Source of the DNA: a phage
Length of the DNA: 64,000 nt
Assembly: GCA_033664045.1 (NCBI GenBank)
Contig: GCA_033664045.1_3674.1
Reading direction: 5' to 3' (one strand)
Below, piece by piece: positions 1 through 64,000 of this stretch. The number at the start of each line of letters is the position of its first letter. The stretch's first letter is position 1. The notes beneath the pieces are model-generated. The model worked only from the letters and a program-made list of their open reading frames with translations. It searched no databases and was not told the origin of the DNA. A program made the position numbers and the translations under genes.

Positions 1-2
1 TT

Positions 3-182
3 GATGGTCTAGCCACTTTTGGGTACAGTGACAACATTGATGCAGCCAGAAGCTCGGGTTGGATTGGATTTAAGTTTCAGTGGAACCCTGGTGGTAGAAC
101 ATTAGGTGTTGCAAGCATAGGTGTTATGCTACCTGGTAACCAGCAATACCATCTCGAAGCTTATACAAACTTCCCTAGTTAA
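3..182 (+). CDS. 3' end of a plus-strand gene continuing from upstream of the window (partial, hypothetical)
   Basis: Frame 3 is open from the window edge to TAA at 180-182 (…QWNPGGRTLGVASIGVMLPGNQQYHLEAYTNFPS*); followed by a terminator. Confidence 0.4.
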   Translation, partial: DGLATFGYSDNIDAARSSGWIGFKFQWNPGGRTLGVASIGVMLPGNQQYHLEAYTNFPS

Positions 183-195
183 CAGGAGGAAAATA

Positions 196-226
196 AAAAG
201 GGGCCAAACGGCCCCTTTCTTTTTAT
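196..226. terminator. Bidirectional rho-independent terminator
   Basis: GC stem GGGGCC/GGCCCC (200-215) with loop AAAC, flanked by an A-tract upstream and TTTCTTTTT downstream; sits between convergent genes. Confidence 0.6.
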
Positions 227-228
227 AA

Positions 229-429
229 TTAGTAATATTCCCAACACGACCCATCTTCAGACGGCTGGACACGTTTACCTTCATGATCGACATAGGTGTA
301 ACCACAGCCTTCACAGATAACAGGGGCCGCATAACCTTCCTTCCACTGGTCTTCTGTGATCAGTCCTTTCAGATCTCCGCAGTCACGACCAAACAACTCT
401 TCAGAACAATCTTTGCAAAAATCAGCCAT
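229..429 (-). CDS. Small Cys-rich protein (zinc-ribbon-like)
   Basis: Track ORF; CKDC…CEGC motifs; packed against the next gene; terminator immediately 3'. Confidence 0.5.
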   Translation of the reverse strand: MADFCKDCSEELFGRDCGDLKGLITEDQWKEGYAAPVICEGCGYTYVDHEGKRVQPSEDGSCWEYY

Positions 430-432
430 TTC

Positions 433-840
433 TCAGTCCTCGTATTTAACAAATTTTTCTACAGATCCACCAAGCACAGCTTGTTGTTTGATGGCACTTT
501 CTTCATCATAGTGGATAGACTTATGTTCCGTACCTCCAAACTTACCTGTGTGGAAGGTGTGCACCCAAATCTCTTTAGGAAGGGATTTATTCTCTTCCTC
601 CACCAACTCCCACATACCCCACAGGTGGTCTGTAATATCTTTGATGAAATATCCCTCACCAAGATTTGTATTCACACTATAGGCCGATTCGTGATCTCCG
701 CAAATATAACGGAAGGCAGTGTACTCTTTTCCTGGTGTGAAGTGGGTGTCCATTAGTATAGCTGTTAGAGAATAAGGATCTCGAAAACCTAAAAATTTTA
801 GTTTGACAATTTCAACCTTTATATCTGCAAGACTATCCAT
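433..840 (-). CDS. Hypothetical protein
   Basis: Track ORF, co-oriented and tightly packed. Confidence 0.5.
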   Translation of the reverse strand: MDSLADIKVEIVKLKFLGFRDPYSLTAILMDTHFTPGKEYTAFRYICGDHESAYSVNTNLGEGYFIKDITDHLWGMWELVEEENKSLPKEIWVHTFHTGKFGGTEHKSIHYDEESAIKQQAVLGGSVEKFVKYED

Positions 841-1009
841 ACTGCACCTCCGGCTTGTTTGTTATCGATATGGAGAATAATACTTCGCGAGGTGGAAGAT
901 GTCAAGATTAATTTTAAGCAATTTGAGAGGGTATTTTATTCAGGGGGGTAATCACATAGGGTATGGCAATTTATGAAGGCACAGGCCTCTTTTGAGGCCT
1001 TAAAATCGA

Positions 1010-1390
1010 TTATGACACTTTGACGTAGCGCTCTGACATAGCTGGAAAGCCAAAAGCAGTACCTATACTACCATATGCTACCCACCATTGAAGTTCATCG
1101 TGACACCATTTTCCGATCAGAAAGGTGCTGGGGTAGCGGGTCAGTATTTTGGCATAAGCTTTAGGGTCTGCATCCTCTGGGATAATGATACTTGGAACAT
1201 CTTTGTTATGACCACAGCAGCAGTTTAGAGTTTTCAATCCTGCCGCCCATAGACTCATGATAGGCTTAGCCATGCACTTATCAAGGCATACACGTTTTTT
1301 GCCGTCACGGAGCTTTTTAGGCACATCAACGATAACATTTTGATGCTTGGCACCTTTCACTTTCCAATTATAGGATTTACACTTGCACAT
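1010..1390 (-). CDS. Hypothetical Cys-rich protein
   Basis: Track ORF; GGAG ribosome-binding site upstream of ATG at 1390. Confidence 0.5.
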   Translation of the reverse strand: MCKCKSYNWKVKGAKHQNVIVDVPKKLRDGKKRVCLDKCMAKPIMSLWAAGLKTLNCCCGHNKDVPSIIIPEDADPKAYAKILTRYPSTFLIGKWCHDELQWWVAYGSIGTAFGFPAMSERYVKVS

Positions 1391-1420
1391 TCAATCAGTC
1401 TCCATCTATAAAGCAATACT

Positions 1421-1591
1421 TTACTTAAAATCTTTGTCACCTATTACAATTGCACGAATCCACTCATTGTGATGTTCAATGGCGGTAAGGTGTAACATAA
1501 TGTAGTGATTGTCATTACTAAACACGGTGCGGTAAGCTTTAGCAGCACCATGATATAACTTCCACATCAGGTAATGATATCTTCGCCTCAT
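1421..1591 (-). CDS. Small hypothetical protein (56 aa)
   Basis: Hand-translated ORF MRRRYHYLMWKLYHGAAKAY…; its ATG overlaps the stop of the upstream gene (ATGA). Confidence 0.3.
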   Translation of the reverse strand: MRRRYHYLMWKLYHGAAKAYRTVFSNDNHYIMLHLTAIEHHNEWIRAIVIGDKDFK

Positions 1592-2067
1592 GGCTCTTGC
1601 TCCGGTTCAGGGTCTGGGTAATCTTCAATAATAAAAGGCCATCCATTACGCTTTGCTTCAGACTTATACTTAATCTCCTTCATTGCAAACTCTAATTGAT
1701 TCTTAGCAGGAATGCAAGCCGGAGAATCATCCACCCAGATGTCGGGGTAGATATCGAACTGTGCCAAGTAGGCTGCCTTCTGCACACCTCCTGTATAGAA
1801 CACACCTACGTCCAACTCCTTGCGCCAATACTCAATGTCTACATTGTCTTGAGTGATGAATCGGAAAGTCACAAGGTATGGTGTCCACCCTTCCTTTTTC
1901 AAGTCCCTAATCAGGCGGGAGAAGATGAAAGGGCTCGCATTAAATGTCCCATCAAAGTCAATGGCAATGATGTGTGTTCCGTGGCGAGTCTCATATGGAT
2001 TGCTTGTGGTAAGATTGCTGTAGTTAAAAGGAACTTCTTCCCCGCAGTAGCTGTAGTCCATATTCAC
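1588..2067 (-). CDS. HAD-superfamily phosphatase-like protein (possible 5'-deoxynucleotidase)
   Basis: IIAIDFDGT resembles HAD motif I (DxDGT). Confidence 0.45.
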   Translation of the reverse strand: MNMDYSYCGEEVPFNYSNLTTSNPYETRHGTHIIAIDFDGTFNASPFIFSRLIRDLKKEGWTPYLVTFRFITQDNVDIEYWRKELDVGVFYTGGVQKAAYLAQFDIYPDIWVDDSPACIPAKNQLEFAMKEIKYKSEAKRNGWPFIIEDYPDPEPEQEP

Positions 2068-2339
2068 ACCTTCTCGTTGATAAATTTACGGGCGGTTTGG
2101 TGAGTTGTTTCTGCTGTCTTCAGAATGATATTAATTTTATTGTCAAGATCATTCATCTCAGCAGTTAATTCAGGAATCTCTCCGGCATGCATGGTGAAAT
2201 CATACATAGACATACTCAGGATCTCATTGATTCGGCGGTTGCATTCTGCAGCACGCTGGTTCATTTTCCAAGCTAACACCAGAGCCTCTTGCGTAGCCTC
2301 CAGTGCAAAGTCTAATACGTCAGCTTCTTCTTTCGTCAT
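2064..2339 (-). CDS. Hypothetical protein
   Basis: Track ORF; 4-nt overlap with neighbour. Confidence 0.5.
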   Translation of the reverse strand: MTKEEADVLDFALEATQEALVLAWKMNQRAAECNRRINEILSMSMYDFTMHAGEIPELTAEMNDLDNKINIILKTAETTHQTARKFINEKV

Positions 2340-2394
2340 CTCAGTTTCTCTTGTTGTATTGTTGATAGGTGCATGAACACCTTATATCTCACTT

Positions 2395-2961
2395 TTATTC
2401 AAACTGTAATAGCAAGTCCACCACCGCACTAGGCCTGTCAACAAATTCCCCAGGCCCACATGCCCATAGAGGGTATCCATCAACATACCGCCATATCCAA
2501 CCTGCAGTGTGGAGCTCAAGCAGGGCAGTGCCGTCCTTACTGTCAACTACTCTTTCCCACAGTGTTGGGCAGCGAAGCTTGAGAATAGGATCACCACCCT
2601 TATACCCATCCATGTAGATACCCATTGCAAAGTTCAGCATCATCTTTTTGTGCACTGATCTCTTATTGAGGGTGCTCATCACTTCTTCTTTGTGAATGTT
2701 TGTAAGCTTCTCCCTGGCTACCCGCAGATCGTTGCAACCATTGTTCAGCAGATCTTCCAGGCACTTGATCCGAAGGTCGTGAATGTCTTTGTCGTGTACC
2801 GTTGGCACAGGGTCGTAGCGGTATAGCACTGTTGATACAAGGTTGCTAGGGTGTGGGTCTGACAGCAACCCATAGCCCCAATACTCTTCTGTATCTGAAA
2901 GGACAAGACACCCAATGTCTCTGTCAAGCTTTCCTGTGTTGTAAGCCACATTGACAGCCAT
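2395..2961 (-). CDS. Hypothetical protein
   Basis: Track ORF, 188 aa. Confidence 0.5.
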   Translation of the reverse strand: MAVNVAYNTGKLDRDIGCLVLSDTEEYWGYGLLSDPHPSNLVSTVLYRYDPVPTVHDKDIHDLRIKCLEDLLNNGCNDLRVAREKLTNIHKEEVMSTLNKRSVHKKMMLNFAMGIYMDGYKGGDPILKLRCPTLWERVVDSKDGTALLELHTAGWIWRYVDGYPLWACGPGEFVDRPSAVVDLLLQFE

Positions 2962-2963
2962 GA

Positions 2964-3209
2964 CTATAGCTCCACTAGCAAAGTGCTTTCAAAGTGCCTC
3001 TCATGCAGACCGTTGTAAGGCACCACTTCCACAACGCCATCACGGACATATGGGGCCATCATGGTGGCATAATCTCCAAACGGGTTGGTATTGTCACTAA
3101 CCACAACCACCTTCTGTCCTTCCTTGGCAGAGTGCCAAATAGACCTGCACTTCATCAGGTGTTCGAGAGCTCCGGGTAAAATTTTGTTACGTTCTTTACG
3201 GGTCTTCAT
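2964..3209 (-). CDS. Hypothetical protein
   Basis: Track ORF, packed. Confidence 0.45.
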   Translation of the reverse strand: MKTRKERNKILPGALEHLMKCRSIWHSAKEGQKVVVVSDNTNPFGDYATMMAPYVRDGVVEVVPYNGLHERHFESTLLVEL

Positions 3210-3655
3210 AACAGGTATAGCTCCTTATGAAAGTAGTCTTTTAATTTCTCACTGAGAAACTTCTTGATACCTTCCTCTAAAGTGTTTTCGATGTAGTCCA
3301 GCTTAACTGCTTCGATGGACATATCATAGATCGCCAGCTCTAAGCTGTCAAGTCCCATCATAGCATGAACCATAAGATTTTCATCTTCAGATACATTCAA
3401 GGGACTTCCTATAACATCTGTAGGTAGGATAGTCTCCCAATTATTCTGGGGAGTAGTTCTCCCGCCATCCACTTTCCGGCGCAGTTCGAAGGTGTTCTTA
3501 GTGTAGAACACTTCATAAGAAACGATACGACTGTCACTCTCATAATAAACGAAGTTCAGGTAGGAGCCTAGCCGCAGTCGGCAAACTTCTACCCCAAACC
3601 ATTGTTTCTTATAGGAATTCAGGCTAATGCTGTCGCATTCACGTTTGCTCAACAC
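3206..3655 (-). CDS. Hypothetical protein
   Basis: Track ORF; 4-nt overlap with neighbour. Confidence 0.5.
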   Translation of the reverse strand: MLSKRECDSISLNSYKKQWFGVEVCRLRLGSYLNFVYYESDSRIVSYEVFYTKNTFELRRKVDGGRTTPQNNWETILPTDVIGSPLNVSEDENLMVHAMMGLDSLELAIYDMSIEAVKLDYIENTLEEGIKKFLSEKLKDYFHKELYLL

Positions 3656-3671
3656 GGCTCTCTCCTTTTTG

Positions 3672-3905
3672 TTAATCTTCGTAAATCAGGATTTCTGCTT
3701 TAGGTTTTCGTGCTTTCAAGTCCAGCTCTATCCAGTGCACCATAGCTGTTTCAAGAAAAACAGCTTGGATGCATCCGTCCTCAGCGTGCCCCACCAACAT
3801 AACAAGATCTTCACATTCGTCATCTGCATCACGAACATACAGAATCTCCCCAGATTCAAAGTCTTTCACAACCTGATTGCTGGATAATTTACGAATTTTT
3901 GCCAT
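3672..3905 (-). CDS. Hypothetical protein
   Basis: Track ORF. Confidence 0.45.
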   Translation of the reverse strand: MAKIRKLSSNQVVKDFESGEILYVRDADDECEDLVMLVGHAEDGCIQAVFLETAMVHWIELDLKARKPKAEILIYED

Positions 3906-3906
3906 A

Positions 3907-4170
3907 TCAGAAACCCTCTAAAAAGCTCTTGTAGAAAATAATTTCAGTATCAACACCAGTCACGATCTTGTCGTTCCTGATTTCATCGGTAAGATAGGTG
4001 TCAAAACGCAGAACCTGTGTGGTATTGTCGCACATCCACTCAGCTGTGACCATGGCGAAAATCTTAGCATCTTCATTATCTGGTGTAAATGTTACCACCT
4101 CACCACATTTAAATTTTTCGATAGGTTGCGTGTTAGCTTTCGGTTCTGCAATAGTGATTTTCGTGGTCAT
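3907..4170 (-). CDS. Hypothetical protein
   Basis: Track ORF. Confidence 0.45.
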   Translation of the reverse strand: MTTKITIAEPKANTQPIEKFKCGEVVTFTPDNEDAKIFAMVTAEWMCDNTTQVLRFDTYLTDEIRNDKIVTGVDTEIIFYKSFLEGF

Positions 4171-4436
4171 TACTCTTCCTCCATAGTTTCACCAAATACT
4201 TCGATACGAGCATCGAGCTCGGTTGCTTTCAGCTCCCCAACAAAGTATTTTAGTTCTTTCTCGTCCAGATCGTAAGCCCACACACAAGAAGAACATGCAG
4301 ATTTCACAATCAGCAGCGTAGATACACGACCTGACTCTGTGATCATGCTCACAATGGTTCCCACAGGGAACGTGTTGATAGCTTTTTTAACTGGGCGTTC
4401 AGCTTTAATTACTACCTCTGTTGCCATAAATAACAT
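4170..4436 (-). CDS. Hypothetical protein
   Basis: Track ORF. Confidence 0.45.
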   Translation of the reverse strand: MLFMATEVVIKAERPVKKAINTFPVGTIVSMITESGRVSTLLIVKSACSSCVWAYDLDEKELKYFVGELKATELDARIEVFGETMEEE

Positions 4437-4442
4437 CCTCTC

Positions 4443-5903
4443 TTACTTAGCGTACTCGATTAATTCCACAGTTTTCCCAAAGCTAGGGATATAATTTTTA
4501 TTATACCCTTCGGTGAGAACCCATAAAGTATCGTACTTTTTCCACTTGTTGTCAACAGCCTTTTGTTCAAAGTTATGCTCAAAGTATAGGTCGGTCAGGA
4601 CGATGACATCTTTTGCATTTGGTATGTTGGCATCCAGATACTCGAACACGCAAGCAGCTGTTGTGCCCCATGTTGAGTGGACCTCATAGTTGATCATCTC
4701 GTCTATGTTGCCGCGAGTATATACTTTAACCTCTCCGACTTCAGTTGACCAACAGAACATTGTAACCTTAAACTCTTTATACAGATTGCACAATCCGGTG
4801 ATTTCATTGAACATTTTCTTTAAAGTTCTTTGAGAGATCGAGCCAGAAACGTCTAAAGCTACCACAATATCTATGGTGTTTTCCGGATTACGACCAGGAA
4901 CAATAACGTGCTGGTTCTTGTTTATAGCCCCAACTTTTCGCATTGTGCTGGTCAAAGACCCAGATCGGCGACCAGGTTTTCTGTAGGTCAGTTCAGCCTT
5001 TCGTTTAGACAACATGCGTTGCTTAATGATGTCTATATAGTTGATTACAGGCTTGCCTCTGTTCTTGACAAACTCACGCACCGCCTCAGGGCAACGGCCT
5101 CCGGACGCTTGCATTGCTGCTTCCAGCATGTCACCAGAGTCTTGCATGGCCTGATCTTTATCAGATTGGCTGATTACAGGTTGTGGCTGATCATACCCCA
5201 TAGCCTTTCCAAGATCATCACTGGTACCACCGTTCCCACTCATGTGATCATCTGTTTGTCGCTTATCTCCTTGAGAGTTCTCACCTTTACCGCTCTTATT
5301 TTTACCGTTATTCTGATCTCTTTGCTTATCAAGAACTGCATAGACGTTCTCAGCAATCCATCCATGAAACCTCATGTCGCAGTAGCAGCTGGCTAAGAAA
5401 CCAAAAGGCTTACCTTTCACGAACGTAGTGCTTTTCCCCTTCGGGAAGAAAACACAAGGAGGCTTGCTAAAGTCAACCACAAGTCCTGTGTTGATAACGT
5501 GATCACAAGCAATATTGAACAGTTCCGGCTCAAAGCTTTTACCACGGACCAGGTGATCACAGATAATATGCCCCACCTCATGCGACAGAAGAAAGGCCAC
5601 CTCTTTCACAGATTTTGGGGAATAGAAAACTTCAGCCATCTCAAACTGCTCGTTAGTTAGAGAGGCCTTAAGAATAGCCTTGCGTTCATCAGCCAACCCC
5701 ATAATGAACTCAGGACTGTAATAGATACGTTTATGGTCGGTTGCCATGGTAGAGCACCATGTGTGGTTCTCTACGAACTGCAACCCTGACAGTAGTGTGC
5801 CATAAAACGGCAGCTTTTCAAGAAGATACATACGTGCAGCCTGCAACATTCTCAGGGCATCATCTTTCTGTGAGGCAATGATTTCTGAACTTCTGCTATC
5901 CAT
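4443..5903 (-). CDS. Metallopeptidase-like (HExxH) plus von Willebrand factor A domain protein
   Basis: HEVGHIICDH (HExxH) in the N-terminal half; DIVVALDVSGSIS MIDAS-like motif in the C-terminal half; start placed at ATG 5903 (track start 5924 is TTG) with GGAG site. Confidence 0.7.
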   Translation of the reverse strand: MDSRSSEIIASQKDDALRMLQAARMYLLEKLPFYGTLLSGLQFVENHTWCSTMATDHKRIYYSPEFIMGLADERKAILKASLTNEQFEMAEVFYSPKSVKEVAFLLSHEVGHIICDHLVRGKSFEPELFNIACDHVINTGLVVDFSKPPCVFFPKGKSTTFVKGKPFGFLASCYCDMRFHGWIAENVYAVLDKQRDQNNGKNKSGKGENSQGDKRQTDDHMSGNGGTSDDLGKAMGYDQPQPVISQSDKDQAMQDSGDMLEAAMQASGGRCPEAVREFVKNRGKPVINYIDIIKQRMLSKRKAELTYRKPGRRSGSLTSTMRKVGAINKNQHVIVPGRNPENTIDIVVALDVSGSISQRTLKKMFNEITGLCNLYKEFKVTMFCWSTEVGEVKVYTRGNIDEMINYEVHSTWGTTAACVFEYLDANIPNAKDVIVLTDLYFEHNFEQKAVDNKWKKYDTLWVLTEGYNKNYIPSFGKTVELIEYAK

Positions 5904-5936
5904 TAAAACTCCAGAAGGGGCCAATGGCCCCTGTCA

Positions 5937-6926
5937 TTATTTAACGTGTTTGAAAATACCTGCCAACTCGGTCATTGTCATGCGGGTGGTCTTCATAAGG
6001 TCTGTCATAGCCTTCTCCATAATTGGAGATACTACCATAAAGTTACCCTTGGTGAAACCTTTATTCCAGTCGGTCACTAATAGTGGTTTAAGTCCGACCC
6101 CGAGACGCTCACCAGTTAAAGCACAACATTTTCGAATGTACGTGCTCTTAAATTGACTGAATGACAGATCAACTTTCATACCTGCATCGTAGAACGTCTG
6201 ACAATAGAAAGTGTAAGCTTTGGCAATCTCAACATCGTCAGGCAGTGCAGGAACCTCTTCTGTGAGCTCTTCTTCGTCCCCTTGAGGCTCTTTTTCCTCT
6301 TCGTAAGCCTGTTGCGCCACTTCTTTAATCTCCTCTGCTGCAGGCTCGTTTACAATGTCAGAAATGTGCTTGTTGGCTCCACGGTTAGCCATGAAGTTTT
6401 TAAAATCCTGCATTGGTGACATATCTTCCTCCCATTCTTCGTCAAAGAGTGCCAGTTTATCCTCTTCCGTCCCATATTGCAAGATGAAATCTTCAAAAGT
6501 GTAATCACCTTTCAATTTCTCCATGCGCTCTTCGCTCAGGTGGAGCATCATCTGCTGGACAATTTTTCGATCAGTTTTGTCTTTAATCAAGATTGCGGTC
6601 TTTTTATCTACCAGGCAGTCTTTCAGAGAGTTACACCTCAATCCTACCACACAACAGTTATCAATTGCGTAAGGACCTTCATCATCTATCCGCTCCAGAG
6701 ATGGGTAGAAAGGATTCCCCAGCCCGTTTTCATCTGTGTGCATGTCGAAAGGTATAAGGGTATAGTCGCATACCCCCTCTCCTAAAAGTTTTTTACCAAA
6801 TAGGAGGTATTCTTCCCATGACAGGTTGAACTCTATATCTCGTTTCCGTGCATTATTTTGTTTGCGTCTGTATTTTTTGAGCAGGCGCTCTAACTCTTCT
6901 GGTGTATAATATTTTTCAAGATTCAT
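5937..6926 (-). CDS. Hypothetical protein (acidic central region)
   Basis: Track ORF 5937..7121 trimmed to the internal Met (MNLEKYY…) because the upstream part overlaps the divergent promoter region. Confidence 0.5.
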   Translation of the reverse strand: MNLEKYYTPEELERLLKKYRRKQNNARKRDIEFNLSWEEYLLFGKKLLGEGVCDYTLIPFDMHTDENGLGNPFYPSLERIDDEGPYAIDNCCVVGLRCNSLKDCLVDKKTAILIKDKTDRKIVQQMMLHLSEERMEKLKGDYTFEDFILQYGTEEDKLALFDEEWEEDMSPMQDFKNFMANRGANKHISDIVNEPAAEEIKEVAQQAYEEEKEPQGDEEELTEEVPALPDDVEIAKAYTFYCQTFYDAGMKVDLSFSQFKSTYIRKCCALTGERLGVGLKPLLVTDWNKGFTKGNFMVVSPIMEKAMTDLMKTTRMTMTELAGIFKHVK

Positions 6927-6957
6927 AAGTTGTCTCTTGTGCCCTGTAGGTGAAGAA

Positions 6958-6986
6958 ATCTTATCAAGTGCCTCGACAGATGTCAA
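6958..6986 (-). promoter_or_regulatory. Sigma70-like promoter for the leftward block
   Basis: Minus strand: TTGACA (6986-6981), 17-bp spacer, TAAGAT (6963-6958). Confidence 0.45.
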
Positions 6987-6999
6987 CCTCAAAAACGTG

Positions 7000-7028
7000 T
7001 TGACTTTACTATAAATCCACGATATAGT
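7000..7028 (+). promoter_or_regulatory. Sigma70-like promoter for the rightward block
   Basis: TTGACT (7000-7005), 17-bp spacer, TATAGT (7023-7028). Confidence 0.5.
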
Positions 7029-7068
7029 GCACCCATTCGAAAGAAAACGAACACAGGAGCACTTAATC

Positions 7069-7968
7069 ATGGCAAATCTTAACAGCTTTAGCACTCGGTG
7101 GAAACAAGATATCACAACCAATCTCTCAGCAGGTGATATCCTTTCTGCAATTTACGAGGCTTTGGATGATAAAGCTACTTCAAAATCGGTTTGTACCAAC
7201 CCGCTAATTCCTGTAGTAATGAAGGTTATTGAGCGTAGGCTGGTATCCGGATCTGATAAGTGGACATATCTGGATAATGGAGGCCACACTTACTCCAACG
7301 GCTATGTCGATATAAAAGTAGAATATGCGGTATCATATCGCCGGAGCGGCTCTGTAACTTTCAACTTCTCTGGTGGTTTCCGATCTCTGGCAACTTCACC
7401 TTTTGTTTCCTCAGAGGAGAAGTTTGAACTTCCGTTCCTTTGGATGATGGCTAACGCGACAGGCAAAACCCCTGTAAGCATTCGCGTAAAATACAACTAC
7501 AATGGATCTAGTAAGATCTATGCCGAGAGTGTCTCAGCAAGTTTTTATTTTGTGATGGGGGATGGAATCCTCAAACATATAAAGATGTGTGATATGCATG
7601 ATGTTATAAATGAAGTGACTGATAAGAATGTTCTGGTGAAGGATCTCAACAATTTTTATACACCGGGAGACTATTACGTCAACCGTCCACTGTGCATCTT
7701 TAATGCTGCACACCCTTTAGGTGAGTATTTGATTGCCAATAGTGATATTGCCAATAACCGCTTCGAGGTATCAAGAGTACAGAATGAGGTGTTGACATCT
7801 TGCAAGAGCGGTGATAAGTTTACCGAAGAAGAGATGGGTGTTTTAGAGATGATGGGATATAAGTGTAGCCTTTGGGTAGATGAGGTGTTTAATGACGGCA
7901 TCTATGGACAGGATATTTACCCGTTAAAGAAGTACACTGATTCCAGTTTAATTTACGCGGAGATTTGA
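7069..7968 (+). CDS. Hypothetical protein (299 aa)
   Basis: Track ORF; start at ATG 7069 after AGGAG site, downstream of the promoter. Confidence 0.55.
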   Translation: MANLNSFSTRWKQDITTNLSAGDILSAIYEALDDKATSKSVCTNPLIPVVMKVIERRLVSGSDKWTYLDNGGHTYSNGYVDIKVEYAVSYRRSGSVTFNFSGGFRSLATSPFVSSEEKFELPFLWMMANATGKTPVSIRVKYNYNGSSKIYAESVSASFYFVMGDGILKHIKMCDMHDVINEVTDKNVLVKDLNNFYTPGDYYVNRPLCIFNAAHPLGEYLIANSDIANNRFEVSRVQNEVLTSCKSGDKFTEEEMGVLEMMGYKCSLWVDEVFNDGIYGQDIYPLKKYTDSSLIYAEI

Positions 7969-7970
7969 CT

Positions 7971-8243
7971 ATGATGAAGTCATGTGGTAGTGTATATTAT
8001 GTTGGTGAGAATGTTCAGGCAGATAGTGTGTGGAAATCCATTAAGTCCACCACCGATGATGCCTTCTTGAGCGGGTTATGTTTCCCCAATCCCGGAGACA
8101 TTCTCCCTCACCCTGGGGATTTTGTTGTCAACAAGACGGACGGTTATACAGTGTGCCTGATGGTTGAAAAAATCTTTTTAGACACTAGACACAATCACCG
8201 TCTTGTGTTAAAATTTCAAGAATGTAAAATGACAATTGCCTAA
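7971..8243 (+). CDS. Hypothetical protein
   Basis: Track ORF; ATG 7971 preferred over TTG 7965. Confidence 0.5.
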   Translation: MMKSCGSVYYVGENVQADSVWKSIKSTTDDAFLSGLCFPNPGDILPHPGDFVVNKTDGYTVCLMVEKIFLDTRHNHRLVLKFQECKMTIA

Positions 8244-8256
8244 GGAGGCCTTACCT

Positions 8257-8613
8257 ATGTCTAAAGTTACTTATCGTGCAGCTATTTACTGCAATGAGCA
8301 CCCAATCAATAATGATGGTCACTGCCTTTTTAAAGAAAATCAGTTGGGCTGCATTGTCCTCCCTGATGAAGGGGAAGGTTATCTGATTGCATTGACAGGG
8401 TTTGAGCCTGAAGCTCTGGAAGCCAATCTGGACTACCTGGTGGAAGAGGGTGCTGCAGACTTGGTTGCCAATGGCCTCTCTGTAAGCCTTGACGAAGTGG
8501 AGCGCTTCATGGGCAATTACCGTGTAGTGCGTGAGTTTACTATCGAGGTGGAAACTCCAGAGTGGGGTAGCACTGAAACTAATGCCGAAGAAAAAGAAGA
8601 GGAGGTAGAATAA
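8257..8613 (+). CDS. Hypothetical acidic protein
   Basis: AGGAGG site then ATG 8257. Confidence 0.55.
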   Translation: MSKVTYRAAIYCNEHPINNDGHCLFKENQLGCIVLPDEGEGYLIALTGFEPEALEANLDYLVEEGAADLVANGLSVSLDEVERFMGNYRVVREFTIEVETPEWGSTETNAEEKEEEVE

Positions 8614-8870
8614 TGAAAGTACAGATCTTGACTAATGCCGAGAAGATGTTTATTGAAGATACACCTTTTGAAGCTGGTGAGCTCCAGTTTGTTTATTTTG
8701 TTGACTTAGATAAGGTGTTTCCTGCACTGAATCTGGGTCTGGATGAAGTTCCTCATAAGGTTTTGTGTCAAGTTGTTCGTGCCTTAGCGGCAGATGGAGA
8801 GTTCCACACCCTTCAAGATATCCAGACCTACGGGTATCTTGAACTACAACGAGAAGAAGAGGTGAACTGA
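8613..8870 (+). CDS. Hypothetical protein
   Basis: GAGGAGG site; overlapping stop/start. Confidence 0.55.
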   Translation: MKVQILTNAEKMFIEDTPFEAGELQFVYFVDLDKVFPALNLGLDEVPHKVLCQVVRALAADGEFHTLQDIQTYGYLELQREEEVN

Positions 8871-8872
8871 TA

Positions 8873-9253
8873 ATGGCCCGGTGGAAGACAACAGTTGACC
8901 TGCATGATCAGTGGTTAGGACGCATCACTGAAGACGGGAAACTAGCGGAGTGGGACAATAAGCATGTTAGCGAGTTGGCAAGCATTGTGGCTGGCAAGTT
9001 ACGCTCCAAGTTCCCTGAACAACTGAATCCTGATAGTTCAAAGTTCGATCCTGAGTTGGAGGATGTTGTATACTACTTCGATACCGTGGATGACTACGAT
9101 GCGTGGCTTGCAGCACGGGAGCTTTACCCACAAGGCTCTGCTATGCGCCAGATGGAAGAAGATTATCCTCCGTGCGAGCAATTTAATAGCGCAATGACTT
9201 GCCTCTACGATTGGGCAGATAAGAACCTTGTCTGGATTCGGACTGCATTCTAG
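8873..9253 (+). CDS. Hypothetical protein
   Basis: Track ORF. Confidence 0.5.
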   Translation: MARWKTTVDLHDQWLGRITEDGKLAEWDNKHVSELASIVAGKLRSKFPEQLNPDSSKFDPELEDVVYYFDTVDDYDAWLAARELYPQGSAMRQMEEDYPPCEQFNSAMTCLYDWADKNLVWIRTAF

Positions 9254-9259
9254 CAGGCG

Positions 9260-9562
9260 GTGGCAAGGATGCCACTTAAAAGAGTAATGAACATGTTATA
9301 CCAGAAACACGAACTTTGTGCAGAAAAAGAGTTAAATTTTGACAAAGTTATCCACAGATATTGTTATGGAAAAACCGGAAGACAACTAAGAAGATGCACT
9401 CCAGCATTCTTTCACCCCAGCAGGCGGCTAAGTCCTGAAGAGGCGACAGCAGAAAGGGTTGCATACAACTGGGAAGTTGTGTACGATATTGACAGATCCG
9501 ATGTGACATCTGTTTTGGAAAACTTTGAAAACACTTACACACAAGTAGAGGACTTTTACTAA
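9260..9562 (+). CDS. Hypothetical protein
   Basis: Track ORF; exact start uncertain. Confidence 0.4.
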   Translation: MARMPLKRVMNMLYQKHELCAEKELNFDKVIHRYCYGKTGRQLRRCTPAFFHPSRRLSPEEATAERVAYNWEVVYDIDRSDVTSVLENFENTYTQVEDFY

Positions 9563-10746
9563 TGTCAAGAAACGTATTTGAAAGTGGTCAAATCACTGTC
9601 CGTGAGTTGCCAGCTATCATTCAGTTCGCCCAGCGTCATAACCGATCTGTCCTGATTTTAGGACCAATGGGCGTGGGTAAGAGCCAGGTGATGAAGCAGA
9701 TTGCAGATAATATGTTCGGTGAGCGAGATGACAACCTGGTTGACGTGCGACTGTCAGATAAAGATCCTGCTGACTTATCTGGGCTACCTATCCCTGTAGA
9801 AGCGGATGGAACTACACGTACAGTGTTTGCAATTCCAGAATTTTGGCCTGCAGATCCGGACTGGAGCGGAATTATCTTTCTAGATGAGCTTACCCATGCA
9901 GATAATTACCTGCAGAAGGTTGCAATGCAAATTATGCTCGACCACAAGTGCGGCACTTATGCATTCCCTAAGGGCTCTGTTTTTGTAGCTGCAGGTAACC
10001 GTTCTACAGATGGTGCTGTTCTTTCAGCGCTTGAAGCACCTCTGGCTAACCGCTTTATCATTGTAGAGGTTACAAGCAATGCAGAGGTGTTTATTGAGGA
10101 CTATGCATTCCTCAACGGGGTGCACTCCTCTGTAATTGGGTATTTGAAAAGAGTTCCATCAGCTATCGATAATTATGAGGCTATGGCTGAGATTAATTGT
10201 CCATCTTTTGCCACACCGCGATCTTGGGTTGCTGCATCTGATATCTTGCACGATTTTGACAGCGGTATTATTTCTGACGCTATGGCCCGTGTTCTTCTGC
10301 AAGGTGCTATTGGTCACACTGCAGCGGTAGAGATCTGGACTTACCACACCAAAAAACGCAACTTACCGGAAATCGGTCGGATTATGGCAGGAGGTTGCAA
10401 AGAATACGTAGGTCCTAAACAGCCAGACATCTTGTGGATTCTTGGATCTGAAGGTTGTATCGCTATTCGTAATATGATGGAAAATGCAAGTATCTCCGAC
10501 GAAGATCTTGTTAGCTGTGTGGCAAACTTCCTCGATTTCCTTTGGGAAAATTTCAAGGACGAGAACCGAGATTTTGTATTCTCAGTCTTTATGGCGATGA
10601 TGAAACCTAATGCCTTAGGAAATGCCTTGCTTATCGGTAAAGGGCGTGACAAGATTGTTGCTCAGCTGATCAAAGCATACCCAAACCTGATGAAGATTGT
10701 AAAAGAGTTTGGTGAAGAGTTTAGCGCCATTTTGGCTAAAGCTTGA
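9562..10746 (+). CDS. MoxR-like AAA+ ATPase
   Basis: Walker A GPMGVGKS, Walker B IIFLDEL, sensor/Arg-finger-like AAGNRS and LANRF. Confidence 0.8.
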   Translation: MSRNVFESGQITVRELPAIIQFAQRHNRSVLILGPMGVGKSQVMKQIADNMFGERDDNLVDVRLSDKDPADLSGLPIPVEADGTTRTVFAIPEFWPADPDWSGIIFLDELTHADNYLQKVAMQIMLDHKCGTYAFPKGSVFVAAGNRSTDGAVLSALEAPLANRFIIVEVTSNAEVFIEDYAFLNGVHSSVIGYLKRVPSAIDNYEAMAEINCPSFATPRSWVAASDILHDFDSGIISDAMARVLLQGAIGHTAAVEIWTYHTKKRNLPEIGRIMAGGCKEYVGPKQPDILWILGSEGCIAIRNMMENASISDEDLVSCVANFLDFLWENFKDENRDFVFSVFMAMMKPNALGNALLIGKGRDKIVAQLIKAYPNLMKIVKEFGEEFSAILAKA

Positions 10747-10755
10747 GGAGGTTGT

Positions 10756-11136
10756 ATGGCTAAAGTAGGTAAGCGGGGAAACTACTTGGTAGTATTGACC
10801 GAGGAGCCGGAGAAGGAGTACGAATGCAGCTCCACTTGCGTGATCGATATCCGAGAAAAAGATGTAGATGAAATCTGGTTTGAAATATTAGATGCTTGCG
10901 ACAGCAGTGATTATTTCTTCATCTATGTCAACGATAAAGCTGGGTTCTTCCATGACGACGGAGAGTTGCCGTATGAAATCTATGAACTTGTAGAGGCTTG
11001 CCATCGTGGAGATGCGGAGTTGTTTGGCTTACGGCTGAAAAGCGGTAAATTCTTCTATCAAGATGAGTGCATGAATCTTCATAACTTTGTAGAGGGAACT
11101 TGCAACGATGGAGAGATTTTGGCACACTACGATTAA
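10756..11136 (+). CDS. Hypothetical protein
   Basis: GAGGAGG site; terminator follows. Confidence 0.55.
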   Translation: MAKVGKRGNYLVVLTEEPEKEYECSSTCVIDIREKDVDEIWFEILDACDSSDYFFIYVNDKAGFFHDDGELPYEIYELVEACHRGDAELFGLRLKSGKFFYQDECMNLHNFVEGTCNDGEILAHYD

Positions 11137-11148
11137 TTTCTAAGACCA

Positions 11149-11175
11149 CCCCGCTTCGGCGGGGATTTTCTATTT
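11149..11175 (+). terminator. Rho-independent terminator
   Basis: CCCCGC-TTCG-GCGGGG hairpin followed by ATTTTCTATTT. Confidence 0.65.
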
Positions 11176-11184
11176 GGAGTTATT

Positions 11185-11685
11185 GTGAAAATTAAGATCT
11201 TTGCTATTATTTTGAGCGCATTTTTATCGCTGCCTGTTGTTGCAGCACCAAAACAAAAAGTATACCATACTTGCAAGCCATCAGATACTAAGGAAAACAT
11301 TCTAGCATGCAATATCTACAGGGAAGCTAGAGGGGATGGCACGATGGGTATGCTGGCATCTGGGTTTGCCACATTAAACAGGAAATCTCACCCTAAATAC
11401 CCAGACACTATAAGAAAGATTGTCTACCAGCCTAACCAGTTTTCGTGGACAAACCACGGCAAAACTTTTAAGGTGACAGAAAAAGATTCATGGGATCACG
11501 CTAAAAGTCTTGCAAAGATGCTTCTAAAGGTCTACAATAACAACCATGTTGCATACATGGCTATGGACATAACAGGTGGAGCAACACACTACCATACAAC
11601 CAAAGTACGACCGAAATGGGCAAAAAAGATGCAGAGGACAGCTCAATTCGGGAGTCATATCTACTACAAGGAGCGCAATAAATGA
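11185..11685 (+). CDS. Secreted SleB-like cell-wall hydrolase (Hydrolase_2 family)
   Basis: N-terminal signal peptide MKIKIFAIILSAFLSLPVVAA; NIYREARG…LNRKSHPKYPDTIRKIVYQPNQFSW matches conserved SleB/CwlJ motifs; GTG start. Confidence 0.6.
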   Translation: MKIKIFAIILSAFLSLPVVAAPKQKVYHTCKPSDTKENILACNIYREARGDGTMGMLASGFATLNRKSHPKYPDTIRKIVYQPNQFSWTNHGKTFKVTEKDSWDHAKSLAKMLLKVYNNNHVAYMAMDITGGATHYHTTKVRPKWAKKMQRTAQFGSHIYYKERNK

Positions 11686-13664
11686 TTGTAAACAGTAATG
11701 AAACTAAAGCAGTACTAACCGGAAATATGGAGGTCACCAGGGGCTCAATTTCTCTGAACAAAGAGACTTTTGGGCTAATCATTAAAGGGATTTACGAAGA
11801 TAAGGTGCTGGCAAGCTGCCGTGAACCAATCTTCAATGCTGTGGACTCTCATGTTGAGTCTGGACGGAGTGATGTACCGATCATCATTCACTCTCCTACA
11901 GACCTTGAACCATACTTCTTTGTGCAGGACGTTGGATTGGGCATGTCAGAAGAGATGGTCCGCAACACGTTCATGAACCTTGGAGAGTCAACCAAACGCA
12001 ACAGCAACGCCCTGGTAGGTAATAAAGGTGTTGGCTCAAAGGCTCCGTTCAGCATGGTGGACACTTTCGATGTTATCAGTGTGCACAATGGTGTTGAAAG
12101 CACATATCTATTGTTCTTGGATCAGGGTATCCCAAACGTTACCAAGATCCGAGAGCGGAAGACTGAAGAGCACAACGGGGTAAAAGTTCAGTTCCATGTT
12201 AAGAAAGAGCATGTCCTGAAATATCGCACCGCTATTGCATCATGCCTACGCTATGCAAAATTCCCGTTCACCGTCACTGATCCGATGACGAGCAAGATGC
12301 TAGAGGGTGACAAGGTAGAGGCGCAATACTATTACGAAAAAGATGGTTGGAAGATGACCATCTTGAAGGGCTATACCAGCTCTGACGAGAGTCGTGTGGT
12401 AATGGGCCACCAACCTTACCGCTCTAAGTTCCTGGAGACATTGACCGATTACCCTGCAATCTGCGTGGAAATTCCTATTGGGGATTGCAATATTAACCCT
12501 GGGCGTGAATGGACCATAGAGGGCCATGACGACGGTGGATTCCAGGATCGCCTGGAGGCCTTTGTCAAAGAAGGTATACGTCTTCGCGGGGCAGAAGTTG
12601 TTGCAGAACTGGAGACGGCAAAAACCTCCGCAGAAGCACGTGAGATGATGAAGAACAGTGGAGTGTTCGGGCACATCTTCGGTAAGAATTTTATGTGGGA
12701 CCGATGGGAAGAGACAGGACTAGGAAGTTTGGGAGATTGTGAGATCTTCGCTGGAGGCTTAAATAAAGGCCGCATAGGTTACGCTTGTTACGGAAAGGTA
12801 GAATTCTTACGGGGAGTCTATTTAGTATTTAACGACGGAGACGGCAAATATAACCGAAATAAGTGTAACTACTTAAGCGAGATCACCGGACGCAACGTTT
12901 TCTATTGCCGTAACACGGATCTGGTGAAAGAGTTTAAAGAGGCGGCACACCATCCGTTCTTTGCAGATACGGTAAAATTGTTATCAGAGCTACCTCGCCG
13001 ACCTGCGAAGAAAGGTGAAACAAAAACTCATTATGAGCCAGGTTATTGGGTTAAAAAACTTGAGAAGGATGGTTACTTCCGTCGTGAGCGTATTACTAAG
13101 GCAGAGTTCAAGAAGATTAAGCACTGCATTCCTTATGAGGGTGATATCCAACGTGGAAGTTGTTGGCTGGGACAGCTGAGTAACATCTACCAGCAAAATT
13201 ATGATCGTGTGCGTGCGGCACTCCAGATTCCTGAAGGGGAAGATCTGTACCTGGTATCAGAATCCCGTCTGCTTTGGACTGATCCTGATTGCCAGTATGT
13301 TACAGAGAAAAATGTGGAACATTTGTTGAAAGAGGACGCCTGGAAATTCTTACTGACTCGCGCAGCAAATGAAACTTCATATGACAGCCTGTATAGACAA
13401 TTAGGGAAAATTATCCCCATGCAAGATTTTGGAAATTATCGGCCACATTTCCACAAGTGGGAAGGTAACACCGCGTGGAAGCACAGTGAGCTAAATCATC
13501 GTGCCAAAATCTTAATCGCCAACCGAGTCAAGTGCGGGAAGGCCTATATTGCAAGATTGGAAAAGAAATACCCACTTTTGAAGCATGTAGGCTTGAAATA
13601 TTGGGACACTCCTGCTATGATTGAATACCGTGAACTGATCGATACAAAGAATAACATCAAATAA
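11682..13664 (+). CDS. GHKL/Hsp90-like ATPase domain protein, possibly rIIA-like
   Basis: N-box REPIFNAVDS, G1 box DVGLGMS, G2 box GNKGVGSKAPF; 660 aa; followed by a 401-aa partner as in rIIA/rIIB. Confidence 0.55.
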   Translation: MIVNSNETKAVLTGNMEVTRGSISLNKETFGLIIKGIYEDKVLASCREPIFNAVDSHVESGRSDVPIIIHSPTDLEPYFFVQDVGLGMSEEMVRNTFMNLGESTKRNSNALVGNKGVGSKAPFSMVDTFDVISVHNGVESTYLLFLDQGIPNVTKIRERKTEEHNGVKVQFHVKKEHVLKYRTAIASCLRYAKFPFTVTDPMTSKMLEGDKVEAQYYYEKDGWKMTILKGYTSSDESRVVMGHQPYRSKFLETLTDYPAICVEIPIGDCNINPGREWTIEGHDDGGFQDRLEAFVKEGIRLRGAEVVAELETAKTSAEAREMMKNSGVFGHIFGKNFMWDRWEETGLGSLGDCEIFAGGLNKGRIGYACYGKVEFLRGVYLVFNDGDGKYNRNKCNYLSEITGRNVFYCRNTDLVKEFKEAAHHPFFADTVKLLSELPRRPAKKGETKTHYEPGYWVKKLEKDGYFRRERITKAEFKKIKHCIPYEGDIQRGSCWLGQLSNIYQQNYDRVRAALQIPEGEDLYLVSESRLLWTDPDCQYVTEKNVEHLLKEDAWKFLLTRAANETSYDSLYRQLGKIIPMQDFGNYRPHFHKWEGNTAWKHSELNHRAKILIANRVKCGKAYIARLEKKYPLLKHVGLKYWDTPAMIEYRELIDTKNNIK

Positions 13665-13674
13665 GGAGACCAAG

Positions 13675-14880
13675 ATGATTTTCATCTACGAACATTTCAA
13701 AACCCGTAAAGAAGCACGAGACCGCCGTGCAGAACTGGAGAAAAAGGGTTTCACATGTGCCATTGAGAAAGGCGACACAACCTGGACACTGGCAGTGGGT
13801 GCCCCAGAGTTGTTCGATCCTGACCGTGACAGCGTCTGCTACACCCGTGAGGATTTTGAAACCCGCGAAGAGGCCCGTTTATTTCGATATGGTCTGGAAG
13901 ATAACGGCAAGTACGCTATGATCTTAGATTTAGGCGAAGGTTCCGTTAAACGTTGGGGCGTGGTATATCCCCTGTGTGTTGTTCACGGTGTGGGGTTCAC
14001 TGGGGTGGCAATCAAGTCAGAAGAACCTTTAGTAGAAGTCAAAGATCCGGTGCTGGAGGTGGTGAGCAGTGTGTCTCAGCAACAGACTCGAAGCATCGAG
14101 CCTTTGGTAGTTATTTGTGGGGAACTCCTCCAGATCACCTGCAACGAAGGTATTTTTGAAATTCGCCGCAGTGAAAGTGAGGAAGTTTACCAGAAAGTCT
14201 TCGACCATATCTCTGTTCAGGAATATGATGAGGCAATTGGTGAAATCCTTGTCTGGCTGGAACGCAAGAATGAGTTCACCACACTTGCAGACAACCTGAT
14301 CATGAAAGATGGTAAGCTCTACTACTACGGTGTAGAGATGCGATCCACCATTGCAAAGAAAATTGAGAAAGACTATGCAGACGGAACACTGGATGACCGC
14401 TATGTGAAATTCCTCGTTCGCCTGCTACGCAATCCTTCTGCAAAATCTGTAAACATGCTCTACGATTTTATGCAGGCCAACGATATCCAGATTGCAGAAG
14501 ATGGTCGAATCGTTTGCTACAAAGGTGTTCAGTTTAACGGCAGCAAGTGGGTGGATTGGCACAGTGGTAAAGTTCCACAATACCAGGGTGCTTTTGTATC
14601 CATGCCTCGTAACTTTGTAGAGGATGATCCGGAAGCTGCGTGCTCCTATGGCTTACACTGCGCCAGCAAAGAGTATGCAAAAAGCTACGGCACTGTAATG
14701 ACTGTTATGGTTGACCCTGCAGATGTGGTTAGTGTGCCATACCAACACAATAGCGCCAAGTGCCGTGCATGCCGCTATGAGATTGTGGTAGCTCCGGAAG
14801 CACGCAAGGACGGAGACCCGATTGAATACGTGGTTGACAGAGATGGTAACACTATCGACATTCTTTACGAGGAGGTGTAA
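13675..14880 (+). CDS. Hypothetical protein with N-terminal tandem repeat, possibly rIIB-like
   Basis: Track ORF; two repeats FKTRKEARDRRAELEKKGF / FETREEARLFRYGLEDNGK; translationally coupled to both neighbours. Confidence 0.5.
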   Translation: MIFIYEHFKTRKEARDRRAELEKKGFTCAIEKGDTTWTLAVGAPELFDPDRDSVCYTREDFETREEARLFRYGLEDNGKYAMILDLGEGSVKRWGVVYPLCVVHGVGFTGVAIKSEEPLVEVKDPVLEVVSSVSQQQTRSIEPLVVICGELLQITCNEGIFEIRRSESEEVYQKVFDHISVQEYDEAIGEILVWLERKNEFTTLADNLIMKDGKLYYYGVEMRSTIAKKIEKDYADGTLDDRYVKFLVRLLRNPSAKSVNMLYDFMQANDIQIAEDGRIVCYKGVQFNGSKWVDWHSGKVPQYQGAFVSMPRNFVEDDPEAACSYGLHCASKEYAKSYGTVMTVMVDPADVVSVPYQHNSAKCRACRYEIVVAPEARKDGDPIEYVVDRDGNTIDILYEEV

Positions 14881-16250
14881 TGGAAAAAGGGCAGTATGAT
14901 GTAGGCACAGATGCTGCCCTCGTTGCAATCATGAGCGGTGAGAATGTCTTCGTTTCAGGACCCGCAGGTTGTGGGAAGACGTACCTCATCAACATGATCC
15001 AGTCAATGTATGGAGACTCTTGCATAACGGTTGCCCCGACAGGGGTAGCCGCTTTAAACGTTAATGGAGCAACAGCACACCGAACCTTCGATCTTGCAGC
15101 AGGTGTGAGCATGGAGTCAGACTGGACCGCAATAAGGGCAAAAACAGCAAAGCCTTTGAAAAGCAAGGCATTTACCATCCTAATTATCGATGAAATCTCT
15201 ATGATCCGTGCTGATAAGTTTATAGAGATGGATAGGAAACTTCGCTTCCTTCGAAAAAATGACAAACCTTTCGGAGGCATACAGGTCATATTGTTTGGCG
15301 ACTTTTACCAGGCACCTCCTGTTGTCTCTTCTATGGAGAAGGAAGCCTACTTCAACTTCTACCATACGGACCTGTGTTGCTATACCGAATCTTGGAAAGA
15401 GCTTGACCTCCACAACATAGCCCTAGTAGATCAGTTCCGACAGGAGTCTATTCGATTTGCCACAATGCTCAACTGTGTTCGTGAGGGTCGTCGCATAAAA
15501 GAGGTTGTAGCAGAGCTTAATGCTCGCTGTTACAAAGGCGGTGTACCAACAGACGCTCTCACAATTTGCGCCACCAACAAACAAGCAGAGGAAGTGAACA
15601 GAAGGTTCTATGATGCCATCAACGCCCCAGAGAAGGTATACACTGGTGAAATGAAGGGTAAGTTTCCCTCCACCCTACCAGTTGAGCAGGAGATGAAGTT
15701 GAAAATTGGCATGAAAGTTATGATAACCGCCAACGATGTTGACCCAACGCACAAAGTACCTTATTATGTTAACGGAACACGTGCCACAATTGTTAAATTT
15801 AAGAACAAGGCAGTGGTGGTAGAGCTTGAAGATGGAACACAGGTTGACATAGAGCAGATGTTGTGGGAGAATAACGAATATAAGCCATCTCAGAGATACA
15901 ACATTGCAGAAAGGAAGATGGAGAAGTTTATAGAGAGGGTAGTGATCGGGTCATATAAGCAACTCCCTCTGAAATCTGGGTACGCCGTAACATCTCATAA
16001 AAGTCAAGGACTTACACTAGATTGTTACAACCTAGACCTTGGAAAGAACGGAGCTTTCTCTCCTGGGATGACGTATGTCGCTTTGAGTAGAGTTAAGACA
16101 ATACAAGGAATAAACTTGTTGCGTCCACTAAGAGAGGTTGACATTATTGTTGACCCGCGAGTCGTAGAGTTTTACAATACAACATTCCCTGACTTAGACA
16201 AAATTGTCAGGAAAGATTTTGAAACCAGAGCCGAAGAGGGGGACGTATGA
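14880..16250 (+). CDS. Pif1/RecD/Dda-like DNA helicase
   Basis: Walker A GPAGCGKT, Walker B LIIDEISM, GDFYQAPPV, VTSHKSQGLT. Confidence 0.85.
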   Translation: MEKGQYDVGTDAALVAIMSGENVFVSGPAGCGKTYLINMIQSMYGDSCITVAPTGVAALNVNGATAHRTFDLAAGVSMESDWTAIRAKTAKPLKSKAFTILIIDEISMIRADKFIEMDRKLRFLRKNDKPFGGIQVILFGDFYQAPPVVSSMEKEAYFNFYHTDLCCYTESWKELDLHNIALVDQFRQESIRFATMLNCVREGRRIKEVVAELNARCYKGGVPTDALTICATNKQAEEVNRRFYDAINAPEKVYTGEMKGKFPSTLPVEQEMKLKIGMKVMITANDVDPTHKVPYYVNGTRATIVKFKNKAVVVELEDGTQVDIEQMLWENNEYKPSQRYNIAERKMEKFIERVVIGSYKQLPLKSGYAVTSHKSQGLTLDCYNLDLGKNGAFSPGMTYVALSRVKTIQGINLLRPLREVDIIVDPRVVEFYNTTFPDLDKIVRKDFETRAEEGDV

Positions 16251-16588
16251 GTTTGTGGAGAAATATAGTTAACTACGTGTGCGGCAATCCAACTCCTGAA
16301 GAGAAGGATGTTGTGATTCACGATTTTACTAAAAGATCTCGTGAAAAAGATCTACTGCTAACAAAGGTGACTGATAAAGATCCTGCAGTAGGGGACTGGG
16401 CAGGTTTTGCGTTTACATCGGACAAATACACCTTTAACAAAGGTGACTACCTTGTTGTAGATTTTAACGAAGACATCGAGGGTGCTGAACCTTACTATCA
16501 GACCCTTATTGTTGCAGGGTGTGTTGATCTCTCTGCAGGCATGCACAGTTTGATTCTTTTTGAGCTTGACTCTGAAGACCTTGAGTAG
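16247..16588 (+). CDS. Hypothetical protein
   Basis: Track ORF; 4-nt overlap with helicase. Confidence 0.5.
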   Translation: MSLWRNIVNYVCGNPTPEEKDVVIHDFTKRSREKDLLLTKVTDKDPAVGDWAGFAFTSDKYTFNKGDYLVVDFNEDIEGAEPYYQTLIVAGCVDLSAGMHSLILFELDSEDLE

Positions 16589-16648
16589 TAAGATGTGAGT
16601 ATAAAGGGGAGGCACTCCTCCCCACAAAAACTAAGGAAGCACTAAACG

Positions 16649-16951
16649 ATGAAACGTTATAAACCATACACTTTTGAAATCGATTTCGAACTTGACGATA
16701 TGTTTACTGTAGAAGCTCAGGCAGTTGTCCAGTTGCCAGACCCGGAGTGCCGTGATTCTGATGTTGACTATTACGGATTTAGACAAATTACCGATGTGCA
16801 TGTTTACCACAACGGTGAAGAGGTGGACTTCCACCAACTGCCAAACGATTTGCGACACTCAATTTACAAACGTGCAGCCCGTGAACTAGAGTCCTATCTG
16901 GATGCAGCGACGACAGCAGCTGCATTTGCTGAAGAAGTGGGAGGTTTCTGA
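16649..16951 (+). CDS. Hypothetical protein
   Basis: Track ORF with ribosome-binding site. Confidence 0.5.
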   Translation: MKRYKPYTFEIDFELDDMFTVEAQAVVQLPDPECRDSDVDYYGFRQITDVHVYHNGEEVDFHQLPNDLRHSIYKRAARELESYLDAATTAAAFAEEVGGF

Positions 16952-17349
16952 TGATTACAGGTGTGAAGATTATCCAATACCACTTAACCAAATTGGAAGA
17001 TGCTGAAAAAGAGCTTGCAGAAGTTCTGAATAGTGGATATACTTTACTATCATGCGCCTGCTCAGACACCTACGTTGTGTGGACACTTATCCGGAAGGAA
17101 GAGCCTGCGGGGATCTTGGTGCCAAACCCTAAGATCCTTAGTGAGGTGGATGACTACGCTCAGGACGGCCTGCCAGAAGGCTGGGAAGTATGGGAAGGTG
17201 GTGAAAACCCTGCACCAGGTAAGTGGGTAAAATACAAACTACGTAGCGGTGCGCAGTACGCTGACTACTCTGATGACCTAGACTGGAGTCATTCTTCACC
17301 AGGATCGTCTGCAAGTTCATATGATATCGTTGCTTTTCAGGAAGAATAA
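16951..17349 (+). CDS. Hypothetical protein
   Basis: Track ORF. Confidence 0.5.
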   Translation: MITGVKIIQYHLTKLEDAEKELAEVLNSGYTLLSCACSDTYVVWTLIRKEEPAGILVPNPKILSEVDDYAQDGLPEGWEVWEGGENPAPGKWVKYKLRSGAQYADYSDDLDWSHSSPGSSASSYDIVAFQEE

Positions 17350-17361
17350 GGAGATAGTGTT

Positions 17362-17844
17362 ATGTCAGATTTTATGTGGAAAGTAGGTTACGCAGCTCCT
17401 GAAATGTGTGAGGCTTGCTTTGTGAAAATAGGCCGCGAGGATATCGACAAAGTGATCCTTAAGTTTCGTGATGTAGCTGTGATCGGCAACCGAGTGCTTA
17501 AGCACTTAAAGAATCTGAAGCTCACCAAAAAGAAGTTCTTCGGACTTTTCGAAGAGAAAGTTGATGCTTGGACCCATTGCATTCAGGAAGCTAAATCTCA
17601 CTACAGTGCTATCGTTACCCCAGAACGGGTAGCCAAGATGGAAGGACTCATCAACAGCACAGAGTTTGAGTGCCTAAAGGCTGCCCTTGATAGTTATCCG
17701 AAATGCCTCAAGCACTTGGACAAGTATGTGGAAAAGGATGGGGAAATGTATCTCACCCTGGACGCATATTATGAGATGCAAGAAATTTTAAATTTAGATT
17801 TGACATTGGTATCCACCGAGTATACAATAGGTATCCGGGTTTAA
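17362..17844 (+). CDS. Hypothetical protein
   Basis: AGGAGA site; terminator follows. Confidence 0.5.
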   Translation: MSDFMWKVGYAAPEMCEACFVKIGREDIDKVILKFRDVAVIGNRVLKHLKNLKLTKKKFFGLFEEKVDAWTHCIQEAKSHYSAIVTPERVAKMEGLINSTEFECLKAALDSYPKCLKHLDKYVEKDGEMYLTLDAYYEMQEILNLDLTLVSTEYTIGIRV

Positions 17845-17850
17845 CACTAG

Positions 17851-17878
17851 GCCCTGCCCGAAAGGGTGGGGCTTTTTG
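17851..17878 (+). terminator. Rho-independent terminator (copy 1 of a conserved hairpin)
   Basis: GCCCTGCCC-GAAA-GGGTGGGGC followed by TTTTT; identical 22-bp core at 28658. Confidence 0.7.
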
Positions 17879-17895
17879 CATTAGGAGACAGCAAA

Positions 17896-18657
17896 TTGAA
17901 ATTTATCTACAAAGAACACTACCACAAAGGTGTTGTGTGGAGTCTATTTGACGGGTCTGGTGGTGCAGTCATTGACTGGGCAAAAGCTGGATATCTGTGC
18001 CTGTGCTTTAATGCAGAAGGTGCTGATCACGGCAGCTATGCAGAGGTGATAACCGATCATCCCAACATTCACTACGTGGATTATTGGATTGACCCATGGT
18101 TCCCTCAGGAAACTTTTTGCATGTACCCAGCTCCAGACTTTATTCTTGCATTTCCTCCGTGCACGCATTTAGCGGTATCAGGTGCCGCACATTTTAAGAA
18201 AAAGCTGGCTAAGGACCCCATGATCCAAATTAATGCTGTAAAGGATGCTCGGGTTGCGGAAGAACTGGGAGAGATTTACGATTGCCCGTGGCATGTAGAG
18301 AATCCTGTTGGTGTTATGTCCACACTGTGGCGCAAACCTGATTACCGTTTTCATCCTTCTGACTATGGCGGGTATTTACCGGAGGATGATGTAAACCCCT
18401 GGTTTCCTGAATTTATAGCTCCACGTGATGCCTATCCAAAAATAACTTGCGGCTGGATAGGTAATGGATTTATAATCCCGGCCACAAAACCTGTCCCGCA
18501 AATAGTTGACGCGGTTAGCGGGTATTCCATGCAACACGCCAAGCTGGGTGGAAAGAGTGCAAGAACGAAGATGATCCGAAGCCTTACACCACGTGGCTGG
18601 GCAAAAGCCGTATTCTTAGCAAACGAGCCTGTAGTAAGGAGAAGGGCCAATGGTTGA
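17896..18657 (+). CDS. DNA cytosine-5 methyltransferase-like protein
   Basis: LFDGSGG (motif I-like), FPPCT (motif IV Pro-Cys-like), ENPVG (motif VI ENV-like); TTG start after AGGAGA; short for a canonical enzyme. Confidence 0.4.
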   Translation: MKFIYKEHYHKGVVWSLFDGSGGAVIDWAKAGYLCLCFNAEGADHGSYAEVITDHPNIHYVDYWIDPWFPQETFCMYPAPDFILAFPPCTHLAVSGAAHFKKKLAKDPMIQINAVKDARVAEELGEIYDCPWHVENPVGVMSTLWRKPDYRFHPSDYGGYLPEDDVNPWFPEFIAPRDAYPKITCGWIGNGFIIPATKPVPQIVDAVSGYSMQHAKLGGKSARTKMIRSLTPRGWAKAVFLANEPVVRRRANG

Positions 18658-19321
18658 CTGGAGCAAGTATTTCACCTACAGTGACGGCAAACTGTTCTGG
18701 GCGTACACTGCAAAAGCCGGAAGGGGCAGGGTTATACATTACGCAGGTGAGGAGGCCACAGGTACAGATAAAAATGGCTATAGAGTGATATATGTGTCAG
18801 GTGTTGGGAGTGTTCGTAGGCATAGAATAGTTTGGGAGATGCATTACGGGGAGATACCCGAAGGACTTGTTGTGCGGCACAAGAACGACATAGCAGGCGA
18901 TGATAGGGTAGAGAACTTAGTCCTAGGTACACAGGGCGATAATGCACGAGACATGATCTACAGTGACAAACTGAGCATTAACAATACCTCAGGGTGTCGA
19001 GGTGTACGCTACCATAAAGGCATAAAAAGATGGATTGCATCTGTTGGAGACATATACTTAGGATGTTTTAAGACAAAAGAGGATGCAATTGCATGCAGAA
19101 AGTTATGGGAGAAGGGAAAATTCGTCCCGCAAGAGTTGGATGTTAGAAACACTAGCGGTGTAACAGGAGTGTTCTATGTGCCGAGCTCTGGAAGGTGGAG
19201 AGTAAGAGTGCAAAGCGGCAAAAAGAGAAAGAGCTATGGCACTTACAATACTTTAGAAGAAGCAAAAGCTGTAAGAGATAGAGTGATGAAAGAGATTGAG
19301 GAGTTTAAAGATGGGGAATAA
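18650..19321 (+). CDS. HNH homing endonuclease with AP2 DNA-binding repeats
   Basis: HRIVWEMHYGEIPEGLVVRHKNDIAGDDRVENL (HNH); two AP2-like repeats (GCRGVRYHKGIKRWIASV…, GVTGVFYVPSSGRWRVRV…). Confidence 0.75.
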   Translation: MVDWSKYFTYSDGKLFWAYTAKAGRGRVIHYAGEEATGTDKNGYRVIYVSGVGSVRRHRIVWEMHYGEIPEGLVVRHKNDIAGDDRVENLVLGTQGDNARDMIYSDKLSINNTSGCRGVRYHKGIKRWIASVGDIYLGCFKTKEDAIACRKLWEKGKFVPQELDVRNTSGVTGVFYVPSSGRWRVRVQSGKKRKSYGTYNTLEEAKAVRDRVMKEIEEFKDGE

Positions 19322-21389
19322 GTTTATATCCTCTGCATATAGCCGCTATGGAGAACCCAACCCGGTTGCAACAAGATACAAAAGTGGGGGCAGTATGAAA
19401 CGAGACTATCGTGATGAAAAAGAGGTTGAAACTGTAGAGACTGTTTTAGAAAATACTAAAATTGTCCCTGTTCCACAACAGAATATAGGGCTAATGGCTG
19501 CTCAATATTTTGGTGTGCGATCAGCATTATCCCAAGAAGATGGTGTGACAGTCACTGCAACATATTTTCCATATTATGACCGCTACGGAAATCTGTCTGG
19601 TTTCAAAAAACGTGATTGGTCTAAGCCGAAAGAGCAGAAAGGACACTGGTCTGTAGTAGGCATCGTAAAGGCTAACTCCCAGATGTTTGGTCAAAAGCTG
19701 TGTGCATCTTCCAACAACCGTAAGCAGATTAACGTTTGTGAGGGGGAAGGTGATGTTATTGCAGCATGGCAGGCTGCATATCAGATACAAGTAAAAGGGA
19801 TTCTCACCAACGCTAAAGCCCCGGCAAAGGTGAAGCAGTGGGCTAAAGAGGTCCAAGACGGGATCGACGCAGTTATCAACGGTGGTGATCTGGCAGGAAA
19901 ACCCTGCCTGCCTTTTGTTGGAATTAACTGTGGATGTGCAAACGCAGTAGATACTTTTGCAAACAATGAGAAGTTTATCCGTAGCTATGGAACAGTTGTG
20001 CTGGCAATGGATAACGATGCAGCTAACGAGGTAGAGAAGCAAAAACACGTCATCAAAGGTGTTGAGGCCACGCACAATATCGCAGCATTTTTGATGGCTG
20101 ATAACGTTTACCACGTAGAATACCCCGGTGAAGTAAACGACCCTGATGGTGTAAAAGATATCCGAGACATGCTGAAGGCTAAAAAGCTGGAAGATATTGT
20201 CAACATGTTCCGGCATCCTGTTAAATATGTACCTGATGCTGTGTCGGATTTAGAAGACTTCTCTATCGAGTCTTTGCGGAAAAAGACTTCCAACGGGGTA
20301 GATATCAGTGCAGAGTTCCCAAAACTGCAAAAAATGCTAAAAGGCTTGCACAAAGGGACACTCGTAATGCTTACAGGTCCATCAGGCGGCGGTAAAACAA
20401 CCGTGGCTAAAAAACTGGAACACTGTATTGCAAGATACCTAATGGACCCGACATGCCCGAAGGCCGATGACTATGAAGAGGATGATCGTCTATGTATGAT
20501 CCATCTTGAGGAGGATCCAGAGGAAGCAATTAACTCCTTGTATGCAAACCAGTTAGGGTTTGATGTTAAAGAGTTTGTTGAAGATCCTAGCCAGTTTTTA
20601 ACTGATCAAGAACACGCAGAGATTCACCAATCATGGGCAAAAGCTGGAAAAATCAAAGTGTTCAAACATTTCGGGTCTATTCCGGTGGACGAGTTGATTA
20701 CCAAGCTTAAGCAAATGGTTTGCCTGTACCATTGTCGTTATATTGTGCTGGATCACCTGTCCATGGTAATTTCAGGGCTTAATGTTAAGGATGAGCGAAA
20801 AGAACTGGACATGGCTATGACCCAACTGGCTGCGTTTTGTAAGCAGTTTAACGTGTTTATCTTGGTGATCGCTCACCTCAAACGTACAGAGATTGTGCCT
20901 CCTAAAGACAAGGATGGTAACCCGTTACCTTTCTGGTATCCTGTGCGAAAAGAGAATTTGCGAGGATCGGCTGGGCTTGAACAGTTGAGTTGGGTAGTCA
21001 TAGGTGTCGAGGCCGAAGAAATGGTGGATCGTTCTCGTGGGCGTGTCCGTTTAGTAGGTCTTAAAAACCGTCCAGCAAAAACATTGGGTATTGCAGACAC
21101 TTTGGTTATGGACCCACATACAGGTAAGTTCCATGATGCCAGTAATTGGTACTGGGACAAAGAAATGCAAATGTTTACAGATGGAGAAGGTGGGGAGGTT
21201 GTTTGGAGACCTCAGGCTATGTTTGAGGATCAGGAGCATGCAGTTGTAGAAACACCTATGGGCAAGGTTGTGGCTGATAAGGTTGTAACTCCTACTGTTA
21301 AGCCTGTTGACACGCAGGAAGACCTCCAGTACGATGATCCGTCCTCTGACCATGTTCCTGGTTTTGAGGATGATGAAACACCTTTTTAA
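19311..21389 (+). CDS. Primase-helicase (T7 gp4-like)
   Basis: TOPRIM-like EGEGDVIAAW / AMDNDAANE; helicase motifs LTGPSGGGKTT, YIVLDHLSMV, LVIAHLKR. Confidence 0.85.
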   Translation: MGNKFISSAYSRYGEPNPVATRYKSGGSMKRDYRDEKEVETVETVLENTKIVPVPQQNIGLMAAQYFGVRSALSQEDGVTVTATYFPYYDRYGNLSGFKKRDWSKPKEQKGHWSVVGIVKANSQMFGQKLCASSNNRKQINVCEGEGDVIAAWQAAYQIQVKGILTNAKAPAKVKQWAKEVQDGIDAVINGGDLAGKPCLPFVGINCGCANAVDTFANNEKFIRSYGTVVLAMDNDAANEVEKQKHVIKGVEATHNIAAFLMADNVYHVEYPGEVNDPDGVKDIRDMLKAKKLEDIVNMFRHPVKYVPDAVSDLEDFSIESLRKKTSNGVDISAEFPKLQKMLKGLHKGTLVMLTGPSGGGKTTVAKKLEHCIARYLMDPTCPKADDYEEDDRLCMIHLEEDPEEAINSLYANQLGFDVKEFVEDPSQFLTDQEHAEIHQSWAKAGKIKVFKHFGSIPVDELITKLKQMVCLYHCRYIVLDHLSMVISGLNVKDERKELDMAMTQLAAFCKQFNVFILVIAHLKRTEIVPPKDKDGNPLPFWYPVRKENLRGSAGLEQLSWVVIGVEAEEMVDRSRGRVRLVGLKNRPAKTLGIADTLVMDPHTGKFHDASNWYWDKEMQMFTDGEGGEVVWRPQAMFEDQEHAVVETPMGKVVADKVVTPTVKPVDTQEDLQYDDPSSDHVPGFEDDETPF

Positions 21390-21447
21390 TGTTTAACAAA
21401 GAGTGGGAGGGGTAGTACAACCGCCTCCCCTTTAAGGAGAACACTTT

Positions 21448-24225
21448 ATGAGTATGTATAGCTTCGATTTTGAGGCCTCTGGGCTTTTGGAAGATCCAGA
21501 CCTTTATTATCACTGCGGCCTGTTTAAAGCGTTGAATAAGAACCGTTTTATGCTGTTCCTTCCTCTGAATGACCGCACACACTACTCCGAGGAGGATATA
21601 GAGAAGGCTAAGAACTTTATTCTGGCAAAGAAAACTCTTTATAAGGATTTTGAAGTTCGCATAGCAGATTTTTCGGAGTTGGAAGGGTGGCTTACAGGAA
21701 ATTCTGACTGGTCACCCACAGCTTTGAACTGCCACAACTGCTACAGCTACGACTTTATGCTGATGGAGAGATTGTCCGGTATTCATTTTGATATGTTCCG
21801 TGATCCTAAGTGTATGGGGACTATCAACGACCACCAGGTTAATCTGTTTGATACATTGGCTATGAGCCGAATTTTGTGGCCTGACCGACCTTTGCCAAAA
21901 GGTTGTCCAGACGCTGTATTCAACCCGGTTACTAAGAAAATGCAGCCTGTTGGTCCTCACGGCCTTATGGCATGGGGCTACGCTCTTGGTAACCAGAAAG
22001 TTCAAATTGATGACTGGCGCGATCTTCCGTTGTGGAAGTATGTGGATCGTGTATTCGAGGACGTTATCATCCAGGAGCTGCTCTGGAAAGAGCTGGTAGC
22101 GGAATCAAAAGGTGTATTCTACGGCAAATCTGACATGCAGAACTTTATGTACGATCCTGCCAAAGAGAAGCCGAAAGGATTCAAGAAGATCACCTGGAAG
22201 AACGCATTACGTCGAGGCATGCTGCAGCACTTCCTGATGGAGCTGCAGGCCCGTCAGGGCGTATACTTCGACATAGATGGAGCTATTGCTTTACGTGACC
22301 GTTGCGATGCGTGGATGAAAGAAATCGCTGATCGTGTTGAACCACAACTGCCTTTAAAAGAGCTGTCAATGTCTCAGCGGCCCAAGTTCCCTGAAAAGCC
22401 GTTTAACCAAGACGGGACAATCTCCAATAATGGTTGGAAATGGTTAAAAGATAAGCTTGGCTATCCTGTAGACATGAGCGCTTTAGAGTTCAAAGCCCCG
22501 CCTAAGAGAGCATTTACCTCTACAGGAGATGTCAGCAAGATGGGGATAAAATGGTGTGAAGAGATGGGATGCAAAGACCCCGATAAGATGGCTGATTTCT
22601 TGAGAGGCTATATTAAGGGCACTTCCACACCACACCCTTTGCCTAAAGAGCTGATGGATCAGGCAATAAGTGATCTACAGCAGAAGCGAATGCCGGACTG
22701 CAAGATACCTATGAAAATCAGCAACCAGGACGACATTAAGCGATACCTGATCAGTGCTGGCTGGCTTCCGACAATGTGGAGAACTAAGGATGTAACTAAA
22801 GACAGCAAGAAGAAAGCTTTACCTGATGCAGATGTTGATGCACGAGTATATGCATATATGGACGAGCTTTTGGAGTCAGAGTATTGTGACCTAATTATCA
22901 ACTTCTGGAACAAAACTGATGCTAAGTTCCAGACAACCGTGCACAAGTTCCGAAGCTTTCCTAACTCCGAAAGGATTAAAAAGGAAGTATTCGGGAAAAT
23001 ACGTAGAAAAGCTAGGGCACTTATTACTTCTCCGCAACTGAAAGATACGTTTGGACACCTATGCCCAAATCTTGAAAAATTGAACGGAGAGATGGCTAAA
23101 GATATCGTCTTGTGGTTATCATTGCGAAACCGCAGATCGGTCCTTGATCCAATCAAGGAGGATAAGGTTGATACTGGTCTTCTTAATCACCCACGCTTGA
23201 AGATTGACCATAAGCTTCCTGCTAAAAGTTCTGGATTAACAAACACTTCCCGACAGAAACACAGTATTTGTGCAAACATGCCTAAACCATCTCCTAAAGT
23301 GGTTATGGGTAAAGAGATGCGTAGTCTGTGGGGTGTTCCTCCAGGATACTTTGAGATCGGTATTGACGGGTCCAACTTAGAGCAGCTTATCGGGGCTTGG
23401 GGTGCCTTTGAGTTCGACAACGGCTTGTATTATGATGTTGTAAGTAACGGGGACGCACACCAAAACAATGCTGAGGCATATACAAAAGTAGCAGGCAGAG
23501 AGGTGTCTCGTAACGACGGTAAACCTATCACGTATGGGGTTATGTACGGGGCACAAAAAGATAAAGTTGCAGACATGCTGGATATCTCTCCAGAGTTGGG
23601 GCAAAGGGTAATCGATGCGCTTTGGGATGCCAACCCAGGTCTTAAGGGGCGTAAAGAGGATCTGGAGAAATTCTGGGAAGCAACTGGTAAGAAGTTTATC
23701 TACTCTTTTGATGGTCATGCCATCTGGACCCGATCTAAACACTCTTTACTTAATGCATACCAACAAAATGGCGGTGCATCGTTGTGTGATTTAGTTGGGA
23801 TACTCATGCACCACCAAATGGTGAGGCGTGGGTGGTACGATGAAGGTGTTCGTCGTATTATCTATTACCATGACGAATATCAGCTTCAAGTACCTGACAC
23901 ACCGAAGTATAAGACTGTGTACACCTTCGACACAATTGAAGAATTGGAAGCATTTAAGGCAGAGCAGGAGGCCAAACTTCATGTGTTCGACGGTCATAAG
24001 TACAAAAAGGCACGCAAGGATGAAAACGGAAACGAAGTGGTTGACAGAGACGGAAACACGGTGTACGATCCTATCTTGAACGATGACGGAAAGCTTGAAC
24101 TTATCTGGAGTCCTGTGGGCGAAATGGTGGTACATTGCTTCTGGCAAGCTTCTAAAATGATGGGAGTCCCGTTCCAGATCACAGGTGAATACTTGTGTGG
24201 TCGTAATTGGGGTGATTGTCACTAA
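21448..24225 (+). CDS. Family A DNA polymerase with 3'-5' exonuclease domain
   Basis: Exo I-like FDFEASGL; motif B RNDGKPITYGVMYG; motif C YYHDEYQLQV; 925 aa. Confidence 0.9.
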   Translation: MSMYSFDFEASGLLEDPDLYYHCGLFKALNKNRFMLFLPLNDRTHYSEEDIEKAKNFILAKKTLYKDFEVRIADFSELEGWLTGNSDWSPTALNCHNCYSYDFMLMERLSGIHFDMFRDPKCMGTINDHQVNLFDTLAMSRILWPDRPLPKGCPDAVFNPVTKKMQPVGPHGLMAWGYALGNQKVQIDDWRDLPLWKYVDRVFEDVIIQELLWKELVAESKGVFYGKSDMQNFMYDPAKEKPKGFKKITWKNALRRGMLQHFLMELQARQGVYFDIDGAIALRDRCDAWMKEIADRVEPQLPLKELSMSQRPKFPEKPFNQDGTISNNGWKWLKDKLGYPVDMSALEFKAPPKRAFTSTGDVSKMGIKWCEEMGCKDPDKMADFLRGYIKGTSTPHPLPKELMDQAISDLQQKRMPDCKIPMKISNQDDIKRYLISAGWLPTMWRTKDVTKDSKKKALPDADVDARVYAYMDELLESEYCDLIINFWNKTDAKFQTTVHKFRSFPNSERIKKEVFGKIRRKARALITSPQLKDTFGHLCPNLEKLNGEMAKDIVLWLSLRNRRSVLDPIKEDKVDTGLLNHPRLKIDHKLPAKSSGLTNTSRQKHSICANMPKPSPKVVMGKEMRSLWGVPPGYFEIGIDGSNLEQLIGAWGAFEFDNGLYYDVVSNGDAHQNNAEAYTKVAGREVSRNDGKPITYGVMYGAQKDKVADMLDISPELGQRVIDALWDANPGLKGRKEDLEKFWEATGKKFIYSFDGHAIWTRSKHSLLNAYQQNGGASLCDLVGILMHHQMVRRGWYDEGVRRIIYYHDEYQLQVPDTPKYKTVYTFDTIEELEAFKAEQEAKLHVFDGHKYKKARKDENGNEVVDRDGNTVYDPILNDDGKLELIWSPVGEMVVHCFWQASKMMGVPFQITGEYLCGRNWGDCH

Positions 24226-24274
24226 TGTAAACTATCAACACATGGAAGTGTTGTTGAGCAAAGAGGAGACTTTT

Positions 24275-24559
24275 ATGGTAGTAGAGCCAACAAAAACATT
24301 TACATCCATGACCATTCCTGTTATTATGCAGGTGGAGTGTGTTCAGGTATCTCAAGTGTGGCCTGGCACCAAAATCCCAACAGGGCCTGATTTCTTTCAG
24401 GTTGGGAAAGTGTACAATGTCTGGAAGGCACCAGATTGTTACCCTTTCATTAAAGATGACCGTGGGATGCTGTGGTATCTTGGAAATGACTTGACACTGC
24501 ACCTTGGGAATGCTATTATTGCAGTATTCAGACTTAACAAGAAGGAGACCGATCAATGA
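24275..24559 (+). CDS. Hypothetical protein (paralog set, KDxxGxxWF motif)
   Basis: AGAGGAG site; IKDDRGMLWYL motif shared with the next two genes. Confidence 0.5.
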   Translation: MVVEPTKTFTSMTIPVIMQVECVQVSQVWPGTKIPTGPDFFQVGKVYNVWKAPDCYPFIKDDRGMLWYLGNDLTLHLGNAIIAVFRLNKKETDQ

Positions 24560-24783
24560 CGACTTTGGTTAAAGCTACCTTTGTAGAAGAAAAGATGACA
24601 GACCTGTCATTCTTTAAAGAAGGAAAGACCTACGAGGTTTATTACGATAAAAATCGTGCAAACAAGATGATTAAAGACGAGGAAGGGATTGCCTGGTTTA
24701 TCTCCCATCTGGCAAACGGTGAGTATCATATCTACGGAACCACCCTGCTTGCCAAGTTTGTAGCTGTTGAAGAGGGCCTATGA
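24556..24783 (+). CDS. Hypothetical protein (paralog set, KDxxGxxWF motif)
   Basis: IKDEEGIAWFI motif; overlapping stop/start. Confidence 0.5.
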   Translation: MTTLVKATFVEEKMTDLSFFKEGKTYEVYYDKNRANKMIKDEEGIAWFISHLANGEYHIYGTTLLAKFVAVEEGL

Positions 24784-24974
24784 AAGTAAAGTATCTGGCT
24801 GAGGGTATGAGTAGGTATTTCACCCTTGGTGAAGAATATTGGCCCTTTACAAGCAACGGCGATGTCTACGTGAAAGATAATTCCGGCACGCCGTGGTTTC
24901 TGCACTTTAATGGGCTGGGATACTCCATTTACTGCGGTGCAGTGAACAACACAACACTTGCAGAGTTTGTATAG
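24780..24974 (+). CDS. Hypothetical protein (paralog set, KDxxGxxWF motif)
   Basis: VKDNSGTPWFL motif. Confidence 0.5.
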   Translation: MKVKYLAEGMSRYFTLGEEYWPFTSNGDVYVKDNSGTPWFLHFNGLGYSIYCGAVNNTTLAEFV

Positions 24975-24984
24975 GGGAGGCAGG

Positions 24985-25356
24985 ATGTTAGTAAAAGGTA
25001 CTCACACAGTCAAACAGCGTATTGAAGTTGAGATTGATGATTGTGAGCTGAAGCATATTCTACGGTCATGTTCTAACGTTTTGCTCCTTAGCATTCTTCA
25101 GGAGCGAGCAGAGAACGAGTTCTTAAATGCACTGGCAGGCCGTCCTGGTGACTTCTGTGTGCGTAAGCGTGGTGACAACAAGTCATGGCTGTGGGAAATC
25201 GATGCCGACTGGGATTACCACAAAAATGAGGGTATAGATGAGCCTATTCGTGAATTGACAGACAAAGAGGTTCAGATGTACAATGAAGTTTGTCATTGGG
25301 CAACACGCCAACAAATTTACCTCGACCCTGTGTGGCTGATTGAAAATAGTCATTGA
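24985..25356 (+). CDS. Hypothetical protein
   Basis: GGGGAGG site then ATG 24985. Confidence 0.5.
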   Translation: MLVKGTHTVKQRIEVEIDDCELKHILRSCSNVLLLSILQERAENEFLNALAGRPGDFCVRKRGDNKSWLWEIDADWDYHKNEGIDEPIRELTDKEVQMYNEVCHWATRQQIYLDPVWLIENSH

Positions 25357-25432
25357 CAAGAAGTAAGATTAGATATAAGATGTTTCACACAAACAGAGCG
25401 TTGATTTTTAAATAACTAAGGAGACTGCCAAG

Positions 25433-25687
25433 ATGAAAATTACTTTGAAGCCAGAATGCGTTGAAAATGACCGAGCTTTTAAAGATTGCACAGTCGGTGC
25501 AATTTATGAAGCAGAGTTTTGTGAGAACCCTCTGGTAAAAGCCCTTCTGGAAGAAGGGGCCCCTTTATCACAAGAAGAGATCGATGAGCTGGAAAACTCA
25601 GCACAGTGCCTTACCTTTAAAGATGATGAAGGAGACTCTGTCTGGTGCACTGTTAATGAAGTAGTTTTTGTAAAACCTGAACATTAA
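25433..25687 (+). CDS. Hypothetical protein (paralog of 25751..26023)
   Basis: Shares AFKDCT…KDDEGD…CT pattern with the next gene. Confidence 0.5.
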   Translation: MKITLKPECVENDRAFKDCTVGAIYEAEFCENPLVKALLEEGAPLSQEEIDELENSAQCLTFKDDEGDSVWCTVNEVVFVKPEH

Positions 25688-25690
25688 TAC

Positions 25691-25719
25691 TTGACAACAG
25701 TGATAGGGCCTAATATAAT
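25691..25719 (+). promoter_or_regulatory. Sigma70 consensus promoter
   Basis: TTGACA (25691-25696), 17-bp spacer, TATAAT (25714-25719). Confidence 0.65.
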
Positions 25720-25750
25720 GGCCCTATCAAAACGAAAGGGGACCACAGCA

Positions 25751-26023
25751 ATGACCAAACAATATCAACGAATTAAAGCCAAGGTTAAGCCAGACTATCT
25801 GGAGAAGGACTCTGCTTTTCGGGACTGCACAGCTGACAAAGTTTACACAGGTGCCGTCCTGTTGAACGATGAACTTGAAGTAGATATTCTGGGTAAAGAG
25901 GCCACTATTAAGGACGACCAAGGCGATTATGTTTGCTGCACCACACGTGAGCTAGAAATCTTAGAATACTTCGGTGAAATCTTCACCTCTCTTGATGATT
26001 ACTTAGACGACGAGGAAGCGTAA
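25751..26023 (+). CDS. Hypothetical protein (paralog of 25433..25687)
   Basis: Start ATG 25751 downstream of the promoter. Confidence 0.5.
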   Translation: MTKQYQRIKAKVKPDYLEKDSAFRDCTADKVYTGAVLLNDELEVDILGKEATIKDDQGDYVCCTTRELEILEYFGEIFTSLDDYLDDEEA

Positions 26024-26412
26024 TGAAAAATATTTGGGATATTGATATCTTTGAAGCCTCTAAGCTTGACGGTGCTGATGGAGTGATTATGGTGTCTGAT
26101 GGCAAGGCAACACTAACTTCCGGAGATATCATCTATGCCTTGGACGAGCTGGCGCTTCTGAAGTCTACCGGTAACACTCTAGAGGAGCGTCTTCAAGGCT
26201 TCGCCTTCAAAGAAGGCACAAATACCGCCATGATGTGCACCACACGGACAGTTCAGGTGGGTAACGGTGTCTATATGATTATTGCTGTGTGTCCTAAATT
26301 CAGCAACGTCAACAAAGATGATGCTGACGCGGTAAACGATGTGGTTGTTCTCTTCGTGGGTGACGCTATGGCAGATCTGATGAATGCAGGAGAAGCAGCA
26401 AATGAAGACTGA
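26023..26412 (+). CDS. Hypothetical protein
   Basis: Track ORF. Confidence 0.5.
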   Translation: MKNIWDIDIFEASKLDGADGVIMVSDGKATLTSGDIIYALDELALLKSTGNTLEERLQGFAFKEGTNTAMMCTTRTVQVGNGVYMIIAVCPKFSNVNKDDADAVNDVVVLFVGDAMADLMNAGEAANED

Positions 26413-26704
26413 AAACATCACCCCAGCAGGGTTCTTAAAAGTATACCGTGAACTGCTATATACTACAGAGGACAGTGTTCTGGAGTATCCAGAATATCTT
26501 TTGCTGTATAAGTATCTACAGGAGGCTGGTGAAAATCTGCCAGTTAATGCAGAAGGCGGTCCGAACTGGGTATACAGCGCATGGAGAAAGGTTGACATTC
26601 TCCCAGATCCAGGTAAAGATATGGTAGTTTGGCAGCTTATCAACAACATCGGGATTCCAATCTTCGATGAGGCTGTTAAAATCTATTTTGAACTTGACGA
26701 TTAA
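26402..26704 (+). CDS. Hypothetical protein
   Basis: AGGAGA site; start ATG 26402. Confidence 0.5.
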   Translation: MKTENITPAGFLKVYRELLYTTEDSVLEYPEYLLLYKYLQEAGENLPVNAEGGPNWVYSAWRKVDILPDPGKDMVVWQLINNIGIPIFDEAVKIYFELDD

Positions 26705-26721
26705 TATCAGGAGACCTTAAG

Positions 26722-26967
26722 ATGACTGAAGTAGTTGCTCGCGCAGGACAGAAAGTACGTTGTGTTGAAGTAGGTTTTGGTGGCAAAGGGTGTCAAAACT
26801 TGACTCAAGGTAAGGAATACGCTGTTATCTCTGGTGGTGGCGACGAAAGTATTGTGTTCGAGGGCCACATCCTGGATGCTGAAAACTTTGAAATCTTTGA
26901 CGACGATGGGGATCCGATCACCTGCCTGCTGGACGGGAATTGGGGAACTTTCGAAGTGATTGGCTAA
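26722..26967 (+). CDS. Hypothetical protein
   Basis: AGGAGA site. Confidence 0.5.
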   Translation: MTEVVARAGQKVRCVEVGFGGKGCQNLTQGKEYAVISGGGDESIVFEGHILDAENFEIFDDDGDPITCLLDGNWGTFEVIG

Positions 26968-27050
26968 CAAATACCTATTGTAATTTACAGAAGGGGATGC
27001 TAAAATAGTGTCTCCTTCTATGTTGTTCAAATAAAATCGGAGATTCCATA

Positions 27051-27416
27051 ATGGAACAAATGAACGATCAAGCGTCGGTTGCGATGAACGAGCAAGAACA
27101 ACCTCAAGAATTTTTCTTAGGGTTAAGTAAAGATCAAGTGTCTCTTCTGCTAGTGCTTTCTTCTTTCATGGGAAGACTTCAGGAGCTCACACAACAGCCA
27201 GAGGCTGAACAATTATTCCAAGCTTTGCGTGAAGAAGAAAAATATCGTCGTTTGGACTATGCCTTAGGTTGGGTAGCTCAACAACGAGATATGCTAATGG
27301 CCCTCTCTGGGACTACAAGTTTTGCAATGGGCCTGTTGGCTCAAGTTCAGGACAAATTAATTCAAGCAGGGTTTGCACACACGGCAAACACTAACGAAGA
27401 ACAAGGAGATAAATAA
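27051..27416 (+). CDS. Hypothetical protein (Q/E-rich)
   Basis: Track ORF. Confidence 0.5.
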   Translation: MEQMNDQASVAMNEQEQPQEFFLGLSKDQVSLLLVLSSFMGRLQELTQQPEAEQLFQALREEEKYRRLDYALGWVAQQRDMLMALSGTTSFAMGLLAQVQDKLIQAGFAHTANTNEEQGDK

Positions 27417-28642
27417 TGAGCGTTATTCAACAATTCGCTAACCCAATGAATCCGCGTGAAACTGTTTTACTGGCTCACGGCATGATTAAACGTGTTAGCA
27501 TCAAGCCTATCAAAGGTGCTGATCCTACAACAGGTATTAAAACCACTGTGTGGCAAGGTAAGAAAATTGAATCCAGCCACACCATCTCTTTACTGATTTC
27601 TGAACTGGATTCCTCTGATAACCTGCTTCAAGGTGGTGAAGAAGTCTGGATCAGCATGGGTGATAAGCTGCTTAAACCAGGTCATCAAGACTCTGTCTCT
27701 GTTAAGATTGATGACAAGTGGGAAACCGTAACGCCAGGATGGATCGTAAATATCCCTTTGAAGGCAAACGAGCATAACGGTAAGACCTATTACAAGGGCT
27801 CACTGGCTAAGATGGTTAAGCTGGGTGCAGGAGAGGCTCCAGCAGCGACTCAGCAGCAAAAACAGCAACAAGGTGCACAATCACAAGGCCAGAAGCAGAA
27901 ACCTCAGCAGAATGCCAATCAGGACGTTTTACGCATCTATGGTGATGTGACTCAGATTGTTGGCAACGTGGTTACTGTTAATGACCACAAGATTGGCGAA
28001 GGTGCTATGGTTGTAACTGATGAGCAGCTTAAAGACCTGGTGGTAGGTGGTCGTGTTGCAGCCATTGTTGACAAAGACACCGGAAACATTATCAGTGGTT
28101 TCAAGGCCTATCCCCCTAAGGCAGAGAACGGCACTCAAGGCTCTGGTGGCAAGCGTAAATCCTCTTACGACCCTATCGGTGTGGAAACGGGGCATAGCAT
28201 CAATGCGTTGCAGATCATCCTGGATCGCGGGTTTAAGGTAGACGACCCGCTGGGCGTGGCTAAAACACTGCACGTAGTCACCATTGAGCTTAAGAAAGAG
28301 TATGCTCAAGCCACCAACCGAACTGAAGATGAAGTAGGTGCCAGTGTCGGTAATGCGGTGTTGAACGCTTGTCGCCGTATTGACAAGAAAACGAAAGTTG
28401 ATGATTTTGCAGCGGCAATTACTGCAGAAGCAAAAGATGTCTTGACTAATCTGGCTGAACCGTTGTACGATTGGATCAAGAACGGTGCTGGGTCAACCGA
28501 CCATCAAGAACCTCAGGCTGCCAAACAGGAAGCAGCTCCACAGCAAAACACTGTAGACGCTCCTCCTGTAAATGATGAGGAAGATGACCCAATGGATCAG
28601 AATCCAGCACAGTACGCCTTTGATGATGACATCCCTTTTTAA
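27416..28642 (+). CDS. SSB-like ssDNA-binding protein candidate
   Basis: Ends …FDDDIPF, the same hexapeptide that ends E. coli SSB; Q-rich linker QQQKQQQGAQSQGQKQKPQQ; located beside polymerase and primase. Confidence 0.55.
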   Translation: MSVIQQFANPMNPRETVLLAHGMIKRVSIKPIKGADPTTGIKTTVWQGKKIESSHTISLLISELDSSDNLLQGGEEVWISMGDKLLKPGHQDSVSVKIDDKWETVTPGWIVNIPLKANEHNGKTYYKGSLAKMVKLGAGEAPAATQQQKQQQGAQSQGQKQKPQQNANQDVLRIYGDVTQIVGNVVTVNDHKIGEGAMVVTDEQLKDLVVGGRVAAIVDKDTGNIISGFKAYPPKAENGTQGSGGKRKSSYDPIGVETGHSINALQIILDRGFKVDDPLGVAKTLHVVTIELKKEYAQATNRTEDEVGASVGNAVLNACRRIDKKTKVDDFAAAITAEAKDVLTNLAEPLYDWIKNGAGSTDHQEPQAAKQEAAPQQNTVDAPPVNDEEDDPMDQNPAQYAFDDDIPF

Positions 28643-28657
28643 CAATTAGTTAACATA

Positions 28658-28686
28658 GCCCTGCCCGAAAGGGTGGGGCATTTTTG
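28658..28686 (+). terminator. Rho-independent terminator (copy 2 of the conserved hairpin)
   Basis: GCCCTGCCC-GAAA-GGGTGGGGC followed by ATTTTTG. Confidence 0.7.
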
Positions 28687-28704
28687 TATAAGGAGATCTG
28701 AAAA

Positions 28705-29121
28705 ATGACATTAGAAGATATCATTGTTAAACCTGAGAACTATGACCAATACAACCTGTCAACTCAATCTGTAGACCTCGGATGCGCCACAGTCAGTGCA
28801 TGGCTGGTTAACGGAAAAGAGCTTGACGAGTGCCTGGAAGCACACATGTCGGTGAATAAATTTCTTGATGAAAATACCCACTGGCTAGAGGGTGCAGGAG
28901 TATATGCTTCATGGTTGGAGAGTATGGGATTCGACTACCAATCTGAAGAGGGGTGGTGGAGCTATTTAGCTATCTGCCCAGAGACGCTGCAATGCTTCAT
29001 GAAATATTCTGAAGATTTGGAGTACCGGGCGGTGGTTGATAGTGCCATTGCCCGTTATAGCCGTAAACCTTTTTCCCACGACATTAAAACTGTGGAAGAA
29101 TTTGTTGAAGTTTTCTGTTGA
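28705..29121 (+). CDS. Hypothetical protein
   Basis: AAGGAGA site. Confidence 0.5.
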   Translation: MTLEDIIVKPENYDQYNLSTQSVDLGCATVSAWLVNGKELDECLEAHMSVNKFLDENTHWLEGAGVYASWLESMGFDYQSEEGWWSYLAICPETLQCFMKYSEDLEYRAVVDSAIARYSRKPFSHDIKTVEEFVEVFC

Positions 29122-29217
29122 CACAGGTTGAAAGGTGTGCAATTATAACTTCATATAACGGGAGGACGCGATGAACGAAGAAAACTGGGATGTATAACTA
29201 ACAGGAGGCCACTGCCC

Positions 29218-29415
29218 ATGATTTATCGAATCCGTGTAAGAGAAGATGCACCAGGCTGTTACTTTGACTGGCGTGGGTGGTGGTTTCTCCACCCAATGGA
29301 TGGACTCACAGATAGAATGCTGGATGCTGCCCTTTATACAGATATCGACATAGAATATAATCTCTATCTGAAGGACGGTATAGATAACGGCCTGTTTGAA
29401 GCAATTCCTGTATAA
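29218..29415 (+). CDS. Hypothetical protein
   Basis: AGGAGG site. Confidence 0.45.
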   Translation: MIYRIRVREDAPGCYFDWRGWWFLHPMDGLTDRMLDAALYTDIDIEYNLYLKDGIDNGLFEAIPV

Positions 29416-29483
29416 GAGACTGTGATAGCCATGTTTTATGATCTCCCTGTAGCACCACCCCCTGTTGAACCCGGAGAACTAAG

Positions 29484-29909
29484 ATGATCTATGAAATGCC
29501 AAAACTGATTCGCGACGATGCCCAAAACGCTCACACCATTATTATGGGCAAGCGCATGGATATTATTTGTCATAAAGATTTCTGGGAAGGGAGTTACTTC
29601 ACAGAATATTTTGGTAAACTGGATAATGGTCTGCTGATCCAGTTCTACACCGATGCGGAAAACAACATTCACTGGGAGTTCGAAACTGAAGATATCCATA
29701 AACTTTTCACCTTCCTAGGTATTAAGGTTGAGGCCAAGTTCGAAGAAGGTGAGTGCGACGATTGTGGATTCTACGAGGTAACAGATTTCTATCTCCCAAG
29801 TGGTGAGAACCTTTACTATGAAAGCCACTTCGGCAACTCAAATATGCCACAAGGTTGGGATGAGTTTTTTGAAATTGCGGAAGAGGAGCTGGCATACCGT
29901 GATTATTGA
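29484..29909 (+). CDS. Hypothetical acidic protein
   Basis: Track ORF. Confidence 0.5.
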   Translation: MIYEMPKLIRDDAQNAHTIIMGKRMDIICHKDFWEGSYFTEYFGKLDNGLLIQFYTDAENNIHWEFETEDIHKLFTFLGIKVEAKFEEGECDDCGFYEVTDFYLPSGENLYYESHFGNSNMPQGWDEFFEIAEEELAYRDY

Positions 29910-30357
29910 TACTGTAGAGGGAGATCTAATCTCCATTTTCAAGAAAGGGTCAGGCCACATGATCCACGGTTGTAACTGCTTTCACACAATGGGTGCAGGT
30001 ATAGCGAAAGATATTGCCCGTGAGTTCCCTCAAGCACTGGCAGCCGACAAAGAGACTGCCTATGGTAATCTAGACAAGCTGGGTATGTTTTCTTGTTGGG
30101 AGCATTTTGCCAAGAACAGGGTTGTATATGGGATCAACCTGTATACCCAGTTCTACCCAGGGCCCAATGCTGAATACTTCTCAATCATGAAAGGTTTTGA
30201 GCGAGTCAACGAGGTATTCAAAGGTGTGTCATTGCCGTTCTACATCCCTAAGATCGGGTGCGGCATAGGCGGTTTGAAGTGGGAGCACGTGGAAGATGTC
30301 ATTAATCTTGCAACCACGGATATTGATGTGGTTGTAGTAGAGTACAAAAAGTGTTGA
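29899..30357 (+). CDS. Macro domain protein, TARG1/DarG-like (ADP-ribose processing)
   Basis: HGCNCFHTMGAGIAKDI and YIPKIGCGIGGLKWEHV match the TARG1 pattern (CxxxMGAGIA … PRIGCGLDRLxWExV); GTG start at 29899 with AAGAGGAG site. Confidence 0.75.
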   Translation: MIIDTVEGDLISIFKKGSGHMIHGCNCFHTMGAGIAKDIAREFPQALAADKETAYGNLDKLGMFSCWEHFAKNRVVYGINLYTQFYPGPNAEYFSIMKGFERVNEVFKGVSLPFYIPKIGCGIGGLKWEHVEDVINLATTDIDVVVVEYKKC

Positions 30358-30382
30358 CGACCATCTTCTGAGGTGATATATT
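30354..30382 (+). promoter_or_regulatory. Sigma70-like promoter
   Basis: TTGACG, 17-bp spacer, TATATT. Confidence 0.5.
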
Positions 30383-30411
30383 CTCCACAACGACTAAGAG
30401 AGGAGAGCGCT

Positions 30412-30582
30412 GTGGAGACTAAAATCTTAATTCTTGCTGTGGTAGATACAACCGAAGGAGCTATATTCGAATCTGCAGGAGGGTATTTCTATCTACCATA
30501 CGGAAAAAGAACTTCCGAGCCAAGTAAAGATTCAATCCTCAAAGTGTTCCCGTGTGCTTTCTGGCTGGAGATTTTGGTATAA
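30412..30582 (+). CDS. Small hypothetical protein
   Basis: GTG start after AGAGGAGAG site, downstream of the promoter. Confidence 0.3.
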   Translation: METKILILAVVDTTEGAIFESAGGYFYLPYGKRTSEPSKDSILKVFPCAFWLEILV

Positions 30583-30608
30583 GATTGCATAGGATTTGAG
30601 AGAGAATT

Positions 30609-30803
30609 ATGAGAAACAAGAGAGAGCTTTACTCTGGAGAGTGGATAAACGATCAACAGGTTGGAGAGGTAACCTGCTTCCGGTGTTTTACTCGGTACAA
30701 TCTTAAAACTGCACCAAAAAGTGTTCCAAAGACTGATGGTTATTACATAAAAGAACCTCATTGCCCAAAATGTAAATGCCGATTATACTGGAGTAACCTG
30801 TAA
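30609..30803 (+). CDS. Small zinc-ribbon protein
   Basis: CFRC…CPKCKC. Confidence 0.45.
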   Translation: MRNKRELYSGEWINDQQVGEVTCFRCFTRYNLKTAPKSVPKTDGYYIKEPHCPKCKCRLYWSNL

Positions 30804-30807
30804 AAGA

Positions 30808-30835
30808 TTGACATCTTAAAACTACAGTGTATAAT
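30808..30835 (+). promoter_or_regulatory. Sigma70 consensus promoter
   Basis: TTGACA, 16-bp spacer, TATAAT. Confidence 0.6.
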
Positions 30836-30866
30836 ATACGCACAGACTAACAGAGAGCGACGTATT

Positions 30867-31058
30867 ATGGTAATTTTTAACCGGGATGGCATCATAGTTA
30901 GACAGCACCCCTTCCTTGAATACTATCAAATTGAGCAATGGTGCTACGGAGATTGCAGTCACTCCTATGGGCAAAGTTGGGGATATCGCACAGTTTTTGA
31001 ATCAACAGACCTTGACAAAGTAAGACAGAAAGTTTTAGAACTTATTAACAACAAGTGA
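30867..31058 (+). CDS. Hypothetical protein
   Basis: Track ORF. Confidence 0.45.
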   Translation: MVIFNRDGIIVRQHPFLEYYQIEQWCYGDCSHSYGQSWGYRTVFESTDLDKVRQKVLELINNK

Positions 31059-31067
31059 GTATGACAT

Positions 31068-31400
31068 ATGGTAACATTAGAAAGACGTAAAGCTATCGCC
31101 GCAACACTGGCAGACATCTTTTGGGATTGCAACTTAAAAGATACCCGAAATTGTGGCGCATCTGTAGATGTATTATTCCCACGGCCCACCATTGTTGCAA
31201 TGGGAAACCTGTTAAACGTAGTGTACGGAGCATGGGACAAAGAAGGTGGATTCTATATCTGGCAACCTGACTACGGAGCCTGGAAAGAGGTAAGGGGTGC
31301 GGATGACTTTGGGCCTACAGTTGCTAAGATGGACGGCTGGGAAATTTATGTTGGAAACGACATGAAGCTGAAAGGCGAGATTGTTTACTGGCTACCTTAA
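31068..31400 (+). CDS. Hypothetical protein
   Basis: Track ORF. Confidence 0.5.
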   Translation: MVTLERRKAIAATLADIFWDCNLKDTRNCGASVDVLFPRPTIVAMGNLLNVVYGAWDKEGGFYIWQPDYGAWKEVRGADDFGPTVAKMDGWEIYVGNDMKLKGEIVYWLP

Positions 31401-31409
31401 GGGTAAAGT

Positions 31410-31655
31410 ATGAACACAGAGTGGACATCTGTAGACGGCGTTAAAAACATGCCTCTTGGAAAGTATATCGTAGCCATGGCTGATGAGGATGGCAATGTAG
31501 ATTTCGGAGCTTGCGAGGTTATTCTTGCAGGATCTGGTAACTATGTAGACAAAACCGGGATAATTAACGGTCAGTTCTACTTTGATCACAACCCTGTTGT
31601 AGCGTATATGGCTATGCCAGAGTTTAAGTTCCCAAAGGAGGGTGCTGATGTTTAA
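31410..31655 (+). CDS. Hypothetical protein
   Basis: Track ORF. Confidence 0.5.
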   Translation: MNTEWTSVDGVKNMPLGKYIVAMADEDGNVDFGACEVILAGSGNYVDKTGIINGQFYFDHNPVVAYMAMPEFKFPKEGADV

Positions 31656-31845
31656 GCTTAAATCCGCATGGAACATTGCTGTAGGTGACGAGATCCGTAT
31701 CCCCGGTGGGAAGACCATTATGAAGATATCTCGTATTGAGTACGAAGGTGACCGTGTATTCCACATCTTCGCAGAAGATGGTCGAGAAATTTATATACAG
31801 GCAGGTTCTCACATTTATATCCGTAAGAAAGGGGACGACAAATGA
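31642..31845 (+). CDS. Hypothetical protein
   Basis: Track ORF. Confidence 0.45.
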   Translation: MLMFKLKSAWNIAVGDEIRIPGGKTIMKISRIEYEGDRVFHIFAEDGREIYIQAGSHIYIRKKGDDK

Positions 31846-32171
31846 CAGAGATCATCATTTCAACTGCAGGGTATGTGTTCCTGACAATCATTGCACTGAC
31901 TATTTTGGTGACAGTGTATGGGTTTGTTATCCTTCCTATCCTTGAGACATTTAGTTTGTGTCGGTGTTGGAGAAAAGCTTACGGTCCACAACCATGGAAG
32001 GACTGGCCCCACCTGGTGCGCTTAGCGTTCTCTTATGCTTACGATCACTCCAGTAGTGCATGCATAACCGGATACCACGCCCACAACTGGAGCTGGGAAG
32101 GGTTGAGGAAATGGAATGTTACAAAGACCATACCTCTGCGCATGTACAAACCTAAAAACAAAGACAGCTGA
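31842..32171 (+). CDS. Membrane protein (N-terminal transmembrane helix)
   Basis: IISTAGYVFLTIIALTILVTVYGFVILPIL hydrophobic segment. Confidence 0.5.
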   Translation: MTEIIISTAGYVFLTIIALTILVTVYGFVILPILETFSLCRCWRKAYGPQPWKDWPHLVRLAFSYAYDHSSSACITGYHAHNWSWEGLRKWNVTKTIPLRMYKPKNKDS

Positions 32172-32480
32172 TACTTGAAAATTCCTGGCATATCAAGTAT
32201 AAGGGGGATTTCTAAAATGGATTTCCTCCTTTTGATATTTCACCGGGCTGGATATTTTAAAATTCTTAGAAAATCAGAAAATGGATCGAAAACTAAAATG
32301 GATTTTTCAGAGTAGGCGCGACAAGCTGAATAACTCATCCTATCGTTTGCACCATATTCCAGGCCACAATTACAGATTTCCAGCACATGCTCCCACCCTT
32401 CTACTAGAACTTCCTCCACTTACCCTTTACCTTCTATGGTAACAATCTAACCACTATCTTGAAGTTGCGGTGCAGCTTTC

Positions 32481-32665
32481 CAGGTACTCGATCTACTTTT
32501 CATTTCAGGGCTTGGATTTTCTGAAAATTTTTCTCGATAAATTTCTCAGTACTCGATCTGTTTTTCGTTTTCTGAATCGGATTTTCTGGAAATCGTTCCG
32601 GATCTCGACCTGAAATTTTTGGGGACGAAATCGATTTTTCGTTTTCAGAAATGGATTTTTAAAAT
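32481..32665. repeat. Iteron-like imperfect direct repeats (three copies of about 45 bp)
   Basis: CAGGTACTCGATCTACTTTTCATTTCAGGGCTTGGATTTTCTGAAAAT (32481), CAGTACTCGATCTGTTTTTCGTTTTCTGAATCGGATTTTCTGGAAAT (32546), partial copy at 32626. Confidence 0.6.
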
Positions 32666-32773
32666 TTGTATATGGAAATATTTTAGGAGGTATTATTTTA
32701 TATAGAATTGTCACGGTAGGTAATTAGCATGCTAACTAAATTTATGAAATGCGAAAAGTTCTCATTTAGAATT

Positions 32774-32792
32774 TTGAATGATAATCATTCTC
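32774..32792. promoter_or_regulatory. Fur-box-like site
   Basis: TTGAATGATAATCATTCTC, about 15/19 to the Fur consensus GATAATGATAATCATTATC. Confidence 0.4.
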
Positions 32793-32801
32793 GTTTGCAG
32801 A

Positions 32802-32830
32802 ATAACGGGCACCCCCGGTGATTGTCTCCC
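32802..32830. repeat. Left arm of a perfect 29-bp inverted repeat
   Basis: ATAACGGGCACCCCCGGTGATTGTCTCCC; exact reverse complement at 41615-41643; a degenerate direct copy at 32937-32965. Confidence 0.8.
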
Positions 32831-32893
32831 GGCCCCTACTGCCCCGGCTTGTTATTATAGTAACACACAGGACAAAGAAAGCAAGAAGTTTTT

Positions 32894-32929
32894 TGCATAA
32901 ATTTTTAGACGATAATGATAATCGTTCTC
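32894..32929 (+). promoter_or_regulatory. Candidate Fur-repressed promoter
   Basis: TTGCAT, 17-bp spacer, GATAAT; the -10 lies inside GATAATGATAATCGTTCTC (32911-32929), 17/19 to the Fur consensus. Confidence 0.45.
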
Positions 32930-33187
32930 ATTTTATGCAGCGCCCATCCCCGGTGGTTGTCTCCCTGTCACCGGTGCCTGCCGTCCTTTCGATATGTATA
33001 TTGTGCCACCTGGCGGGGCCGCTGTCAACACTTTTCAAAAAATTTTTCTAACCTGATGCGCTAACCGCTGCAACCTGGCGGGGCCAGCCTGGCAGGACCT
33101 AACTGACCAGGTAGGAGAGAATGAAGGCTTGCAAACCTGGTGGGCCTATGCTATAGGATAGGTAACAATTGAAGAGGAGGTACAAAA

Positions 33188-33364
33188 ATGAAAGGTAATA
33201 TAATCCCCCTGGAAAATGTAGCTATTAATGACGCTGAGGCTATCGCCCTGGTTGAAAAGGCTATGGCGGGAGCGTTGGAACATAAAGAAGAGTACGAAAA
33301 AATGATGGTTAACCTGGCAGGGGCGGCGGCTGGAGAATTCTACCCAAAAAATAATTTTAACTGA
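33188..33364 (+). CDS. Small hypothetical protein (58 aa)
   Basis: Hand-translated; GAAGAGGAGG site 7 nt before the ATG. Confidence 0.5.
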   Translation: MKGNIIPLENVAINDAEAIALVEKAMAGALEHKEEYEKMMVNLAGAAAGEFYPKNNFN

Positions 33365-33367
33365 TGG

Positions 33368-33396
33368 TTGACAGCTCGTACAGTTATTGTTATTCT
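33368..33396 (+). promoter_or_regulatory. Sigma70-like promoter
   Basis: TTGACA, 17-bp spacer, TATTCT. Confidence 0.45.
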
Positions 33397-33448
33397 TATC
33401 CTCGCAAGGTGAACAACACCACACCAATTAACAGAGAGGATAAAAATC

Positions 33449-33646
33449 ATGAACGCCTACGGAATCAAAGTACGTCGCAACACTCGCCAGGTGGTCACCG
33501 ATCAAATGGTTTGCCGGGTGGATGTAACCATCAACAACGGGCAAGGCCTTTATAAATTCCGTCGCGGTCAGAGCTATACCCGGCAGCAGCTTAATCGTTG
33601 CGCCCTGACAAAAGGTCAGATAAACCACTGGTTTAATAAAAAATAA
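33449..33646 (+). CDS. Small basic protein
   Basis: AGAGAGGA site. Confidence 0.5.
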   Translation: MNAYGIKVRRNTRQVVTDQMVCRVDVTINNGQGLYKFRRGQSYTRQQLNRCALTKGQINHWFNKK

Positions 33647-33649
33647 GTA

Positions 33650-33678
33650 TTGACATATAGTCCGACACCAAATACACT
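33650..33678 (+). promoter_or_regulatory. Sigma70-like promoter
   Basis: TTGACA, 17-bp spacer, TACACT. Confidence 0.5.
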
Positions 33679-33710
33679 AAAAGCACAAAAGACACTAAGA
33701 GGATAAAATC

Positions 33711-34109
33711 ATGAAAACCACTACCTTTAATTTTGATAATGCGGACTTTTCTTTTTCTGATGTCAAGAACTGCCGCCGTGATCGTGGATTTTACAAGGCC
33801 TATAATCTGGTGGGCCTGGACGATGACAATAATTTGCACGAAGTAGCTGAGATCCGGTATTATGCCGCCGCCAGCGGGAACACTCACTACTGCGTTTTTT
33901 GGATACACGACAACAAGAACAATAAGTACGGCTATACTGGAGGCAAGGCGAGCGGTCACGGTTATGATAAAGCCAACGCAGCACTTCAGAGCGCATTAAA
34001 TGCTATGGGGATCACTGCCGACGGCTGGATCTACGAAGAAGAGTTTTTGTCGGCACTTGCTGACCGCCTGGGCTATAAAAAGCACATTGTAACATGCGCC
34101 CACGAATAA
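33711..34109 (+). CDS. Hypothetical protein
   Basis: AAGAGGA site. Confidence 0.55.
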   Translation: MKTTTFNFDNADFSFSDVKNCRRDRGFYKAYNLVGLDDDNNLHEVAEIRYYAAASGNTHYCVFWIHDNKNNKYGYTGGKASGHGYDKANAALQSALNAMGITADGWIYEEEFLSALADRLGYKKHIVTCAHE

Positions 34110-34115
34110 AAATTG

Positions 34116-34143
34116 TTGACACGCTGCAAAATTCAAGTAAACT
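34116..34143 (+). promoter_or_regulatory. Sigma70-like promoter
   Basis: TTGACA, 16-bp spacer, TAAACT. Confidence 0.45.
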
Positions 34144-34191
34144 GGGCACAAAAGGCGGGAATGTTTCCCGCCAACATAAAGGAAAAAGATC

Positions 34192-34596
34192 ATGAATAAG
34201 AACGTACGCCGCATCATGAACGAACTGGCAAACGATGAAAAAATTATTGATATGCATTTGGTCAACATTTGCCGCCGTTGTGTAACATACAACAACCGCG
34301 CCGCAAAAGCGCGTGAGATGAACGCAAAAGGCACCTTAAAGCCATTCCAGGTGGTGGTAAAGGCCATTAAAGATGTAACTAATACGGCAAACCAGGTACA
34401 GGGGAACACCAACGAGAGTACCAATATTGATCCGTCTTACGTAATGAAACGGATCCGGACTTGCAAGAATAAAGAGCAGGTGTATAACGTCATAGATTGG
34501 CTGGACTCCCTGGGCGATGTGGTTTACAATAGGTTTTCTGCAGCTATTGAGATTCAGTTAGACAGGTTGGACGGGAAAGTACTAAAAACTTACTGA
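34192..34596 (+). CDS. Hypothetical protein
   Basis: AAAGGAAAAAG site. Confidence 0.55.
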   Translation: MNKNVRRIMNELANDEKIIDMHLVNICRRCVTYNNRAAKAREMNAKGTLKPFQVVVKAIKDVTNTANQVQGNTNESTNIDPSYVMKRIRTCKNKEQVYNVIDWLDSLGDVVYNRFSAAIEIQLDRLDGKVLKTY

Positions 34597-34643
34597 GTTT
34601 ATTTTTAGATGGCCTTGACTTCAGGGCCATCAATAAAGTAAAC
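34597..34643. repeat. Conserved intergenic element, copy 1
   Basis: ATTTATTTTTAGATGGCCTTGACTTCAGGGCCATCAATAAAGTAAAC with stem ATGGCC/GGCCAT; begins right after the stop codon. Confidence 0.75.
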
Positions 34644-34676
34644 TAGTCTCAACTAAGCGAAAAAGGGGGCTTTAAG

Positions 34677-34796
34677 ATGAGCACTACACGCCAATACACA
34701 AAGGTAACTATTATCGTTTGCGTTGTCGGTTACATCCTGGCGCAAATGTTAATGAGTAGCGCCAACAGTTTTGCAAAATTTTTCTTAAATTTTTAA
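34677..34796 (+). CDS. Small membrane peptide (39 aa)
   Basis: Hand-translated; AAAGGGGG site; hydrophobic core VTIIVCVVGYILAQMLM. Confidence 0.4.
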   Translation: MSTTRQYTKVTIIVCVVGYILAQMLMSSANSFAKFFLNF

Positions 34797-34825
34797 TTGA
34801 CAAGCTAACCCAAATCGGTATACTT
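34797..34825 (+). promoter_or_regulatory. Sigma70-like promoter
   Basis: TTGACA, 16-bp spacer, TATACT. Confidence 0.55.
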
Positions 34826-34875
34826 AAACACGTAAACGGGAAAACTTCCCAGAACACACAAAAGGAGAAAACACC

Positions 34876-35217
34876 ATGACTACTATGACCGCCACAGAAA
34901 AAGCTATGCAGATCGCCGCGCTGAAAAAACAGATCGCAGACCTTGAGAACAAGATCGATAACTTTGAAATCGACGAGGACAAGTACGACGAAAACTATGA
35001 CGAATGGTTAGACGAGATCTACGGCGAAATTATGATCGGAAACATTTCTTTTCTTCCGTCGCGTATCCTCAAGGAGCTGGATCCTATCGCTTACCGCTGC
35101 GGATTTAGCGACTACATCGACAGCTTGGATATTGAGGACGATGAAGAGTACCAAGAATTACAGACAGAGCTCGAAGAAGTGAAAGAAGAGCTTGCAGAAC
35201 TGGAAGAAAACGAGTAA
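34876..35217 (+). CDS. Highly acidic protein (DNA-mimic candidate)
   Basis: D/E-rich throughout with a coiled-coil-like N-terminus; AAGGAGAAAA site. Confidence 0.55.
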   Translation: MTTMTATEKAMQIAALKKQIADLENKIDNFEIDEDKYDENYDEWLDEIYGEIMIGNISFLPSRILKELDPIAYRCGFSDYIDSLDIEDDEEYQELQTELEEVKEELAELEENE

Positions 35218-35265
35218 AATTTATTTTTAGATGGCCTTGACTCCAGGGCCATCAATAAAGTAAAC
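35218..35265. repeat. Conserved intergenic element, copy 2
   Basis: AAATTTATTTTTAGATGGCCTTGACTCCAGGGCCATCAATAAAGTAAAC. Confidence 0.75.
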
Positions 35266-35307
35266 TTTATACTGTTAACACTGAACTAATGCATAGGAGT
35301 TAAAACC

Positions 35308-35553
35308 ATGGCAGCACTAATCACCAAATATTATGCCCCTACCAACACCAAAAGCGCCCGTATCATGGTAAAAGGCTTCGGACGTAAAAAGGTTTACACC
35401 TGGGATTATGCCTTAGACACAGAAGACAACTACACCAACGCGATGACCGATTTTATTAATGATCTGAACACGCGGATCTTGACAAATTATCAAATTACCG
35501 ATATTGCCTATATAGGGGAAGGCGGGATCTGTTTTGTCGGTATCGTCAAATAG
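35308..35553 (+). CDS. Hypothetical protein
   Basis: ATAGGAG site. Confidence 0.5.
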   Translation: MAALITKYYAPTNTKSARIMVKGFGRKKVYTWDYALDTEDNYTNAMTDFINDLNTRILTNYQITDIAYIGEGGICFVGIVK

Positions 35554-35630
35554 GCTGTTTTTTCGGTGGTCCTGGTAGCAGGGCCATCTATAAAGATAGT
35601 TTATCAACACAATGAAAGGAGAAAGTACAC

Positions 35631-35984
35631 ATGATCAGCGGGGCTAGTTTTATTATTGGCGCTATTGCTACGGCTTTAATTGTAAACAAGATCCAGGATA
35701 AAAAAGAAAGAGGAAGTACCGCCCTTGCAGAATATCCATTTTGGACATTCAACGATAACGAAGATTATATTATAAAGTATAAAAATAAAGAAGGCGACCA
35801 AGTAACACCGCGACCGATCCCGGCTTACAAAATGCAGGAAACACTATACCGCCTGGAGGCGGGGGGCGCAAAAATTGTGGACTTTTGGGGATACGACCAC
35901 ACAGATCAGGAAGTTATAAAGCGCCGTATCCGGGCTATTCAGGCCAATATTGAAGTTAGCAAGGGTGGAATATATGAAAATTAA
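35631..35984 (+). CDS. Membrane-anchored protein
   Basis: N-terminal helix ISGASFIIGAIATALIV; AAAGGAGAAA site. Confidence 0.5.
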   Translation: MISGASFIIGAIATALIVNKIQDKKERGSTALAEYPFWTFNDNEDYIIKYKNKEGDQVTPRPIPAYKMQETLYRLEAGGAKIVDFWGYDHTDQEVIKRRIRAIQANIEVSKGGIYEN

Positions 35985-36171
35985 TTTCGAGAAAATTGTA
36001 AAGCGCCCTCATGATTCCGAAGAGCTGCCAGAACGCCGACAGCGTAACAATAAACTGAATAAGCCAAAAAGATTTGGGAAGATCTGGCGGAATCATTATG
36101 ATCGTAAATTGCCCGGCCTACTTTTGGAACGTGAACGACAGGCAGAACGATACCGCCATAAAGACAAATAA
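35974..36171 (+). CDS. Small basic protein
   Basis: Overlaps the stop of the previous gene; R/K-rich; terminator follows. Confidence 0.4.
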   Translation: MKINFEKIVKRPHDSEELPERRQRNNKLNKPKRFGKIWRNHYDRKLPGLLLERERQAERYRHKDK

Positions 36172-36179
36172 CAACCAAC

Positions 36180-36206
36180 GCCCCGCCATTGTGCGGGGCT
36201 TTTTAT
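36180..36206 (+). terminator. Rho-independent terminator
   Basis: GCCCCGC-CATTGT-GCGGGGC followed by TTTTTATTT. Confidence 0.65.
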
Positions 36207-36330
36207 TTCTATCCTACGAATAGCGCCCCTGGTTGGCCCTGTAAGCGCCAAAAAGGCCCCCACCTATGCAATCGCCCCCCTTTAACCTGAAAACATCGCC
36301 CAGGGCCGTTTTATGGCGTTAAAAATATCA

Positions 36331-36358
36331 TTGACATCGTCAACAGGTTAGCTATACT
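36331..36358 (+). promoter_or_regulatory. Sigma70-like promoter
   Basis: TTGACA, 16-bp spacer, TATACT. Confidence 0.55.
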
Positions 36359-36390
36359 AACCACATCAAAGAGAGAAAGGAGTAAACGCC

Positions 36391-36651
36391 ATGCGTAAAT
36401 TAAAAAATTTTGATAAAGTTGATGTTATCCTGAATAATTTTTACTACTGCAACAATAAGGCTATTTGGTGGCGTGATAGTTCCACCGATAAAGTCAAGGC
36501 GCGCTTTCTTCAGGGGCACTGGCAAGGCCGCCCAGTGATTAAAATCATGGGGCAATTGGTAGCGTTTAAAAATTGCCGCCGTGTTGATGACGTTGAGGAG
36601 ATTTTAAACATTTTGCGCCACAATAATTTAAAAAATAGTGTTGACAAGTAA
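36391..36651 (+). CDS. Hypothetical protein
   Basis: AAAGGAG site. Confidence 0.5.
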   Translation: MRKLKNFDKVDVILNNFYYCNNKAIWWRDSSTDKVKARFLQGHWQGRPVIKIMGQLVAFKNCRRVDDVEEILNILRHNNLKNSVDK

Positions 36652-36668
36652 ATCTCAATAAGTATAAT
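36641..36668 (+). promoter_or_regulatory. Sigma70 consensus promoter
   Basis: TTGACA, 16-bp spacer, TATAAT. Confidence 0.6.
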
Positions 36669-36725
36669 TAAACACACAGGCGGGAAAACTTCCCGCCACT
36701 AACAAAGAAAACAGGAGAAAATATC

Positions 36726-37349
36726 ATGACCACCGTTAACATTACCACAGGTTACAATTTATCTTTCGACGTGCTGACCGATGAACAAAAAGAAAAAGCT
36801 ATTGAAATGGTCCGCGAAAGAGAAGAACACAGCGGGGATAACTTTTTTGCAGAAAGTGTAATTGAAGACTATAAAGAACATATCTTTCCAGAGTATGGCC
36901 TTGAAGATACCAAGGTACATTGGTCCGGATTTTGGTGCCAGGGCGACGGCGCATCAATCAGTGCGGAAAACGTGGATTTAGAAAAATTCTTGCGTAAAGT
37001 AAAGGCCCTTACCAAGTTCCGATCAATTCGTCACTTGTTCGGCACAATGCACGATGGCGAACTATCCGCAAGCGTTGAGCGTGATCCATATAGCCGCTAT
37101 AGTCACGAAAACACTGTAAGCGGGTACATCGATACTACATGGCTAGACCTGACCGCCAAACAAGAAAATAAAGTGGAAGATCTGGAAGAGCTGATCACCG
37201 AGACGGTACGGGAGCTATCCCGCAAGGTTTACGTAGACCTGGAGCAAGCTTATCTTGAACAATTTACTACCGAAAACCTGATCGGCCTTATCGAGGCCAA
37301 TGATTGGCGGTTTGATGTGGATGAATATGGCGAGATGACTTTTTCATAA
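36726..37349 (+). CDS. Hypothetical protein (207 aa)
   Basis: ACAGGAGAAAA site; largest gene of the small-gene block. Confidence 0.55.
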   Translation: MTTVNITTGYNLSFDVLTDEQKEKAIEMVREREEHSGDNFFAESVIEDYKEHIFPEYGLEDTKVHWSGFWCQGDGASISAENVDLEKFLRKVKALTKFRSIRHLFGTMHDGELSASVERDPYSRYSHENTVSGYIDTTWLDLTAKQENKVEDLEELITETVRELSRKVYVDLEQAYLEQFTTENLIGLIEANDWRFDVDEYGEMTFS

Positions 37350-37438
37350 ATAAAGTGTTGCAATAACCTAAAAACCTGCTATATTAAAACTCAAGGGGCA
37401 AGACGTTTGCCCCCACACAAAACAAAGAGGAAAACATC

Positions 37439-37819
37439 ATGAAAAACACCACTAAAGCTATTGACACCGTTATGTTTAACCTGGTTACCTTTCGCGAGGA
37501 TATGAAAGATCTTCCGCGTGAAACAGTGTGCGACCATATCGAAAACTATCGCAAACTAATCAAAGAGTTGCCTTTAAAACGTGATCAGTATGCGGCTAAC
37601 GCCATGCTTAATGCCATGATCAAAAAGATGATCCAGTGTGATTTAACTCTGGCCTATGACTATGCGGGTGGTCGTTTTGCAGTATACAATCAGCCCGTGC
37701 CTGGTATGAGCACCACCGAAGAATTGCACGCGCTCAATCTAAAACAAGACGTGTGGGATAGTATGCCTCGCGTGGTGGTATGGGTAGAAAGCGGAAAGAT
37801 TTACGGCGATAATTTTTAA
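37439..37819 (+). CDS. Hypothetical protein
   Basis: AAGAGGAAAA site. Confidence 0.5.
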   Translation: MKNTTKAIDTVMFNLVTFREDMKDLPRETVCDHIENYRKLIKELPLKRDQYAANAMLNAMIKKMIQCDLTLAYDYAGGRFAVYNQPVPGMSTTEELHALNLKQDVWDSMPRVVVWVESGKIYGDNF

Positions 37820-37883
37820 TCAGGTAACAGGCGGCATATTTGCCGCCTTATTGTTAATCAGAACTGTAAAAGAGGTACATAGA

Positions 37884-38255
37884 ATGGAATTTATTATTTT
37901 GGCTGTACTGGTTGCCTTGTTTAACGCCTGGATCGCTGGCAAGATGGGAAGATCCGCCTTTTTATGGTTTATTATATCTATTTTCCTGGGGGTGGTTGCA
38001 ACTATTGTATTGGTTATCCTTGCAATTGTTGACAAGGGGAATAATAGAAAGGGTAAAGTATTTTCAGACCTGTACGACGCTCAAACGTTTGTCAACGCCT
38101 ATTATAGTGATCTCCCAGTCTCCCTACGTTGCAGCCTTGCACAACAGGTTTTCGATGAAGCTAAAACCAGAGATCACGCCCATGAGATTTGTTTAACTGA
38201 GGCGGATCGCTTATTTGAGAGGAATAGAAAATATGTGGGCCAGCCGTTTAAATAA
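37884..38255 (+). CDS. Membrane protein (two transmembrane helices)
   Basis: MEFIILAVLVALFNAWIA and FLWFIISIFLGVVATIVLVILAIV; AGAGG site. Confidence 0.5.
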   Translation: MEFIILAVLVALFNAWIAGKMGRSAFLWFIISIFLGVVATIVLVILAIVDKGNNRKGKVFSDLYDAQTFVNAYYSDLPVSLRCSLAQQVFDEAKTRDHAHEICLTEADRLFERNRKYVGQPFK

Positions 38256-38454
38256 TACCACGTTAATTAATCCGCTTAGTGAAGATTTGAGGCCAGCCGC
38301 CTGGCGGGATGGATTCAATAATGAAAGCTTTATTTTCAGGCCTGATCTTAAGGAATTTTATAACAATGGATCGGACAACGACAGAGATAATTTTTCTTGT
38401 AATGTGCGTGGTGATAATACTCCTGGGGGCCATTGCAAACCACGTAACTGCTAA
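38233..38454 (+). CDS. Hypothetical protein (uncertain)
   Basis: Track ORF trimmed to ATG 38233; overlaps the neighbour; competes with another ORF in a different frame. Confidence 0.3.
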   Translation: MWASRLNNTTLINPLSEDLRPAAWRDGFNNESFIFRPDLKEFYNNGSDNDRDNFSCNVRGDNTPGGHCKPRNC

Positions 38455-38474
38455 CAGGGGGAAGGGGGGAGACG

Positions 38475-38594
38475 ATGACAACCAAGGATAAGCCCCGCAC
38501 CGATAAGGCGCGCCGTGCTATGGTATGGCTTGAGATCATCGCCCTTGAAATATTGTTAGGTGTAGGGATGTATTTTATCGCTGTAAGTAACTGA
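38475..38594 (+). CDS. Small membrane peptide (39 aa)
   Basis: Hand-translated; GGGGGGAG site; hydrophobic WLEIIALEILLGVGMYFIAV; terminator follows. Confidence 0.4.
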   Translation: MTTKDKPRTDKARRAMVWLEIIALEILLGVGMYFIAVSN

Positions 38595-38598
38595 TAAC

Positions 38599-38640
38599 GG
38601 CCCCCGATCCCTGGGGGCCTAACTTTTTAAAATTTTTTTC
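38599..38640 (+). terminator. Rho-independent terminator
   Basis: GGCCCCC-GATCCCT-GGGGGCC followed by TAACTTTTTAAAATTTTTTT. Confidence 0.6.
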
Positions 38641-38650
38641 TCCTTGGGTG

Positions 38651-38678
38651 TTGCAATCCGATCCAGAATATGGATAAT
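38651..38678 (+). promoter_or_regulatory. Sigma70-like promoter (conserved AATATGGATAATA core)
   Basis: TTGCAA, 16-bp spacer, GATAAT; nearly identical -10 region at 39482-39497. Confidence 0.5.
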
Positions 38679-38737
38679 AACAATCAACGGGGAGACACTC
38701 CCCACCACACAGACAAAATTCCAAAAGGAGAAACAAA

Positions 38738-38938
38738 ATGAGCAACAATATCCGCGTTATTAACTTCAAAAAAGAAGAAAAAATTGCTGTGCTGGTTGAT
38801 GGTCAAGAAATCTTCAAGGGCGACTATGAAGATCATCAAACGGCGATTAGTATCACTCGCGTGATCGGTTACCATAATTTCTACCCCCAAGGCGCTGAGG
38901 CAGCAGTTAAACGAATCAAAGAGATTGTAGGCCTGTAA
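38738..38938 (+). CDS. Hypothetical protein
   Basis: AAAGGAGAAA site. Confidence 0.5.
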   Translation: MSNNIRVINFKKEEKIAVLVDGQEIFKGDYEDHQTAISITRVIGYHNFYPQGAEAAVKRIKEIVGL

Positions 38939-38986
38939 AATTTATTTTTAGATGGCCTTTACTTCAGGGCCATCAATAAAGTAAAT
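38938..38986. repeat. Conserved intergenic element, copy 3
   Basis: AAATTTATTTTTAGATGGCCTTTACTTCAGGGCCATCAATAAAGTAAAT. Confidence 0.75.
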
Positions 38987-39029
38987 TTAAACCCTGTTAA
39001 AATAATCAGTGCAAAAAGGAGTAATGATC

Positions 39030-39329
39030 ATGTTTATACCCGCCAATAATCTTTATTTCTTTGATGGTCAGATCGTAGACGGTGTGGAAGTGGAGATCAC
39101 TGGGTGCCCTGGTGGTCAGGCTATGACTTTTCGGAATAATGCCTTTGATGATTCTCATATCGTTATGAGAATGGAAGTTACAAAGCTGGACGACAAGAAA
39201 ACGCTTATTGACTATTCCGTGAAAGATCATCCAGACTACCACATGATCTATGGTGATTTGTGTATTGTTGACCGTGACAAGGTGGGCGGCATTGTGATCG
39301 CTATTGTGAACGATGTTTTCTCTGAATAA
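39030..39329 (+). CDS. Hypothetical protein
   Basis: AAAAGGAG site; ATG 39030. Confidence 0.5.
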   Translation: MFIPANNLYFFDGQIVDGVEVEITGCPGGQAMTFRNNAFDDSHIVMRMEVTKLDDKKTLIDYSVKDHPDYHMIYGDLCIVDRDKVGGIVIAIVNDVFSE

Positions 39330-39469
39330 TTCCGGCAAATGATGCAAAATAAGGCCCCTAGCAGGGCCTGCAGCGATATAATCACATAAAGGCTATGCGG
39401 TTGCATGGCCTTTATTATTTTAGCGTTACAGCGGCCCCCAAGGCGCTTAAAAAATTTTTAAAGAAGTAC

Positions 39470-39497
39470 TTGCATCAAGCCCTACAATATGGATAAT
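39470..39497 (+). promoter_or_regulatory. Sigma70-like promoter (conserved AATATGGATAATA core)
   Basis: TTGCAT, 16-bp spacer, GATAAT. Confidence 0.5.
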
Positions 39498-39553
39498 AGG
39501 ACGTGTCAGGGGGGCGGCCCCAATCATTAACCGGATAGATAGGAGTTAAAACC

Positions 39554-39838
39554 ATGGCTATTGTTACTGCTGGCGATGTAGTAGAAATGGAAGCAAAATA
39601 CTTAAAAGCGGGTATGCATATCCTACGGAATGATCAAGAGTTATTATTAACGATGGTCGACTATAATCCCGGCCAGGATTATCCAAGCATCGACTACTTT
39701 TTTGAGTATGTTGATGAAGAATTAAAAGAGGATGAGGCCTATTGCGGTGAGTTCTGCAATTTCTTTTGTCCTGATGAGGTTGTAAAGGTTATCTATCAAC
39801 CTGGCGTAGCTTTCCCTCTGCACGCTATCAATAAATAA
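39554..39838 (+). CDS. Hypothetical protein
   Basis: TAGGAG site. Confidence 0.5.
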   Translation: MAIVTAGDVVEMEAKYLKAGMHILRNDQELLLTMVDYNPGQDYPSIDYFFEYVDEELKEDEAYCGEFCNFFCPDEVVKVIYQPGVAFPLHAINK

Positions 39839-39903
39839 ACCTGGCGGGGCCGAAAAGGCCCCTACAGCATAAAATCATAAAAAATAAAGAGAGGCAAATC
39901 ATC

Positions 39904-40137
39904 ATGATGGAACAAATTAAACGCGCTGAGGCTATTAATGGCAATGTGATCTATTTTGTCAGCAAAAACGAAAAAGGCGTACCATATGCGGCGGTAATAG
40001 TACAGCCTGACGGAGATTATTGGTTTACTGTATACGGATCTTATTCTTTTGGGCGTCCAGTGCATGATAAAATTTTGAAAGTAGCGAACCCCACCGGGAA
40101 GAATATCACGGCAGAAAAATTTTTTGAAAAGTGTTGA
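39904..40137 (+). CDS. Hypothetical protein
   Basis: AAAGAGAGG site. Confidence 0.5.
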   Translation: MMEQIKRAEAINGNVIYFVSKNEKGVPYAAVIVQPDGDYWFTVYGSYSFGRPVHDKILKVANPTGKNITAEKFFEKC

Positions 40138-40164
40138 CATGACCATATAAAACTGTAGTATATA
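40134..40164 (+). promoter_or_regulatory. Sigma70-like promoter
   Basis: TTGACA then an AGTATATAA -10 region. Confidence 0.45.
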
Positions 40165-40212
40165 AATCAAAGGGGGCAACAAGCCCCACCAACCACAAAG
40201 AGGATAAAAATC

Positions 40213-40392
40213 ATGGCTATTATTGCAAAAACTGAGATCGTAGGCTTAGATTCTATTCTCCTCGCATATGAGGAAGCTATAGAAATGTATGTGGTTTCCT
40301 ATGGTGAGTATATCCGTGAATATAAATCTATTGATCTGGCTTTTGAATGTTATATTCGCCAGGTAAATAAAGCATATGATGATTATCGTTAA
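40213..40392 (+). CDS. Small hypothetical protein (59 aa)
   Basis: Hand-translated; AAGAGGATAAAAA site. Confidence 0.45.
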   Translation: MAIIAKTEIVGLDSILLAYEEAIEMYVVSYGEYIREYKSIDLAFECYIRQVNKAYDDYR

Positions 40393-40488
40393 AATAGTTT
40401 GACAACAAACAACCATCTAACAAAGCATAATACATAAGGTGGTAGAATGATCTGATCCGCCACCTGGAACAAAGAAGAGGTAAACACC

Positions 40489-40593
40489 ATGAAACAGAAA
40501 TTAATTGATGCAGTGATCTTGGTTATTGCCCTAGGTATTGGCCTGATTGCAACCATGGCTAATGTGATCTTGTCTTCCAACGGTATCGGGTGA
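40489..40593 (+). CDS. Small membrane peptide (34 aa)
   Basis: Hand-translated; AAGAAGAGG site; AVILVIALGIGLIATMANVIL. Confidence 0.4.
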   Translation: MKQKLIDAVILVIALGIGLIATMANVILSSNGIG

Positions 40594-40602
40594 GGTTGAC
40601 AA

Positions 40603-40818
40603 ATGATCACTAACAAAACAGGCAAAACGGAATTTTTACGCAACTTGCAGATCGGCAAGCCTGAGATCTGGTATTGCACTAAAACACCACGTGACGAAAT
40701 GAAAGACTTCACCGCCACGCTGCAACGGGTAAAGATATCTATCACGCAGAAAAAGGCCTTACTAGTGGTGGAAGGGGAGATCCCCCAAACCGTTGTTATA
40801 GTTGAGCGTACAGCATAG
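40603..40818 (+). CDS. Hypothetical protein
   Basis: Track ORF. Confidence 0.45.
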   Translation: MITNKTGKTEFLRNLQIGKPEIWYCTKTPRDEMKDFTATLQRVKISITQKKALLVVEGEIPQTVVIVERTA

Positions 40819-40907
40819 TTTAATCTATACCGTACGCCCCATTAACTAACAAAGCATAAACAGGCGGCGGTAACCGCCTTAAACGCAGCAGAAAGAGGAT
40901 AGACAAC

Positions 40908-41192
40908 ATGAAAAAGATGATCGCAGTGGTTGCCCTGGTTATTGGACTTAATGCGCCTGTAATGGCTAAAGAGCTGGCAAAAGAGGTAGATCTAACTGAT
41001 ATCCATGCCGTCAATCAAATCGGTGTTACTTATCGGTTATGCCTTGCCGCAAAAACTTTCCAGGATGGCACAACAGAGTACTACGGATTCGAAGGCATCC
41101 GGTGCGGTGAGCTTGCTCGCGACCTTAAAGAAGATCCAGACCTGGAGGATCTGCCGATAACCGTAAACGGGAAAACTTACGTGAACCGTTAA
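40908..41192 (+). CDS. Secreted small protein (signal peptide)
   Basis: MKKMIAVVALVIGLNAPVMA signal-like N-terminus; AAAGAGGA site. Confidence 0.5.
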   Translation: MKKMIAVVALVIGLNAPVMAKELAKEVDLTDIHAVNQIGVTYRLCLAAKTFQDGTTEYYGFEGIRCGELARDLKEDPDLEDLPITVNGKTYVNR

Positions 41193-41194
41193 CC

Positions 41195-41329
41195 ATGAGA
41201 AAGATAATTATCACCATGGGGATCGTGGCGGGATCGCTGGCGCTCTTTCTCCTTATGGTTAGGTATGTGCTGATCAGTATTGTCCTGACAGTCAGTGATC
41301 TATTGGAAACGGTTGGCACCTTGTTTTAA
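41195..41329 (+). CDS. Small membrane peptide (44 aa)
   Basis: Hand-translated; starts 3 nt after the previous stop; two hydrophobic segments. Confidence 0.4.
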   Translation: MRKIIITMGIVAGSLALFLLMVRYVLISIVLTVSDLLETVGTLF

Positions 41330-41342
41330 AGAGCGATAGAAA

Positions 41343-41534
41343 ATGAATATCGAACAAGTTAGAAAGGTATTAACGGTACTGCGTTATCATAATCATAGAA
41401 AGGTCATAGACGATCCTGATTATGTTGATTCAAGCCTGGAAGGGGATACACTGCAAGCCATAAGCAACATGCAAGAATTGCTCAAGCGCATGACAGAGAA
41501 AAACCGACCGGACTACATAGGCGAAAAAATATAA
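41343..41534 (+). CDS. Hypothetical protein
   Basis: Track ORF. Confidence 0.45.
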   Translation: MNIEQVRKVLTVLRYHNHRKVIDDPDYVDSSLEGDTLQAISNMQELLKRMTEKNRPDYIGEKI

Positions 41535-41550
41535 TCCTTATAAACTACAA

Positions 41551-41580
41551 AACAGGGCTTGCAATGGTCCTGTTTTTTGT
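41551..41580 (+). terminator. Rho-independent terminator
   Basis: AACAGG-GCTTGCAATGGT-CCTGTT followed by TTTTTG. Confidence 0.6.
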
Positions 41581-41614
41581 TATACTTGTTTCACGGGTGG
41601 CACCTGGCGACGGG

Positions 41615-41643
41615 GGGAGACAATCACCGGGGGTGCCCGTTAT
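41615..41643. repeat. Right arm of the perfect 29-bp inverted repeat
   Basis: GGGAGACAATCACCGGGGGTGCCCGTTAT is the reverse complement of 32802-32830. Confidence 0.8.
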
Positions 41644-41663
41644 ATAAAAAACTATAAAAACCG

Positions 41664-41692
41664 TTGACATCTGCCGGGTGGTGGGGTAGCAT
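41664..41692 (+). promoter_or_regulatory. Sigma70-like promoter
   Basis: TTGACA, 17-bp spacer, TAGCAT. Confidence 0.55.
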
Positions 41693-41746
41693 TTACCTTG
41701 AAGGGGCAAAAGTGCCCACACAACAACCAGAAGAGAGGAAAACACT

Positions 41747-42019
41747 GTGTCAAGCTGGATTAATCAAGAAGTAGAATCACGTTTTAATGCTATTTGGGAT
41801 CTCATCGAAAAAGAGGACGGAACATCAAGCCCCTACCTCAACAATTTGGAATTCCATTTTGTGGAAGCGATGAACGCAGAACATGATCACGAAGGTGGCG
41901 CGGATGATTTCGCTAAAGGTTATGGCTTTAACAATGCCAACGAAATGATCGAGTCGGTCGTACTCCAGGCTGAGGAAGATTATCAATTAAAAACGCTTGA
42001 ATTCTGCCGCCATAAGTAA
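41747..42019 (+). CDS. Hypothetical protein
   Basis: GTG start; AGAGAGGAAAA site. Confidence 0.5.
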   Translation: MSSWINQEVESRFNAIWDLIEKEDGTSSPYLNNLEFHFVEAMNAEHDHEGGADDFAKGYGFNNANEMIESVVLQAEEDYQLKTLEFCRHK

Positions 42020-42080
42020 TAAGATAATGACACGGGCCAAAAGGCCCACCAATCAGAACCGCACAAAGAGGAAAAACATC

Positions 42081-42344
42081 ATGAAACGTCTTGACCAGCT
42101 CAAATTAGTTCAATATATGGCTTATCGTGTTCTTGAAGTCCAAAAAGGTAGCAAAAAAGAGGTTTGCGAGAAAGCATATAAGATCTTTACCCGTAAAAAA
42201 GATGATTGGATGTTACGCCAGACCAAAAAGGCTGACATCTTGGGGTACCTGGAAGAAGAGATCCGGCTTGAAGAACAAGAAGAGATCCGCCGCAGTGAGG
42301 CAGATTATCAGGCAGCTTGGGAAAACTGGATGAGCAACAAATAA
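42081..42344 (+). CDS. Hypothetical protein
   Basis: AAGAGGAAAAA site; ATG 42081. Confidence 0.5.
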   Translation: MKRLDQLKLVQYMAYRVLEVQKGSKKEVCEKAYKIFTRKKDDWMLRQTKKADILGYLEEEIRLEEQEEIRRSEADYQAAWENWMSNK

Positions 42345-42411
42345 TACAACAAGTTACATGGTCAGGGGGCAATAAAGCCCCTTTATCGCATAAAAATTAT
42401 GCTATCCTTGG

Positions 42412-42440
42412 TTGACAGGGATCGGCAGTTTTGCTATATT
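42412..42440 (+). promoter_or_regulatory. Sigma70-like promoter
   Basis: TTGACA, 17-bp spacer, TATATT. Confidence 0.6.
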
Positions 42441-42489
42441 CTTTTTTGAAGGGAAGTTGTAAGAAAATTAACTAAGAGGTAAAAACACC

Positions 42490-42909
42490 ATGAACATTAA
42501 ATCTAATAATCCGGCATATAGCTTTGATAACGCTTTTTGTCACGGTCCGGCGGCGAAAGGATTCGAAATCGATGGTAAACTAATTATTGTCAATGTTGAC
42601 GGGGAAGAGGTTGCAGTATATCCGGTGGCAGACGTTAAAAGCCGTTTGCAATGCCGCATGGATGTTACCGCCTATCAGCTTGATCCGGTCCGCATAGTTG
42701 CCCTGGTCCTGGAAGAAGAAATTAAAGCCATGCACCATAGCAACAGGTTTATTGGTGACGCACAGGATAATATGAAGGTATGCCGCCATAAAGTTAATGA
42801 AGTGCTTAAAGAATATGGCTTTAAAGATCTGATGATCAAACGTGAGGAAAAATTCCGTTATCGTAACGACCTGGCAAATCGGATTTTTGAAATATACGAA
42901 TCATTATAA
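42490..42909 (+). CDS. Hypothetical protein
   Basis: AAGAGGTAAAAA site; terminator follows. Confidence 0.55.
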   Translation: MNIKSNNPAYSFDNAFCHGPAAKGFEIDGKLIIVNVDGEEVAVYPVADVKSRLQCRMDVTAYQLDPVRIVALVLEEEIKAMHHSNRFIGDAQDNMKVCRHKVNEVLKEYGFKDLMIKREEKFRYRNDLANRIFEIYESL

Positions 42910-42929
42910 TTTATTAACTGAATTATCAA

Positions 42930-42954
42930 GGGGCTTAAGGCCCCTTTCTTTTTG
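42930..42954 (+). terminator. Rho-independent terminator ending the rightward small-gene block
   Basis: GGGGC-TTAAG-GCCCC followed by TTTCTTTTTG. Confidence 0.65.
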
Positions 42955-43570
42955 TTTGCTCTTTTCCTACCACAAACGGCCCAGCCTGGCAAGTGGAATA
43001 ATTGACTAGCCATCAATCCCGCACACTGTACAAATATACATATAAAATAGATATTGCATAACCTTTCATTGTGTGGTAGCAGGGCCATTTTTACACGTTT
43101 TTCCTTCCAAAATTGCACGTAATGCAGCTATTGCACAAAATTTAACCTGATGCACATCTTCAGTATACTGTCAACAATTAAAAACCCTTATAAGTCATAC
43201 ACTTACACAAACCAAAAAGCGTGTCCTACGTGAAAAATCGGGTGTAACTATAGCCGACAGATCTCAGAATCCACGTACGATCACCATTCTATAGCCTGCA
43301 AAGTATTTATTCCAACCACAGAATAACGGAATAGTCAATACCTGTATAAAATAATTATTCGTATAAACTGCATAACATAAACCCGCCCAGGTGTCAACAT
43401 TTTTCGTAAACAGTCCGAAATTGTCACGGTGAGTTATCATAAATAGAGAAATATTTAGTCGTCTAATGTTTACTGTACATTACTATACTGACTGGAATCA
43501 TTAGATGACTAAGAGAAAGATAAGAAATAATTAACAATGTAAGTATTTTACCTGCAACAATAAGGCAACT

Positions 43571-43803
43571 ATGCAAACGAATGTCATGGCGCGACGGAGT
43601 CGCGACATAATATAAAAGCAGTAACCATCACCCCCGTGATAGTTTGTCTGCAAACTATTAATCAGATCATAGTTGCCTTGTATTTAGTTAATCATGACAT
43701 AACAAGCAAGGCAACTATAGATCTTCTAATAGTTGCCCTGCTTTTATATTATGTCATCTATTGTAAATCAGTTAATTGTTTTCATGCAAACGAATGTCAT
43801 GGC
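43571..43803. repeat. 20-bp perfect direct repeat pair and ATAGTTGCC repeats
   Basis: ATGCAAACGAATGTCATGGC at 43571-43590 and 43784-43803; ATAGTTGCC / GGCAACTAT at 43564, 43669, 43710, 43729; palindrome AGTTTGTCTGCAAACT at 43641. Confidence 0.7.
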
Positions 43804-43830
43804 TTATCATTTTTGAGTAAATAGTTTGTT

Positions 43831-44030
43831 TGTAAACAATCTATACGTAAACAGTTAACTATGTAAACTATTAGATATGTAAACTATTGGTTATGTAGAC
43901 TATCAGGAATGTAAACAGTAAAGCGAGTGAATAGTGAGAGCGTAAACAGTCAGGCATGTCAATTATGTTTAATGTGCCCAGTATGTCACTATTGTGTCTA
44001 AAGTGTCATAGTATGTCACAGTATGTCAGA
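43831..44030. repeat. Arrays of short direct repeats
   Basis: Seven copies of TGTAAAC-like motif at about 15-bp spacing (43831-43950), then four to five copies of GTATGTCA (43955-44030). Confidence 0.7.
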
Positions 44031-45446
44031 CAAGTTTTTCTCCTCTTTGTCAAGTGCTGCATGAAAAATTTACAAACTGGTATGGTAGCATTTTTGCGGC
44101 CCTGTTTACATTCAGTAATGTATGTATAATCCTTGTTGTGTGGGCGTTTGGACGTCTAGACGGTTGGAAGTCTGCAGGTCAATATCTAATCTATTGGCTG
44201 CTAACTATATCCCACACAAATAGTAAGAAATATGATTGTTATATGCGTAAACAGTAACTCATGTTATCAATCCCTGTATGTATCGCCAGTGGTGCGCATA
44301 ATGGGTATTATGTTAAATTGCCCGTAATGATAACTATTCTCACAATGATAGGTATTCTCATTCACCCCCACAAGATAGGTTGCAAATGTTGTGCCACTGT
44401 GTGAACGGCCTCACCTATTAATTTGCCTCACTGCCTCGATATTTGAGAATTGTTATAAGAATGAGAAGTATTCCCATTCCGTCCGCCTGGCAGCACTCCA
44501 GTCGCTACGGCTCATAACAGGGCAGAACTGGGTCCATTCAGATATTTCTGGCTGGCTCTTCAGGTCTGTGTGGGAAAAGCCAACCTCTCCTGCGGCGGGG
44601 AGGGGGTCAATTAAAAAATTTACGTGGTATATGTAGCGCTGTTCAGGTAAGGCATGTATTATGGGATGAAATCCTCTTCAGGCAATGATATTTGTGGGTG
44701 TGATATTTGCTGGAAAGCCAGATATGACGGGACTCCCGGCGGGGCAGGGGTGGTACAGACAGGGAAAATATGGAGGATGTGGTTGGGTGAATTGATCAGA
44801 CAGGTAGAGTATGGAATATGTTACAAGTATGTTAAATATGAAGGGTGAATATCTGTAGGATTTGTGTGTAAAATCAAAGACTTAAGTAGTGTTGTGGTAT
44901 TTTCTATAAATAATTCAAGTTTAATAGGTAATATTTGTCTCTATCCACTTTGTGTGGTAAACAAATTCAGATGAGATTGGTTTACAAGTGTATACATAAT
45001 ATACAAATTAAAGATACAAGAAACCCCCCTCCCCCTTCGGCTACCATTCACCTTTTCCTCTGACTGGTACTTAAACACTTATTCAGACTCTTCAGGTTAT
45101 CACCCATATATCATATGGCAGTGACTGGTGTCCTCCGGCCCCTCTTTCGTCACCCGTCCGCTTCGCCATGCTAATGCCATAGCCAAATGTTCGGTTGTTC
45201 ACCCTGTTCACTCAGGTGTATCTCCATACCCCTTCAAACCGAAGAGAACAGAAAACCCGAATTACTCGGTAAAAGAAAAGAGAAGAACTTAATTTTATCA
45301 AGATAGGCAAGAATGTCAAGGCATGACTGCTCACTAAACAAGCAAACAGTCATGTGCGGTAGGTAAGTGATTGTGGTTGTAGGAAATTTAATTGAAAGAT
45401 GTGTTATAGGTGCTTCCAGCACTTTAGCCTGGCAGCTAATTGTGTG

Positions 45447-45662
45447 TCAGTCCAGCGGTTCATCCTCTACTTCACTGAAATCAATGTTCATGGTCTCTTC
45501 CCAACCATCGATCTCAGCACAAGAGTGGAGTTCTTTAGGGTTTACTCCCAAAGCCTCAGCAACAGAGTCTATATTTAACACCTCTGGCAGGTATGATTCA
45601 TCGAATTCAAGGTAAATCAGGCCACGAGTGTTGTCAGCTCCACCAAATATTTCTATCTTCAT
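45447..45662 (-). CDS. Hypothetical acidic protein
   Basis: Track ORF; last gene of the leftward block. Confidence 0.45.
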   Translation of the reverse strand: MKIEIFGGADNTRGLIYLEFDESYLPEVLNIDSVAEALGVNPKELHSCAEIDGWEETMNIDFSEVEDEPLD

Positions 45663-45783
45663 GAAATCTCCTCTGGAAATGAGAGTGTGAACAGGGTTTC
45701 ATACGTTCCAGTGCACAGGAATTATGCACGTTTGCCTCTTCAGGCCATGCTTTAGCATGAGAAACCTGTGTGGGCTCGGTGCT

Positions 45784-46089
45784 TCATAGTCTACCACCTC
45801 TGAACTCCTCGTGCTCAGGCATAATAGAGAACCAGATATCTACGATGTCTTCCCACGTTAAGTCATCAGCCTCAGGATCTACCTGGAGCGAAGATGGAGA
45901 ATCTTCAGAATCGAAGTTTTCCTCTTTAACTGGCTCATCCAAGGGACATATAGTCACTCCTTTGGATGTCTCTTCAGATGCATGTGTGTTGATCATGTTC
46001 CACCAGTGAGTATTCCTGCAACAGCCGCTATGGACGTAATGATCATCAGGATCACCACTAAAACTTCGGACAATGTTTTCATTGTGCAC
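45784..46089 (-). CDS. Hypothetical acidic protein
   Basis: Track ORF; candidate minus-strand promoter at 46115-46143. Confidence 0.45.
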   Translation of the reverse strand: MHNENIVRSFSGDPDDHYVHSGCCRNTHWWNMINTHASEETSKGVTICPLDEPVKEENFDSEDSPSSLQVDPEADDLTWEDIVDIWFSIMPEHEEFRGGRL

Positions 46090-46299
46090 TCCATATTCTC
46101 CAGACTATGTGTGGATACTATCACGAGAGTAGCAATGTGTCAACAGAAACGCCGCGAGGGTTTGGTTAAAATCCGAGCGTATGGTGATTTGGGTCAAAAC
46201 GGACGTGCGTTCTCGCTACGCTCGAAATATGGAGTTGTTTGTAGAAAGCTCTTAAACGCTCTATAATGAGATTATCTGTCCAAGGTATGCAATCGTGCA

Positions 46300-46331
46300 C
46301 TAGATAAAGAAAAGGACGCCACAGAGCGTCC
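46300..46331 (-). terminator. Rho-independent terminator (minus strand)
   Basis: Minus strand GGACGC-TCTGTG-GCGTCC followed by TTTTCTTT. Confidence 0.55.
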
Positions 46332-46356
46332 TAGGTGTCTTAAATTTGATATTTTG

Positions 46357-46668
46357 CTATACCCATGAGGGCTTATCAAGGTTGGAGTAGCTGAAAGGTG
46401 TCAAAAGGTGATTGTCAAAATCTCTCAAACTATCCAGATCTTTTTCCTCGTCCTGACACCATCTGTGCCTACATTTATTGTTGTAGTGCATAGAATGCAT
46501 AGCGTTCTGCAACTTAACAGGCACAAGTGATTCGGGAGTAGATAGTATTGTTGGGTATGCCAGAACCACCTCAAACAGTGGAAACACATCGAAACTAAAG
46601 TCTACCTCTGCAGAGGTTGATGGCATGTAGGAGTATTTAGCCGCCTTTGTAGACATAATCCACCTCAC
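46357..46668 (-). CDS. Hypothetical protein
   Basis: Track ORF. Confidence 0.5.
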   Translation of the reverse strand: MRWIMSTKAAKYSYMPSTSAEVDFSFDVFPLFEVVLAYPTILSTPESLVPVKLQNAMHSMHYNNKCRHRWCQDEEKDLDSLRDFDNHLLTPFSYSNLDKPSWV

Positions 46669-46991
46669 ACAGGTTTGATAATACCTTCACCGAATAGCTC
46701 TTCGTATCTAATCTTGTCAGGATCCCACTCCTGGATAATTTCGAAGACAATATCCAACCCTGGGATAATCACTTCTCCAGTGTCAAGTTTAGCAAGAACA
46801 AAACCAGAAGGCTGAATGGTTTCCCAGTTGCGACGATTGGAATAGAAGACCTCGAAAATATCACCGACCTTGATCTGTTGATCAAGATGTTCAAGATTCT
46901 CTTTCATGTAGACGCAGCGTATTTTTCGTGCAGGCCATAGACCACCTGCATCACGTTCATTTAATTCTTTTACAGTGATCGGTATACCCAT
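46665..46991 (-). CDS. Hypothetical protein
   Basis: Track ORF; 4-nt overlap. Confidence 0.5.
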   Translation of the reverse strand: MGIPITVKELNERDAGGLWPARKIRCVYMKENLEHLDQQIKVGDIFEVFYSNRRNWETIQPSGFVLAKLDTGEVIIPGLDIVFEIIQEWDPDKIRYEELFGEGIIKPV

Positions 46992-47009
46992 CTCAAATCT
47001 CCTTCATAG

Positions 47010-47037
47010 ATAGTAAAAGAGGGGCCCAAGCCCCTCT
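47010..47037 (-). terminator. Rho-independent terminator (minus strand)
   Basis: Minus strand AGAGGGGC-TTGG-GCCCCTCT followed by TTTTACT. Confidence 0.55.
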
Positions 47038-47045
47038 CTTTGTCA

Positions 47046-47351
47046 TTATTCCACAGAGCGTTTGAACAGAATGTCTGCCTCGGACATGTGCTCAACCTCT
47101 TCTTCGATTTTAGCTCGACGTTTTTCAGCCTCATATCGAATATCGAACTCGGTAGCCACCAGAGATTTGATGAATTTAGGAGAATACAGATGATCCTGCT
47201 TCTCAACGAGAATGATATCCTTGATGGCATCTTTCAGATCTTTAATCTGAAGTTGGAGTTCCACCAGTTCTTCGATTGTTTTGCGAAGGCGATCACGTTC
47301 TGCAGTGTCAGAAGGAAGAGAGGTGAACAGTTCAACTTTAGATTTAGCCAT
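47046..47351 (-). CDS. Hypothetical coiled-coil protein
   Basis: Track ORF; charged heptad-like sequence. Confidence 0.5.
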   Translation of the reverse strand: MAKSKVELFTSLPSDTAERDRLRKTIEELVELQLQIKDLKDAIKDIILVEKQDHLYSPKFIKSLVATEFDIRYEAEKRRAKIEEEVEHMSEADILFKRSVE

Positions 47352-47379
47352 AGTAAGAGTCTCCTTATGTTGTTTTAAA

Positions 47380-47631
47380 TTAACGTTCTACAAAAATACC
47401 GTTCAGTTCAATAACCAGGAATTTCTGATCTTCACTATCGTCTCGTGCCAGCACCTCACATACGTATCGGTCATCCCCATCATCATCGCAGTCAAATACA
47501 AGACTGAGAACTTTATCATGGTAAACCTTCGCCACTACCGCCTCGTAAGTATTGCCGATTGTGAATCCAAGATAATCTCCGATGCATTTGACAACAACAT
47601 GGTCTCCAGCATTTAAGTCAATCTTCGTCAT
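47380..47631 (-). CDS. Hypothetical protein
   Basis: Start placed at the internal Met (MTKIDL…) preceded by AAGGAG. Confidence 0.5.
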   Translation of the reverse strand: MTKIDLNAGDHVVVKCIGDYLGFTIGNTYEAVVAKVYHDKVLSLVFDCDDDGDDRYVCEVLARDDSEDQKFLVIELNGIFVER

Positions 47632-47786
47632 TACTGCGCTCCTTGGGTAATAATACTGTATGTAAAACTTTAACCAGAGATGTGAATAACGCCCCAAAAC
47701 ACACCGATAGCGCTAAAACAGACAAGGCCATCATTAAAGCTTCAGTAAAATCAGTCATTCCTCACCTCTTGTTAGTCACTATACTA

Positions 47787-48050
47787 TCATTTATCCTCGC
47801 CGTCAAGAACTTTTTTAAATCTTTCAGGTATATCACCCGTTCTTAGATAGTTCATGACCTCACAAGGTTCCCACTTGAATTTCTTACAGAGCAGGGCGGC
47901 TGAGATTGTTTCATTGCGAAAAGAAAGGATATTAATATCCCACTCTGAGAACCCCAACTTCCGAAGGGTAGCTACAGAAATCCTCACCGCAACCCAGCAG
48001 CAAAAACATGCAACAAAAGCCACTGCTACAACCCACATCAGGATGTTCAT
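47787..48050 (-). CDS. Membrane protein
   Basis: MNILMWVVAVAFVACFCCWVAV transmembrane segment. Confidence 0.5.
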   Translation of the reverse strand: MNILMWVVAVAFVACFCCWVAVRISVATLRKLGFSEWDINILSFRNETISAALLCKKFKWEPCEVMNYLRTGDIPERFKKVLDGEDK

Positions 48051-48139
48051 ATAAGCACCTTACTGAAATACAAGACATAGGGTTAAGGTTACTGACCAGC
48101 AAATAATTAACAGTGCCGTTGCAACCTTGGCAAGATTTA

Positions 48140-48427
48140 TCATAGTGCCTCTAAGATTTCATATCCTTCGGGTCGGAATACAAGCCACTCCGTGGCTCCG
48201 TTTGGTCGATACGCTTTATACAGAACAACCTGATCTCGGCACATGCACATAGCTACATAGTTTTCATCCACACCTGCAGCCTGCATTGCAGCTTCTTCTC
48301 CGGCAACTGCTTTGCTTACAACCTCTTTGGTAGGCAGGTGTGCGATCAGCTCGTCACCATCATTAATTCCAAAATGGCTGAGTTCTCCATTGGTATCTTT
48401 AATCTTAATCTTAACCAGATCTTTCAT
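48140..48427 (-). CDS. Hypothetical protein (loose member of the MKxK…VEE family)
   Basis: Track ORF. Confidence 0.5.
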   Translation of the reverse strand: MKDLVKIKIKDTNGELSHFGINDGDELIAHLPTKEVVSKAVAGEEAAMQAAGVDENYVAMCMCRDQVVLYKAYRPNGATEWLVFRPEGYEILEAL

Positions 48428-48756
48428 TAGTCTTCCTCCAGGTTCAAAGGTCCTAAGATTTCATATGCCAGATTAGAAGTTACCAGAGGATCTTCTGCAT
48501 CTTTAGTATTATACCACCCGTGAATAACCAGAGTCCCACTCTGTTTCATATCTAACTGGAACTGTTCTGCAGTTTCCTCATCCATCTCTAAGATCTCCAT
48601 AAGGTATTTGATGTTAGGGAGGTATGCAGCTGTTACAGTCCCCTCTACCAGACCTTCAGGCCAACCTACATCTGGATGACAAGTAGGAACCAGGTTGGTC
48701 AGCTTAATGGTGTACGCTTTTTCTGCACGAGCCTTCAGTAACGGGTCAATCTTCAT
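48427..48756 (-). CDS. Hypothetical protein
   Basis: Track ORF; 1-nt overlap. Confidence 0.5.
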   Translation of the reverse strand: MKIDPLLKARAEKAYTIKLTNLVPTCHPDVGWPEGLVEGTVTAAYLPNIKYLMEILEMDEETAEQFQLDMKQSGTLVIHGWYNTKDAEDPLVTSNLAYEILGPLNLEED

Positions 48757-49106
48757 TATTCGTCCTCCTCTTCGGTGCCTGCTTCCAGTAATAAGTTAAG
48801 AATATCTTCTGCACAAGGCTCATAGAACTCTTGGCCTTCATTATCGATGATTTTGTAGTCATCTCCACGAATAATCAGTGGATCACTCTCAAAATTATCG
48901 AGACCTTTAACAACGACAACACGATCGATTGCCATCATTGTAAGAACTTTATCGACATTTTCCTCTGCTACACCATACTGCAGCAGAATGTCTTTGGTAG
49001 GAGGAACAGCATCCACAACAACACCGTTACCAAAACCTTCCGGAAGTTTAGCTAAAATATCTTCCGGAACCGCATTCACATCAAAACCGGTAATTTCTAC
49101 TTTCAT
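48756..49106 (-). CDS. Hypothetical protein (MKVE… acidic-tail family)
   Basis: Track ORF. Confidence 0.5.
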   Translation of the reverse strand: MKVEITGFDVNAVPEDILAKLPEGFGNGVVVDAVPPTKDILLQYGVAEENVDKVLTMMAIDRVVVVKGLDNFESDPLIIRGDDYKIIDNEGQEFYEPCAEDILNLLLEAGTEEEDE

Positions 49107-49367
49107 TTACAGCACCTCTTCGTCAACTACTTCATAAAAATGGCTTGGGATTGCAATAGCGTTCTCACCTTCACCTACAAACACAGTTCCGTCAAGAATC
49201 AACATCATAAGAATTTCTGGAATATCCTCTTCCGGAACGTTGCCAAAACCTTTAATCAGCTTGTAGGTTGGAAGATTTACCTCTAAGATGTCACCATCTT
49301 TAGAGCGGAAATCAACACCATCCTGAATCTCTGCCATTTCAAGGTTTTTCAGTTTAATCTTCATCAA
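49107..49367 (-). CDS. Hypothetical protein (MKIK… acidic-tail family)
   Basis: Track ORF. Confidence 0.5.
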   Translation of the reverse strand: MMKIKLKNLEMAEIQDGVDFRSKDGDILEVNLPTYKLIKGFGNVPEEDIPEILMMLILDGTVFVGEGENAIAIPSHFYEVVDEEVL

Positions 49368-49443
49368 TCAGTCTCCCGTCTTGTTAAGATGAAGGTATTA
49401 TTTCACACAGGGTTGGCGTTGTCAACACCTGTGTGCAAGAAAA

Positions 49444-49839
49444 TTACTGAAACAGTGCGGATAAATTACCTTCTGGTGGGAACTTATCTGCCAAAAACGG
49501 TGTTAGCACAGTAGCCTTCTGAAGATCTGGGGTCCACTCGTTGTTCAGAACATCCCAGTAGTACGCAATGTTGCTGTGTGGGTGCCGCATTACGAACTTT
49601 TTCCCTTCGTAGTCATCTGAAACCTCTACAGAAGAAATAACAACAGAATCTTCAAGGGTTTCTTCATAGAAAGATCCACCTTCAAATTTCCAACGAGATG
49701 CAAGAGCCCCTGCCTTGAACGCTGCAGATAACGGACTGTCGGCAAGAACATACATTTCTTGCACTCTGTCGCTGCGATCTTTGCTTCTTACGTTGTATAC
49801 AGTATCTGAGCTATACTCAACACGGTATAGGCTTACCAT
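49444..49839 (-). CDS. Hypothetical protein (paralog of 51649..52047)
   Basis: Shares the …FV(I/M)xHPxS…YWxxxxxxWTP pattern with 51649..52047. Confidence 0.5.
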   Translation of the reverse strand: MVSLYRVEYSSDTVYNVRSKDRSDRVQEMYVLADSPLSAAFKAGALASRWKFEGGSFYEETLEDSVVISSVEVSDDYEGKKFVMRHPHSNIAYYWDVLNNEWTPDLQKATVLTPFLADKFPPEGNLSALFQ

Positions 49840-50198
49840 TACCGCACCTCCTCAATAACTTCCACATCTGAACCTACCACAAATGCAAAAGGACAGGTTT
49901 CATGAAAGATATCCGGATCGCCGCCAAGCTTGCTAACAATTTCTCCACCACTAATAAACACAAGCTCACCGATATTCATCAGATTGCTGAAATAGTACCC
50001 ATAATGATTAAAGAATGCAGCAGGGTCAGGTAGACTAGTGGCCTCAAGCACTACATCGGTTGAGGTTACTTTCTTATCATAACCTCTCGCCTTTTGAGAT
50101 GCAAGATCTGCAGAATCCTCAGGAGACCGGAGATGCACAGGAATTGTTTCACCAATAAAGCGTACTTTCATATTATCACCCAACAACCATAGCTTCAA
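49839..50198 (-). CDS. Hypothetical protein
   Basis: Track ORF; true start may be the internal MKVRFIG at 50171. Confidence 0.45.
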   Translation of the reverse strand: MKLWLLGDNMKVRFIGETIPVHLRSPEDSADLASQKARGYDKKVTSTDVVLEATSLPDPAAFFNHYGYYFSNLMNIGELVFISGGEIVSKLGGDPDIFHETCPFAFVVGSDVEVIEEVR

Positions 50199-50439
50199 AA
50201 GGAGTCATGAACGAATAAACGGCATCATCATCTGCTTCAGGGAATGCTCCCAAAGACTTCATGTCTGAGCCCTTGACAAATACAAGGTTTTGATCAAAAG
50301 CTTCTTGGGGGTCAATCCGATACATATTTCGTAGAATATCGCTTACCTCCTCATCAAGAGGTGAGTATGCTGTGCACGTTTTTCCGATCAAGCTTTGAGA
50401 ATCAGGGTAGCCACCTGAAGTTTTAAAATAAACAATCAT
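50176..50439 (-). CDS. Hypothetical protein (loose family member; KGSDMKSLGA)
   Basis: Track ORF. Confidence 0.5.
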   Translation of the reverse strand: MIVYFKTSGGYPDSQSLIGKTCTAYSPLDEEVSDILRNMYRIDPQEAFDQNLVFVKGSDMKSLGAFPEADDDAVYSFMTPFEAMVVG

Positions 50440-50533
50440 ATAGTATCACCTCTGGTAAGAGATTGGGATTCCTTTCCCATAAATAATTACAAATCTTCCT
50501 TAGCGAGGAAGTAGTATGCTAATCCAAGCAGGA

Positions 50534-50803
50534 TTATTCCTCTACAATCTCATACACATCAGGAGTTACAATCAACTCTTCTCCGTTACCCGGTGCAACA
50601 AACACCACCATTCCTTCAGGTGTGTGCTTTTTAGCCATCTCGATAACATCTTCTCGCAGAGCTGGCTCCATCAGATCAAAACCTTCACCCAGGGCATCAC
50701 GAACCACCTTCATATAGTCAACTGGTTGTGCTTCGACAATCATGCCTTCAACCAGTCCACAGTTTTTGTCTGCCAGCTCAGTTTTGAATAATTTAATTTT
50801 CAT
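50534..50803 (-). CDS. Hypothetical protein (MKIKLF… acidic-tail family)
   Basis: Track ORF. Confidence 0.5.
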   Translation of the reverse strand: MKIKLFKTELADKNCGLVEGMIVEAQPVDYMKVVRDALGEGFDLMEPALREDVIEMAKKHTPEGMVVFVAPGNGEELIVTPDVYEIVEE

Positions 50804-50940
50804 TTAGAGGTCTCCTCAATTATTTGATATTAATAGCCGTAACCTAACACATTAACTACAACTGCGATTGCAAACATAATTTCAAAGCATGCAATCTCTA
50901 CATTTGGGACTAATTTCTTAATCACGCCCATTGTAGCACC

Positions 50941-51258
50941 TCATTCTCCAAAGTCAATCTTTACTTTGCCTTTCCTCTTACCTTTCTTTCCACCACATTT
51001 AGCCAGCTGACGTGCTGCAACATCTACCATACGGTCAGTTGCCTCGTAAGCATCACCTCCTTTAGCCTTGGCAATAACTTCTTTTCCAGAATTGTCAAAA
51101 ATGAACGCCATAACTTCCTGGCGATCATTTTCAACTTTTACACTCACACGTGCATGATTTACAGAAGGATGTAGACGCTCCAGTTTTGACATTTTTTGGG
51201 AAATGAAAGACACCATGCCTTCGGTGATTTCTACGTTGCCAGTGATCTCAATTTGCAT
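50941..51258 (-). CDS. hpf: Ribosome hibernation promoting factor (HPF/RaiA family)
   Basis: MQIEITGNVEITEGM…KLERL…VSVKVE…AKGGDAYEATD…AARQLAK aligns along its length with E. coli HPF (MQLNITGNNVEITEAL…KLEQY…VVLKVE…AEGQDMYAAID…LARQLTK); basic C-terminal extension. Confidence 0.8.
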   Translation of the reverse strand: MQIEITGNVEITEGMVSFISQKMSKLERLHPSVNHARVSVKVENDRQEVMAFIFDNSGKEVIAKAKGGDAYEATDRMVDVAARQLAKCGGKKGKRKGKVKIDFGE

Positions 51259-51340
51259 AACGTGTTCCTTTTAAAGAAGAGGGAACCAAACCCTCTTTGA
51301 AAACAATGATACTAAATCTGAAGCGTTGTGTCAACAGTTT

Positions 51341-51631
51341 TTACAGCTTGTTGTCGATAGTATCCAAAATATCTACAGCAAGATCTGCCATTTTTCGAAC
51401 ATACTCTGCAAACTCAACAGGGTCCTTGATTAAAGAATTCACAGGGTCGTACCCTAGAGCGTTCAAAATGGCTGCAGCATCTACAACCTTCTCATCATTT
51501 GCAAAGATCTCTCCGTCAAACTTATAGGTCCCTTTTGAGTCAATCTTGGCAGGGCATGGTTGGTCCATGCTTATTACACCATCTTTTTTAAACGATTCGG
51601 TGTTATCAGTATCCAAAACTAAATCCATCAT
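51341..51631 (-). CDS. Hypothetical protein
   Basis: Track ORF. Confidence 0.5.
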   Translation of the reverse strand: MMDLVLDTDNTESFKKDGVISMDQPCPAKIDSKGTYKFDGEIFANDEKVVDAAAILNALGYDPVNSLIKDPVEFAEYVRKMADLAVDILDTIDNKL

Positions 51632-51648
51632 GTAAGTACCCCACTGTT

Positions 51649-52047
51649 TCAGCTTATTTTTTCTTCAACAACCCCGTAGCTCGGGGCAGAGTCAAGAGCT
51701 TTCTGGTTTAAAAGTGGTGTAGCAGAATCTGCAAACGGTGTCCAGGTTTTTGTTCTGGCATTCCAGTAATGCTTCACTCTGGAATCAGGATGCACTATAA
51801 CAAAAACTTTTTCACTTGTCAACACATTAATTTCTTCCACACCCCTGCTGATAATTTCTCCGTCATATCCCCCGGTCTGGTATCCTTCGTACCAGGTTCT
51901 TGCATAGGCATAGCCAGCCTGCCAGCATGCAGCCTCCTCCGAGGTGGAGACTACGTAGAAGTCTTTCTCAAATTCTGGGATACGCCCTTGCTTTACGCTC
52001 CAAGCTCCGCGAATTTTCATTGTAACTTTGAACAGTTTATTTTTCAC
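51649..52047 (-). CDS. Hypothetical protein (paralog of 49444..49839)
   Basis: Track ORF. Confidence 0.5.
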   Translation of the reverse strand: MKNKLFKVTMKIRGAWSVKQGRIPEFEKDFYVVSTSEEAACWQAGYAYARTWYEGYQTGGYDGEIISRGVEEINVLTSEKVFVIVHPDSRVKHYWNARTKTWTPFADSATPLLNQKALDSAPSYGVVEEKIS

Positions 52048-52059
52048 AACGGTTACCCA

Positions 52060-52314
52060 TCACAGCTCTACAATATCTGCATCTGACCCTGCCCCAAAGG
52101 CATAATATGACTCTTCCCCGAAATAATATTCCGGTGCACCAGCCGCGATCAGGTCTGATCCCAAGATGAACACCACATTGTGGCCTACATAGCTGTGATT
52201 TTGCCGCACAGGATCATCCCACGGCAACCCTTCGAAGTATACAGCAGGTACGATCTTTCCCTTCAGGAATGATTGCCCCAAGTAGACGTTAGAGTCAAGA
52301 ATTTTAACCTTCAT
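52060..52314 (-). CDS. Hypothetical protein (MKVKIL…GSDLIAAGA family)
   Basis: MKVKILDSNVYLGQ…GSDLIAAGAPE. Confidence 0.55.
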   Translation of the reverse strand: MKVKILDSNVYLGQSFLKGKIVPAVYFEGLPWDDPVRQNHSYVGHNVVFILGSDLIAAGAPEYYFGEESYYAFGAGSDADIVEL

Positions 52315-52528
52315 GATCGTCCTCCACTACCTCTACATCCTCGCCTAGGGCAAAGTTGTAATTCCACTGACTGTCAAAGCATTCCTGAGATGCGCCAGCG
52401 GCAATAAGATCTGACCCTTTTATTTTTAAAAGGTCAGGGTAATCTTCATTAGGAACAGCGGTAAACACTTTTCCAACCAAAGGCTCTTGACCAATATAGA
52501 AGTTTGAATCTAAAACTTTAACTTTCAT
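52304..52528 (-). CDS. Hypothetical protein (MKVKVL…GSDLIAAGA family)
   Basis: MKVKVLDSNFYIGQ…GSDLIAAGASQ. Confidence 0.55.
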   Translation of the reverse strand: MKVKVLDSNFYIGQEPLVGKVFTAVPNEDYPDLLKIKGSDLIAAGASQECFDSQWNYNFALGEDVEVVEDDHEG

Positions 52529-52812
52529 CAGCGGTCTCCATCGGGCGGCTGTGGAACGTAAACACTGTTACGAATCTCGTCAGCAGTGTAGTAACAAGTT
52601 TTCCCCTCTCTGTCTCTGGCAGCAATGTATTCAGCTATACCAATAAGTGCCATAGACTTGGTGGCGTATCTTTTAAGCTCGTTAGCTCCCCAGCAAAATC
52701 TCTGCCAAAACGGTATGAAACCGAATAGGTACACCTTCTGTTTCACTATCCAATAAGTTCCTTTACAGATCACTTTAAACTCTGCAGCACTGTTACTGAC
52801 ACCATTGCTCAT
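52528..52812 (-). CDS. Hypothetical protein
   Basis: Track ORF. Confidence 0.5.
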   Translation of the reverse strand: MSNGVSNSAAEFKVICKGTYWIVKQKVYLFGFIPFWQRFCWGANELKRYATKSMALIGIAEYIAARDREGKTCYYTADEIRNSVYVPQPPDGDR

Positions 52813-52824
52813 TATCTTCTCCTT

Positions 52825-53109
52825 TTATTTTTCTAGGTTTGGCAGATATTGCACATTGGCAGGAGGAACACCGGATAGCTCCCAAACAACCATAGTGCTA
52901 TACCCTGGCACACTTCTAACATTTAAAAGAGTAGGAGCACCAACACATTTAAACTTCCTTTTCCCAAATCCGTTCTCCATCATAACCCAGTATCCGGTAT
53001 CCTGATCACCTGGAATTTGTGTTCCATCATCGTCCACCCAGCGGACGGTCCATTTCGATACAGCAACTGATCGGTATTTAAACTTTTTAAACCACTCAAA
53101 CAGTTTCAT
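52825..53109 (-). CDS. Hypothetical protein
   Basis: Track ORF. Confidence 0.5.
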   Translation of the reverse strand: MKLFEWFKKFKYRSVAVSKWTVRWVDDDGTQIPGDQDTGYWVMMENGFGKRKFKCVGAPTLLNVRSVPGYSTMVVWELSGVPPANVQYLPNLEK

Positions 53110-53204
53110 AATTCAGCCTCGCATAGCCATAATAACTATAAACAGACAAATAATGAATCCGAATGCCACGCCACCCATAAACGTTAATATTGATGCGACC
53201 ATAA

Positions 53205-53390
53205 TCAATCATCCTCGTTTGGCAGCTCTTCCATTTTGACATACCGAAAAGTGTTGCCGTAATAGTTGATCCATGACATCAGCTCGCTTTCTTGCTCTTC
53301 CTCTGGAATTGACTCTCGGATACTGACAAGTTTTAAGAAAATCCAATCACAATCCACACCCATCCTACCAGACAGGCAATAGTGCTTCAT
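53205..53390 (-). CDS. Hypothetical protein
   Basis: Track ORF. Confidence 0.4.
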   Translation of the reverse strand: MKHYCLSGRMGVDCDWIFLKLVSIRESIPEEEQESELMSWINYYGNTFRYVKMEELPNEDD

Positions 53391-53408
53391 AGAACCCTCC
53401 CGCCTGGT

Positions 53409-53603
53409 TTAGAATATTGCTTCTTCCATTACGCCTGAGAGCAATAAAGAGGTAATATGACTAACATTCATCTCAGACTCTACTTCCTCTCCTTTGAAAG
53501 GTTCGCGGCAGAATAGGACTGTTTCAGGACTTTTACTTCGAACAATATAATACAAATCATTCAAAGTGTTGTAGTAATAAGTGTTAAAACGTAAGTTTTT
53601 CAT
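53409..53603 (-). CDS. Hypothetical protein
   Basis: Track ORF. Confidence 0.45.
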   Translation of the reverse strand: MKNLRFNTYYYNTLNDLYYIVRSKSPETVLFCREPFKGEEVESEMNVSHITSLLLSGVMEEAIF

Positions 53604-53887
53604 TTTCTAGTCCCCTTCTTAGATTTTTGTGCAGAAACGCTTTCTGCAATACGAGACAGGCGTTCTTCTGAAGCTTTACCTACCCCAGGTTTCTTGAGCG
53701 GGTTATCTTTATGACCGCAATCCAATTGGATGCTAGATACCTCCCCAACCTTGTAAGTCAATTCTAACAAAAGGTTGTCGTCCTTGTCAAATGTTTTTAC
53801 GATAAATTTTTTATCGTCCTCCTGAACTTCGTACCTAGTACCTGCAGTATACAGCATGGTGCCATCAGCATAGGATATCCAGATCAT
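53600..53887 (-). CDS. Hypothetical protein
   Basis: Track ORF; 4-nt overlaps on both sides. Confidence 0.5.
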   Translation of the reverse strand: MIWISYADGTMLYTAGTRYEVQEDDKKFIVKTFDKDDNLLLELTYKVGEVSSIQLDCGHKDNPLKKPGVGKASEERLSRIAESVSAQKSKKGTRK

Positions 53888-54249
53888 TGAGCCTCCTTCT
53901 GCTGCAACAGCATTAACTCTTTGTTAGAGATCTTTACTGCTGTTTTTATTGTTCCATCTTTGCGGAACCACGACCAGAACTCTACAGTGTCCCCATTATC
54001 AAGCAAAGCATACCCGTGGTAGAAGTCTTTGTCCTTAGACAGTTTCTCATCTATGTCTGCATCGACACATTCGTGATCCATAGCATTTTGCCTGAATGCA
54101 TCGGTTATGCCAATGCACGCCTTGCTCTCAAGACTGGTATATCCAGTATCTTTTAATTCGGTTTCCCAAACCCAGTATCCTACAAAAGCTACGACGGTTA
54201 CCAGCCCCATAGCAGCTACCCACATTAATATCGACTTAATATTTGGCAT
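53884..54249 (-). CDS. Membrane-anchored protein (N-terminal helix)
   Basis: ILMWVAAMGLVTVVAFVGYWVW. Confidence 0.5.
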   Translation of the reverse strand: MPNIKSILMWVAAMGLVTVVAFVGYWVWETELKDTGYTSLESKACIGITDAFRQNAMDHECVDADIDEKLSKDKDFYHGYALLDNGDTVEFWSWFRKDGTIKTAVKISNKELMLLQQKEAQ

Positions 54250-54309
54250 TCTCTCTACCTCTTTCTTAGTTTAATTAATCATGGCACATCCTTTGTGCCT
54301 TGTTGTACA

Positions 54310-54771
54310 CTACTTAAACAACAGTTCAAGATAGTGCAAAATTAACAGAAGTTGAATTACGCCTAGCACAACGGCGAGTATGTTAATCTTAGAATCAAAA
54401 AACTTCTTAACTTTTACCCTAAAAGGCTCTTTAATGTCCTTTACGATCCTATTTATAGATGATTTCATATCCCTGATTACCATCCTAAACATTAGAGACG
54501 GATCCTCCTTCTCTGTAACAGAATCGAAAACATACTCTCTTCGGTCATAAGGCCCTCCAGATCTGCGTATTAACCTCTCCACAGAGACCTCGTACGACAC
54601 ACCTGTAACGTAATCATCTATGACAAGTAGTGACGGGTCTTTATCATCCAAGGGTATTAAAGTTATCTTTCCAGATTTTGTTAAAATTTCTCCTTTTTCA
54701 AGCAAGGTGTACCAATGCTCTCTACCAAGATTGTTGAGGCACGTTTTTACATATTTAACAAACATCGTCAC
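54310..54771 (-). CDS. Tail-anchored membrane protein (C-terminal helix)
   Basis: C-terminal ILAVVLGVIQLLLILHYL. Confidence 0.5.
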   Translation of the reverse strand: MTMFVKYVKTCLNNLGREHWYTLLEKGEILTKSGKITLIPLDDKDPSLLVIDDYVTGVSYEVSVERLIRRSGGPYDRREYVFDSVTEKEDPSLMFRMVIRDMKSSINRIVKDIKEPFRVKVKKFFDSKINILAVVLGVIQLLLILHYLELLFK

Positions 54772-54971
54772 CCCTCATCGCACGTCTGATATAACCATTC
54801 TATGAAATCTTGATACCACTCTCCCTCTGAGCGCTCCGTAGGCCAATAATCTTCCCCCTCTCTTGCATTAAAATCTGAGTATTCAACTTTCCACTCCTTT
54901 ACCAGCTCGTGGAGAAGGTTTTCGGCCTGTTCTAAGGATTTATTTTTTGTCATTACTGTCCCCTTTTTCAA
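54768..54971 (-). CDS. Hypothetical protein
   Basis: Track ORF. Confidence 0.45.
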   Translation of the reverse strand: MKKGTVMTKNKSLEQAENLLHELVKEWKVEYSDFNAREGEDYWPTERSEGEWYQDFIEWLYQTCDEG

Positions 54972-55173
54972 GATAATTATACATCAGTGCCGCGCCACCC
55001 AAAATGGCTACTAGCAGTAATACTCCAGAGAGCATTTCAATAAACATGGCTTGAAACATTAGAAGGCCCCCTCTAATTTTACGCACCATTTTAAATACAC
55101 ACTCTTTTCCCATGAAGATGCTGAACTAAGGTCTGTATGGAATGCAATCTCCCTAAGAATAGTGTAAACAGTT

Positions 55174-55410
55174 TCAGGCACTGTTACCATCCTTATCTGC
55201 CTCCTTCATTTTCCTGACGGTTTTACAGTGATCTACCAAGCACATAACAACAATGAAGAGAACGACAGGCCAAAAAGGTGCGGCAGTGATTATAGTTATA
55301 AAGTCGTCAAACTTAATTTTTCTACAAGATATGATGCAAAGAGTTGCTAAAACAACCATTGTCAGAAAGGTCAATGCGCAATACCAAACCAACACAGTAT
55401 CTATGGCCAT
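55174..55410 (-). CDS. Membrane protein (two hydrophobic helices)
   Basis: VLVWYCALTFLTMVVLATLCII and AAPFWPVVLFIVVMCLV. Confidence 0.5.
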   Translation of the reverse strand: MAIDTVLVWYCALTFLTMVVLATLCIISCRKIKFDDFITIITAAPFWPVVLFIVVMCLVDHCKTVRKMKEADKDGNSA

Positions 55411-55411
55411 A

Positions 55412-55939
55412 TCACATCTCCTGGTTCAAACTGTTAAGAAAGGATACTCTGTCTTCGCTATTTTTCTCTGTGATATACCCTCCAAACATGGAAAGAATCA
55501 CATGCTTCAAGTAATCTTTTTCTGGGTCGCTTAGATGATTGCGTGGCTTTATTTCCACATCATGGTAGTCATACAATCCACAATCATGATACCCCCAGTA
55601 TCGACACACCTCAATACTGATCGGGAGTTTTTTGTCACACGAAACTTTCCAACGGGTTACGTTGTTACCAGGGGATAAATCCTCGCCCACCTTCACGAAT
55701 GACAAATCGTAATTCATAAACTTTTCGTACAGTTTAAGTACAAAACCCTCGACCTGTGGAGAAACACCAGCCACTAGCTGGGCGTATCTATATTTACTTT
55801 CAATAATTTTTCGGCGCTTTGCTGTAAGGTTTATTGCAGCAATTTGACTCTCTGAGTATCTCCAAGGCTTGTATATAAATGCTTTCGGGTCTTTATCGCC
55901 ATAAAAATCTTTCCAATCAACTAGCAGCATACCTGTCAC
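55412..55939 (-). CDS. Hypothetical protein
   Basis: Track ORF. Confidence 0.5.
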   Translation of the reverse strand: MTGMLLVDWKDFYGDKDPKAFIYKPWRYSESQIAAINLTAKRRKIIESKYRYAQLVAGVSPQVEGFVLKLYEKFMNYDLSFVKVGEDLSPGNNVTRWKVSCDKKLPISIEVCRYWGYHDCGLYDYHDVEIKPRNHLSDPEKDYLKHVILSMFGGYITEKNSEDRVSFLNSLNQEM

Positions 55940-56169
55940 TCCTCCACAACTTCAAGGCCTTTTCCGCCTCGTTCTGGTAGATTACTTAAAGACAGGTAAT
56001 ACGTATAGTCAGGAGAGATCCTGCCAGACTCTGCACCTGCAGATAGTAAATCTTTTCCCTTAACCATGACAACATTATCGTTTGCAGATAGTCGTTTTGC
56101 TTCCACAATTTTACCAACGCAGTCAACCAAGGAAGGGTACCCTAAATCTGTAAGAAATTTAACTTTCAT
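55936..56169 (-). CDS. Hypothetical protein (MKVKFL…GKDLLSAGA family)
   Basis: MKVKFLTDLGYP…GKDLLSAGAES…EVVEE. Confidence 0.55.
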   Translation of the reverse strand: MKVKFLTDLGYPSLVDCVGKIVEAKRLSANDNVVMVKGKDLLSAGAESGRISPDYTYYLSLSNLPERGGKGLEVVEE

Positions 56170-56208
56170 GCTACCTCCTACTTCTACCGTCCCTGGTAAG
56201 ATAAATTA

Positions 56209-56607
56209 TTACTGAACAGAGCGCGGAGCTGGGAAGGATAACTCTTCTAAAGAGAAGATTTCATTCCCCACAATCCATGTTGCAGGATCATCTGGGTTTA
56301 CTGGATAGATAATCATCACCTCGTCAGTGTTACATACCCGCTTTTTACCTGTGGAGTCATCAGCAACCAGCATGCGCGGTTCTTCAGAAATGCACAGGTA
56401 GCCTCCTCGGCCCACTGTTCCTTCCACAGGATCTTGTCCTTTGATCACGATGATTATCTTCTCTCCTGAGGCGATATTACCTTGCACACTCACCGTTTGA
56501 CCAACCTTGGATGTGCCAATCTTAGTGACTTCGAACATTACATCCCGAATTACTGTTGCATAATCGCCAGACACTTTCTTACCTTCTTTAGTGATCTCAA
56601 TCTTCAT
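56209..56607 (-). CDS. Hypothetical protein
   Basis: Track ORF. Confidence 0.5.
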   Translation of the reverse strand: MKIEITKEGKKVSGDYATVIRDVMFEVTKIGTSKVGQTVSVQGNIASGEKIIIVIKGQDPVEGTVGRGGYLCISEEPRMLVADDSTGKKRVCNTDEVMIIYPVNPDDPATWIVGNEIFSLEELSFPAPRSVQ

Positions 56608-56870
56608 ACACTGGGCTCCTTAAATGAATCTATGTAATCAATTAAATCCCAAGCATCCCTATGACCTGTCAGAGGGTATACTTCTCCAAGAGGGATCATA
56701 GCAATAAGTCTATCAAAAACCCAATCTGGACGCAACATTTTATGGTGATATTCCCACTCACCTTCTACAGATTTTTTCTGAGTAATCAGGATCTCTGTGT
56801 AGTGTTTCGCCTGTCTTGAGTAAATTGAAAATGACTTGTACATAAATGACCCCCTTGTTGAGAACAACAA
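56604..56870 (-). CDS. Hypothetical protein
   Basis: Track ORF. Confidence 0.5.
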   Translation of the reverse strand: MLFSTRGSFMYKSFSIYSRQAKHYTEILITQKKSVEGEWEYHHKMLRPDWVFDRLIAMIPLGEVYPLTGHRDAWDLIDYIDSFKEPSV

Positions 56871-56877
56871 TACACAA

Positions 56878-57162
56878 CTACCAAGTTACTGTCAAGTAGG
56901 CAACAGTGTTATTTTTCTCTGGAGAGATGCCAACAACATCTACCTGCAGACCTCCTGCCCTCAAATCCCCAACAATATGCGGGAAGTAATCTGAGAGATG
57001 CGAGGGTAGATTTATCGAAAATCCGCATCCCAGAAAGCCTGCTAACGCTTTATTTTGTATCTCCCCTACAATCGCATCATAAATGGAGTTAAGCTCGTCA
57101 GGGAGCGTTACAGGACGTTTTAGCGCTAACTGGTGTAATTTGTCCTTAGCACTCATTTTCAT
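56878..57162 (-). CDS. Hypothetical protein
   Basis: Start placed at the internal Met that overlaps the Dam stop (ATGA). Confidence 0.5.
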   Translation of the reverse strand: MKMSAKDKLHQLALKRPVTLPDELNSIYDAIVGEIQNKALAGFLGCGFSINLPSHLSDYFPHIVGDLRAGGLQVDVVGISPEKNNTVAYLTVTW

Positions 57163-57692
57163 TTCAGGTCTACCTCTGGGGGTGCCAACCACATAAACGG
57201 CGGCAAGTCTAAACGGTTTTTCTTATCCCACACAAAATATGCATATGCTTGCCCGTCAGTTCTGCCATTTGATTGAAATGATGGACGCTTAGATATTGTG
57301 ATCACAGTGGTAGGTGCATTATCAAGCCACCATTCAAATCTGGCTTTGCTTTCCAGAAAATTAAGACGCAAAAGCATAATAACTACGTCAGCATCTTTCA
57401 ACGCCTTGTCTACGAACTCACGAGCCAGACTGTACGGTGGGTTGGTGATAATACAGTCAACATGGTTGTATTCTGTATTCAGATAGTCAACACCTTCTTG
57501 GATTTCTCCCCATGCAGATCCTAACGGCATACGGGAGTAGAACACACCTGAGGCACTATTCCTGCAAGGCTCTAAGTAGGTCCAGTCCTCTGGGAACGGA
57601 ATAAGGTCATACAGCCCTTCTGCACACCACTCCGGTGTCACATACTCATCGTATGCGTTACGTTGTTCATCAGGTTTTCTAGCACAAGTCAT
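57159..57692 (-). CDS. dam: DNA N6-adenine methyltransferase (phage Dam-like)
   Basis: Catalytic motif IV ITNPPYS; about 177 aa. Confidence 0.7.
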   Translation of the reverse strand: MTCARKPDEQRNAYDEYVTPEWCAEGLYDLIPFPEDWTYLEPCRNSASGVFYSRMPLGSAWGEIQEGVDYLNTEYNHVDCIITNPPYSLAREFVDKALKDADVVIMLLRLNFLESKARFEWWLDNAPTTVITISKRPSFQSNGRTDGQAYAYFVWDKKNRLDLPPFMWLAPPEVDLK

Positions 57693-57705
57693 GCAAATCT
57701 CCAGA

Positions 57706-57731
57706 TCATAAAAGCCCTCCGAAGAGGGCTT
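57706..57731 (-). terminator. Rho-independent terminator (minus strand)
   Basis: Minus strand AGCCCTC-TTCG-GAGGGCT followed by TTTATGATC. Confidence 0.5.
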
Positions 57732-57743
57732 TAGAATTAATGT

Positions 57744-58793
57744 TTAAGCTTCTTCGACAATTCCTGCACCCAGGATTTTTTCATTGAGCTCTTTTGCTGT
57801 TTTAATGATATTGTCCATCAGACGCTTGCGGGTCTTATCTTTCACCTTAATCTCTTCACCGCCGTTCAGAGTAGTCTTCAATTGAGACAGAATATCCTGA
57901 AGTTCGACGACAGAGAATCGCTGCAGATCTTCTGAAGTAATTTCACCCAAGGCGATCCGGACGGTCTCGCCACTTTCCATCTGCAGATTCAGGAACACAG
58001 TGTGAACATCGCCTTTCGTACCATTTGCTTTTGCAGACTCAACAGCATGAACCAGCTCGTCCAGAGATGTGCATTGGTGAATCTCTGGCAGGCCTGCTTC
58101 GCCTAGCACACCTTCTTCATCACTTTTTGCCAAAAGCTTTTTCGGTTTCTGTCCATTCTGAATGCGCTGAATGTTTTCATCGTCCAGAATGATAGCACCA
58201 GTTCTAGATGCCAGCTCTTCTCCATCTAACCACACTTCACCGCCAGCTGTAATGGATGCGATCTCATCTTCTGTTAGCACCCCACCGTAGTATTTTTCAA
58301 TCAGGCGTTCAAAACGTTTCTTCCAGTAGTTGATCTGAGTATTCATGTTCACACCGTTACCATAGGTGCCACCTTGATAGTAGTGGAACATAAACTCTGT
58401 GTCCGGAGCCACAGTGCGTTCTTTGCAACCCAGCCATAGGATTGTTCCAGCAGAGCAGCACATACCTTCAGCATGTGCAACAACGCTTGCCTGAGACTCG
58501 CGGAATGCCTGCAGATAAGCCATTGCAATGTGCACGCAACCACCAGGACTATTGATGATCACCCGAATGCTTTCTTCAGGCTGAGCCATACGGATCGTCT
58601 GCAGACGAGACATATGATCTTGTAAGTCTTCCAGATCGTCGATATAAAGAACGTGGTCAACAACAGGTGTTGGGTAGCTGTATGTCTCCATAATACCACC
58701 CGGCATACCAAACATTTTATTACTCATAGGTTCAAAACCGTTCTGTTTTTCTTTCATACCGTGTACCATGGTGCTGCGAGGTGTTAAATTCAT
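57744..58793 (-). CDS. ClpP-like serine peptidase with C-terminal extension
   Basis: VIINSPGGCV, GMCCSAGT, FMFHYY resemble the ClpP core; AAGGA site. Confidence 0.7.
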   Translation of the reverse strand: MNLTPRSTMVHGMKEKQNGFEPMSNKMFGMPGGIMETYSYPTPVVDHVLYIDDLEDLQDHMSRLQTIRMAQPEESIRVIINSPGGCVHIAMAYLQAFRESQASVVAHAEGMCCSAGTILWLGCKERTVAPDTEFMFHYYQGGTYGNGVNMNTQINYWKKRFERLIEKYYGGVLTEDEIASITAGGEVWLDGEELASRTGAIILDDENIQRIQNGQKPKKLLAKSDEEGVLGEAGLPEIHQCTSLDELVHAVESAKANGTKGDVHTVFLNLQMESGETVRIALGEITSEDLQRFSVVELQDILSQLKTTLNGGEEIKVKDKTRKRLMDNIIKTAKELNEKILGAGIVEEA

Positions 58794-58852
58794 GAGAAAT
58801 CCTTAATATTGGAAGTTGAAAGCTATTTATTAAACCTGATTCACATTTACCT

Positions 58853-59164
58853 TTATTTAGCAATCACTATAGAATACTTACGATTGTCAGAAGCATCACA
58901 GCTCAAGGATTGCCAGTCTACCACATACCACGTATCATTGTCAACAATTACTTTATCGCCTGTTCTGTAGCAGGTGCTGCTTTCAATAATCCGAGACTCG
59001 ATAAAGAATCTGTGTCGGCGCTCACGTAGCAACGCTAAGTTGATTATATTACCACCACTGTCCTTGATCCACACATTCTTGGATCCTTTATTTGCCAAAA
59101 TTGTCTCTCCGTTATAGACAAACAGGCAGTATATTTTATTCAGTCTCTCTTGTATTGTAGCCAT
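58853..59164 (-). CDS. Hypothetical protein
   Basis: Track ORF. Confidence 0.5.
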   Translation of the reverse strand: MATIQERLNKIYCLFVYNGETILANKGSKNVWIKDSGGNIINLALLRERRHRFFIESRIIESSTCYRTGDKVIVDNDTWYVVDWQSLSCDASDNRKYSIVIAK

Positions 59165-59267
59165 ACTATCTCCTTCTACTTGTCTTGTCCGATAATAATA
59201 TCTAAAGCTTACCTGTTTGTCAACAACTGTTTTAGATATTTAAGGGTGGAATAACCACCCTTCTGTA

Positions 59268-60056
59268 TTACTCGGAAACAGGGGTCCAAATATGATTTGC
59301 ACGATCCTCGATAAGATTGAGTGCAATCTGACGACCCAACCCGGAACGAACGACATCATCTGGACTATCAAAGCTGATCATTCCAACCTCAGGATCTGGA
59401 TGGCGAGTAAAGAAATCCGTCACCCATGCAAGGCCAGATTTACCAGGGATGTCACGTTGGCTATTATCGCCCATAATTACAAGGGTGGCCTGATCAGAGA
59501 TCCTTGTGATAATTGACAACATTTCTTCAGGGTTAGTTTGCTGTGCCTCGTCAATCAGGACAAAGCATCGCTCATCGAAACTACGACCACGAATGCTTTC
59601 AACTTCACAAATCTCGATACGGCTGTTCTGACCGTCTCCCAGCATTGCGGCAAAAGCACCTTTGCCAACACGACGACAAATAGTGTCCATCATACTACGA
59701 AGGTAAGGCCAAAGCTTCTGCATTGACGTTCCCGGTTTGTATCCGCTTGATTTTCCGGTCTGTACATAAGGACGTGCAACAATGATCTTATCAATCTCGT
59801 TCTTACGCAGAAGATCACCTGCATATGCAGATGCCATGAACGTCTTACCAGACCCAAACACACCGTTTACAATAATAATCTTACGTGACCCTAGATAATC
59901 AAGATACTTTTGCTGCTTCTTATTCATTGGTCGGAGAGCTGGAGCGGTGTGCTCTCGTTCGTCAGCAAATTTCTCAGCAGCCTTGCGCAAGCGATCAGAT
60001 TTGCGAGCCTCTCTAGCTTCATCACGCATGCGTTTTGTTTCTTTAGCTCGACCCAT
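59268..60056 (-). CDS. phoH: PhoH-like ATPase
   Basis: Walker A GVFGSGKT, Walker B VLIDEAQ; AAAGGAG site. Confidence 0.85.
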   Translation of the reverse strand: MGRAKETKRMRDEAREARKSDRLRKAAEKFADEREHTAPALRPMNKKQQKYLDYLGSRKIIIVNGVFGSGKTFMASAYAGDLLRKNEIDKIIVARPYVQTGKSSGYKPGTSMQKLWPYLRSMMDTICRRVGKGAFAAMLGDGQNSRIEICEVESIRGRSFDERCFVLIDEAQQTNPEEMLSIITRISDQATLVIMGDNSQRDIPGKSGLAWVTDFFTRHPDPEVGMISFDSPDDVVRSGLGRQIALNLIEDRANHIWTPVSE

Positions 60057-60094
60057 GTTGGGACTCCTTTCAGATTGAGATGTGCCAAGTACTT

Positions 60095-60445
60095 TTACTG
60101 CAACAGTTTTTCAATAGCCGCTTCCATGCTGCTTGCAACAGCCTGAACTCGGATATTCATCTCTTCTTGGTGGATCAGCTCCTTAAGCTCTTTAATGGTA
60201 AATTCTTTAGAGAAACCTTCCACCATAATCTTGTGTAAGGCTTCTTGCGTATCTACTTGCAAGAACTTTTCCAGTTTGTCGGCAGAGGCTTCTAAATCAG
60301 CCCGAATACGAGGGTCATCTGTGCGATTCAGCATTAGACGTAAGCCATCAAGATTAGTAGAAATAGCGTCTGCATGTTGAGTAACTAACCGTGGCAAAAT
60401 GAGATCTACAAACTTATTAGCCAAATCGATACGTTCTTGTGTCAC
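60095..60445 (-). CDS. Hypothetical protein
   Basis: Track ORF; GTG start. Confidence 0.45.
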   Translation of the reverse strand: MTQERIDLANKFVDLILPRLVTQHADAISTNLDGLRLMLNRTDDPRIRADLEASADKLEKFLQVDTQEALHKIMVEGFSKEFTIKELKELIHQEEMNIRVQAVASSMEAAIEKLLQ

Positions 60446-60555
60446 TGCTGCACCCCCTCTTCATCCTCATGATGTTTCTTTTCACGCTTGTGTTTTTTCT
60501 TAAGCTCAAGCGCAATCTCTTTTTTGTACGCCTTCTTCAAGGCTTTTTTAGCCAT
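60442..60555 (-). CDS. Lys-rich mini-protein (37 aa)
   Basis: Hand-translated MAKKALKKAYKKEIALELKKKHKREKKHHEDEEGVQQ; GGAGG site 6 nt upstream; stop overlaps the next start. Confidence 0.4.
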   Translation of the reverse strand: MAKKALKKAYKKEIALELKKKHKREKKHHEDEEGVQQ

Positions 60556-60619
60556 TTGGCACCTCCTCTGCTTTCATTTTACGATAATTATACCTATCTA
60601 AACAAAGCTTTGTCAACAA

Positions 60620-61093
60620 CTAGTCTACCTGGACCCAACCGCCTGCTACTTTTTTAAACATTCTTTGGTTATCGCTACCTCGGAACGGTTTCTTGGTTGG
60701 TAAGTCTTTTACATACTTACCGTCAATGATGATATCAGCCAGTTTAAGAACATCACTAGAGATATGGTCAAATGTGAACCCAGTATATACAAGAATAGTT
60801 TTCTTGTCACCAAATTTTTCCTTAATTTTCTCCATCAGACTAATAATATCTGGCTCATTATAGTATGCTAAGGGTTCTCCACCCAGCAGAGAGATACCGC
60901 ACACAGACGGGTTATCTAAATCTGACAAGATTTTTTGCAAGTCTTCTTCAGTAAACTCTCTCCCCTTATCTTTTGACCAAAATGCCTGATTAAAGCAACC
61001 AGGGCAAGCGTGTGGGCACCCAGATACCCATAAGGCAGTTCTAATACCTGGCCCTTCGGTGTAAGATATTTCTGTGTATCCGGCAATGTTCAT
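60620..61093 (-). CDS. nrdG: Anaerobic ribonucleotide reductase activating protein (radical SAM)
   Basis: CPHACPGC radical-SAM cluster motif and GGEP; size and context match NrdG. Confidence 0.85.
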   Translation of the reverse strand: MNIAGYTEISYTEGPGIRTALWVSGCPHACPGCFNQAFWSKDKGREFTEEDLQKILSDLDNPSVCGISLLGGEPLAYYNEPDIISLMEKIKEKFGDKKTILVYTGFTFDHISSDVLKLADIIIDGKYVKDLPTKKPFRGSDNQRMFKKVAGGWVQVD

Positions 61094-61206
61094 AGATACT
61101 CCGCATCACATTTAGGGCAATGCCAAATAAAATCGTCCAGTGCCTTGCACCAACGAAGATTACAATGACAACCGCACTTGCAGATTTTATAGATACCCGA
61201 TGACAT
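61090..61206 (-). CDS. Cys-rich mini-protein (38 aa) coupled to nrdG
   Basis: Hand-translated MSSGIYKICKCGCHCNLRWCKALDDFIWHCPKCDAEYL; AAGGAGGTG site; ATGA overlap with nrdG. Confidence 0.4.
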   Translation of the reverse strand: MSSGIYKICKCGCHCNLRWCKALDDFIWHCPKCDAEYL

Positions 61207-61258
61207 ACTGCACCTCCTTAGTTAATAGCATATTTAAGATATGCATATCTTTCTACGA

Positions 61259-62191
61259 TCATTTACCACAAATCTTCTTGTATACCTCTTCTACCGTGTC
61301 AAACACTTCAGGCCTGTAGTAGAAAAACTCAGTGCTACCGTCAAATTTTACAGGAAAGTTTATTTTATACTTGCTGAAGGCCTTATGCACAGATTTTTCT
61401 AAATCTACCATGTTTTGAGTTGATCCGCTCCATGTTTTTACTACGTGAAGAGTGTGGACACCTGCGCCAGATTTACGAGCACTGTTAAGCACCTCATTTT
61501 TCCTCCTGTGCATTTTAACGCATACACCGATTTTCATAAGTGTTGGCACTTCTAAGTCATCAACCATAATGTAGAGTTTACCGTACTCATGAGATAAGAA
61601 TCCATTTTGTGCGCATTTACAGCAGCCACGACCACTTTTTAGGTTATTAGGTTTAGCAGACCACTTATACCCACAAATTTTGCACCTACATTGCACTTTT
61701 GTGTTATCATTGGCAATTTCCTCTAATATTTCTATATCTGGGTTGGCTTTGTGGATAATTGCAGCATGCTCCTTATGGGTTAACGCTTGACTTTGCCCAC
61801 GTCTTAAGTCATAGCACTCTGGGCAGCCGTTTCTTTGGTATAAGTGGTTTTCAGGGTATTGTTCAAACACACCGTGTTCAGGGCAAACAATTTTTACAGG
61901 CGTTCTCATGTTCACATATTTGACTAATGAGTAATCGTACTTGTCCCCATGAACAGCCATAGCCTCTTTTATGAACTCTTCAGTGTTCTTTTTCGCTGAC
62001 CCACCACACCTTGGACAACCATGCTTCTTGAAAGCATGTGCCACAGGGGTTTGCCAGAACTCACCGTGCTCAGGACAAATTATGCACACAGGTGTCTTGT
62101 TGTTTTTATACTCCACTTTGAAGTAATCATATTTGTCACCATGTATAGTCTGAGCTTTTTCTATAAACTCTTCGGTTGTTAGTCTCCTCAT
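61259..62191 (-). CDS. Free-standing homing endonuclease-like protein (GIY-YIG-like/T5orf172-type C-terminus, two zinc-binding repeats)
   Basis: Two repeats …EEFIxKAxxxHGDKYDYxxVxY…CPEHGxFxQ…GCPxC; C-terminal KLYIM…MKIGV…R…E…H pattern. Confidence 0.55.
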   Translation of the reverse strand: MRRLTTEEFIEKAQTIHGDKYDYFKVEYKNNKTPVCIICPEHGEFWQTPVAHAFKKHGCPRCGGSAKKNTEEFIKEAMAVHGDKYDYSLVKYVNMRTPVKIVCPEHGVFEQYPENHLYQRNGCPECYDLRRGQSQALTHKEHAAIIHKANPDIEILEEIANDNTKVQCRCKICGYKWSAKPNNLKSGRGCCKCAQNGFLSHEYGKLYIMVDDLEVPTLMKIGVCVKMHRRKNEVLNSARKSGAGVHTLHVVKTWSGSTQNMVDLEKSVHKAFSKYKINFPVKFDGSTEFFYYRPEVFDTVEEVYKKICGK

Positions 62192-62230
62192 TACCAGACC
62201 AGACCCTTCCGCTATTCACTTTATATTGCA

Positions 62231-62259
62231 TACTATAGAAAAGAGGAATAGAAGTCAAT
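62231..62259 (-). promoter_or_regulatory. Sigma70-like promoter for the endonuclease gene
   Basis: Minus strand TTGACT, 17-bp spacer, TAGTAT. Confidence 0.45.
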
Positions 62260-62289
62260 AAAAACAAAAATGAGAGCATCCTTGCTCTC
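62253..62289 (-). terminator. Rho-independent terminator after nrdD (minus strand)
   Basis: Minus strand GAGAGCA-AGGA-TGCTCTC followed by ATTTTTGTTTTT. Confidence 0.55.
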
Positions 62290-62300
62290 AATCTCTTTCC

Positions 62301-63602
62301 TTATTTACTCAACGGACAACAGTCTACATTCCCAACATGTTTAACACGTTCGATAACCTCTGCTTGTTTACCTGTGTTATACGGTCTACTGTTCGGGCTG
62401 GAGAGATAGCCAGACACTCTTCGGATCACTGAGATATATTGTTCATCGTGGCATCCACACGCAGGGCAGCAGAACCCTTTAGCTGTTGCACTGAACTCAC
62501 CAGAGAAACCACACTTAAGACATTTATCCACAGGTTGGTTAATACCAAAATACATAATGTGTTTATACCCGAAATCGACAAGGGCTTCCAAAGCATCCAA
62601 GTTGTTTTTCAGGTTAGGTGTTTCTATGTATCCAATGTTGCCGCCAGAAGAGATCATAGCAAAACCTTCCTCATACTTCCACTTATCAAAAGGCGAGCTG
62701 TTGATCCATACTGGCTGATGGAAACTGTTGGTGAGGTATTCATGCTCGTGCTTCAACACTTCTGGGTATTCACGATCCAGACAGGTTGCAGCTTTATAGC
62801 ATAAACTCTCAGAAGGTGTGCCGTACAAGCTAAATGCTAGTCCACTTTCCTTCTTATATCGATCACAAGCATCTTTCATATGCTGAAGGATTCCAAGAGC
62901 TAAAGCCTTGTCACCCTCTCTGCCCAAAATTTGGCAGGTTTCATACACACCAATATACCCAATACTGATGGAAGCGTACCCGTCATAGAAGAGTTTATCG
63001 ATACTCTCTTCAGGATCCAGGCGAGCAAGAGCTCCTTCACACCACATGATAGGGTTCTGCCCAGCCTTGGTGCCTTTCAAACGATTAACTCTTACAAGGT
63101 GAGCCTCATATGCCAAATCCAAGTATTCGTCAAGAACGGCAAAGAAATCAACACCTTCCGTCTTAGCTTTTGCCGCAATCATTGGCAGGTTAAGACTAAC
63201 AACCCCCAAGTTGAATCTGCCGAGGTATTTCTCCTCACCTGTTTCCAAGTCATTGTATTTGCTAAGAAAACTCCGGCAACCCATGCTCGTTACTTTGCCA
63301 TCTGTAGAGCCTGTCACTTTACGATTTAGTGGAACAGAAACAAAGTCAGGATAAATCCGCTCTGCAGAGCATTCCAGAGCTAATCGTTTCAAATCATAGT
63401 TAGGATCTCCAGGGTTCATGTTGACACCTTCTTCTAGGAAGAACAGCACTTTAGGGAACACAGGTGTGATACGTTCTTCACCAAGACCCATTTTGTGGAC
63501 TTTCAAGTAGTTTTTGGTAATCATTCTACCAAATACTGAGGTGTCCAGACCTAAACTTAATGTGATGAATGGAGTCTGCTGTCTCCTCCCCTGTGTTTCC
63601 AC
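62301..63602 (-). CDS. nrdD: Anaerobic ribonucleoside-triphosphate reductase, C-terminal portion only
   Basis: C-terminal zinc ribbon CLKCG…CPACGC and glycyl-radical motif RRVSGYLS; ORF begins at a GTG three codons after an in-frame stop and is shorter than a complete NrdD. Confidence 0.8.
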   Translation of the reverse strand: METQGRRQQTPFITLSLGLDTSVFGRMITKNYLKVHKMGLGEERITPVFPKVLFFLEEGVNMNPGDPNYDLKRLALECSAERIYPDFVSVPLNRKVTGSTDGKVTSMGCRSFLSKYNDLETGEEKYLGRFNLGVVSLNLPMIAAKAKTEGVDFFAVLDEYLDLAYEAHLVRVNRLKGTKAGQNPIMWCEGALARLDPEESIDKLFYDGYASISIGYIGVYETCQILGREGDKALALGILQHMKDACDRYKKESGLAFSLYGTPSESLCYKAATCLDREYPEVLKHEHEYLTNSFHQPVWINSSPFDKWKYEEGFAMISSGGNIGYIETPNLKNNLDALEALVDFGYKHIMYFGINQPVDKCLKCGFSGEFSATAKGFCCPACGCHDEQYISVIRRVSGYLSSPNSRPYNTGKQAEVIERVKHVGNVDCCPLSK

Positions 63603-63618
63603 AGGGCCAGACTATCTC

Positions 63619-63951
63619 TTACTCTACTTCAATAAGATAATAACCCTTTATTGTGAGATGCTTACCTTCGGCATTTCCTTCGATAGCCCTATGAACGTTA
63701 CCTACGTTCAAATTTAAGGCTTTTGCACAGGCATAGAGTGAAGGATATTCACCCACCAAGGTTTTCCCTTTGTATGCCTGCACTTTCCTATAGCACTTGC
63801 CTGGGCAAAGCCCTGTTCGGAAAGCATGTCTCTTATTATCTTCCGGCAAAACCCACTCTAGGTTAGACGGATGATCATTCAATGTATTGCCGTCTTTATG
63901 ATTCACTTCCCAGTTTTCAGGGTCTTCTGGGACATCTGGCAAACAATACAA
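63619..63951 (-). CDS. HNH homing endonuclease
   Basis: WEVNHKDGNTLNDHPSNLEWV HNH motif; ends 16 nt before the nrdD fragment, in a different frame. Confidence 0.7.
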   Translation of the reverse strand: MYCLPDVPEDPENWEVNHKDGNTLNDHPSNLEWVLPEDNKRHAFRTGLCPGKCYRKVQAYKGKTLVGEYPSLYACAKALNLNVGNVHRAIEGNAEGKHLTIKGYYLIEVE

Positions 63952-64000
63952 GGCAACAATCCTTGAGGTTTGGATTCGAATCTTTTTACCTTTGTGGTTG

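Follow-up and report, generated by a model that had tools for sequence, protein, structure and literature searches.

Pairs of a MoxR-class AAA+ ATPase and a protein with a vWA domain have been described in both phages and bacteria. In phage N4 they are represented by gp24 (AAA ATPase) and gp25 (vWFA protein), which belong to the core gene set of N4-like phages (Schitoviridae) and are middle genes, expressed before the late genes (PMC4193335). Iyer et al. (2021, PMC7824862) reported a MoxR AAA+/metallopeptidase-vWA "chaperone-cochaperone pair" from the jumbo phages of group 2.2. The bacterial couples NorQ/NorD and CbbQ/CbbO serve metal insertion or Rubisco activation, and their vWA partners are not described with a peptidase domain. 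The vWA "finger" of NorD enters the NorQ pore, which has been proposed to hold generally across MoxR/vWA couples (PMC9976466, PMC13036017). Kaur et al. (2020, PMC7159879) described vWA-MoxR ternary conflict systems of multicellular bacteria, in which effector domains, some of them peptidases, are fused to the vWA part of a MoxR and vWA core. The phage pair resembles these in carrying the effector/peptidase domain on the vWA component; the conflict systems, however, are cellular, three-component and VMAP-defined, whereas the phage pair has no VMAP-like third gene, and the PADLOC models gave no meaningful match.

The window, i.e. the whole stretch of 64,000 nt of phage DNA that was analysed (contig GCA_033664045.1_3674.1), belongs to an rV5-like coliphage (Vequintavirus). 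The first-pass annotation had proposed that a MoxR-type ATPase and an HExxH-plus-vWA protein lie here on opposite strands, about 3.6 kb from one another, and flank a divergent promoter. Both ORFs are indeed present (Table 1), on opposite strands with 3,658 nt between their coding ends, and a divergent promoter region of 143 bp is located between them. The rV5-like family HMMs match N4 gp24 at 1.2e-59 and gp25 at 1.5e-47 with the same domain architecture, and in N4 as well as in the window the genes rIIA/rIIB are found nearby. However, N4 and every member of the Schitoviridae sampled carry the pair co-directionally, either adjacent or separated by one to two small ORFs, while the two genes of the window face opposite ways at a distance of 3.66 kb. 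Compared with those of N4 the rV5-type proteins are also longer, the ATPase by a C-terminal extension and the peptidase-vWA by a disordered linker. The jumbo phages show the same two-gene architecture as the window but with the genes adjacent, and both family HMMs find matches in PBECO4 (1e-83 and 7e-98) and in the Erwinia jumbo phage pEa_SNUABM_50 (7e-86 and 2.5e-95).

Table 1. Features of the two module genes and their surroundings in the window.
Feature	Coordinates	Strand	Remarks
Zincin metallopeptidase + vWA/MIDAS protein (peptidase-vWA)	4443–5903	-	486 aa; DUF2201_N + DUF2201; N4 gp25 family; gene two of the leftward early operon
vWA domain	4446–4874	-	~residues 344–486; Pfam DUF2201 over 353–488; fold match
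MIDAS motif DxSxS	4839–4853	-	D351-x-S353-x-S355
Low-complexity, predicted disordered linker within the peptidase region	5220–5306	-	~residues 200–228; pLDDT <50
HExxH motif, putative zinc-binding/catalytic site	5568–5582	-	H108-E109-V-G-H112; residues 108–112
GC-rich palindromic hairpin	5916–5932		AGGGGCC-ATT-GGCCCCT; separates leftward operon gene one from peptidase-vWA
Leftward operon gene one	5937–6926	-	329 aa from ATG 6926; phrog_3118; 'anti-sigma factor' in related phages
Divergent intergenic region	6927–7069		between ATG 6926 (-) and ATG 7070 (+)
σ70-like promoter, TG-extended	6986–6958	-	TTGACA-17-TAAGAT; consensus match
σ70-like promoter	7000–7028	+	TTGACT-17-TATAGT; consensus match
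Six small early ORFs, rightward operon	7070–9562	+	5' of the ATPase gene
Last small ORF	9260/9293–9562	+	overlaps the ATPase start in TAATG
MoxR-class AAA+ ATPase	9562–10746	+	394 aa; N4 gp24 family; phrog_1297 'ATPase' at 1e-110
Walker A	9661–9684	+	ATPase; GPMGVGKS
Walker B	9883–9888	+	ATPase; FLDE; D108-E109
126-aa ORF followed by intrinsic-terminator-like hairpin	10756–11164	+	phrog_12370
Strong terminator-like hairpin	11149–11164	+	CCCCGCTTCGGCGGGG + T-run

Walker A, Walker B, sensor 1, arginine finger and sensor 2 are all present in the ATPase, and an alignment of 22 homologues revealed the invariant residues G37, G39, K40, S41, D108, E109, N146, R147, R164 and R220, which were assigned to the named AAA+ motifs by position. 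The protein itself scores below the Pfam gathering thresholds of AAA_5 (16.7 bits against 22) and AAA_3 while homologues at 31–35% identity match both (2.4e-9 and 3.1e-8, respectively), so its membership in the MoxR class follows from transitive homology and fold. When the AF2 model (pLDDT 83) was run through Foldseek the top 17 matches were NorQ and CbbQ2 chains (E ~1e-7, target TM mostly 0.56–0.64), and the best match in a profile search of PDB sequences was to the Midasin AAA domains (8.6e-10). The motifs and fold matches agree with the MoxR-type ATPase named in the first-pass annotation. In the model, strands 75–81 and 84–90 after helix 69–73 form a predicted helix-2 insert beta-hairpin and a short hairpin at 129–134, before strand 138–145, a predicted pre-sensor-1 beta-hairpin. 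When compared with NorQ and CbbQ, to which it is 16–20% identical, the phage ATPase has an additional, predicted all-helical C-terminal domain of ~120 aa (~residues 275–394) that these lack.

The peptidase-vWA gene starts at ATG 5903 with GGAG just upstream; peptidase-vWA proteins as a whole form about 25,000 clusters at 50% identity. In Pfam searches the product of the window gene is well above cut-off for DUF2201_N ('putative metallopeptidase', PF13203), with 98.6 bits against 23.2 (E=6e-28), and for DUF2201 ('VWA-like'), with 43.7 bits against 26.4 (E=3.6e-11). Of the profile search suggested earlier, the vWA-metallopeptidase architecture was thereby recovered directly, whereas the ATPase reached AAA_5 through its homologues and not in the window protein itself. 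Among 27 aligned homologues H108 and H112 of the HExxH motif are invariant and E109 is found in 26; downstream of it, H117 is at least 90% conserved and R120, N130 and D134 are invariant, H117 and D134 being candidates for the third zinc ligand. The same alignment shows a complete MIDAS with D351, S353, S355, T414 and D438 invariant, and the C-terminal domain matches the vWA fold, so the earlier description of an HExxH and vWA protein holds. A search for solved structures with a fold similar to the N-terminal domain found none. The alignment is gapped at the disordered linker, which is longer in the rV5-like proteins than in environmental relatives.

When the surroundings of homologues were compared in environmental viral loci of IMG/VR, 68 of the 70 with enough room to tell had a DUF2201 gene directly 3' of the ATPase gene and in the same orientation. 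The same co-directional adjacency appeared in contigs from Logan, JGI and ENA at 35–39% identity, and the relatives with an adjacent pair are distant (31–40% identity). It can also be found in N4 and other Schitoviridae, in jumbo phages (PBECO4), in CR9 and W70, which are other Vequintavirinae, in Streptomyces, and in all six further phage records sampled. ATPase genes were found in 745 and peptidase-vWA genes in 465 phage records, and every genome examined that carries one of the two carries the other too, which argues that their co-presence is not due to chance. The co-occurrence across relatives on which the first-pass annotation had staked the pairing is thus strongly positive, and the idea of a pair split apart is supported by orthologues that are adjacent nearly everywhere else. 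The ATPase and the peptidase-vWA are a genuine two-gene module in an unusual arrangement, and only Vequintavirus, Seunavirus, Mydovirus and one further, unclassified group have the split form. The genes flanking the module show no conservation when split genomes are set against adjacent ones: the two module genes are the only ones detectably similar between the window and the CR9 and W70 loci (15–19 kb), and they alone are common to the window and the loci L008 and L009. Genes for thymidylate synthase or dCTP/deoxycytidine deaminase follow a few genes downstream of the pair in several lineages.

All genomes of the split lineages that were examined retain both genes together with intact MIDAS, HExxH and AAA+ motifs, and both genes are under strong purifying selection (dN/dS 0.019–0.021 for the ATPase and 0.015–0.032 for the peptidase-vWA). 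The back-to-back promoter hexamers are likewise kept across five Vequintavirus genomes, while the bases of the spacers vary. Situated on the two arms of one bidirectional early promoter region, the genes are apart but are probably still expressed together at the early stage; the promoters themselves are recognised from consensus matches in the sequence.

Functional data are available for the BASEL phage Bas54, in which gene order, gene lengths (1185 and 1461 nt) and the gap of ~3.65 kb are the same as in the window; its ATPase, bas54_0063 (named 'MoxR ATPase'), is a direct orthologue, all Vequintavirus ATPases being at least 95% identical to that of the window, and its peptidase-vWA is bas54_0055. 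HIDEN-SEQ on this phage, reported in a 2025 preprint (bioRxiv 10.1101/2025.11.20.689424), showed both genes to be dispensable on E. coli K-12, with insertions at 60 of 64 TA sites in bas54_0063 and at 81 of 86 in bas54_0055. The latter figure argues that the vWA protein is non-structural, the first-pass annotation having named a structural role as one outcome that would speak against its proposal. The module is accessory, neither essential nor structural. The bas54_0063 knock-out was specifically sensitive to the defence system DS-28, and in Tn-seq in the DS-28 host CFE311 the ATPase was completely lost (log2FC -7.23). In the same strain the peptidase-vWA gene was depleted ~4.6-fold (log2FC -2.20, q=0.009) with its neighbours 0054 and 0056 unaffected, although several unrelated Bas54 genes likewise lie near -2.2 (10.1101/2025.11.20.689424). 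The second gene needed against DS-28 was the small protein bas54_0140 and not the peptidase (10.1101/2025.11.20.689424). The preprint treats the ATPase without linking it to bas54_0055, and of the two module genes it is the ATPase that its DS-28 knock-out result concerns. An anti-DS-28 role thus comes from the Bas54 orthologues, by knock-out for the ATPase and by moderate co-depletion only for the peptidase-vWA. A counter-defence role for the module in rV5-like phages is likely, with DS-28 as a lead on its target.

Taking these results jointly, we favour with moderate confidence the reading that the two ORFs are the halves of one conserved N4 gp24/gp25-type module which has been split, is accessory and most likely acts in counter-defence. 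The ATPase would form a NorQ/CbbQ-like AAA+ ring, presumably hexameric, and the partner would be a single adaptor/effector that joins a zincin (HExxH) domain to a vWA domain with a MIDAS. Solved MoxR/vWA couples suggest by analogy that the vWA domain would dock on the ring, with an acidic residue of the client bound at the MIDAS site, whereupon the adaptor or the client would be remodelled by ATP hydrolysis, allowing the tethered peptidase to cut the client. Physical complex formation, proteolysis and the identity of the client are inferred. In an ancestor of Vequintavirus, Seunavirus and Mydovirus a rearrangement may have moved the peptidase-vWA gene onto the opposite arm of the bidirectional early promoter region, a step for which a single inversion of the block next to the promoters would be enough. 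A wider proposal is that modules of the N4 gp24/gp25 type serve phages generally as ATP-driven counter-defence machines, the MoxR ring using the MIDAS adaptor to capture host immune proteins such as DS-28A/B and the fused zincin destroying them. It is put forward tentatively and is at present doubtful; if true, bacteriophages would have their first described AAA+-powered anti-immunity protease.

The unequal phenotypes in CFE311 (-7.23 versus -2.20) and the recovery of bas54_0140 rather than the peptidase would also fit a functional uncoupling after the split, with the ATPase acting against DS-28 alone or with another partner such as bas54_0140, and the peptidase-vWA serving a separate accessory role. 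The location of the module genes on different transcription units points in the same direction, as does the extra helical domain of the ATPase, which could bind other partners. However, both genes are kept with intact motifs and dN/dS near 0.02 in all split-lineage genomes examined, and the peptidase gene is significantly depleted in CFE311 where its operon neighbours are not. In addition, bas54_0140-like genes are confined to Vequintavirus (118 records, against the 745 and 465 records with the module genes), so bas54_0140 is not the general partner of the family, and we regard uncoupling as rather unlikely.

Two other roles suggested by relatives fit the data less easily than a split counter-defence module. 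For the jumbo-phage homologues a function in virion assembly, as chaperone and maturation protease, has been proposed by analogy with the MoxR/vWA pair on which tail development of the Acidianus two-tailed virus depends (Iyer et al. 2021, PMC7824862), and in pEa_SNUABM_50 the pair follows 'putative structural protein' genes. This role fits poorly since both Bas54 orthologues are fully dispensable for plaques on K-12, with ~94% of TA sites hit. The pair in the window is also situated in an early region beside σ70-like promoters and rIIA/rIIB, that of N4 consists of middle genes amid nucleotide-metabolism and replication genes, and the nucleotide-metabolism genes found downstream in several lineages are likewise at odds with assembly, which makes such a role quite improbable. 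Their recurrence beside the pair, together with NorQ and CbbQ2 being the closest solved structures, could rather suggest a chaperone for metal-cofactor insertion or enzyme activation (like NorQ/NorD, CbbQ/CbbO or CobS/CobT) acting on a metalloenzyme of phage or host, e.g. in nucleotide metabolism. The match to NorQ is, however, at the level of the MoxR fold (16–20% identity) and not of orthology, and the genes are non-essential on K-12, with a need for them arising only in a certain clinical host or defence background. Moreover, the phage partner has a conserved HExxH domain, whereas published descriptions of the NorQ/NorD couple name just a vWA domain and a linker in NorD; CbbO and CobT are likewise not known to carry a peptidase domain. 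We consider this role very improbable.

Two hairpins could also be identified in the early units (Table 1). The one preceding the peptidase-vWA gene may be an attenuator or an RNA-stability element, while the rightward early unit probably ends at the one downstream of the 126-aa ORF.

Both genes were found as the first-pass annotation had described them, a peptidase-vWA gene and a MoxR-class ATPase gene on opposite strands with 3,658 nt between them. The 6.3-kb stretch of the window that spans them shares 95–97% identity with records of 122 rV5-group phages (Vequintavirus), including BP9, rV5_ev168 and BASEL phages, and in several of these records a 'MoxR ATPase' and a 'putative metallopeptidase' are already annotated.

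Features of the window, with coordinates, strand and description
Coordinates	Strand	Feature	Description
4443-5903	-	peptidase-vWA gene	486 aa; start ATG 5903; GGAG five bases upstream
5916-5932		hairpin	perfect 7-bp GC-rich palindrome
5937-6926	-	ORF	start ATG 6926
7070-7968	+	first gene of rightward early operon	start ATG 7070; phrog_12338; BASEL annotation 'putative 1-3 fucosyltransferase'
9260-9562		ORF upstream of ATPase	100 aa; phrog_13164
9562-10746	+	ATPase gene	394 aa
11149-11164		hairpin	strong, terminator-like
13675-14880		rIIB	
~44900-46350		ORF-poor region	
46357-46656	-	ORF	99 aa; phrog_12072, function not assigned

The architecture proposed for the minus-strand protein, a metallopeptidase fused to a vWA domain, was borne out by a Pfam profile search giving DUF2201_N ('putative metallopeptidase', 6e-28) and DUF2201 ('VWA-like', 3.6e-11), both exceeding the curated cut-offs. 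An alignment of 27 homologues showed H108 and H112 of the HExxH motif to be invariant, E109 to be present in 26 and the complete MIDAS set (D351, S353, S355, T414, D438) to be invariant. For the ATPase the proposed MoxR/AAA_5 profile held for its homologues, which at 31–35% identity carry AAA_3, AAA_5 and bpMoxR, but not for the window protein itself, which is sub-threshold for the Pfam AAA families. The protein matches phrog_1297 'ATPase' (1e-110), its AAA+ motif residues are invariant and its best match among PDB sequences in a profile search is to Midasin AAA domains (8.6e-10). In its AF2 model (pLDDT 83, pTM 0.76) the helix-2-insert and pre-sensor-1 hairpins are visible, and among solved structures the model comes closest to NorQ, both on its own and in complex with the VWA domain of NorD, and to the Rubisco activase CbbQ2 (TM 0.61–0.64 on target); an all-helical C-terminal domain of ~120 residues is without counterpart in the NorQ and CbbQ2 structures. 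When the full peptidase-vWA model was run through Foldseek against the PDB the zincin domain was unmatched and only vWA matches appeared, together with Ro60, which was rejected as a meaningful relative (TM 0.23). NCBIfam and PADLOC searches gave no meaningful match. Both genes are under strong purifying selection, with dN/dS of 0.015–0.032 in comparisons with two genomes (phage BP9, L001, and L002).

The claim that the two genes form a pair was examined by the first-pass annotation's own test, co-occurrence across relatives, and the outcome was clearly positive. On contigs with ATPase homologues of 35–39% identity a DUF2201 gene lies directly downstream on the same strand, and an ATPase alignment identified 79 IMG/VR loci, of which, by six-frame HMM searches, 68 have the partner adjacent and co-directional, nine end too soon to tell and two are without partner. 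A single-protein scan of viral contigs returned close relatives only, an alignment being needed for wider reach; for the genome scan alignment A2 was too diverse, and alignment A3 was used, giving only four loci. One of these, L092, had been binned in a MAG but is really a contig of an N4-like phage (neighbours RNA polymerase, helicase and PolA), and another, L095, is a chromosomal Streptomyces pair. The adjacent arrangement is also found in phage N4 (gp24/gp25), in PBECO4 and in this Streptomyces locus, and an adjacent-type arrangement in all six further records picked from the ATPase match list, the N4-like SPSP, RiverRider, Axy04 and UCB24 and the jumbo phages pEa_SNUABM_50 and Ettore; two small ORFs separate the genes in Axy04, and in Ettore there is a 2.9-kb insert including a gene annotated 'homing endonuclease'. 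With tblastn (E<=1e-10, 50,697 phage records) the ATPase was detected in 745 records and the peptidase-vWA in 465; as all six records sampled from the ATPase list had the partner, search sensitivity probably accounts for some of this difference at least. The peptidase-vWA profile reached 25,525 cluster representatives (50% identity) at E<=1e-3. Outside the split lineages adjacency of the pair is thus near-universal.

The comparison locates the split within the subfamily Vequintavirinae. In Certrevirus CR9 and phage W70 the genes are adjacent, 1.2–2 kb downstream of a divergent promoter region, while Vequintavirus, a 73%-identity group (L004-L007), Mydovirus and Seunavirus carry them on opposite arms with gaps of 3.5–4.6 kb. 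One inversion of a block consisting of the promoters, small genes and the ATPase gene would interconvert the two arrangements, and one bidirectional control region would go on serving both genes. This model is parsimonious, but we infer it only, since synteny reconstruction failed: apart from the two genes, no similarity to the window is detectable in the flanks of the adjacent-type CR9, W70, L008 and L009. As these alone resemble the window there, the two genes have been jointly retained while all surroundings turned over.

The divergent region of the window contains two back-to-back σ70-like promoters (6958-7028) between the ATGs at 6926 and 7070, each with 10 of 12 consensus positions, and in five Vequintavirus genomes the hexamers are kept but the bases of the spacer differ. 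In the sequence TAATG the stop codon of the preceding small ORF overlaps the start of the ATPase gene, the rightward unit probably ends at the terminator-like hairpin, and the gene pair lies in the early region, with rIIA/rIIB adjoining. A further hairpin, situated in the 33 nt that separate the peptidase-vWA gene from the first leftward gene and just upstream of the ribosome-binding site of the former, may act in attenuation, in processing or in stability. The first rightward gene shows, compared with phage BP9, dN 0.067 and dS 0.019 (dN/dS ~3.5; neighbours 0.015–0.05), which may reflect diversifying selection or a recombination patch. In BP9 (15238-16375) the annotated rIIB has a reduced length (900 nt) and an 'IS2 InsA' ORF comes after it, suggesting an IS insertion that is not found in rIIB of the window.

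In N4-like phages gp24 and gp25 are two of the 14 core genes, both without an assigned function, and are middle genes in N4 (PMC4193335, PMC2784036). Phenotypes come from the HIDEN-SEQ preprint, in which transposon insertions were mapped in the rV5-like phage Bas54 (10.1101/2025.11.20.689424). Bas54 has exactly the gene order and gene lengths of the window, with bas54_0055 ('putative metallopeptidase', 1461 nt, minus) and bas54_0063 ('MoxR ATPase', 1185 nt, plus) as the orthologues. Neither is essential on K-12, where insertions fell in 81/86 and 60/64 TA sites, respectively (10.1101/2025.11.20.689424). The bas54_0063 knock-out is specifically sensitive to DS-28, a predicted two-gene defence system of the clinical strain CFE311, and so is a knock-out of the unrelated small gene bas54_0140 (10.1101/2025.11.20.689424). 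In the supplementary sheet comparing K-12 with CFE311, ATPase insertions vanish entirely (log2FC -7.23) and peptidase-vWA insertions are 4.6-fold depleted (log2FC -2.20, p=0.0009, q=0.009, 85 sites), with the immediate neighbours unaffected (0054 +0.46, 0056 -0.08). This sheet (Extended Data Table 8, 'Data S6') is titled 'resampling_K-12_vs_CFE303', but the command line recorded in it names B54_2_311, the sample of CFE311, and its values were therefore taken as CFE311. A polar effect on bas54_0051 (-2.28) was rejected as cause of the peptidase depletion, the insertions in the intervening 0053 and 0054 not being depleted in the same sheet. The preprint draws no link between the two genes and its knock-outs include the ATPase, not the peptidase. 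In the literature searched rV5 and MoxR were not found together in any paper, DUF2201 gave irrelevant papers only, DS-28 is essentially without description, and a CRISPRi-ART, an ASO and a further transposon paper leave the two genes unmentioned.

In jumbo phages a MoxR/metallopeptidase-vWA pair has been recognised and a chaperone-protease role in virion assembly proposed (Iyer et al. 2021, PMC7824862), and in one jumbo phage the neighbours of the pair are annotated 'putative structural protein'. Apart from this exception the pair sits elsewhere among nucleotide-metabolism and replication genes, not head or tail modules, and the Bas54 data argue against an essential morphogenetic role. Since both genes are dispensable on K-12 yet depleted in CFE311, an accessory, host-dependent role, most simply counter-defence, is favoured, and the genomic context agrees with it; virion assembly, like a model of metal insertion, is less likely. 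The most serious rival is that the genes were functionally uncoupled after the split and no longer form one module, as the unequal phenotypes and a second DS-28 gene, bas54_0140, could indicate. However, in every split genome the motifs of the peptidase-vWA are all intact and the gene is strongly constrained, and bas54_0140-like genes are confined to 118 Vequintavirus records while the family occurs in many phage lineages, so that bas54_0140 cannot be the general partner.

A mechanism for the module can be proposed by analogy with solved MoxR/vWA couples (NorQ/NorD), in which a finger of the vWA domain occupies the central pore of the ATPase hexamer, so that the domain plugs it, and a linker in the partner is remodelled through ATP hydrolysis (PMC9976466, PMC13036017). 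In the peptidase-vWA, the invariant FCWSTxVG hairpin at residues 383-390 is a candidate for such a pore-entering loop. Its MIDAS site would hold a client by an acidic group, the force for remodelling would come from the ATPase, and cleavage would fall to the fused zincin domain; the client might be a DS-28 component, a phage protein triggering DS-28 or something else, none being favoured by the tests here.

The kind of module was already known from N4 and the jumbo phages, and the ATPase is the direct orthologue of the reported anti-DS-28 factor. New are the recognition of the separated rV5 genes as a gp24/gp25-type pair, its adjacency elsewhere with the location of the split, and the matching, weaker signal for the peptidase-vWA in the published transposon data; the unusual feature is the gene arrangement, not a new mechanism. 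A specialist would not find this very surprising, the gain being testability of a long-standing unknown. Among phage gene pairs that lack an assigned function, the gp24/gp25-type is one of the most widely distributed. The identity of the pair links a tractable coliphage group (BASEL Bas48-57-type phages) to a conditional phenotype, the DS-28 sensitivity of the ATPase mutant, making the function of the whole family directly testable, and the split gives natural single-gene handles without operon polarity.

The 99-aa ORF at 46 kb is very probably the orthologue of bas54_0140, because the series of downstream ORF lengths matches (327, 306, 264, 288, 330, 351, 258 nt); unlike the ATPase/peptidase pair, this gene is found only in Vequintavirus-type records. 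The neighbouring ORF-poor region adjoins a GC skew sign change and a flip of transcription direction, and appears to correspond to the ~2-kb Bas54 intergenic region that separates bas54_0134 from 0135, where no transposon insertions are tolerated (10.1101/2025.11.20.689424). It might serve as a replication origin or encode a non-coding RNA; a tRNA cluster was rejected, the whole window containing no tRNA genes.

The analysis also exposes PHROG-derived labels that are apparently wrong and have been carried over into many GenBank records, in the window at 4443-5903, 5937-6926 and 9260-9562. The labels concerned are 'HNH endonuclease' for the peptidase-vWA family (phrog_1314), 'ATPase' for the 100-aa ORF upstream of the ATPase and 'homing endonuclease' for the Ettore peptidase-vWA gene, and suspect labels are also found at N4 gp25, CR9 gp127 and Mydo gp042. 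Sixteen unannotated 'Campylobacter phage' records (MG0656xx; host C. jejuni) are 95–97% identical to the rV5-like sequence of the window and are probably mislabelled or derived from contaminating coliphages.

Follow-up and report, generated by a model that had tools for sequence, protein, structure and literature searches.

The window, a 64,000-nucleotide stretch of DNA from a Vequintavirus (rV5-like) coliphage, carries three consecutive open reading frames of 660, 401, and 456 codons, whose coordinates and strand agree with those of the first-pass annotation, and which encode orthologues of rIIA and rIIB and a Dda/Pif1-like DNA helicase (Table 1). More than 80 Vequintavirus GenBank records match the locus at about 97% identity and label the genes as rIIA, rIIB, and helicase. 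rIIA/rIIB loci have long been known from large myoviruses and N4-like phages, and the locus described here is thus ordinary and already known: these exact genes have been annotated in dozens of Vequintavirus genomes, and their discovery value is small. At the DNA level, the region contains no Rfam families and no tRNAs, and the only repeats are short two-copy chance matches.

Table 1. Features of the rIIA–rIIB–helicase locus and its flanks (positions in the window).
Feature	Positions	Strand	Evidence or remarks
Terminator-like GC hairpin with T-rich tail, 5' of the hydrolase gene	11149-11164	+	Consensus match; possible 5' boundary
rIIA orthologue, 660 aa	11682-13664	+	N-terminal GHKL ATPase and transducer-like domain; C-terminal region particular to the rIIA family
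GHKL ATP-binding motifs of rIIA	11823-12035	+	Translation, 23-sequence alignment
N box, E48-x3-N52-x2-D55	11823-11846	+	Translation
G1 box, D83-x-G85-x-G87	11928-11942	+	Translation
G2 box, G113-x2-G116-x-G118	12018-12035	+	Translation
rIIA/rIIB junction	13662-13677	+	TAA stop; AAGGAG Shine-Dalgarno overlapping the stop; rIIB ATG after 10-nt spacer
rIIB orthologue, 401 aa	13675-14880	+	PHROG 609, BLASTP to T4 rIIB, tblastn, annotation in isim and Bas54
Tandem N-terminal repeat of rIIB	13681-13983	+	Two beta-alpha-beta-beta units, residues 3-42 and 53-103
rIIB linker (residues 101-141), predicted to be disordered	13975-14097	+	pLDDT <50; indel-rich alignment columns
Conserved rIIB core, residues 144-397	14104-14865	+	Invariant motifs
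rIIB/helicase junction	14870-14882	+	AGGAGG Shine-Dalgarno; TAATG (14878-14882), one-base stop/start overlap
Dda/Pif1-like SF1B DNA helicase, 456 aa	14880-16250	+	Pfam PIF1, PHROG 325
Helicase Walker A, GPAGCGKT, residues 27-34	14958-14981	+	Translation
Helicase Walker B, ILIIDE, residues 100-105	15177-15194	+	Translation
GC-rich hairpin, 60-nt gap following the 113-aa ORF	16606-16623	.	T-run on the - strand only; possible 3' boundary

The 660-aa protein matches PHROG 612 (E 7.5e-124), with residues 1–658 aligned to profile positions 1–724 of 725; T4 rIIA also belongs to this PHROG (E 9e-250). Direct comparison with T4 rIIA (AAD42647) by BLASTP yields E 2e-21 and 28% identity across the first 198 residues; beyond the N-terminal ~200 residues, the sequences are too diverged for pairwise BLAST, and only the profile picks up the relationship to T4. 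Together with the annotation of near-identical phages, this identifies the protein as rIIA. The N, G1, and G2 boxes noticed on first reading are present, all their motif residues being invariant in an alignment of 23 rIIA sequences; Pfam HATPase_c_3 matches residues 50–147 (E 1.7e-8), and the predicted model resembles the ATPase and transducer module of Hsp90, GyrB, and MutL.

Such a module would also be expected if the protein were a phage chaperone, a topoisomerase, or a MutL-type GHKL enzyme paired with the 401-aa protein by coincidence, and sequence searches of NCBIfam and the PDB indeed returned weak matches to Hsp90, TRAP1, and sacsin. However, these matches show only 10–18% identity; the NCBIfam search gave solely matches far below threshold (for HSP90, 18.3 bits vs. 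a cut-off of 455), and phmmer against the PDB produced nothing significant (E at least 0.07). The protein lacks the Hsp90 C-terminal domain, the Toprim domain, and the MutL C-terminal domain, matches the rIIA PHROG over its full length, and is encoded at an invariant place 5' of rIIB. Only the ATPase and transducer fold is shared with Hsp90, type II topoisomerases, and MutL; identity with any of them is effectively refuted, and a coincidental pairing is exceedingly improbable. The first-pass annotation had named clear chaperone or topoisomerase homology, combined with no rIIB likeness of the partner, as what would overturn its rIIA/rIIB assignment; instead, both rIIA and rIIB matches were found, and the guess is cleanly confirmed.

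The rIIB match is provided by PHROG 609, which also contains T4 rIIB and aligns with residues 132–375 of the 401-aa protein (E 1.8e-61), and by BLASTP to T4 rIIB (AAD42649), with 37% identity of residues 172–371 to T4 residues 107–304 (E 4e-39); near-identical phages bear the same annotation. A tblastn search reveals rIIB homologues in 2878 phage records, while a PDB sequence search with rIIB gave nothing significant. The C-terminal core contains several motifs invariant in the alignment columns, namely NPS, C323-x-x-G-L-H328, P-x-D-V-V-S-x-P, and K362-x-R364. It is preceded by a linker whose length varies among relatives and by the tandem repeat that had been noticed on first reading, which is real at the protein level and undetectable at the DNA level: aligned locally with itself, the sequence scores 44, compared with 20.4 ± 4.0 on average for shuffled versions (none out of 2000 as high), and two copies sharing the signature F-x-[ST]-R-x-[ED]-A-R ... 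W are picked up by a repeat HMM (i-E 1.5e-13 and 1.5e-14). In FelixO1-like phages, the tandem SPOR-like/EHEE repeat also occurs by itself, in separate small proteins.

This N-terminal module differs between rIIB lineages. In T4, FelixO1, and Kuttervirus, the N-terminus of rIIB is helix-turn-helix-like (several HTH matches to T4 residues 7–50; HTH_38 with E 6e-8 in PhaxI rIIB), whereas rIIB of the window lacks a module of the T4/Kuttervirus type and has in its place the two beta-alpha-beta-beta repeats and the disordered linker of about 40 residues; Paride rIIB lacks the N-terminal module. Since the module varies across the family, the HTH is not a family-defining feature of rIIB, and since the module of the window protein is unlike the T4 HTH, the details of how rIIB acts may not be the same. 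The lineage-specific module is the sole, minor new point of this locus, and the swap may aid work on the sensing of rIIB by the Tmn and CARD/gasdermin defences.

The SPOR domain (PF05036) is an RNP-like fold of about 70 residues composed of two repeats of about 35 residues, and it binds denuded peptidoglycan in the periplasm. The rIIB repeat might accordingly be read as a peptidoglycan-binding module partnering the hydrolase encoded upstream, the whole block serving as an envelope-remodelling or lysis-timing unit. The isolated rIIB N-terminus scores 23.4 bits against Pfam SPOR (cut-off 21), and the upstream gene, whose stop overlaps the rIIA start, encodes a signal-peptide-bearing, SleB-like member of Hydrolase_2 (E 2.1e-19). 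However, the SPOR match spans only one of the two repeats and drops below the cut-off, to 19.3 bits, in the full-length scan; rIIB has neither a signal peptide nor a transmembrane segment, and therefore its N-terminal module would be cytoplasmic; and adjacency of the hydrolase to rII genes was seen only in Vequintavirinae. We consider an envelope role of this kind very unlikely.

Membrane-association prediction, proposed in the first-pass annotation, found no transmembrane helix in rIIA or rIIB (maximal KD19 values of 0.93 and 1.69, respectively), and T4 rIIA and rIIB likewise have none predicted (1.18 and 0.89). The rIIB maximum falls at residues 95–113, which we rejected as a membrane helix: in the model, this unconserved stretch forms a beta strand and part of the disordered linker. 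As no transmembrane segment is predicted, any membrane association of rIIA and rIIB would be peripheral or indirect.

The third protein had been recognized as a Pif1/Dda-type helicase from its sequence, and the profiles agree: it matches Pfam PIF1 (PF05970) above the cut-off (E 9.3e-33) and, over its full length, PHROG 325, “Dda-like helicase” (E 1.9e-111), which also contains T4 Dda, and it carries the Walker A and B motifs. The pairwise BLASTP match to T4 Dda is weak (E 8e-6, 27% identity over 172 residues).

The three genes had been described as one translationally coupled unit. The overlapping stop and start of rIIB and the helicase are confirmed, the overlap being one base; the unit itself was overstated, given that rIIA and rIIB do not overlap, being separated by the 10-nt spacer, and that tight packing extends beyond the three genes. 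ATGA overlaps are formed by the hydrolase stop with the rIIA start and at the downstream 113-aa ORF; the hydrolase start overlaps no preceding gene end. In the + strand block at 8236–21389, stop/start overlaps occur at eight out of 16 junctions, and thus the rIIB/helicase overlap is not special. The two hairpins listed in Table 1 are candidate bounds of a transcription unit comprising the hydrolase, rIIA, rIIB, helicase, and 113-aa ORF genes, a delimitation that is tentative, since the scans for sigma-70 promoters (29 vs. 24.7 ± 5.2 in shuffles) and terminators (16 vs. 11.4 ± 3.9) show no enrichment over shuffled sequences.

We compared gene order in T4, FelixO1, Kuttervirus, N4-like, Rhodococcus, Pseudomonas jumbo, and Erwinia phages, and in 80 IMG/VR loci. 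In every assessable locus, across eight or more lineages, rIIA lies directly 5' of rIIB. The helicase lies directly 3' of rIIB in 11 out of 87 loci, all of them Vequintavirinae-like, and the remaining 76, one of which is truncated just after rIIB (leaving about 75 assessable), have no helicase within about 7 kb of rIIB. The rIIB–helicase adjacency, with an overlap or a small gap, is kept in Vequintavirus, Seunavirus, and related contigs, even where rIIB identity falls to about 35–40%. Hence the first-pass description of the helicase link as unusual holds with respect to other rII-bearing lineages, where the adjacency is absent, and fails within Vequintavirinae, where it is fixed.

Such conservation could reflect a Vequintavirinae functional module, in which, for instance, the rII proteins attach the replisome, or DNA under replication, to the envelope, the helicase is their DNA-handling partner, and translational coupling sets the stoichiometry. 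It would fit the account of RIIB in the Tmn preprint (10.64898/2026.03.01.708804), where the protein belongs to the replisome and anchors it to the membrane, and the position of T4 rIIA beside topoisomerase genes, with dda about 7 kb off in the same orientation. Against it, every other lineage examined lacks a helicase within about 7 kb of rIIB, and overlapping junctions are generic in the block. Genetic data for Bas54, a phage whose orthologous proteins are 98–99.7% identical to these, also separate the genes. In the transposon data of the HIDEN-SEQ preprint, rIIA, rIIB, and the helicase are each non-essential on K-12, and on CFE311, a clinical strain, the helicase shows strong depletion (log2FC -6.32, q 0) and behaves as conditionally essential, whereas rIIA (-0.01) and rIIB (-0.34) are not depleted and show no phenotype on the hosts with data examined (10.1101/2025.11.20.689424). 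The helicase depletion is ascribed to CFE311 only, because the sheets labelled CFE303 and CFE311 in the supplement carry the same console command (311). A common module thus appears unlikely; that the helicase follows rIIB is a trait of gene order in this clade, inside a densely packed block, and does not mark a conserved module or functional unit.

The functional definition of rIIA and rIIB comprises rapid lysis by mutants and their failure on lambda lysogens carrying RexAB, dispensability of the genes otherwise, and association with the inner membrane. In T-even phages, both are needed against RexAB (PMC8594841; HIDEN-SEQ, 10.1101/2025.11.20.689424), and RIIB acts as a trigger for the gasdermin/CARD system of Lysobacter (PMC10312443) and for Tmn (10.64898/2026.03.01.708804).

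Taking all this into account, we find it highly probable that the 660-aa and 401-aa proteins are the rIIA and rIIB orthologues of this phage, acting as an accessory pair, and that the adjacent Dda/Pif1-type helicase is separate from them, placed there by gene order. As in T4, the pair would most likely be non-essential and act early or in the middle of infection. rIIA is expected to hydrolyse ATP as a GHKL ATPase through its Hsp90/MutL/GyrB-like ATPase–transducer module, and would interact with rIIB, which would consist of two parts, an N-terminal module that varies between lineages and a conserved core at the C-terminus. By analogy with T4, the two together may guard the infected cell from membrane-targeting abortive infection of the RexAB type, and rIIB itself may be what other systems (CARD/gasdermin, Tmn) sense. 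The 456-aa protein would be an SF1B accessory DNA helicase, which probably adjoins rIIB only through the gene order of the subfamily, in an early/replication block.

Exchange of the rIIB HTH for the tandem SPOR-like/EHEE repeat and fixation beside a Dda-like helicase might alternatively be taken together as a rewiring of the Vequintavirinae rII system. We regard such a rewiring as improbable; if true, this lineage could have its own way of attaching the replisome or replicating DNA to the envelope, or rIIB could have gained a new ligand.

Among known systems, the closest are other Vequintavirus phages (rV5; isim, isim_64-62; Bas54, bas54_0066-0068), in which the genes, their order, and the junctions are the same, with no difference of substance inside 11682–16250, and in which the GenBank labels are rIIA, rIIB (or “membrane integrity protector”), and DNA helicase. 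Outside this interval, compared with these relatives, the genome of the window lacks an N6-adenine methyltransferase gene and has an extra HNH-AP2 endonuclease gene. With T4, rIIA shares the N, G1, and G2 motifs and the position directly 5' of rIIB on the same strand; it differs in length (660 vs. 725 aa) and in its neighbours, which are rIIA.1 and the topoisomerase genes gp60/gp39 in T4 and a cell-wall hydrolase gene in the window. rIIB resembles T4 rIIB in the C-terminal core of about 200 residues, in the NPS, CSxGLH, PxDVVSxP, and KxR motifs, and in its place after rIIA; it is followed by the helicase here and by denB.1/denB in T4. The helicase, in turn, shares with T4 Dda and the Pif1-RecD2 SF1B helicases the Walker motifs, the SF1B motif set, and the Pif1-type 2B region, and with T4 Dda its dispensability in a laboratory host, whereas T4 dda is removed from rIIA and the window helicase directly follows rIIB.

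All three ORFs claimed at 11682–16250 are present with these limits in the window (see the table). The first-pass annotation had read the first two products as an rIIA/rIIB-like pair, and profile searches support this reading: the 660-aa protein matches PHROG 612 ("RIIA") over its full length (E = 7.5e-124), and the 401-aa protein matches PHROG 609 ("RIIB") over residues 132–375 (E = 1.8e-61), the families that also include T4 rIIA (E = 9e-250) and T4 rIIB, respectively. In direct BLASTP comparisons with the T4 proteins, there is 28% identity over residues 1–198 for rIIA (E = 2e-21), and 37% identity between T4 rIIB 107–304 and residues 172–371 of the 401-aa protein (E = 4e-39). No transmembrane helix was predicted in either protein, or in T4 rIIA and rIIB.

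Coordinates of features at the rII locus and of stand-alone repeat ORFs in FelixO1-like loci
Feature	Position	Strand	Location
660-aa ORF (rIIA)	11682–13664	+	window
401-aa ORF (rIIB)	13675–14880	+	window
456-aa ORF (helicase)	14880–16250	+	window
Terminator-like hairpin	11149–11164		window, 5' of hydrolase gene
GC hairpin	16606–16623		window, 3' of 113-aa ORF
Strong terminator-like site	17849–17874		window
Stand-alone repeat ORF	12874–13182		locus L082
Stand-alone repeat ORF	13176–13433		loci L084 and L090
Stand-alone repeat ORF	8627–8917		locus L085

The N, G1 and G2 boxes of GHKL ATPases, noticed earlier in the 660-aa protein, were found as E48xxxN52xxD55, D83xG85xG87, and G113xxG116xG118, and are invariant across an alignment of 23 sequences with identities down to ~20%; Pfam HATPase_c_3 covers residues 50–147 (E = 1.7e-8). 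Given these boxes and the matches to GHL/MORC-class ATPase-transducer proteins (10–18% identity), the protein has a Bergerat fold next to a transducer-like domain, as in the GHL/MORC class. This accords with published work, which describes rIIA as combining an N-terminal GHKL ATPase with a C-terminal region that varies (PMC7824862). Membership in a chaperone or topoisomerase family was rejected, as at such identities, and with PDB and NCBIfam scores far under the family thresholds, the resemblance is at the superfamily level only. Hence, chaperone or topoisomerase homology of the first protein combined with a lack of rIIB likeness in the second, which would argue against an rII pair, was not observed.

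Reading the sequence directly, we see that the stop of the upstream cell-wall hydrolase gene and the rIIA start overlap as ATGA, rIIA and rIIB are separated by a 10-nt spacer carrying an AAGGAG Shine–Dalgarno, the rIIB stop and helicase start share one base (TAATG), as had been claimed, and another ATGA joins the helicase stop to the start of the next, 113-aa ORF. According to the ORF list, overlaps occur at eight out of 16 consecutive junctions of the plus-strand block 8236–21389; therefore, tight packing is a trait of the whole block and not peculiar to the trio. The proposed boundary sites are only suggestive, since promoter and terminator counts show no enrichment compared with shuffles. 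The product of the hydrolase gene (11185–11685, SleB/Hydrolase_2, E = 2.1e-19) appears to carry a signal peptide at its N-terminus (MKIKIFAIILSAFLSLPVVAAP...), and the gene lies in the early/replication block, 3' of the first hairpin.

The assignment of the 456-aa protein to Pif1/Dda-type helicases stands: Walker A and B motifs are found, Pfam PIF1 is matched with E = 9.3e-33 alongside many P-loop families, and PHROG 325 ("Dda-like helicase"), which includes T4 Dda, with E = 1.9e-111, although direct identity to T4 Dda is low (E = 8e-6). The gene order was compared in the annotated neighbourhoods of T4, FelixO1, Kuttervirus PhaxI, N4-like pSb-1, Rhodococcus Weasels2, Pseudomonas Paride, Erwinia Fifi318, and Seunavirus SSE121, and in 80 IMG/VR loci fetched by alignment of the rIIB core, with all ORFs scanned by phmmer. 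Wherever the contig permits a check, rIIA is immediately 5' of rIIB. In 11 out of 87 loci, the gene directly after rIIB encodes a Pif1-like helicase, all of these loci having rIIA of the Vequintavirinae type (E <= 1e-130), on contigs of 37–148 kb, nine exceeding 117 kb; none was detected within ~7 kb flanks of rIIB in any other lineage (one Vequintavirinae-like locus ending just after rIIB is outside this assessment). Thus, the coupling that had been called unusual is indeed absent from the other lineages examined, but within a densely packed block it is a fixed gene order specific to the subfamily.

This clade-limited adjacency agrees with the genetics of the Vequintavirus phage Bas54, whose proteins are 98.0–99.7% identical to those of the window and are encoded in the same order (bas54_0065 hydrolase, 0066 rIIA, 0067 rIIB, 0068 helicase) (10.1101/2025.11.20.689424). 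The HIDEN-SEQ transposon data class each of the three genes as "Non-essential" on E. coli K-12, with insertions at 90/101 (rIIA), 56/59 (rIIB), and 66/73 (helicase) TA sites; when mutants competed on the clinical E. coli isolate CFE311, those in the helicase gene were strongly depleted (log2FC −6.32, q 0; supplement), with rIIA (−0.01) and rIIB (−0.34) unaffected, the sheets labelled CFE303 and CFE311 displaying an identical console command (10.1101/2025.11.20.689424). Genetically, the helicase can therefore be separated from the rII pair; most likely, it would act in replication and recombination, or in overcoming a host barrier in CFE311, independently of rII. The HIDEN-SEQ main text passes over the bas54_0068 depletion; the only genes it lists as needed against the predicted system DS-28 are bas54_0063 and bas54_0140, and it reports bas54_0063 as an anti-defence gene for overcoming DS-28 of CFE311 (10.1101/2025.11.20.689424). 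The window encodes a 99.7% identical MoxR-like AAA+ ATPase at 9562–10746 (PHROG 1297, E = 1.4e-110).

Megablast of 11000–16600 retrieved 121 phage records, nearly all Escherichia Vequintavirus (rV5-like), 84 with at least 80% query coverage, at 90–97% identity; the BASEL phage labels are "membrane integrity protector" (twice) and "DNA helicase." As near-identical records are annotated, the locus is already known. Sixteen unannotated GenBank "Campylobacter phage" records (MG0656xx; search hits H5–H7, H13, H14, H16–H19, H22–H24) are ~97% identical to this region, their host label probably being wrong or due to contamination. Compared with the phages isim and Bas54, the window lacks an N6-adenine methyltransferase gene (~1.33 kb): the ORFs of 113 and 100 aa that flank it there are separated here by only a 60-nt spacer, which contains a GC hairpin (~16589–16648; blastn breakpoints 16644–16652). 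Relative to isim, 672 bp are additional (18642–19313), with an HNH_3 and AP2-domain homing-endonuclease-like ORF (18650–19321; E = 5e-17 and 5.8e-11) between the Dcm-like methylase and primase/helicase genes.

By homology, rIIA and rIIB most likely form an accessory pair whose expression precedes late functions, with rIIB as the partner of rIIA, itself likely an ATP-driven GHKL machine, since its catalytic Glu and the residues of its ATP lid are conserved. T-even phages need the pair only when RexAB is present (PMC10312443; PMC8594841; 10.1101/2025.11.20.689424). RIIB is sensed by a Lysobacter CARD/gasdermin system (PMC10312443), binds the Tmn NTPase directly and activates it, and is cited as a membrane anchor of the replisome (10.64898/2026.03.01.708804).

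The one mildly novel aspect is the N-terminal module of rIIB, which is specific to the lineage. In tblastn, the 401-aa protein has relatives in 2878 phage records, only 131 with at least 80% protein coverage, and hence the N-terminus is lineage-specific. The tandem repeat noticed there is real, its self-alignment score of 44 being reached by none of 2000 shuffles (20.4 +/- 4.0), and among Vequintavirinae-like rIIB proteins both copies keep the signature F-x-[ST]-R-x-[ED]-A-R ... W; with a repeat HMM, 11 of these proteins gave two hits each, and two others (L017, L018) a single hit. In the AlphaFold2 model (pLDDT 73), two beta-alpha-beta-beta units (residues 3–42 and 53–103) and a disordered linker (101–141) precede a well-predicted core (144–397). 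Pfam SPOR scores 19.3 bits (cut-off 21) with the full protein and 23.4 bits with the isolated N-terminus, covering one repeat only; the "SPOR-like" label is unproven. The core has invariant residues C323-x-x-G-L-H328, D347/D350, K362, and R364, and the earlier statement that no catalytic motif is recognisable holds.

The beta-alpha-beta-beta repeat of rIIB (window 13681–13983) occurs also in stand-alone ORFs of 85–102 aa in FelixO1-like phages (PHROG 5089, 5–6 kb 3' of rIIB, HMM E about 4e-8 to 9e-8). P0005, a 498-aa predicted protein from a 3.3 kb metagenomic contig, joins TPR repeats to the C-terminal half of the window's rIIB (98% identity) and is probably an assembly chimera. All rIIB homologues P0001–P0120 carry the precomputed accession PF26926, absent from our Pfam scan of the window protein; probably, a newer Pfam model of the core exists.

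Instead of the tandem repeat, rIIB of T4 (residues 7–50) and Kuttervirus have helix-turn-helix modules, the N-terminus of FelixO1 rIIB is also HTH-like, and the rIIB of one Pseudomonas jumbo phage is core-only. Thus, rIIB consists of a conserved core and a swappable N-terminal module. This fits with the classical finding that T4 rIIB can do without its N-terminal B1 segment, a property that the r1589 fusion and the Crick–Brenner frameshift work reportedly made use of. A fusion of this kind is described in PMC8594841.

Follow-up and report, generated by a model that had tools for sequence, protein, structure and literature searches.

Sec-dependent, holin-independent delivery of a muralytic enzyme to the cell wall is known from Lys44 of the Oenococcus phage fOg44, from Lyz of phage P1, and from R of phage 21. 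All three are the endolysins of their phages, expressed late and paired with a holin or a pinholin. The fold that concerns us here is that of Bacillus SleB, a germination-specific lytic transglycosylase (4F55, 4FET). SleB proper acts only on murein with muramic-delta-lactam; this is absent from that of E. coli, and the E. coli host makes no spores. Several papers have already drawn attention to exported phage proteins of the Hydrolase_2 family that are encoded outside the lysis genes. Pectobacterium phage CB7 gp83 (Certrevirus) and its homologues in PVP-SE1, BME3 and 4MG are SleB-like, carry a signal peptide, and come in addition to another endolysin. PAK_P3 gp151 and the T5-like protein (bas33_0077 of Bas33, "putative cell wall hydrolase") are single-domain Hydrolase_2 proteins with an N-terminal export or anchor signal, and their genes lie among those of DNA metabolism, with a classical endolysin/holin/spanin set elsewhere in the genome. 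Our literature searches brought up no Hydrolase_2 protein from a phage of Gram-negative bacteria that had been assayed, knocked out or studied for its expression. Nothing on the gene studied here is found in a Vequintavirus "proteomics" paper or in the daunorubicin paper, and the CRISPRi-ART supplements hold no entry for it.

The locus described here lies in a 64,000-nucleotide stretch of phage DNA (contig GCA_033664045.1_3674.1), which we call the window. The hydrolase ORF occupies positions 11185-11685 of the plus strand, exactly as placed by an earlier reading of the letters alone (the sequence-only reading), and encodes 166 amino acids from a GTG start. The protein is 99.4% identical in amino acids to gp002 of Escherichia phage rV5, annotated as "cell wall hydrolase" (YP_002003504.1). 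The two have the same length, the same position upstream of rIIA and the same PF07486 annotation, with no substantial difference between them: they are one gene, found in two isolates. Annotated orthologues of gp002, such as bas51_0065 of Bas51 and "SleB" of slur16, occur in over 100 Vequintavirus genomes. Over the 5.4 kb around the gene, nucleotide identity is 96% to more than 80 complete Vequintavirus genomes (rV5-like E. coli myoviruses), including Bas51 WalterGehring, PDX and slur16. Relative to the rV5 reference record the window is in reverse orientation, running from about 13.7 kb of rV5 back to position 1 and then from 137.9 to about 88 kb. The gene is thus real, ordinary, and already annotated in rV5-like phages. 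The literature and GenBank annotations likewise already contain its Pfam family and signal peptide, and also the layout of two endolysins with one in the replication module. The features of the locus are as follows.

7000-7028 (+): sigma-70-like promoter, TTGACT-17-TATAGT, in the divergent intergenic region
9562-10746 (+): MoxR-like AAA+ ATPase (PHROG 1297, E=1.4e-110; annotation of a relative)
10756-11136 (+): acidic 126-aa protein (pI 4.3), homologue of rV5 gp003 (PHROG 12370, E=1.6e-88)
11149-11175 (+): terminator-like hairpin CCCCGC-TTCG-GCGGGG (11149-11164) and interrupted T-run (11165-11175), abutting the ribosome-binding site of the hydrolase
11176-11187 (+): ribosome-binding site GGAG (11176-11179), 5-nt spacer and GTG start (11185-11187), read from the sequence
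11185-11244 (+): signal peptide of the hydrolase, residues 1-20 (MKIKIFAIILSAFLSLPVVA), with a signal peptidase I cut predicted after A20 from sequence features
11245-11685 (+): mature SleB-fold (Hydrolase_2) catalytic domain, residues 21-166, and stop codon
11682-11685 (+): ATGA overlap of the hydrolase stop TGA (11683-11685) with the rIIA start ATG (11682-11684)
11682-13664 (+): rIIA, 660 aa, with an N-terminal GHKL-type ATPase domain (PHROG 612, E=7.5e-124; HATPase_c_3, E=1.7e-8)
13675-14880 (+): rIIB, 401 aa (PHROG 609, E=1.8e-61)
14880-16250 (+): Dda/RecD-like helicase, whose start overlaps the rIIB stop (TAATG) (PHROG 325, E=1.9e-111)

The sequence-only reading had recognized SleB/CwlJ hydrolase motifs, and profile, fold and active site bear this out. 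The match to Pfam Hydrolase_2 (PF07486) reaches 70.4 bits (E=2.1e-19) against a curated gathering cut-off of 27 bits, and covers residues 51-161 and profile positions 2-100 of 100. A sequence search also finds the SleB catalytic-domain structures 4F55 and 4FET, at E~1e-6. The AlphaFold model, built on an alignment of 33 sequences, has a mean pLDDT of 95.4, and its only significant PDB matches in Foldseek are these same two SleB domains (probability 1.00, TM 0.75-0.79 normalized to the target, 24% identity). Relatives are numerous: while the word-indexed homology search gave 10 matches, the exhaustive representative search gave 11,334 at E<=0.001. In an alignment of 161 sequences, made up of the query and 160 retrieved relatives, residues Y45, E47, R49, N65, R66, Q85-F86-S87, W145 and H158 are invariant or nearly so, with E47 kept in all 159 sequences covering that position. 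Glu47 (codon GAA, 11323-11325) stands in the motif Y-R-E-A-R-G-D and aligns with the Glu of Y-G-E-S-R-G-E in 4F55. We take this Glu of the SleB motif to be the catalytic one, and Glu47 thereby to be the catalytic residue of the phage protein. A glutamate of SleB is essential (PMC12331253), which together with the alignment and this assumption points to Glu47 as the catalytic glutamate. Since the fold is conserved and the residues of the active-site motifs are intact, the hydrolase looks like an active enzyme.

The protein shares its catalytic fold with Bacillus SleB, but it is not SleB proper. Against the NCBIfam spore_SleB equivalog (TIGR02869) it scores 48.3 bits, far below the cut-off of 236.5, and only over positions 83-201, the catalytic half; it is therefore not an orthologue of the spore enzyme. 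Unlike Bacillus SleB it has no N-terminal PG_binding_1 domain, as judged by a Pfam search, and its Sec signal peptide would direct it to the Gram-negative periplasm. The spore cortex-lytic identity was thus rejected. Given the need of SleB proper for muramic-delta-lactam, both the murein substrate in E. coli and the bond that is cut are presumed; by likeness to SleB, the phage enzyme would most likely be a lytic transglycosylase. The one indirect sign of muralytic activity is the reported toxicity of the CB7 homologue in E. coli. The reading that we favor, with a probability of about 0.6, is that of a weakly expressed accessory enzyme: a holin-independent, periplasmic lytic transglycosylase that would remodel murein or weaken the wall.

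Whether such an enzyme is the endolysin of the phage depends on what else the lineage encodes. In rV5, a Phage_lysozyme-type lysin, gp085 (ORF 89), adjoins a small hydrophobic protein and is encoded between the DNA ligase and exonuclease genes, the genes of the Rz/Rz1-type spanins gp067/068 are next to that of the large terminase, and yet another site encodes a putative holin (ORF 129). The lysis genes of rV5-like phages are scattered, with no lysis cassette, and the placement of the hydrolase is therefore normal for this group; the sequence-only reading was right to put the gene outside a lysis cassette, but not to call this unusual. The lysin is functional in a close relative: purified LysECP26, which shares 98% identity with the rV5 lysin, lysed each of the 29 Gram-negative strains tested. 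A lysin at least 95% identical to gp085 is found in 81 phage records, including genomes that carry the hydrolase. Within the window the canonical lysin, its transmembrane neighbor and the spanins are all absent, as the extent of the window predicts, and the only match to a lysis gene is a homologue of the putative holin ORF 129 at 55180-55410 (56% identical). From relatives that are ~96% identical we infer that this phage has the canonical endolysin too. Because close relatives carry a gp085-type lysin, the hydrolase would be a second muralytic enzyme, and not the only one of the phage.

The hydrolase could nonetheless be a true secretory endolysin, guided to the periplasm by its signal peptide and kept in check there until a holin or pinholin depolarizes the membrane and so sets it free. 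In that case it would be either redundant with the lysozyme-type gp085 or more important than it. Several observations point this way. The protein matches PHROG 938, which is classed as "endolysin" (E=1.7e-27). The CB7 homologue is reported to be toxic when expressed in E. coli ("data not shown" in the CB7 paper), and the same paper says that the CR3 homologue has been implicated in lysis. An exported Hydrolase_2 protein, encoded away from the lysis genes, is found in all Vequintavirinae genera, while the other endolysin is swapped between a Phage_lysozyme type (rV5), the modular gp146 (PVP-SE1) and an M15 peptidase (CB7). Finally, in 4MG, CB7 and KB57 (where it is unannotated) the gene is followed by a small ORF for a two-transmembrane, holin-like protein with a basic C-terminus, which hints at a genuine lysis role in Seunavirus, Mydovirus and Certrevirus. 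This partner is however missing in Vequintavirus. In the genera of CB7, PVP-SE1, BME3 and 4MG the holin-like ORF comes right after the hydrolase, whereas here the hydrolase stop overlaps rIIA, and the window holds no homologue of the holin-like ORF. The gene is moreover predicted to be co-transcribed with rII and replication genes, and it is the lysozyme-type endolysin of a close relative that has been purified and found lytic. Other lineages also keep complete lysis systems besides the exported enzyme. In T5-like phages the M15 endolysin adjoins a holin and the SleB-domain protein is encoded far off, and in PAK_P3 a full endolysin-spanin cassette (gp28-31) is placed at the end of the structural module, while gp151 is found between the DNA ligase and DprA/helicase genes. 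PAK_P3 gp151 is not a late gene: its transcript is plentiful as early as 3.5 min, and the level at 13 min is not significantly different (log2FC 0.62, padj 0.34). Cell-wall precursors accumulate during PAK_P3 infection, and the authors tied gp151 to this accumulation. With a separate endolysin, no adjacent holin, and a place in a predicted early/middle unit, the hydrolase differs from the known secretory and signal-arrest-release (SAR) endolysins, and we consider a secretory endolysin unlikely here.

An accessory enzyme made in small amounts is what the transcription unit suggests. Rightward transcription through the hydrolase probably starts at the promoter at 7000-7028. Kropinski et al. had recognized this region as the origin of a transcription unit 10-1-238-164, and placed promoters for both directions between genes 10 and 11 of rV5. 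The MoxR-like ATPase is encoded on the same strand and in the same predicted unit, followed by the gp003 homologue, whose gene ends 12 nt 5' of the hairpin. The hairpin (11149-11164) is followed by ATTTTCTATTT. No convincing sigma-70 promoter was seen in the 150 nt upstream of the hydrolase, and the 21-nt gap between hairpin and gene leaves no room for one; the gene must therefore be reached by read-through from upstream, and ultimately from the promoter at 7000-7028. At the other end, the ATGA overlap implies co-transcription with rIIA, and the two genes are probably also coupled in translation. Klebsiella phage KB57 and Escherichia phage 4MG also have a hairpin and T-run at this position, with stems that differ in sequence, and in phage alia a hairpin and then a sigma-70-like promoter precede the homologue. 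The start codon is not ATG in four genera: it is GTG here, and TTG in KB57, 4MG and alia. The upstream hairpin and the non-ATG start may thus be two conserved brakes on a potentially harmful enzyme. The gp003 homologue, which is similar to T5.083 (rV5 Table S3), was also considered as an inhibitor or chaperone forming a conserved pair with the hydrolase. Its tblastn matches are confined to rV5-like loci, and the hydrolase genes of T5-like phages, KB57, 4MG and alia do not have it as a neighbor, so that the pairing was rejected.

Downstream, the picture of a gene between a terminator and a GHKL ATPase gene, among replication genes, needs to be refined. The terminator-like hairpin is indeed upstream, but the "GHKL ATPase" is rIIA. 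Past rIIB and the helicase, methyltransferases, a primase/helicase and DNA polymerase are found farther downstream. In the Vequintavirus EdH4, knock-down of rIIA or rIIB leads to a ~1000-fold loss of plating efficiency, and only on cells expressing RexAB. As these genes act against RexAB, the immediate neighbors of the hydrolase are counter-defense and not replication genes, and the neighborhood is best described as a predicted early/middle unit of host interaction and replication rather than a purely replicative one.

This linkage raises a second alternative, in which the hydrolase would be a periplasmic factor working with rIIA/rIIB in superinfection exclusion, in protection against lysis from without, or in countering an abortive infection system that acts on the envelope, and would not serve lysis or wall turnover. 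Superinfection exclusion had been raised by the sequence-only reading, and our results speak neither for nor against it. The start/stop overlap with rIIA is in its favor, as is the order hydrolase-rIIA-rIIB-helicase, which is kept in Vequintavirus, Mydovirus and Seunavirus. So is the finding that EdH4 needs its rIIA/rIIB only on RexAB-expressing hosts, and the product is, as judged from its sequence, exported and probably made early. But the linkage of hydrolase and rIIA is confined to these three genera of Vequintavirinae. Unlike the present phage, in which the two genes overlap, CB7 has the hydrolase and no rIIA/rIIB at all. The T5-like phages, alia, PAK_P1, PAK_P3 and the Vibrio and Stenotrophomonas phages have no rII genes beside theirs; the PAK_P3 and T5-like homologues are ~35-40% identical to the protein described here. 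Nor is any mechanism known by which a murein glycosidase could prevent infection. We therefore regard a role in rII-linked conflict as quite improbable.

Export itself is suggested both by the N-terminus and by its relatives. The protein begins with MKIK, continues with IFAIILSAFLSLPVV and reaches the predicted cleavage site at A|AP. It thus has a positive n-region (KxK), a 15-residue hydrophobic core, a proline at -4 and a V-x-A motif at -3/-1, and among 86 long ORFs in the window it ranks fourth for N-terminal hydrophobicity. The classic signal peptide proposed by the sequence-only reading is thus supported by these features and by the signals of the relatives, with cleavage at A20|A21 as the predicted event. 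Comparing the families shows that the signal seems to be conserved though its sequence drifts, export being apparently a family trait: the rV5-like signal reads MKIK...VVA|A and the T5-like one MKAALLLVAALTFSFNSHA|T, while those of KB57 and 4MG end in ...TPVLA|K and that of alia (phi92-like) in ...VVAQA|E. The signals at the N-termini of the T5-like, KB57, 4MG and alia proteins and of many metagenomic homologues are unrelated in sequence and have textbook A-x-A sites. Signals are present in the Vibrio and Stenotrophomonas phage homologues as well, the CB7 paper independently predicted the one of its own homologue, and a crude rule for signal peptides is satisfied by no fewer than 113 of the 150 cluster representatives with the best scores. 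The mature protein (residues 21-166) would have a mass of ~16.9 kDa and a pI of ~10. Its only cysteines are Cys30 and Cys42, and Cys30 is always accompanied by Cys42 (29/29 aligned sequences), a co-occurrence that fits a periplasmic disulfide.

A hydrophobic N-terminal helix, predicted here, could also be read as the uncleaved, weakly hydrophobic anchor of a SAR endolysin, which keeps the enzyme inactive until the membrane is depolarized. The PAK_P1 and PAK_P3 homologues do have anchor-like or SAR-like N-termini, rich in Ala/Ser/Gly/Thr or without a small-x-small cleavage motif, and that of PAK_P3 gp151, whose gene is transcribed from early times, is longer than the one seen here. Compared with the known SAR domains of P1 Lyz and phage 21 R, however, the core IFAIILSAFLSLPVV has no Gly and only 4 Ala/Ser among its 15 residues, and with a mean Kyte-Doolittle hydropathy of 2.62 we judge it, heuristically, to be strongly hydrophobic. 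The helix-breaking Pro at -4 and the canonical V-x-A|A motif also speak for cleavage, as do the textbook A-x-A sites of the other versions, which makes a SAR endolysin very improbable.

The last alternative, a virion-associated lysin that pierces the wall at entry (as the sequence-only reading had suggested for this member of a peptidoglycan-hydrolase family) or else a catalytically dead murein-binding protein, is hardly credible: a Sec signal sends the stand-alone 166-aa pre-protein out of the cytoplasm where virions are assembled, making a role in entry very unlikely, virion-associated hydrolases are usually domains of a tail or internal protein, the rV5 proteomics paper does not include gp2 when it names virion proteins in its text, "hydrolase" in its supplementary files matches only the gene table, the PA5oct homologue was not detected in virions, and all catalytic and structural motif residues are intact.

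For the accessory periplasmic lytic transglycosylase that we favor, a course of events can be proposed. The 20-residue Sec signal peptide would carry the pre-protein across the inner membrane, and its removal at the predicted A20|A21 site would leave a basic, soluble periplasmic enzyme of ~17 kDa with the SleB/CwlJ fold, in which Glu47 would cut murein glycan strands as a lytic transglycosylase, by analogy with SleB. The gene would be transcribed by read-through of the hairpin terminator within a long rightward early/middle unit, in the order MoxR ATPase, gp003, hydrolase, rIIA, rIIB, helicase, primase and polymerase, and translated from a weak GTG start with the ATGA overlap with rIIA. Read-through, weak start and overlap would together mean that the hydrolase is made in small amounts, well before lysis, and at the same time as rIIA/rIIB; the early timing is suggested by gene order and by the ~35% identical homologue of a Pseudomonas phage. 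Since the enzyme would reach the wall without a holin, it would not be the holin-gated endolysin, and holin-gated lysis would be left to the cytoplasmic lysozyme-type homologue of gp085 and to the spanins. An early, free periplasmic lytic transglycosylase could harm the cell, and only a presumed low dosage explains how it is tolerated.

Large virulent phages that infect Gram-negative hosts have exported Hydrolase_2 proteins outside their lysis genes in at least five lineages that are not related to one another: Vequintavirinae, Stephanstirmvirinae, T5-like Demerecviridae, Pakpunavirus/Nankokuvirus, and Vibrio and Stenotrophomonas myoviruses. The phages in which such a protein was seen as a second muralytic gene include Phapecoctavirus, Justusliebigvirus and PVP-SE1/BME3. 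Such Sec-exported enzymes might then form a distinct class, not of spare endolysins but of early, holin-independent agents of "murein conditioning", remodeling or recycling the wall of the infected host, or else serve in an rII-linked conflict at the envelope; this generalization is tentative, and we hold it to be doubtful at present. An exported murein hydrolase that would need no holin is carried by many of the large lytic phages used in therapy and biocontrol. If the hydrolase does condition the wall before lysis, then lysis timing, burst size and muropeptide release would all be affected, and a naturally periplasm-targeted enzyme may be of use in the design of enzybiotics.

Immediately 3′ of the hydrolase gene in Klebsiella phage KB57 (KT934943.1, ~4535-4690 of its locus, L007) lies a small unannotated ORF, MKKFLVIFVCITPLCVILSLSQPMYWEQICGAYAIGMATAAFRLNINNCKK. 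It is homologous to 4MG_271, and its product is a holin-like, two-transmembrane protein; the gene order in KB57 is hydrolase, holin-like ORF, rIIA. No counterpart of this two-transmembrane ORF is present in the window. The following genes bear on the holin of rV5-like phages or, in the last case, encode a further product of the window with a signal peptide:

55180-55410, minus strand: a PHROG 10061 protein homologous to ORF129 of rV5, which has two transmembrane segments and is a putative holin according to Kropinski et al.
22109-22315 of L003 (rV5), outside the window: gp086, 68 aa, adjoining and following the lysozyme-type endolysin; N-terminus MKDFLLAILFMAACLACGVVFAG
40908-41192, plus strand: small protein of 94 aa with a textbook signal peptide, MKKMIAVVALVIGLNAPVMA, then KE after the predicted cut (PHROG 9845, function unknown)

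The ORF129 homologue shares only 56% identity with the rV5 protein, against ~96% nucleotide identity in the 5.4 kb around the hydrolase. The N-terminus of gp086 resembles a lipoprotein or secretory signal more than it does a holin.

Among the matches to the hydrolase region are 16-23 GenBank records (MG0656xx) titled “Campylobacter phage”, with Campylobacter jejuni given as host. Across this region they share ~96% identity with rV5-like phages of E. coli, and their host label looks doubtful.

The hydrolase is preceded, on the plus strand at 10756-11136, by a homologue of rV5 gp003 (126 aa, acidic with a pI of 4.3, Cys-rich; PHROG 12370). A likeness of rV5 gp003 to T5.083 has been reported, and linkage of a gp003 homologue to the hydrolase was not found outside rV5-like phages. 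On the other side, residues 8-42 of rIIB (13675-14880, plus strand) weakly match SPOR, a peptidoglycan-binding domain, with a score of 19.3 bits (E=0.0014) that falls below the cut-off of 21. This sub-threshold match falls at the rIIB N-terminus, and a neighbouring gene encodes a murein hydrolase; the match is probably due to chance.

Terminator-like hairpins precede the hydrolase ribosome-binding site at the following positions:

11149-11175 of the window, directly 5′ of the site
~3960-3995 in L007 and in L009, the locus of an other-genus relative
~3915-3990 in L006, a further such locus

The position of the hairpin is conserved across genera while its stem sequences differ, and a non-ATG hydrolase start (GTG or TTG) is found in four genera.
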